11,190 bases of DNA from NCBI GenBank assembly GCA_030637655.1, contig DAOWGI010000006.1, positions 1 through 11,190 on the forward strand, in the 5' to 3' direction. Source of the stretch: a candidate division FCPU426 bacterium (GTDB taxonomy: Bacteria > Oederibacteriota > JAAXVQ01 > JAUVAV01). A program made the translations under genes and the position numbers. The first letter of the stretch is position 1. Every line of letters starts with the position of its first letter. Positions 1 to 11,190 of the stretch are shown here, piece after piece. Below the pieces are notes generated by a model, which worked only from the letters and a program-made list of their open reading frames with translations, was not told the origin of the DNA and ran no database searches.

Positions 1-1
1 G

Positions 2-64
2 GCAAAGCGCGAGCCGCAACTGTTTACGCACTGGCAGATGGGGATTATACCGACGGCTGGATGA
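2..64 (+). CDS. C-terminal end of inner intron-encoded reverse transcriptase/maturase (partial, 5' truncated)
   Basis: Frame from base 2 reads AKREPQLFTHWQMGIIPTAG*. The P-x-LF-x-HW ending is typical of endonuclease-less intron-encoded proteins, and the stop lies 3 nt before D5. Confidence 0.82.
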   Translation, partial: AKREPQLFTHWQMGIIPTAG

Positions 65-67
65 TGG

Positions 68-141
68 GAGCCGGATGAGCCGAGAGGTTCACGTCCGGTT
101 CTGAGAGAGCGCAGAGGTGAAATTCCTTTGCGCTACTCACC
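68..141 (+). ncRNA. Group II intron ribozyme domains V and VI (inner intron)
   Basis: D5 hairpin 68-101 with catalytic AGC 69-71 and AC bulge 91-92; D6 105-138 with unpaired branch A135. Confidence 0.93.
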
Positions 142-722
<581 letters not shown>

Positions 723-776
723 CAGCGACTTTATCAGTATAATTAGTCCTGGACCCCGGCTTTCGCCGGGGTGACG
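723..776. repeat. Right-hand part of a REP-like (CGTC/GTCA-tagged) palindromic repeat
   Basis: CTGGACCCCGGCTTTCGCCGGGGTGACG at 749-776 contains a perfect 8-bp hairpin ACCCCGGC-TTTC-GCCGGGGT. CAGCGACT (723-730) is nearly complementary to AGTCCTG (745-751). Architecture matches the element at 7317-7430. Confidence 0.7.
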
Positions 777-853
777 AAATGAGTCTGCATTTGTATGAAT
801 TTGTTTTTCCTCAACAAGAACTGATTAGTGATAAATTATCAGGAGGAATCTTC

Positions 854-3637
854 ATGAAAAAATATTATTTACGTATATCTGTTTTTGTCATGCTTTTTAT
901 CCTGCTTTATGCATTATCCCAGGCCGGATGGGTGCAAATTGGCGGCAGCCTGAATATTGATTCAAATGAAACAGCAGTGTCTTCCTCAATTGACTCCTAC
1001 AATGCCACTCCCTATGTTGCCTGGCTGGAAGATAATGGTGGTCAAGAGGATATTTATGTGAAGTATTTTAACTCGACAAGTGGGGTGTGGGTTCCAGTCG
1101 GATCGAGTGTGGATACATCACTGTATGCAGTAGAGCCGGAAATTGCAATGTATAATGCAACTCCGTTTGTTGTGTTTCGAGAATCCGGCTTGGGGTATGT
1201 CAAATATTTTAATGGAAATACTTGGACACAACTAGGTAGTGAGTTCAATGTGGATTCTAATGAAACCGTTGTAAGGCCGCGGATGGTTTTATTGGGCAAT
1301 ACACCCTATGTAACTTGGCGCGAACAAGATCCTAATCACAATCAAATCCGAGTTAAGCATTATTCCGGCTCTTGGGTGTCTGATGGAGGGAGTTTAAATA
1401 GTGATGTGAATAGAGAAGGCGCTGGGACCTCCATTACACTTTACAATGGAACTCCATATGTTGCCATGATTGAGCGGTATCCGACAAATGTTCGTACTGT
1501 TAATGTTAAACGTTTAGAAGGGAGTAGCTGGGTGCAACTGGGTACAGGTTTAAATGTTGATCCAACTAAATCTGCTTTAATAACGAAACTAAATATCGAT
1601 TTTGCGAATAATACACCGTATGTGTGTTGGTATGAATCAGGAATCAGTGTCATGCAGATTTATGTAAAGCATTACAATGGCAGCACCTGGATACAGGATG
1701 GCGGGAGTCTTAATGTGGATACCAATCAAGGAGCTTCATATCCGCATATGGCTATTTCCGGAACAATACCATATGTTACCTGGGCAGAAGCCGGTCAAAT
1801 TTATGTCAAATATTACAATGGCAGTGATTGGAATCAATTGGGAAGCAGTTTGAATATTGATGTCAATCAGACAGCAAATAAACCGGGTATTGCCATGCTG
1901 AATGGCACTCCCTATGTTTGTTGGGAAGAAGACGGGAATATTTATGTCAAATACTATGATCCTTCCTTTGCTATTCAAACCTATGCCATCACACCTAACT
2001 ATGCCTGGTTGGATCAGATTGTATCTGTGACCATCCTGGCAGATCCGCTGGATACACCTATTTCAATCAAGCTCAGCCGGGCCGGCTTTTCAGATATTAT
2101 TGCCAATAATGTGAATGTGATTAGTTCAAGCAAAGTAACCTGTGATTTTAATCTATCCGGCTGTGCTCCGGGCGTTTATGACCTCCAGATTGGAACGACC
2201 AATGGGACAGGGCTTAAAGCTAAAGGGTTCACGGTGATGGAACAACTGTCTCCACCGATTGCCTGGGTAGTAACCGATATGGGTCAAGCAGGCGTTCCTG
2301 CTCCTGGTAATGATCCGTGGCGGGGAATAACTGTACTTGACACTGATCAGGATGGTTTACAGGAAGTCTATGCTGCCGGATTTATTAACCGGATAGGGAA
2401 GTATATGAAAACCGGATCAGCCTGGAATGTCTCAAGTCTTCCGGACGGAGCTTTGTCGGAGTATTATACGGATGTTGTAGCTGATGACAATGATTTGGAT
2501 GAGAAAGTAGAACTTTACGCTGCGACTTGGGATAATCACGTGTATCAGTATCACGCACCAGGATGGAGCAAGGATAATATGAGTAGTCTGGGTGATCTGC
2601 CGGACAAAGTTTACAGTCTGGCTTTGGGTGATGGGGACAATGATGATTATAAAGAGGTCTATGCAGCGTGTGGCGACGGGCATGTATATCAATTTAAAAA
2701 AGCAGGGAATTGGGCAAGGGTCGATGTGGGCAGCAGTACTGGAGCCATGTACGATGTTGCGGTCGGTGACGGCAACAATGATGGACAGCATGAAGTGTAT
2801 GCTGCCAATCAGGATAACAAGGTGTATCAATTTAAATATAATGGCAGCAGCTTTGTTAAGACTGAAGTGGGAGCCAGTGACGCGGATATAAGAGCAATTG
2901 CCGTAGGCGAGGGTGATCGGGATGGTAATAAAGAAGTGTATGCGGTGAATGCAGATGGCAAACTCTATCAATATTCTTGGTCAGGAATATTTTGGGATGT
3001 GGAGCTGGTAAATACCATACAGGCTTATGCTGTGGTAGTCGGTGATGCTGACAATAACGGATTGCAAGAACTCTACTGCGCCAGTGGTAATGGTCATGTA
3101 TACCAAATAATAAAAAGCGGCGGGGTGTGGCAGTCGCAGGATTTGGGTCAAGCTGCGAGTCCCTTATACAATCTTGAACTTGGAAACGGTGAAGCGAAGA
3201 ATAAATTTGCCGTGTATGTTATTGGTGAAGACAGTCATGTCTATCAATTCAAACCTATTAGCTTTGAACCTACGCCAACCACGACTACTACACCCACAAT
3301 AACACCGACACCTACTCCAAGACCCACAGCTTTAGCCGGGTTTGACGGGCGCATTATATCCAAAAAGCATATCTACGCTGCGCCCAATCCCATAAGAGGC
3401 CATATAGCCAATATCGTGATTTTTACTCAGCAAGCGGCGGAAGTCAGCGTGAAGCTGTTCACCACGAGCAATCAGGAAGTATTGTCATTCAGAAGGCATT
3501 ATGGAAGTGCCGGAAAGCATACGGAAAAGGTTAATATGAGCAATCTGGCCAATGGAGTATATTTGCTTTTGGTAAAAGCCGGAAACGCGGACGGCGTGGA
3601 AGAACGGGTGATTAAAAAAATCGCCTTGGTTAAATAG
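854..3637 (+). CDS. Large secreted protein (927 aa): 7-repeat beta-propeller, IPT/TIG-like Ig domain, 7-repeat FG-GAP/VCBS-like propeller, Pro/Thr linker, T9SS type A-like C-terminal domain
   Basis: AGGAGG at 841-846 precedes ATG 854; signal peptide MKKYYLR...LSQA. Seven W-x-Q-x-G-x-SLN...TPYV-x-W-x-E...IYVK repeats and seven GDGDNDG-x-x-EVYA-type repeats. Linker PTPTTTTTPTITPTPTP. C-terminus YAAPNP...LANGVYLLLVKA...KKIALVK. Confidence 0.9.
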   Translation: MKKYYLRISVFVMLFILLYALSQAGWVQIGGSLNIDSNETAVSSSIDSYNATPYVAWLEDNGGQEDIYVKYFNSTSGVWVPVGSSVDTSLYAVEPEIAMYNATPFVVFRESGLGYVKYFNGNTWTQLGSEFNVDSNETVVRPRMVLLGNTPYVTWREQDPNHNQIRVKHYSGSWVSDGGSLNSDVNREGAGTSITLYNGTPYVAMIERYPTNVRTVNVKRLEGSSWVQLGTGLNVDPTKSALITKLNIDFANNTPYVCWYESGISVMQIYVKHYNGSTWIQDGGSLNVDTNQGASYPHMAISGTIPYVTWAEAGQIYVKYYNGSDWNQLGSSLNIDVNQTANKPGIAMLNGTPYVCWEEDGNIYVKYYDPSFAIQTYAITPNYAWLDQIVSVTILADPLDTPISIKLSRAGFSDIIANNVNVISSSKVTCDFNLSGCAPGVYDLQIGTTNGTGLKAKGFTVMEQLSPPIAWVVTDMGQAGVPAPGNDPWRGITVLDTDQDGLQEVYAAGFINRIGKYMKTGSAWNVSSLPDGALSEYYTDVVADDNDLDEKVELYAATWDNHVYQYHAPGWSKDNMSSLGDLPDKVYSLALGDGDNDDYKEVYAACGDGHVYQFKKAGNWARVDVGSSTGAMYDVAVGDGNNDGQHEVYAANQDNKVYQFKYNGSSFVKTEVGASDADIRAIAVGEGDRDGNKEVYAVNADGKLYQYSWSGIFWDVELVNTIQAYAVVVGDADNNGLQELYCASGNGHVYQIIKSGGVWQSQDLGQAASPLYNLELGNGEAKNKFAVYVIGEDSHVYQFKPISFEPTPTTTTTPTITPTPTPRPTALAGFDGRIISKKHIYAAPNPIRGHIANIVIFTQQAAEVSVKLFTTSNQEVLSFRRHYGSAGKHTEKVNMSNLANGVYLLLVKAGNADGVEERVIKKIALVK

Positions 3638-3777
3638 CGGCTATTGCTCCAAATTTAAAGGAGTTAAGCTGGCATATTTGTTGTTTTGGTGATATAGTTA
3701 TAATTACATTTACAGATGGATGAAAAGTCGAAAAAAAGGGAGAAGTAAGATAAAGAAGGATTAAACAAAATTAATGC

Positions 3778-3803
3778 AGGGGGGGTATCCCTCCTTTTTT
3801 TTT
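3778..3803 (+). terminator. Putative intrinsic terminator
   Basis: AGGGGGG-GTAT-CCCTCCT stem-loop (one G-U pair) running into a 9-T tract at 3795-3803, about 140 nt after the stop at 3637. Confidence 0.6.
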
Positions 3804-4058
3804 GGGATAAAGAAATTCGAGGTTTTTTTGCAGTAATATTCGATGTTGGCCGCGAGTTATTTTGAAAGTTTTACGAAAGCCATAAGCACTGGCAGCATTG
3901 GATTTTTCGAGCTTGATTGGAAGCAAATCTTGTGTCATTATAGTACCATAGCATGGTTAAGTTTCCCCGGGGTGTAGGGTGACTGATTTTACCATAACCA
4001 TTGAGTTTTTTTTATTTTTAGGTGGAATGCTATTTAGGTTACAGGGAAGGATATAATT

Positions 4059-5348
4059 GTGGAAAACAAAATATCTTTTTCAGGCAAGTTGGCGGTTTTT
4101 ATTATTTTGCTGGTAACCATAATAGTCGGTGTGCTTTCATTTCTTTTCTTCAAATATCTAATTTATTCCGTTAAAGACTCTTTCTTTGGAGTTTCTTCCG
4201 GAGTTGCCTACTATATTCTAAAAAGTCATGATATTTCCGGAGCTATTGCCAATAATACAATTAAGCGGATCGAGAAAAAAATATCGGCTGATCTTGAATT
4301 GCAGGAAGAAATTTTATATGTAGCGTTGATTAGTAGTGAGGGCGAAGTCATTATGGATACCACCGGCGGAGATGTGGAAAAAATCTACCGGGAAGACAAA
4401 AAACATGAATGGATTGTTAAAGGTGATAAAAGTCACTCGTTTTTTTTAAGGAAGGTAGAGCTTCGGAATAAAGTTTTTGATATTGCCAATATTAGTTTAC
4501 CCATTTACTACAAAGGGAAGGTGTGGGGCGTGGGGGTAGTGGGGATTGCCGCTACCTATTTTTTCAAGGAAGCCTTGCCGCGCGCCACGGTTTTTATCTT
4601 GATTTTATTCGTGGTTTTCCTTTCCAGCGCGGTAATCAGCCTGATTATTCTGGTGCATTATTTATTCAGGCCGGTCAGAAAACTTATTGAAGGCGCGGAA
4701 GGGATTTTTGAGCAAAATTTCGATACCGAGATTCCTGTTTACGGCAATGATGAAATCGGGCAATTAGCCATGACGTTTAATCGTCTGATCAGTTATTTAA
4801 AGGATTTTATTTCCCGCTTGCAAGAACAGTGCATGCTGGACCCTTTGACCAATTGTTACCGGGAAAGTTTTTTTCACCGTCAATTGAATATTGAGTTGGA
4901 GCGTTCGCAACGCTTTCAGGACCCCATATGCATAGGATGGTTTGAAATATATGACTTTTCCAGTCTGGTGGATAAGTACGGACAAATTATCGAGGAAAAA
5001 ACCATCAAAACATTTTCCGATATCCTTAAAAAGGCAACCCGCCATATTGATGTTTTGGCGCATATTAAAAATCATCGTTTTGGTCTGATTTTGCCCAAAA
5101 CCAATTACGATGGTGCTATGGTAGTTGTTGGGCGCCTGCGGGATTTGGCTGCCGGGATTTCTTTGACTGATGAGTTGGGAAAGCCCTTGGGACCATTGCA
5201 GTTTAGTTATGGTATGTCATGTTATGCTGCTGAAAAAAACGCTGCTAAACCCGAGCCTGAGACGGTTTTGAAACAGGCCGATGAAGCATTGCGCCAATCA
5301 CAAAGCAGCGGTCCCAATCAAGGTATGATTATGGATTTGAATTTTTGA
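4059..5348 (+). CDS. Membrane sensor protein: 2 TM helices, periplasmic domain, HAMP and degenerate GGDEF domain
   Basis: Purine-rich RBS AGGGAAGGA before GTG 4059. Two hydrophobic segments; HAMP (RPVRKL...NDEIGQLAMTFNRL). DPLT begins the GGDEF fold. The signature position reads KNHRF instead of GG(D/E)EF, while the I-site RHID is retained. Confidence 0.88.
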   Translation: MENKISFSGKLAVFIILLVTIIVGVLSFLFFKYLIYSVKDSFFGVSSGVAYYILKSHDISGAIANNTIKRIEKKISADLELQEEILYVALISSEGEVIMDTTGGDVEKIYREDKKHEWIVKGDKSHSFFLRKVELRNKVFDIANISLPIYYKGKVWGVGVVGIAATYFFKEALPRATVFILILFVVFLSSAVISLIILVHYLFRPVRKLIEGAEGIFEQNFDTEIPVYGNDEIGQLAMTFNRLISYLKDFISRLQEQCMLDPLTNCYRESFFHRQLNIELERSQRFQDPICIGWFEIYDFSSLVDKYGQIIEEKTIKTFSDILKKATRHIDVLAHIKNHRFGLILPKTNYDGAMVVVGRLRDLAAGISLTDELGKPLGPLQFSYGMSCYAAEKNAAKPEPETVLKQADEALRQSQSSGPNQGMIMDLNF

Positions 5349-5375
5349 TTACAGGAATATAAATGGAGGATGTTT

Positions 5376-7277
5376 ATGAAAAATATATTTTTTATTTTTG
5401 CAGCCGTTTTTTTTCTTTTAGCAATTGGCGGGAACGCCCAGGCGGATTGGCTTGGATTAATGGATAGTGGCACACCAATTGACCTGCCAAATGCCGATGC
5501 GGAGGCAATGGATATTGCTTTTGATCAAAATAATAACGGTATATGTGTTACCACCCAGCAGACCACCGCGTTTTATAATTTGCTAGTTAACCGCCAATCT
5601 TATGGTAGTGATACCTGGTCAAACAATGACACTCCGGTTGATATAATAACCGGGGTTATAGGAAGCACCAAATATCCGGATTTGGATATTCGCGCTTCAG
5701 GTATCGGAATGTGTGTCTACTCCAAGAGGAACAATACGACTGGTTACGAAAGAATATTTGGTGGTTTTTATAATAGCAATTTTACAATTGTAAATAATTC
5801 AATCCCCTTAGATCCTATAATTTTTTCTGAGTATGATGCAACTCAGCCCACAGTAGCAGTGGTGAATGATAATTTAATTATTCTTAACTATCTCAAATCA
5901 GATGCTGGTGGTGTTCGTGTTGTTGCCACCAAATGGGAGAACAATACTGCGACGTATTGGACCGCTTCAGGCTGGAACACCACAGGTTCTGCATTGGCAG
6001 TGGATGGCAAGGAAGGGGCGAATAGTTCGCGTCCCCATTTGGCAACCAGTGATCTGGGAGAGGTTTTTGGCGTGTTTGTAAAACAAGGAGCGCTCAATAA
6101 AATTTGTTCTTCAAAATACAGCAATGGCCAGTGGTATATCTGGAGTGTTGGAGGCTGGAATATTATGGGATCAACCATAAATTCCGAAGCTATAAGTTCC
6201 AATAACAGTAGTCATAATACCGCCAATCCCCGTTTGGCTCCGCTTTCCAACGGCCGAATGATATGCGTCTATGAATTAATTGAGAAAGCAACCGGGAACT
6301 CACGTATAAACTACTCGATTTACAATGGTCAACAATGGCTGCCCGGAGTAAACACCCAGCATGTCGATGTTGCCGGTAATACGGTGTTGGCTGCTTCTCC
6401 GGATATCGCGGTCAGTCCCCAAGGCAAAGTTATATGCGTCTATGCCAAGGGCAATACTGCCAATTCAACCCAACATGTTTACGCGGTGGAGTGGGACGGC
6501 GCCAACTGGCTGCCCATGAACAATAATCAATGGATTGATGCCCAGGGAAACTCGATTACCGTAATTACTCCCAAGATTGAATTTGATCAATTGGGTAATG
6601 CGATCTGTGTATTTCAGCAATATCTCGAATCAGAGGATAAAACGAGAACCTACGCGAATTATTTCCAGGGTCCGCCGTTTGTTTCCTCAATAACTCCGGA
6701 TAATGGCAGGAATAATGATTGGGTAACAATTACTGTAGCAGGATATAATTTTGCCGGCGGGAGCACAACAGCCCAGCGAATTTCCGCCCGGCTGACCAGA
6801 GCCGGCCAGCCGGCCATTTTTGGTGAGAACATTCAAGTGGCATCTCCAACCTTGAACTTTTTTACTGCCAGTCAATTTACCGTGGAATTCAATCTGGACG
6901 GCGCCCAGGTCGGGGATTGGGATTTGGAAGTTCGAAATCCTGACGGGCAGAATTTCACTCTCCCAAGTTTATTCGGCATTACCTGGCCGGATTTGAGTCA
7001 GGCAAATGTATATCCTAATCCCATCCGGCCGGGTAGCGGCGGGAGTCAAGCTGCTCGGAATTTGCGGTTTTTTGATTTGACCAGCGCAGTGACTATACGT
7101 ATTTTTACTTTAAAAGGGGAGTTAATACAAACCCTGACCAAAGATGACCGTCAGCTTTATTTGGATTGGGATTTGAGGAATCAAACCGGCCGTACAGTAG
7201 CGCCCGGAGTTTATTTGTACCGGATCGAATCTTCGGAAGGCAGTATAATAAAAGGTAAGTTTATGGTTATCCGTTAG
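5376..7277 (+). CDS. Secreted beta-propeller-like protein with IPT/TIG-like domain and FlgD-Ig/T9SS type A-like C-terminal domain
   Basis: GGAGG 5365-5369 is properly spaced for ATG 5376, not 5370. Signal peptide ends AQA. Repeats of P-x-I/L...G-x-x-ICVY...W; PPFVSSITP...VTITVAGYNF Ig module; C-terminus NVYPNP...IRIFTLKGELI...WDLRNQTGRTVAPGVYLYRI...GKFMVIR. Confidence 0.88.
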   Translation: MKNIFFIFAAVFFLLAIGGNAQADWLGLMDSGTPIDLPNADAEAMDIAFDQNNNGICVTTQQTTAFYNLLVNRQSYGSDTWSNNDTPVDIITGVIGSTKYPDLDIRASGIGMCVYSKRNNTTGYERIFGGFYNSNFTIVNNSIPLDPIIFSEYDATQPTVAVVNDNLIILNYLKSDAGGVRVVATKWENNTATYWTASGWNTTGSALAVDGKEGANSSRPHLATSDLGEVFGVFVKQGALNKICSSKYSNGQWYIWSVGGWNIMGSTINSEAISSNNSSHNTANPRLAPLSNGRMICVYELIEKATGNSRINYSIYNGQQWLPGVNTQHVDVAGNTVLAASPDIAVSPQGKVICVYAKGNTANSTQHVYAVEWDGANWLPMNNNQWIDAQGNSITVITPKIEFDQLGNAICVFQQYLESEDKTRTYANYFQGPPFVSSITPDNGRNNDWVTITVAGYNFAGGSTTAQRISARLTRAGQPAIFGENIQVASPTLNFFTASQFTVEFNLDGAQVGDWDLEVRNPDGQNFTLPSLFGITWPDLSQANVYPNPIRPGSGGSQAARNLRFFDLTSAVTIRIFTLKGELIQTLTKDDRQLYLDWDLRNQTGRTVAPGVYLYRIESSEGSIIKGKFMVIR

Positions 7278-7316
7278 TTGGTTTTTATTGCGGAAAGGTT
7301 GTTTTCTGAAAGGGTT

Positions 7317-7430
7317 GTCATACCCGAACGGTTTTATCCCCGATAAAAACATTCGGGGACGTATCCAGTGACTTTTAAGCCTTTGAAAATCAGAGCCGCT
7401 GGATTCCCGCTAAAACCATGCGGGAATGAC
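7317..7430. repeat. REP-like (GTCA...TGAC) doublet palindromic element
   Basis: Left arm GTCATACCCG...GTATCCAGTGACTTT and right arm AGAGCCGCTGGATTCCCGC-TAAAACCAT-GCGGGAATGAC. The arms are inverted relatives and each carries its own hairpin. Confidence 0.75.
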
Positions 7431-7459
7431 CATAACTCCAGTAATAAGAAAGAATTTTT

Positions 7460-7525
7460 TTTGACAGAATTAACAGGATATACGGGATTTTAAATAAATC
7501 CTGTCAATCCTGTTATTCTGTCAAA
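7460..7525. repeat. Long imperfect palindrome built from 9-nt units
   Basis: TTTGACAGAATTAACAGGATATACGGGATTT (7460-7490) pairs with AAATCCTGTCAATCCTGTTATTCTGTCAAA (7496-7525). Units are GACAGAATT / AACAGGATA / TACGGGATT. Confidence 0.8.
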
Positions 7526-7565
7526 TATCTTTGGTTCCGGCTTGTCCGGGTTAGGGGGAGTAAAT

Positions 7566-8600
7566 ATGAAGCCTAAAATAAATACCCGGCGCATGGGTGG
7601 CAACGTGAAAGTTATATTGTTGGTAGGGTATGTTCTTTTTGCCCTGGCAGGAGAAGGCAGGGCAACCTTTTTTACCAGCGATGAAACCGGCACAACTGCT
7701 GCTGTTTTTTTGAAAGAACCTATCGGGGCCCGCAGTATCGGTATGGGACGGGCTTTCACTGCTGTGGCTGACGGACCGGAAGCAATCTGGTGGAATCCGG
7801 CGGGTATGCTTACGAATCCGCGCAGCGAACTCTTGCTGGAAAACAGCATCTGGATGAATGAGTTCCTCTTTAATACTTTAGCTGGAATGTTTCTCTTAGA
7901 TGAAGGAAATATTCTTGGTTTAATGATTAATCAGCTGATTTTTAATACTCCTATGCCGGGTTATGATAATTTAGGAAATCCGACAGAGAACGTAAAATTT
8001 ATGGAGATGGCATTCTCTGCCAGTTATGCTACCGATGTTTTCGAAATCCCTTTTGGCATTAACTTCAAGCTTATTTCTTCAACTCTGGCTGATGTTTCAG
8101 CGCTGTCTTTGGCAGGTGACGTTGGAGTTTTACAAGGATTTTTTAAAAACGATCTTAAGGTAGGATTAAGCATTAAAAATTTTGGCGCCAAATTGCAGTG
8201 GCTGGATGAAGGGTTTTCCCTTCCTTTTGCAGGGCATTTGGGAGTTGCCTATCAATTACTGGAAAAGGACTTGACCATGGCTTTGGATGTCCAGGCTCCT
8301 TTTGACCAACCTCCGCACTACCATTTGGGCGTTGAACTGGCACGCAGTCTGGGTTTGGTTATGAAATTCGCGATCAGAGTTGGTTATCACACTGATTGGA
8401 AGGGCTACACAGATACCTTAAATGGACTTAACGCGGGTTTTGGCTGGGAATGGCGGATTAACAATCGTGTTCTAGTCCGGACCGGGCGAATGGTTGGTTA
8501 CAAGCAGAAATTGTTTTTGCTGCTGGGGCTGGATTATGCCTGGACCCCCAATGATCAATTAGAGCCGAGTCATCGTTTAAGCTTGAAAATAGGGTTTTAA
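7566..8600 (+). CDS. PorV/PorQ (UPF0164)-like outer-membrane beta-barrel protein
   Basis: GGGGAG RBS before ATG 7566 (alternative ATG 7593). Signal peptide; hallmark AAVFLKEPIGARSIGMGRAFTAVADGPEAIWWNPAG; alternating beta-strand pattern; ends LDYAW...HRLSLKIGF with a terminal Phe. Confidence 0.85.
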   Translation: MKPKINTRRMGGNVKVILLVGYVLFALAGEGRATFFTSDETGTTAAVFLKEPIGARSIGMGRAFTAVADGPEAIWWNPAGMLTNPRSELLLENSIWMNEFLFNTLAGMFLLDEGNILGLMINQLIFNTPMPGYDNLGNPTENVKFMEMAFSASYATDVFEIPFGINFKLISSTLADVSALSLAGDVGVLQGFFKNDLKVGLSIKNFGAKLQWLDEGFSLPFAGHLGVAYQLLEKDLTMALDVQAPFDQPPHYHLGVELARSLGLVMKFAIRVGYHTDWKGYTDTLNGLNAGFGWEWRINNRVLVRTGRMVGYKQKLFLLLGLDYAWTPNDQLEPSHRLSLKIGF

Positions 8601-8778
8601 TTTGGAACCTGGCAATGAAATTAACAGTCTAATCATTGTATAGGTCTGGTCCGGAAAAAAAGCGTGTAAATGTATATGGGTATTTCCCAGAACGTTTATA
8701 TGAGTATTTTTATTCAACTTAGATCAAATTCCCGACACTTCAGTGCGGGATAATTTAATTAAGGAGAGAGATTGACCT

Positions 8779-9354
8779 ATGCCGCAACCAGCCAATAGAA
8801 GCAATCGGAGAAGACAGTTTATAGTAGCAAAAGGTTTTCAACATAGAATTATTTGGCATTTTATAGGTGTTGTAATTATCAGCATTTTATTTTCTCACGC
8901 AATTTCTTTGGGTTATTTGAAATTAAGGGAAATAACCCAGTCTTCCGGCCGGGATTTTATTTATCTGGCCGGCAATGCGCAGGAAACCCTGGCTTTTTCA
9001 AGTTTGCTGGATGTTTTGTGGTTGCCGCTGCTTATATCAGCTTTAGTGGGTATCTTAATAATAGTAATTTTTGGCCTTCTTTATTCCCATCGAATAGCCG
9101 GACCGCTTTTTAATTTAAAACGAAACATGCGTCAAGTCGGTGAAGGAGATCTTAACGCCTGCATGCAAATAAGGAAAAATGACGAGCTGCATGATGTTGA
9201 AGTAGCTTTTAATCAAATGGTAAAAGGATTGAAAAATCGTTTTGGAGAAAAAAAAAAAACAAGTAAGGAAATAGGAAAAAATGTTGAAAATCGGCCGAGT
9301 ATTGATTATAAGCTGTTTTGCCATAAGCTGTTTCTCGCCGCTTTTAGCGTTTGA
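8779..9354 (+). CDS. Small membrane protein with 2 TM helices and a HAMP domain, no output domain; true C-terminus uncertain
   Basis: AAGGAGAGAG upstream. RRRQFIVAKGFQ N-terminus, two TM segments, SHRIAGP...GDL...IRKNDEL...FNQM HAMP. The tail after the A12 run (9248-9259) overlaps the next gene by 74 nt and may be a frameshift product. Confidence 0.8.
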   Translation: MPQPANRSNRRRQFIVAKGFQHRIIWHFIGVVIISILFSHAISLGYLKLREITQSSGRDFIYLAGNAQETLAFSSLLDVLWLPLLISALVGILIIVIFGLLYSHRIAGPLFNLKRNMRQVGEGDLNACMQIRKNDELHDVEVAFNQMVKGLKNRFGEKKKTSKEIGKNVENRPSIDYKLFCHKLFLAAFSV

Positions 9355-10840
9355 GAGAAGAATTGGCGCTCGTCCCATGGGCATGGGCGATGCTTTTTCG
9401 GCGTTGGCTGATGATATGAATGCTATGAATTACAACCCAGCCGGTCTGGCGGTGGGAAAAAATATTGAATTTTCATTAGAGTACGCTAATCTTTATCCGG
9501 GTTTGGATGACGGCAATGTTTATGAAAATCATCTGGTTTATACCCAGTCGCTTTATGACAGCGGCGGTTTTGGCTTGGCTTGGAATAACCGGACAGTCTC
9601 AAATCTTTACAATGAAAACGAGATTTTATTTGGTTATGCGATTCGTCCCTCTAAATCCCTGCCTTTTTGGATCGGATTAACTACTAAACTTTTTTATCTT
9701 AGTTATTTCGAAGAAAACAGCCGGGATGCCAATTCATATTTTGCGGATGGTTTTGAAAAATTTCAATTTGCGCTTGATGTTGGCGCTATTTTTCAAATTC
9801 TGCCTGAAAGTAAAACTTTCCCTGAACTGCGAGCGGGATTTTCTTTATTAAATGTAAATCAACCTGATTTAGGACTGCGCGCGGAATCACTTCAGCCCAT
9901 GGAAATTCGCATAGGAACCAGCGCGGTGTACGGCGAATGGGACGGCGCTCTGGATCTGGTTTTTACTGATTCCCAGCTTCAGATTCATGCGGGCGCAGAA
10001 AAATGGTTTTTCAATCGGATGTGGGGCACACGGATGGGTGTGATGGTTGGCGAGGGAACCGGGCTGACCTGGACCATGGGCGGCAGTTGTGCTTTTGCGT
10101 TGTCTTTACTGCAAATGCGCCTGAATTATGCTTTTAATTATTCGCTCGGTGGTATTCAAAAAACTGCGGGTATTCATCGTGTTTCTCTTGATTTTTTACA
10201 TACACTTCCGACTAAGGAAGATTTAAAACGCCGGGCTAAAGAGCGCCGGGAGAGGGAAAAGATAGAGTTTGCCAATAACAAGCAAAGCGCGTTTGAACTT
10301 TTTTCAAGAACGAAAAGCCGGGTGGTTAATTTAGAGAACAAACCAATCTATCGCGTTCACCCTGGACCCATTGATCGGTTTAAAGCAGATATGCAAAGCG
10401 CTATGAATTTTATGGGTGATTTGAAATATAAACAGGCAATACAGATTTTAAACGCGGTCAATAAAGGTATTGAAGAATTAGAGCAAAAGTATAGCCGGGA
10501 AGCAGAGAACAGGATTGAAGAAGAAAAAAAGCAAAAGACTATAAAACAGGCCCGGATCGCCAGACATAAAAAATTGGTTAGATTGGTAAAAGCGTATTTG
10601 ATGAAAAAAATATTGCTTTATGCTTCAACTCGTCAAAAAATCAAGCAATTGCGAATCAGTGAAGATAAAAAATACGATTCTGAGTTATATGCCGCGGAAC
10701 AAATAATTTATAAATGCCGGGAAAAAATTGTGGTGCAAAGGGATATTCGCGGATTTTTACGTGAATTGAAAAAAGCTGTGAACATGGTTGCAGTGGTTAA
10801 AAAGAAATTGGGAGAGGATCAGTTGAGAGGAAGTCAATGA
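9281..10840 (+). CDS. PorV/PorQ (UPF0164)-like beta-barrel with a long charged helical C-terminal extension
   Basis: AGGA before ATG 9281. Signal peptide ends [32 protein letters not shown] motif. Barrel ends around LNYAF...HRVSLDF (about 10195), followed by about 214 aa of K/R/E-rich helical sequence. Confidence 0.85.
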
Positions 10841-11190
10841 GGCAATGTTTGTTGGTAGTTTTTTCAATAACGCTCTTTTTGTCGCTGCTAATAGGTCAAA
10901 ATGCAATTGCTGCGAAGACGAAGACAATAACACCAACCAACACGCCGACTTCAACAGATACGCCGACCTCGACCGACACACCAACCCATACCATAACACC
11001 AACCGGTACGCCTACTAATACGCCGACCGGTACGCCTACTGGCACTCCGACCGCAACACCGACCAACTCACCATTAGCAGATACGCCGACCGGTACGCCT
11101 ACTGGCACTCCGACCGCAACACCGACCAACTCACCATTAGCAGATACACCGACTGATACGCCGACCGGTACGCCCACTGGTACTCCGACC
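10837..11190 (+). CDS. Secreted Thr/Pro-rich repeat protein (partial, runs off the window end; absent from the ORF track)
   Basis: ATG 10837 overlaps the upstream stop (ATGA), with GAGAGG upstream. Reads [44 protein letters not shown]...TPTGTPT and stays open for 118 codons to the end. Confidence 0.88.
11018..11190 (+). repeat. 63-bp coding tandem repeat within the Thr/Pro tract
   Basis: 11018-11080 and 11081-11143 are identical (encoding [21 protein letters not shown]). A third partial copy starts at 11156 with two synonymous differences. An underlying 12-bp (xTPT) period is also present. Confidence 0.9.

Follow-up and report, generated by a model that had tools for sequence, protein, structure and literature searches.

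A group II intron inside a REP-like palindromic unit and hairpins at the insertion sites of its relatives

Two nested intron ends and the rebuilt outer intron

We analysed a stretch of DNA of 11,190 nucleotides (‘the window’) that corresponds to the entire contig C74 (G000:C74:1-11190) of the genome under study (G000), a 120-contig assembly of 3.28 Mb with 45% G+C. The window begins 141 nt before the end of an inner (nested) group II intron and contains two group II D5-D6 ends, at 66-141 and 656-722 (both matches to Rfam RF00029). The first (56.8 bits) belongs to the inner intron, the 3' end of which occupies positions 1..141 of the plus strand; the second (59.5 bits) belongs to the outer intron. 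The plus-strand segment between them (142..638, within an open reading frame at 117..638 and with its stop codon at 636-638) is the 3' part of the outer intron ORF and encodes the end of the RT palm followed by the maturase (X) domain, with RVT_1 positions 156-203 falling at 141-287 and the GIIM match at 327-542. This part of the ORF is collinear with the intact 446-amino-acid protein encoded by a copy of the outer intron in G008, a sister genome belonging to the same family.

Domain V of the outer intron (658..690, plus strand) displays, in the Rfam alignment, an AGC triad at 659-661 and a 4-bp distal stem with a 5-nt loop (GCGG-GAAAU-CCGC). It is followed by the linker, domain VI and the 3' end of the intron (691..722, plus strand, closing with ..CCUACCCCUAU), and of the 34 relatives listed, 27 share the terminus ..CTACCCCTAT. 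Since the Rfam match stops at 722, the 3' exon begins at C723. The bases CAG that follow (723..725, plus strand) are the final three bases of a left REP-like unit (consensus ..GGRRTCCAG) that is split by the intron, and C723 is IBS3. Beyond a 23-nt spacer (726..748; the spacers of intact doublets measure 13-33 nt, with one of 98 nt) lies the right unit of the same split doublet, an unoccupied target on the minus strand (749..776, or 749-775 in the pattern listing). Positions 749-776 are CTGGACCCCGGCTTTCGCCGGGGTGACG, which forms the hairpin CTGGACCCCGGC-TTTC-GCCGGGGTGACG; on the minus strand the unit reads (C)GTCACCCCGGC-GAAA-GCCGGGGTC/CAG, where the slash marks the insertion point (as it does in the junctions below). 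An intact doublet lies further downstream, at 7317-7430.

The 5' part of the outer intron is found on a second contig, C114. There is a single RT N-terminal half in G000, on the minus strand of C114 (RVT_1 positions 1-156), and a single matching C-terminal half, the one in the window (RVT_1 156-203, at 141-287). Read along its minus strand, C114 carries in order the 5' exon (..CGTCATTCCGGCatggtttaaGCCGGAATC), the outer intron, the RT frame as far as ..YADD, and the first 141 nt of the inner intron. The outer intron starts with GTGCGCC at C114:1393, directly after a left REP arm. The initial annotation of the window had predicted a 5' exon ending in a GTCA-tagged hairpin of the form GTCAYYCCGGC..GCCGGRRTC, and a hairpin of this kind is present at the end of the exon on C114 (GTCATTCCGGC-loop-GCCGGAATC/), giving the junction GTCATTCCGGCatggtttaaGCCGGAATC/GTGCG. 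The left arm is absent from the window because the window is a whole contig and the arm sits on C114.

The inner intron is itself a repeat. Its 5' end occupies C114:141..1, up to the end of the contig, with a match to RF01999 over C114:64..1 at its 5' start, and the 141 nt at C74:1..141 also open, in identical form, contig C50. It is represented in the assembly by two 5' ends (on C114 and C113) and two 3' ends (on C74 and C50), and its body is unassembled. The exons that flank it, GATGATT / TCGTG, encode YADDFVIL, and with the inner intron removed the outer ORF reads YADD/FVIL across the junction. The two D5-D6 matches and these exons on C114 and C74 identify the arrangement as a twintron, and the three-tier nesting that had been proposed for the locus (repeat, intron, intron) is real. 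The G008 copy of the outer intron is without the inner intron.

Rebuilt across the two contigs and with the inner intron excluded, the outer intron is 1833 nt in length, as compared with 1834 nt for the intact and uninterrupted G008 copy; the two are collinear and 93.1% identical, and differ by three one-base indels, one of which is a one-base deletion (a frameshift) in the G000 ORF. The join between C114 and C74 crosses the unassembled, repeated inner intron and is based on collinearity with the G008 copy, with no spanning read or contig; on these sequence grounds it is well supported. Among the sequencing runs listed, four DNA contig sets contained half or most of the window and no RNA set did, and none of the contigs spanned either the empty or the occupied site; these contigs break at repeats (at 748 and in D5), and a joint of 412>712 fits an ORF-less derivative of the intron on contig C30 (see below). 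The frameshift, together with the inner intron lodged after the YADD codons, has probably left the copy in the window unable to act autonomously. The G008 copy, judged by its sequence, looks intact.

The REP-like repeat and the sites of insertion

The hairpin beside the outer intron belongs, as a single unit, to a repeat that occurs across the genome. A regular-expression scan of all of G000 returned 88 units of the type CTGGA-hairpin-TGAC together with 19 strict inverted doublets, the latter having the form GTCA-hairpin-TCCAG, spacer, CTGGA-hairpin-TGAC, with a C often found before the GTCA tag. A stricter pattern (GTCAYYCCSG..CSGGRRTCCAG) matched 57 unoccupied copies in G000 and 64 in G008, as compared with 0 for a reversed-pattern control. 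The units have the attributes of REPs in that they are short, GC-rich palindromes present in high copy number, occur as inverted pairs and carry a tag at one end; the name of the CGTC-tagged palindrome family is taken from PMC3733652. Four Y1_Tnp matches were found in G000 and none of them has a REP unit within 2.5 kb, and we therefore refer to the repeats as REP-like rather than as REPs.

The resemblance between the 3' exon and part of the intact doublet, on which the initial annotation had drawn, was found to extend over nine of ten positions (CAGCGACTTT at 723-732 and CAGTGACTTT at 7366-7375). By itself this match of decamers is weak; the genome-wide repeat membership of the hairpin adds weight to it.

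Further copies and remnants of the outer intron are present in both genomes. In G000, an ORF-less deletion derivative (C30:23899..23557), which is 97% identical over the first 305 nt, lies between the exons GTCACCCCGGCatgattttgGCCGGGGTC/ and /CAGCGACTTTTAATTC.., with a right arm beyond the latter. At C94:5660 a 5' remnant of 18 nt comes after ..GTCCGGGGTC/ and a right arm appears 54 nt later, and a 46-nt 3' remnant on C91 is followed by /CAG. In G008 the 5' exons at the four 5' junctions end in ..TCGGGGATC/, ..GCCGGGGTC/ (two of them) and ..GCCGGGATC/. A hairpin tagged with GTCA or GTCT precedes every one of these sites, and the outer flanks are unrelated. For one G008 copy both junctions (GGGGATC/ and /CAG.., with a right arm after it) are located on one contig.

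The 5' junctions fall in REP units in all three G000 cases (C114, C30 and the C94 remnant) and all four G008 cases, and the 3' exons likewise begin with CAG in 3 of 3 and 4 of 4. The REP unit is cut between TC and CAG at 7/7 of the 5' junctions and 7/7 of the 3' junctions, so that the split at TC/CAG that had been read from the window alone recurs at the identical point in the other copies and remnants (C30, C94 and C91) and in the four G008 copies. The doublet had also been put forward as the target. A right arm is seen in only two of the four G008 3' exons, and since the other two sites have no recognisable right arm we conclude that the target is a single REP unit and not the doublet.

Exon pairing and hairpins across the family

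Relatives of the outer intron were gathered by a profile search covering one genome per species, which yielded 609 related stretches, the best 80 of which were retrieved. The ribozymes of 23 relatives from several phyla, with mapped 5' ends and belonging to the closest group among these best 80 of 609, were then aligned. Of the 81 pairs in the RNAalifold consensus of the 23, 63 display compensatory changes; in this fold EBS1 lies in a terminal loop of 12 nt in domain I. Folding domains I-III of a single sequence gave no useful information (z -1.04).

The five exon bases before the insertion site (-1 to -5) are complementary to alignment columns 192-196 in 23, 21, 21, 20 and 21 of the 23 relatives, respectively. 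The resulting EBS1-IBS1 interaction consists of five consecutive covarying pairs, fewer than the 6 bp of IIA and IIB introns and more than the 3-4 bp given for IIC introns (PMC1702495). Column 374 (EBS3, in the context GGUG-N-UUGG) forms a Watson-Crick pair with exon base +1 in every one of 20 sequences; in three of them that base is A or T and the pair is changed accordingly. Pairing between EBS3 and IBS3 is also found in IIB introns. When exon positions -6 to -20 of the 23 relatives were searched for an EBS2, no alignment column or run of columns fitted them, and an alignment-free search found no clustered 5-mer complement (the best 10-column bin held 5 of the 23 sequences).

In the outer intron itself, EBS1 is GAUUC at C114:1218-1214 and pairs with IBS1 GAAUC, the last five bases of the 5' exon, while EBS3 is the G at C114:1130 and pairs with C723. 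Four of the IBS1 bases belong to the 3' strand of the REP stem. At the junction proposed in the initial annotation, then, EBS1 and EBS3 both pair and EBS2 is absent: the exons are paired only through EBS1-IBS1 (5 bp) and the one-base EBS3-IBS3 contact, and the hairpin occupies the place of IBS2. Exon recognition is in this sense IIC-like and follows the scheme described for that class (PMC1702495), in which IBS1 and IBS3 are used, EBS2 is lacking and a stem-loop takes the position of IBS2. An invariant GAUUC at CUCGAUUCGG was also considered as EBS1 and was rejected, given that it displays no variation with the exons; the real EBS1 is located 25 nt further on.

These pairings bear on the intact doublet downstream, which had been proposed as an empty target for the intron. 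Its left unit (7317..7369, plus strand) is degenerate, with a 23-nt loop and the ending ..GTATC/CAG, and its IBS1, GTATC, forms four of five pairs with EBS1 GAUUC. Its right unit (7399..7430, minus strand; GTCATTCCCGC-loop-GCGGGAATC/CAG, where an intron would enter between 7401 and 7402) is intact, and all five bases of its IBS1, GAATC, pair with EBS1. Of the two, the right unit is the better candidate, and 7399-7430 on the minus strand is the best candidate for an empty target in the window.

The sequence GRRTC/C occurs 4889 times in G000, with 57 of the occurrences inside REP pattern units, which means that the six paired bases cannot explain the choice of site. A lenient hairpin scan (stems of at least 5 bp and loops of up to 25 nt) flagged 563 of the 4889 GRRTCC sites and was set aside as too permissive. 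Recognition of sequence and recognition of structure are not separable from G000 alone, because its targets share both.

Hairpins were scored at 30 junctions (those of the 23 relatives and of 7 copies from G000 and G008), with random positions in the same sequences as controls. A perfect stem of at least 6 bp that ends 0-6 nt before the site is present at 20 of the 30, as compared with 194 of 6000 random places (3%), and the insertion sites of the relatives are accordingly enriched for hairpins, as the initial annotation had anticipated. Several of the 10 junctions without a perfect 6-bp stem have 5-bp or imperfect stems, and two or three have no obvious stem.

The site within the palindrome differs between hosts. 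In four proteobacterial hosts the intron is located at the other end of REPs of the CGTC type (..GGGAATGA/C); the target unit there is CTGGATTCCCGC-loop-GCGGGAATGA/C, EBS1 is UCAUUC, and the four genomes carry 11, 170, 6 and 2 copies of that unit (controls, 0). Three replicons from cultured Cupriavidus and Paraburkholderia also carry members of the family (~52% protein identity), and these introns follow a 5-bp hairpin, ACCGC-gtca-GCGGT, plus TTAGT/, with ACUAA as EBS1. Two 5' junctions were seen in the sister AGC clade, one without a hairpin (L065) and one with a hairpin that ends 14 nt upstream (L069). The outer intron is a member of a widespread lineage that, judged by the exon sequences, appears to insert after hairpins.

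Class of the intron, alternative readings and mechanism

The outer intron is a group II intron by its D5-D6, its GTGCG 5' start (C114:1393) and its covariation-supported fold. The intact G008 protein matches TIGR04416 at 407 bits (cut-off 300), and RVT_1 and GIIM match across C114 and C74. The protein of the outer intron lacks an endonuclease (En) domain, having only ~30 residues beyond the X domain, and the ribozyme outside the ORF amounts to 493 nt (1834 - 1341).

IIC introns are defined by a CGC triad in D5 and by a 3-bp distal stem that is 2 bp shorter than in IIA and IIB introns (PMC1702495), and the outer intron has neither of these features. D5 with an AGC triad was found in 26 members of the 29-row clade to which its protein belongs, the other three rows giving no D5 or a spurious match downstream. 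CGC, on the other hand, was found at 12 of the 18 loci of a clade of CGC-type introns, in which the distal D5 stem and its loop read ACC-GAAC-GGU. The epsilon-prime region of IIC introns is described as an 11-nt bulge with a conserved AGGAA (PMC1702495); the AGGAA in the G000 copy (AAAGGAAACG) lies in a poorly aligned, variable stretch and is unconserved in relatives. The Rfam models of domains D1-D4 gave no match for the outer intron (L009), and one relative (L026) matched RF02003 below the threshold (32.8 bits; cut-off 49). The CGC-type introns gave strong RF02001/RF01998 matches in the same search, and their 5' exons are terminator stems with T-runs.

The protein comparison consisted of a quick maximum-likelihood tree of 71 proteins, midpoint-rooted and built without class-labelled references. 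In that tree the family forms a clade of 29 rows (SH-aLRT 100) and the CGC-type introns form a separate clade of 18 rows (SH-aLRT 98), the CGC-type control proteins being 39-42% identical to that of the outer intron. The nearest neighbour of the family is a 16-row clade in which D5 was found in 7 of 16, all with AGC and 6 with a 5-nt loop. The RT thus falls outside the canonical IIC clade, as far as a tree of this kind assigns it, in agreement with the separation from IIC that the initial annotation had suspected. The description ‘IIB-like’ that had been applied to the intron holds for D5 (the AGC triad) but not for exon recognition, which is IIC-like. D5 type and protein clade together would set the lineage apart from canonical IIC introns.

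We consider it very probable that a retromobile, En-less group II intron reverse-spliced into a single REP-like unit, and that the stem-loop supplied the specificity. The intron would have entered a CGTC/GTCA-tagged unit between TC and CAG, one base past an 8-bp stem. By analogy with IIC introns, as described in PMC4424553, the ribonucleoprotein may recognise the folded stem, which would take over the specificity otherwise provided by IBS2. The stem-loop would probably form in single-stranded or transiently unwound DNA at the replication fork, where a nascent strand would prime cDNA synthesis (again by analogy with PMC4424553); priming by the nascent strand is proposed because the endonuclease domain is absent. 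Intergenic REP units, numbering tens to hundreds, would serve as many harmless landing sites.

The alternative that survives best, which we nevertheless regard as unlikely, is that this is a plain class C (IIC) intron that inserts after any stem-loop and met a REP here by chance, in which case only the kind of hairpin would be new. The outer intron shares with class C introns such as B.h.I1 a short IBS1, an IBS3, the absence of EBS2 with a hairpin in the place of IBS2, a small ribozyme (only 493 nt outside the ORF), a protein without En, and many dispersed intergenic sites (PMC1702495, PMC4424553). The solved structures nearest to its protein are likewise IIC RTs (GsI-IIC at 241 bits and 7uim at 234, as compared with 161 for a IIB RT and 144 for LtrA). 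IIC introns are described as following terminators ‘or other inverted repeats’ (PMC1702495), and divergent class C ORFs outside the main node have been recorded, along with unclassified varieties g1-g4 near class C (PMC3552965); in view of these divergent ORFs and the nearest structures, the lineage could be filed as divergent class C.

Weighing against that assignment, the D5 of the outer intron, with its AGC triad, 4-bp distal stem and 5-nt loop, contradicts the definition of IIC by a CGC triad and a 3-bp stem (PMC1702495). The CGC-type introns match RF02001/RF01998 whereas the family matches none of the D1-D4 models that they do, and the protein clades are separate. The 5-bp IBS1 overlaps the stem, and the site lies 1-5 nt past the stem with no T-run, in contrast to the IIC controls, whose sites follow a T-run. 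In its mode of action the intron resembles IIC introns, yet it lacks two of the features by which IIC membership is defined.

A second group of introns resembles the family in other respects. As described in PMC3753933, the IIE and IIF introns, taken with IEP classes E and F and varieties g1-g4, combine an AGC triad, a 5-nt D5 loop, a ribozyme of 450-700 nt without the ORF and an En-less protein; the outer intron displays the same D5 loop and triad, a 493-nt ribozyme and a protein of the same kind. An invariant small hairpin in the alignment (GAAC.CGAUUCGG, columns 154-166) is a candidate for the alpha-prime element of IIE and IIF introns, which in those ribozymes sits on the tip of a D1d3 stem-loop and is accompanied by an extra bulge loop. 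That source describes them with a clear EBS2-IBS2 pairing and site-specific homing, whereas this family follows hairpins and no covarying EBS2-IBS2 was detected among its 23 relatives.

Far less likely than a plain IIC intron is sequence-specific retrohoming, in which the REP sequence (GTCA.., ..TCCAG) would be read as a long homing site and the hairpin would be irrelevant. All seven 5' junctions in G000 and G008 share the REP consensus on both sides, and ~23 nt of 5' exon are common to the three Burkholderiaceae sites, as such homing would predict. The exons of the family are, however, wholly different beyond positions -1 to -5 and +1, and yet the stem recurs at 20 of 30 junctions. The REP units that have been used vary in stem (TTCCGGC, CCCCGGC and TCCCCGA) and in loop (4 or 9 nt), and a protein with just ~30 residues past the X domain also speaks against this reading. 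An artefact (segmental duplication, a wrong contig join, or insertion of a REP beside a pre-existing intron), which a 120-contig assembly with breaks at repeats might invite, is so improbable as to be negligible, given that the seven sites have unrelated outer flanks, that one G008 copy has both junctions on a single contig, and that the REP unit is cut internally with its last three bases beyond the intron, an arrangement that insertion of a REP next to an intron would not give.

Insertion of the intron into a REP-like unit by way of its stem-loop, the reading that we prefer, has several partial precedents. Insertion sequences that target REPs are DNA transposons, unlike the outer intron. Those described (ISPpu9, ISPpu10, ISPsy8, ISPa11 and IS1397) resemble it in using REPs as specific and harmless targets (PMC1525189). 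The same source records group II introns of Pseudomonas putida, two of nine copies of which lie beside REPs, in an account that includes no mechanistic analysis; that association is weak in comparison with 7/7 insertions at one phosphodiester bond here, and it was the only entry found in the collection of papers searched for group II introns with REPs. IIC-attC introns, which enter integron attC sites on the folded bottom strand, also have a repeated, structured recombination element as their target and insert at or in the base of a stem (PMC7923331). On a comparison of descriptions, the outer intron differs from them in its REP unit, in having no TTGT/T consensus, and in belonging to another lineage. 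Class E fragments in Halorhodospira halochloris provide a case of a non-IIC intron near an attC-like hairpin upstream, for which a structural role was speculated; as presented there, they are two 5'-truncated fragments with no EBS/IBS analysis (PMC7923331). For IIB introns, that 2021 account states that upstream structures had not been reported to play a part (PMC7923331), and all lineages except class C are described as homing to specific sequences (PMC4424553, PMC7306698).

What is new here is best filed as hairpin-guided group II insertion by a non-canonical lineage that is specialised on REP units. A broader proposition, to which we would give an even chance, is that a widespread and hitherto uncharacterised En-less lineage with a ribozyme of the IIE/IIF kind and not of IIC, with an AGC triad and a 5-nt loop, recognises stem-loops in place of IBS2 and has been repeatedly retargeted through changes in EBS1 to either end of REP units of the CGTC type. 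If this were true, hairpin-guided insertion would not be a peculiarity of IIC introns and would either be ancestral to a larger En-less group or have evolved twice, and REPs would constitute a major natural reservoir of landing sites for group II introns. Hairpin-guided insertion has so far been treated as a hallmark of IIC introns, and a second lineage with the same targeting logic and a different catalytic core would bear on how folded DNA exons are recognised and on which mode is ancestral. It would also add retroelements to the mobile DNA that exploits REPs, and it points to compact introns that derive their specificity from a hairpin and six bases. The Cupriavidus and Paraburkholderia plasmids provide intact, culturable examples of the family.

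The inner intron and the reverse transcriptase active site

The inner group II intron, which lies nested within the reverse transcriptase (RT) reading frame of the outer intron, is represented there by positions 1–141 of the window and by contig C114 (141..1) of the same genome. A second copy has its ends at C113 (141..1) and C50 (1–141). The codons for the YADD motif of the outer intron's RT immediately precede the inner intron, and joining of the exons gives YADDFVIL. The 5′ exon of the second copy likewise reads ..FVGYADD, in this case as a short stretch that is not within any RT gene. Since the 5′ exons of both copies encode YADD, the inner intron appears, on the basis of these junctions, to home to the coding sequence of the RT active site or to a relic thereof. 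The start of its domain D1 is matched by RF01999; the genome assembly contains the ends of this intron and not its body.

Elsewhere in the genome, whose intron families number at least three or four, there are additional ends of group II introns together with an RT carrying internal stops (C30:28424–29327, minus strand; C75:17–92; C84:4008–4083; C110:2321–2396).

An empty site and nested REP units

In an Acidobacteriota metagenome-assembled locus (L033) containing a relative of the outer intron, a second, unoccupied copy of the intron's hairpin and IBS1 target (the last five bases of the 5′ exon) is located at ∼2975–3000, ∼60 nt downstream of the family member. This copy is identical to the hairpin and IBS1 preceding the intron (GGACCACGGAGGGTCCTCCTA|C) and is a natural empty site adjoining an occupied one.

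In several doublets of inverted REP-like units (C109:∼4790–4871, C77:∼5970–6059, C36:∼92280–92372 and C30:∼79950–80020), the loop of the left arm holds a second complete REP hairpin, in the arrangement GTCATTCCGGCATTTC[GTCACCCCGG..CCGGGGCG]GAATCCAG, which suggests insertion of REP units into one another.

A distinct repeat family of at least seven copies, detected solely through its fit to the CTGGA..TGAC expression used in scanning for REP-like units, shares ∼140 nt around CTGGACCTTGG..CCAAAGTGAC (C20:20189–20238, C30:22133–22182, C35:49491–49540, C36:45560–45609, C98, C100 and C106). The sequence immediately before it is GC-rich and conserved, and finishes with a T-run.

Genes and tandem repeats downstream

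Directly downstream of the intron-bearing repeat is a gene (854–3634) whose 927-residue product has FG-GAP repeats and a sorting tail for type IX secretion; it is followed by a gene for a HAMP-GGDEF diguanylate cyclase (4059–5345). At the 3′ end of the contig (10900–11190), tandem repeats with periods of 12 and 63 nt (TACGCCGACCGG..) fall within an open reading frame that extends past the contig end, and probably code for a Thr/Pro-rich linker.
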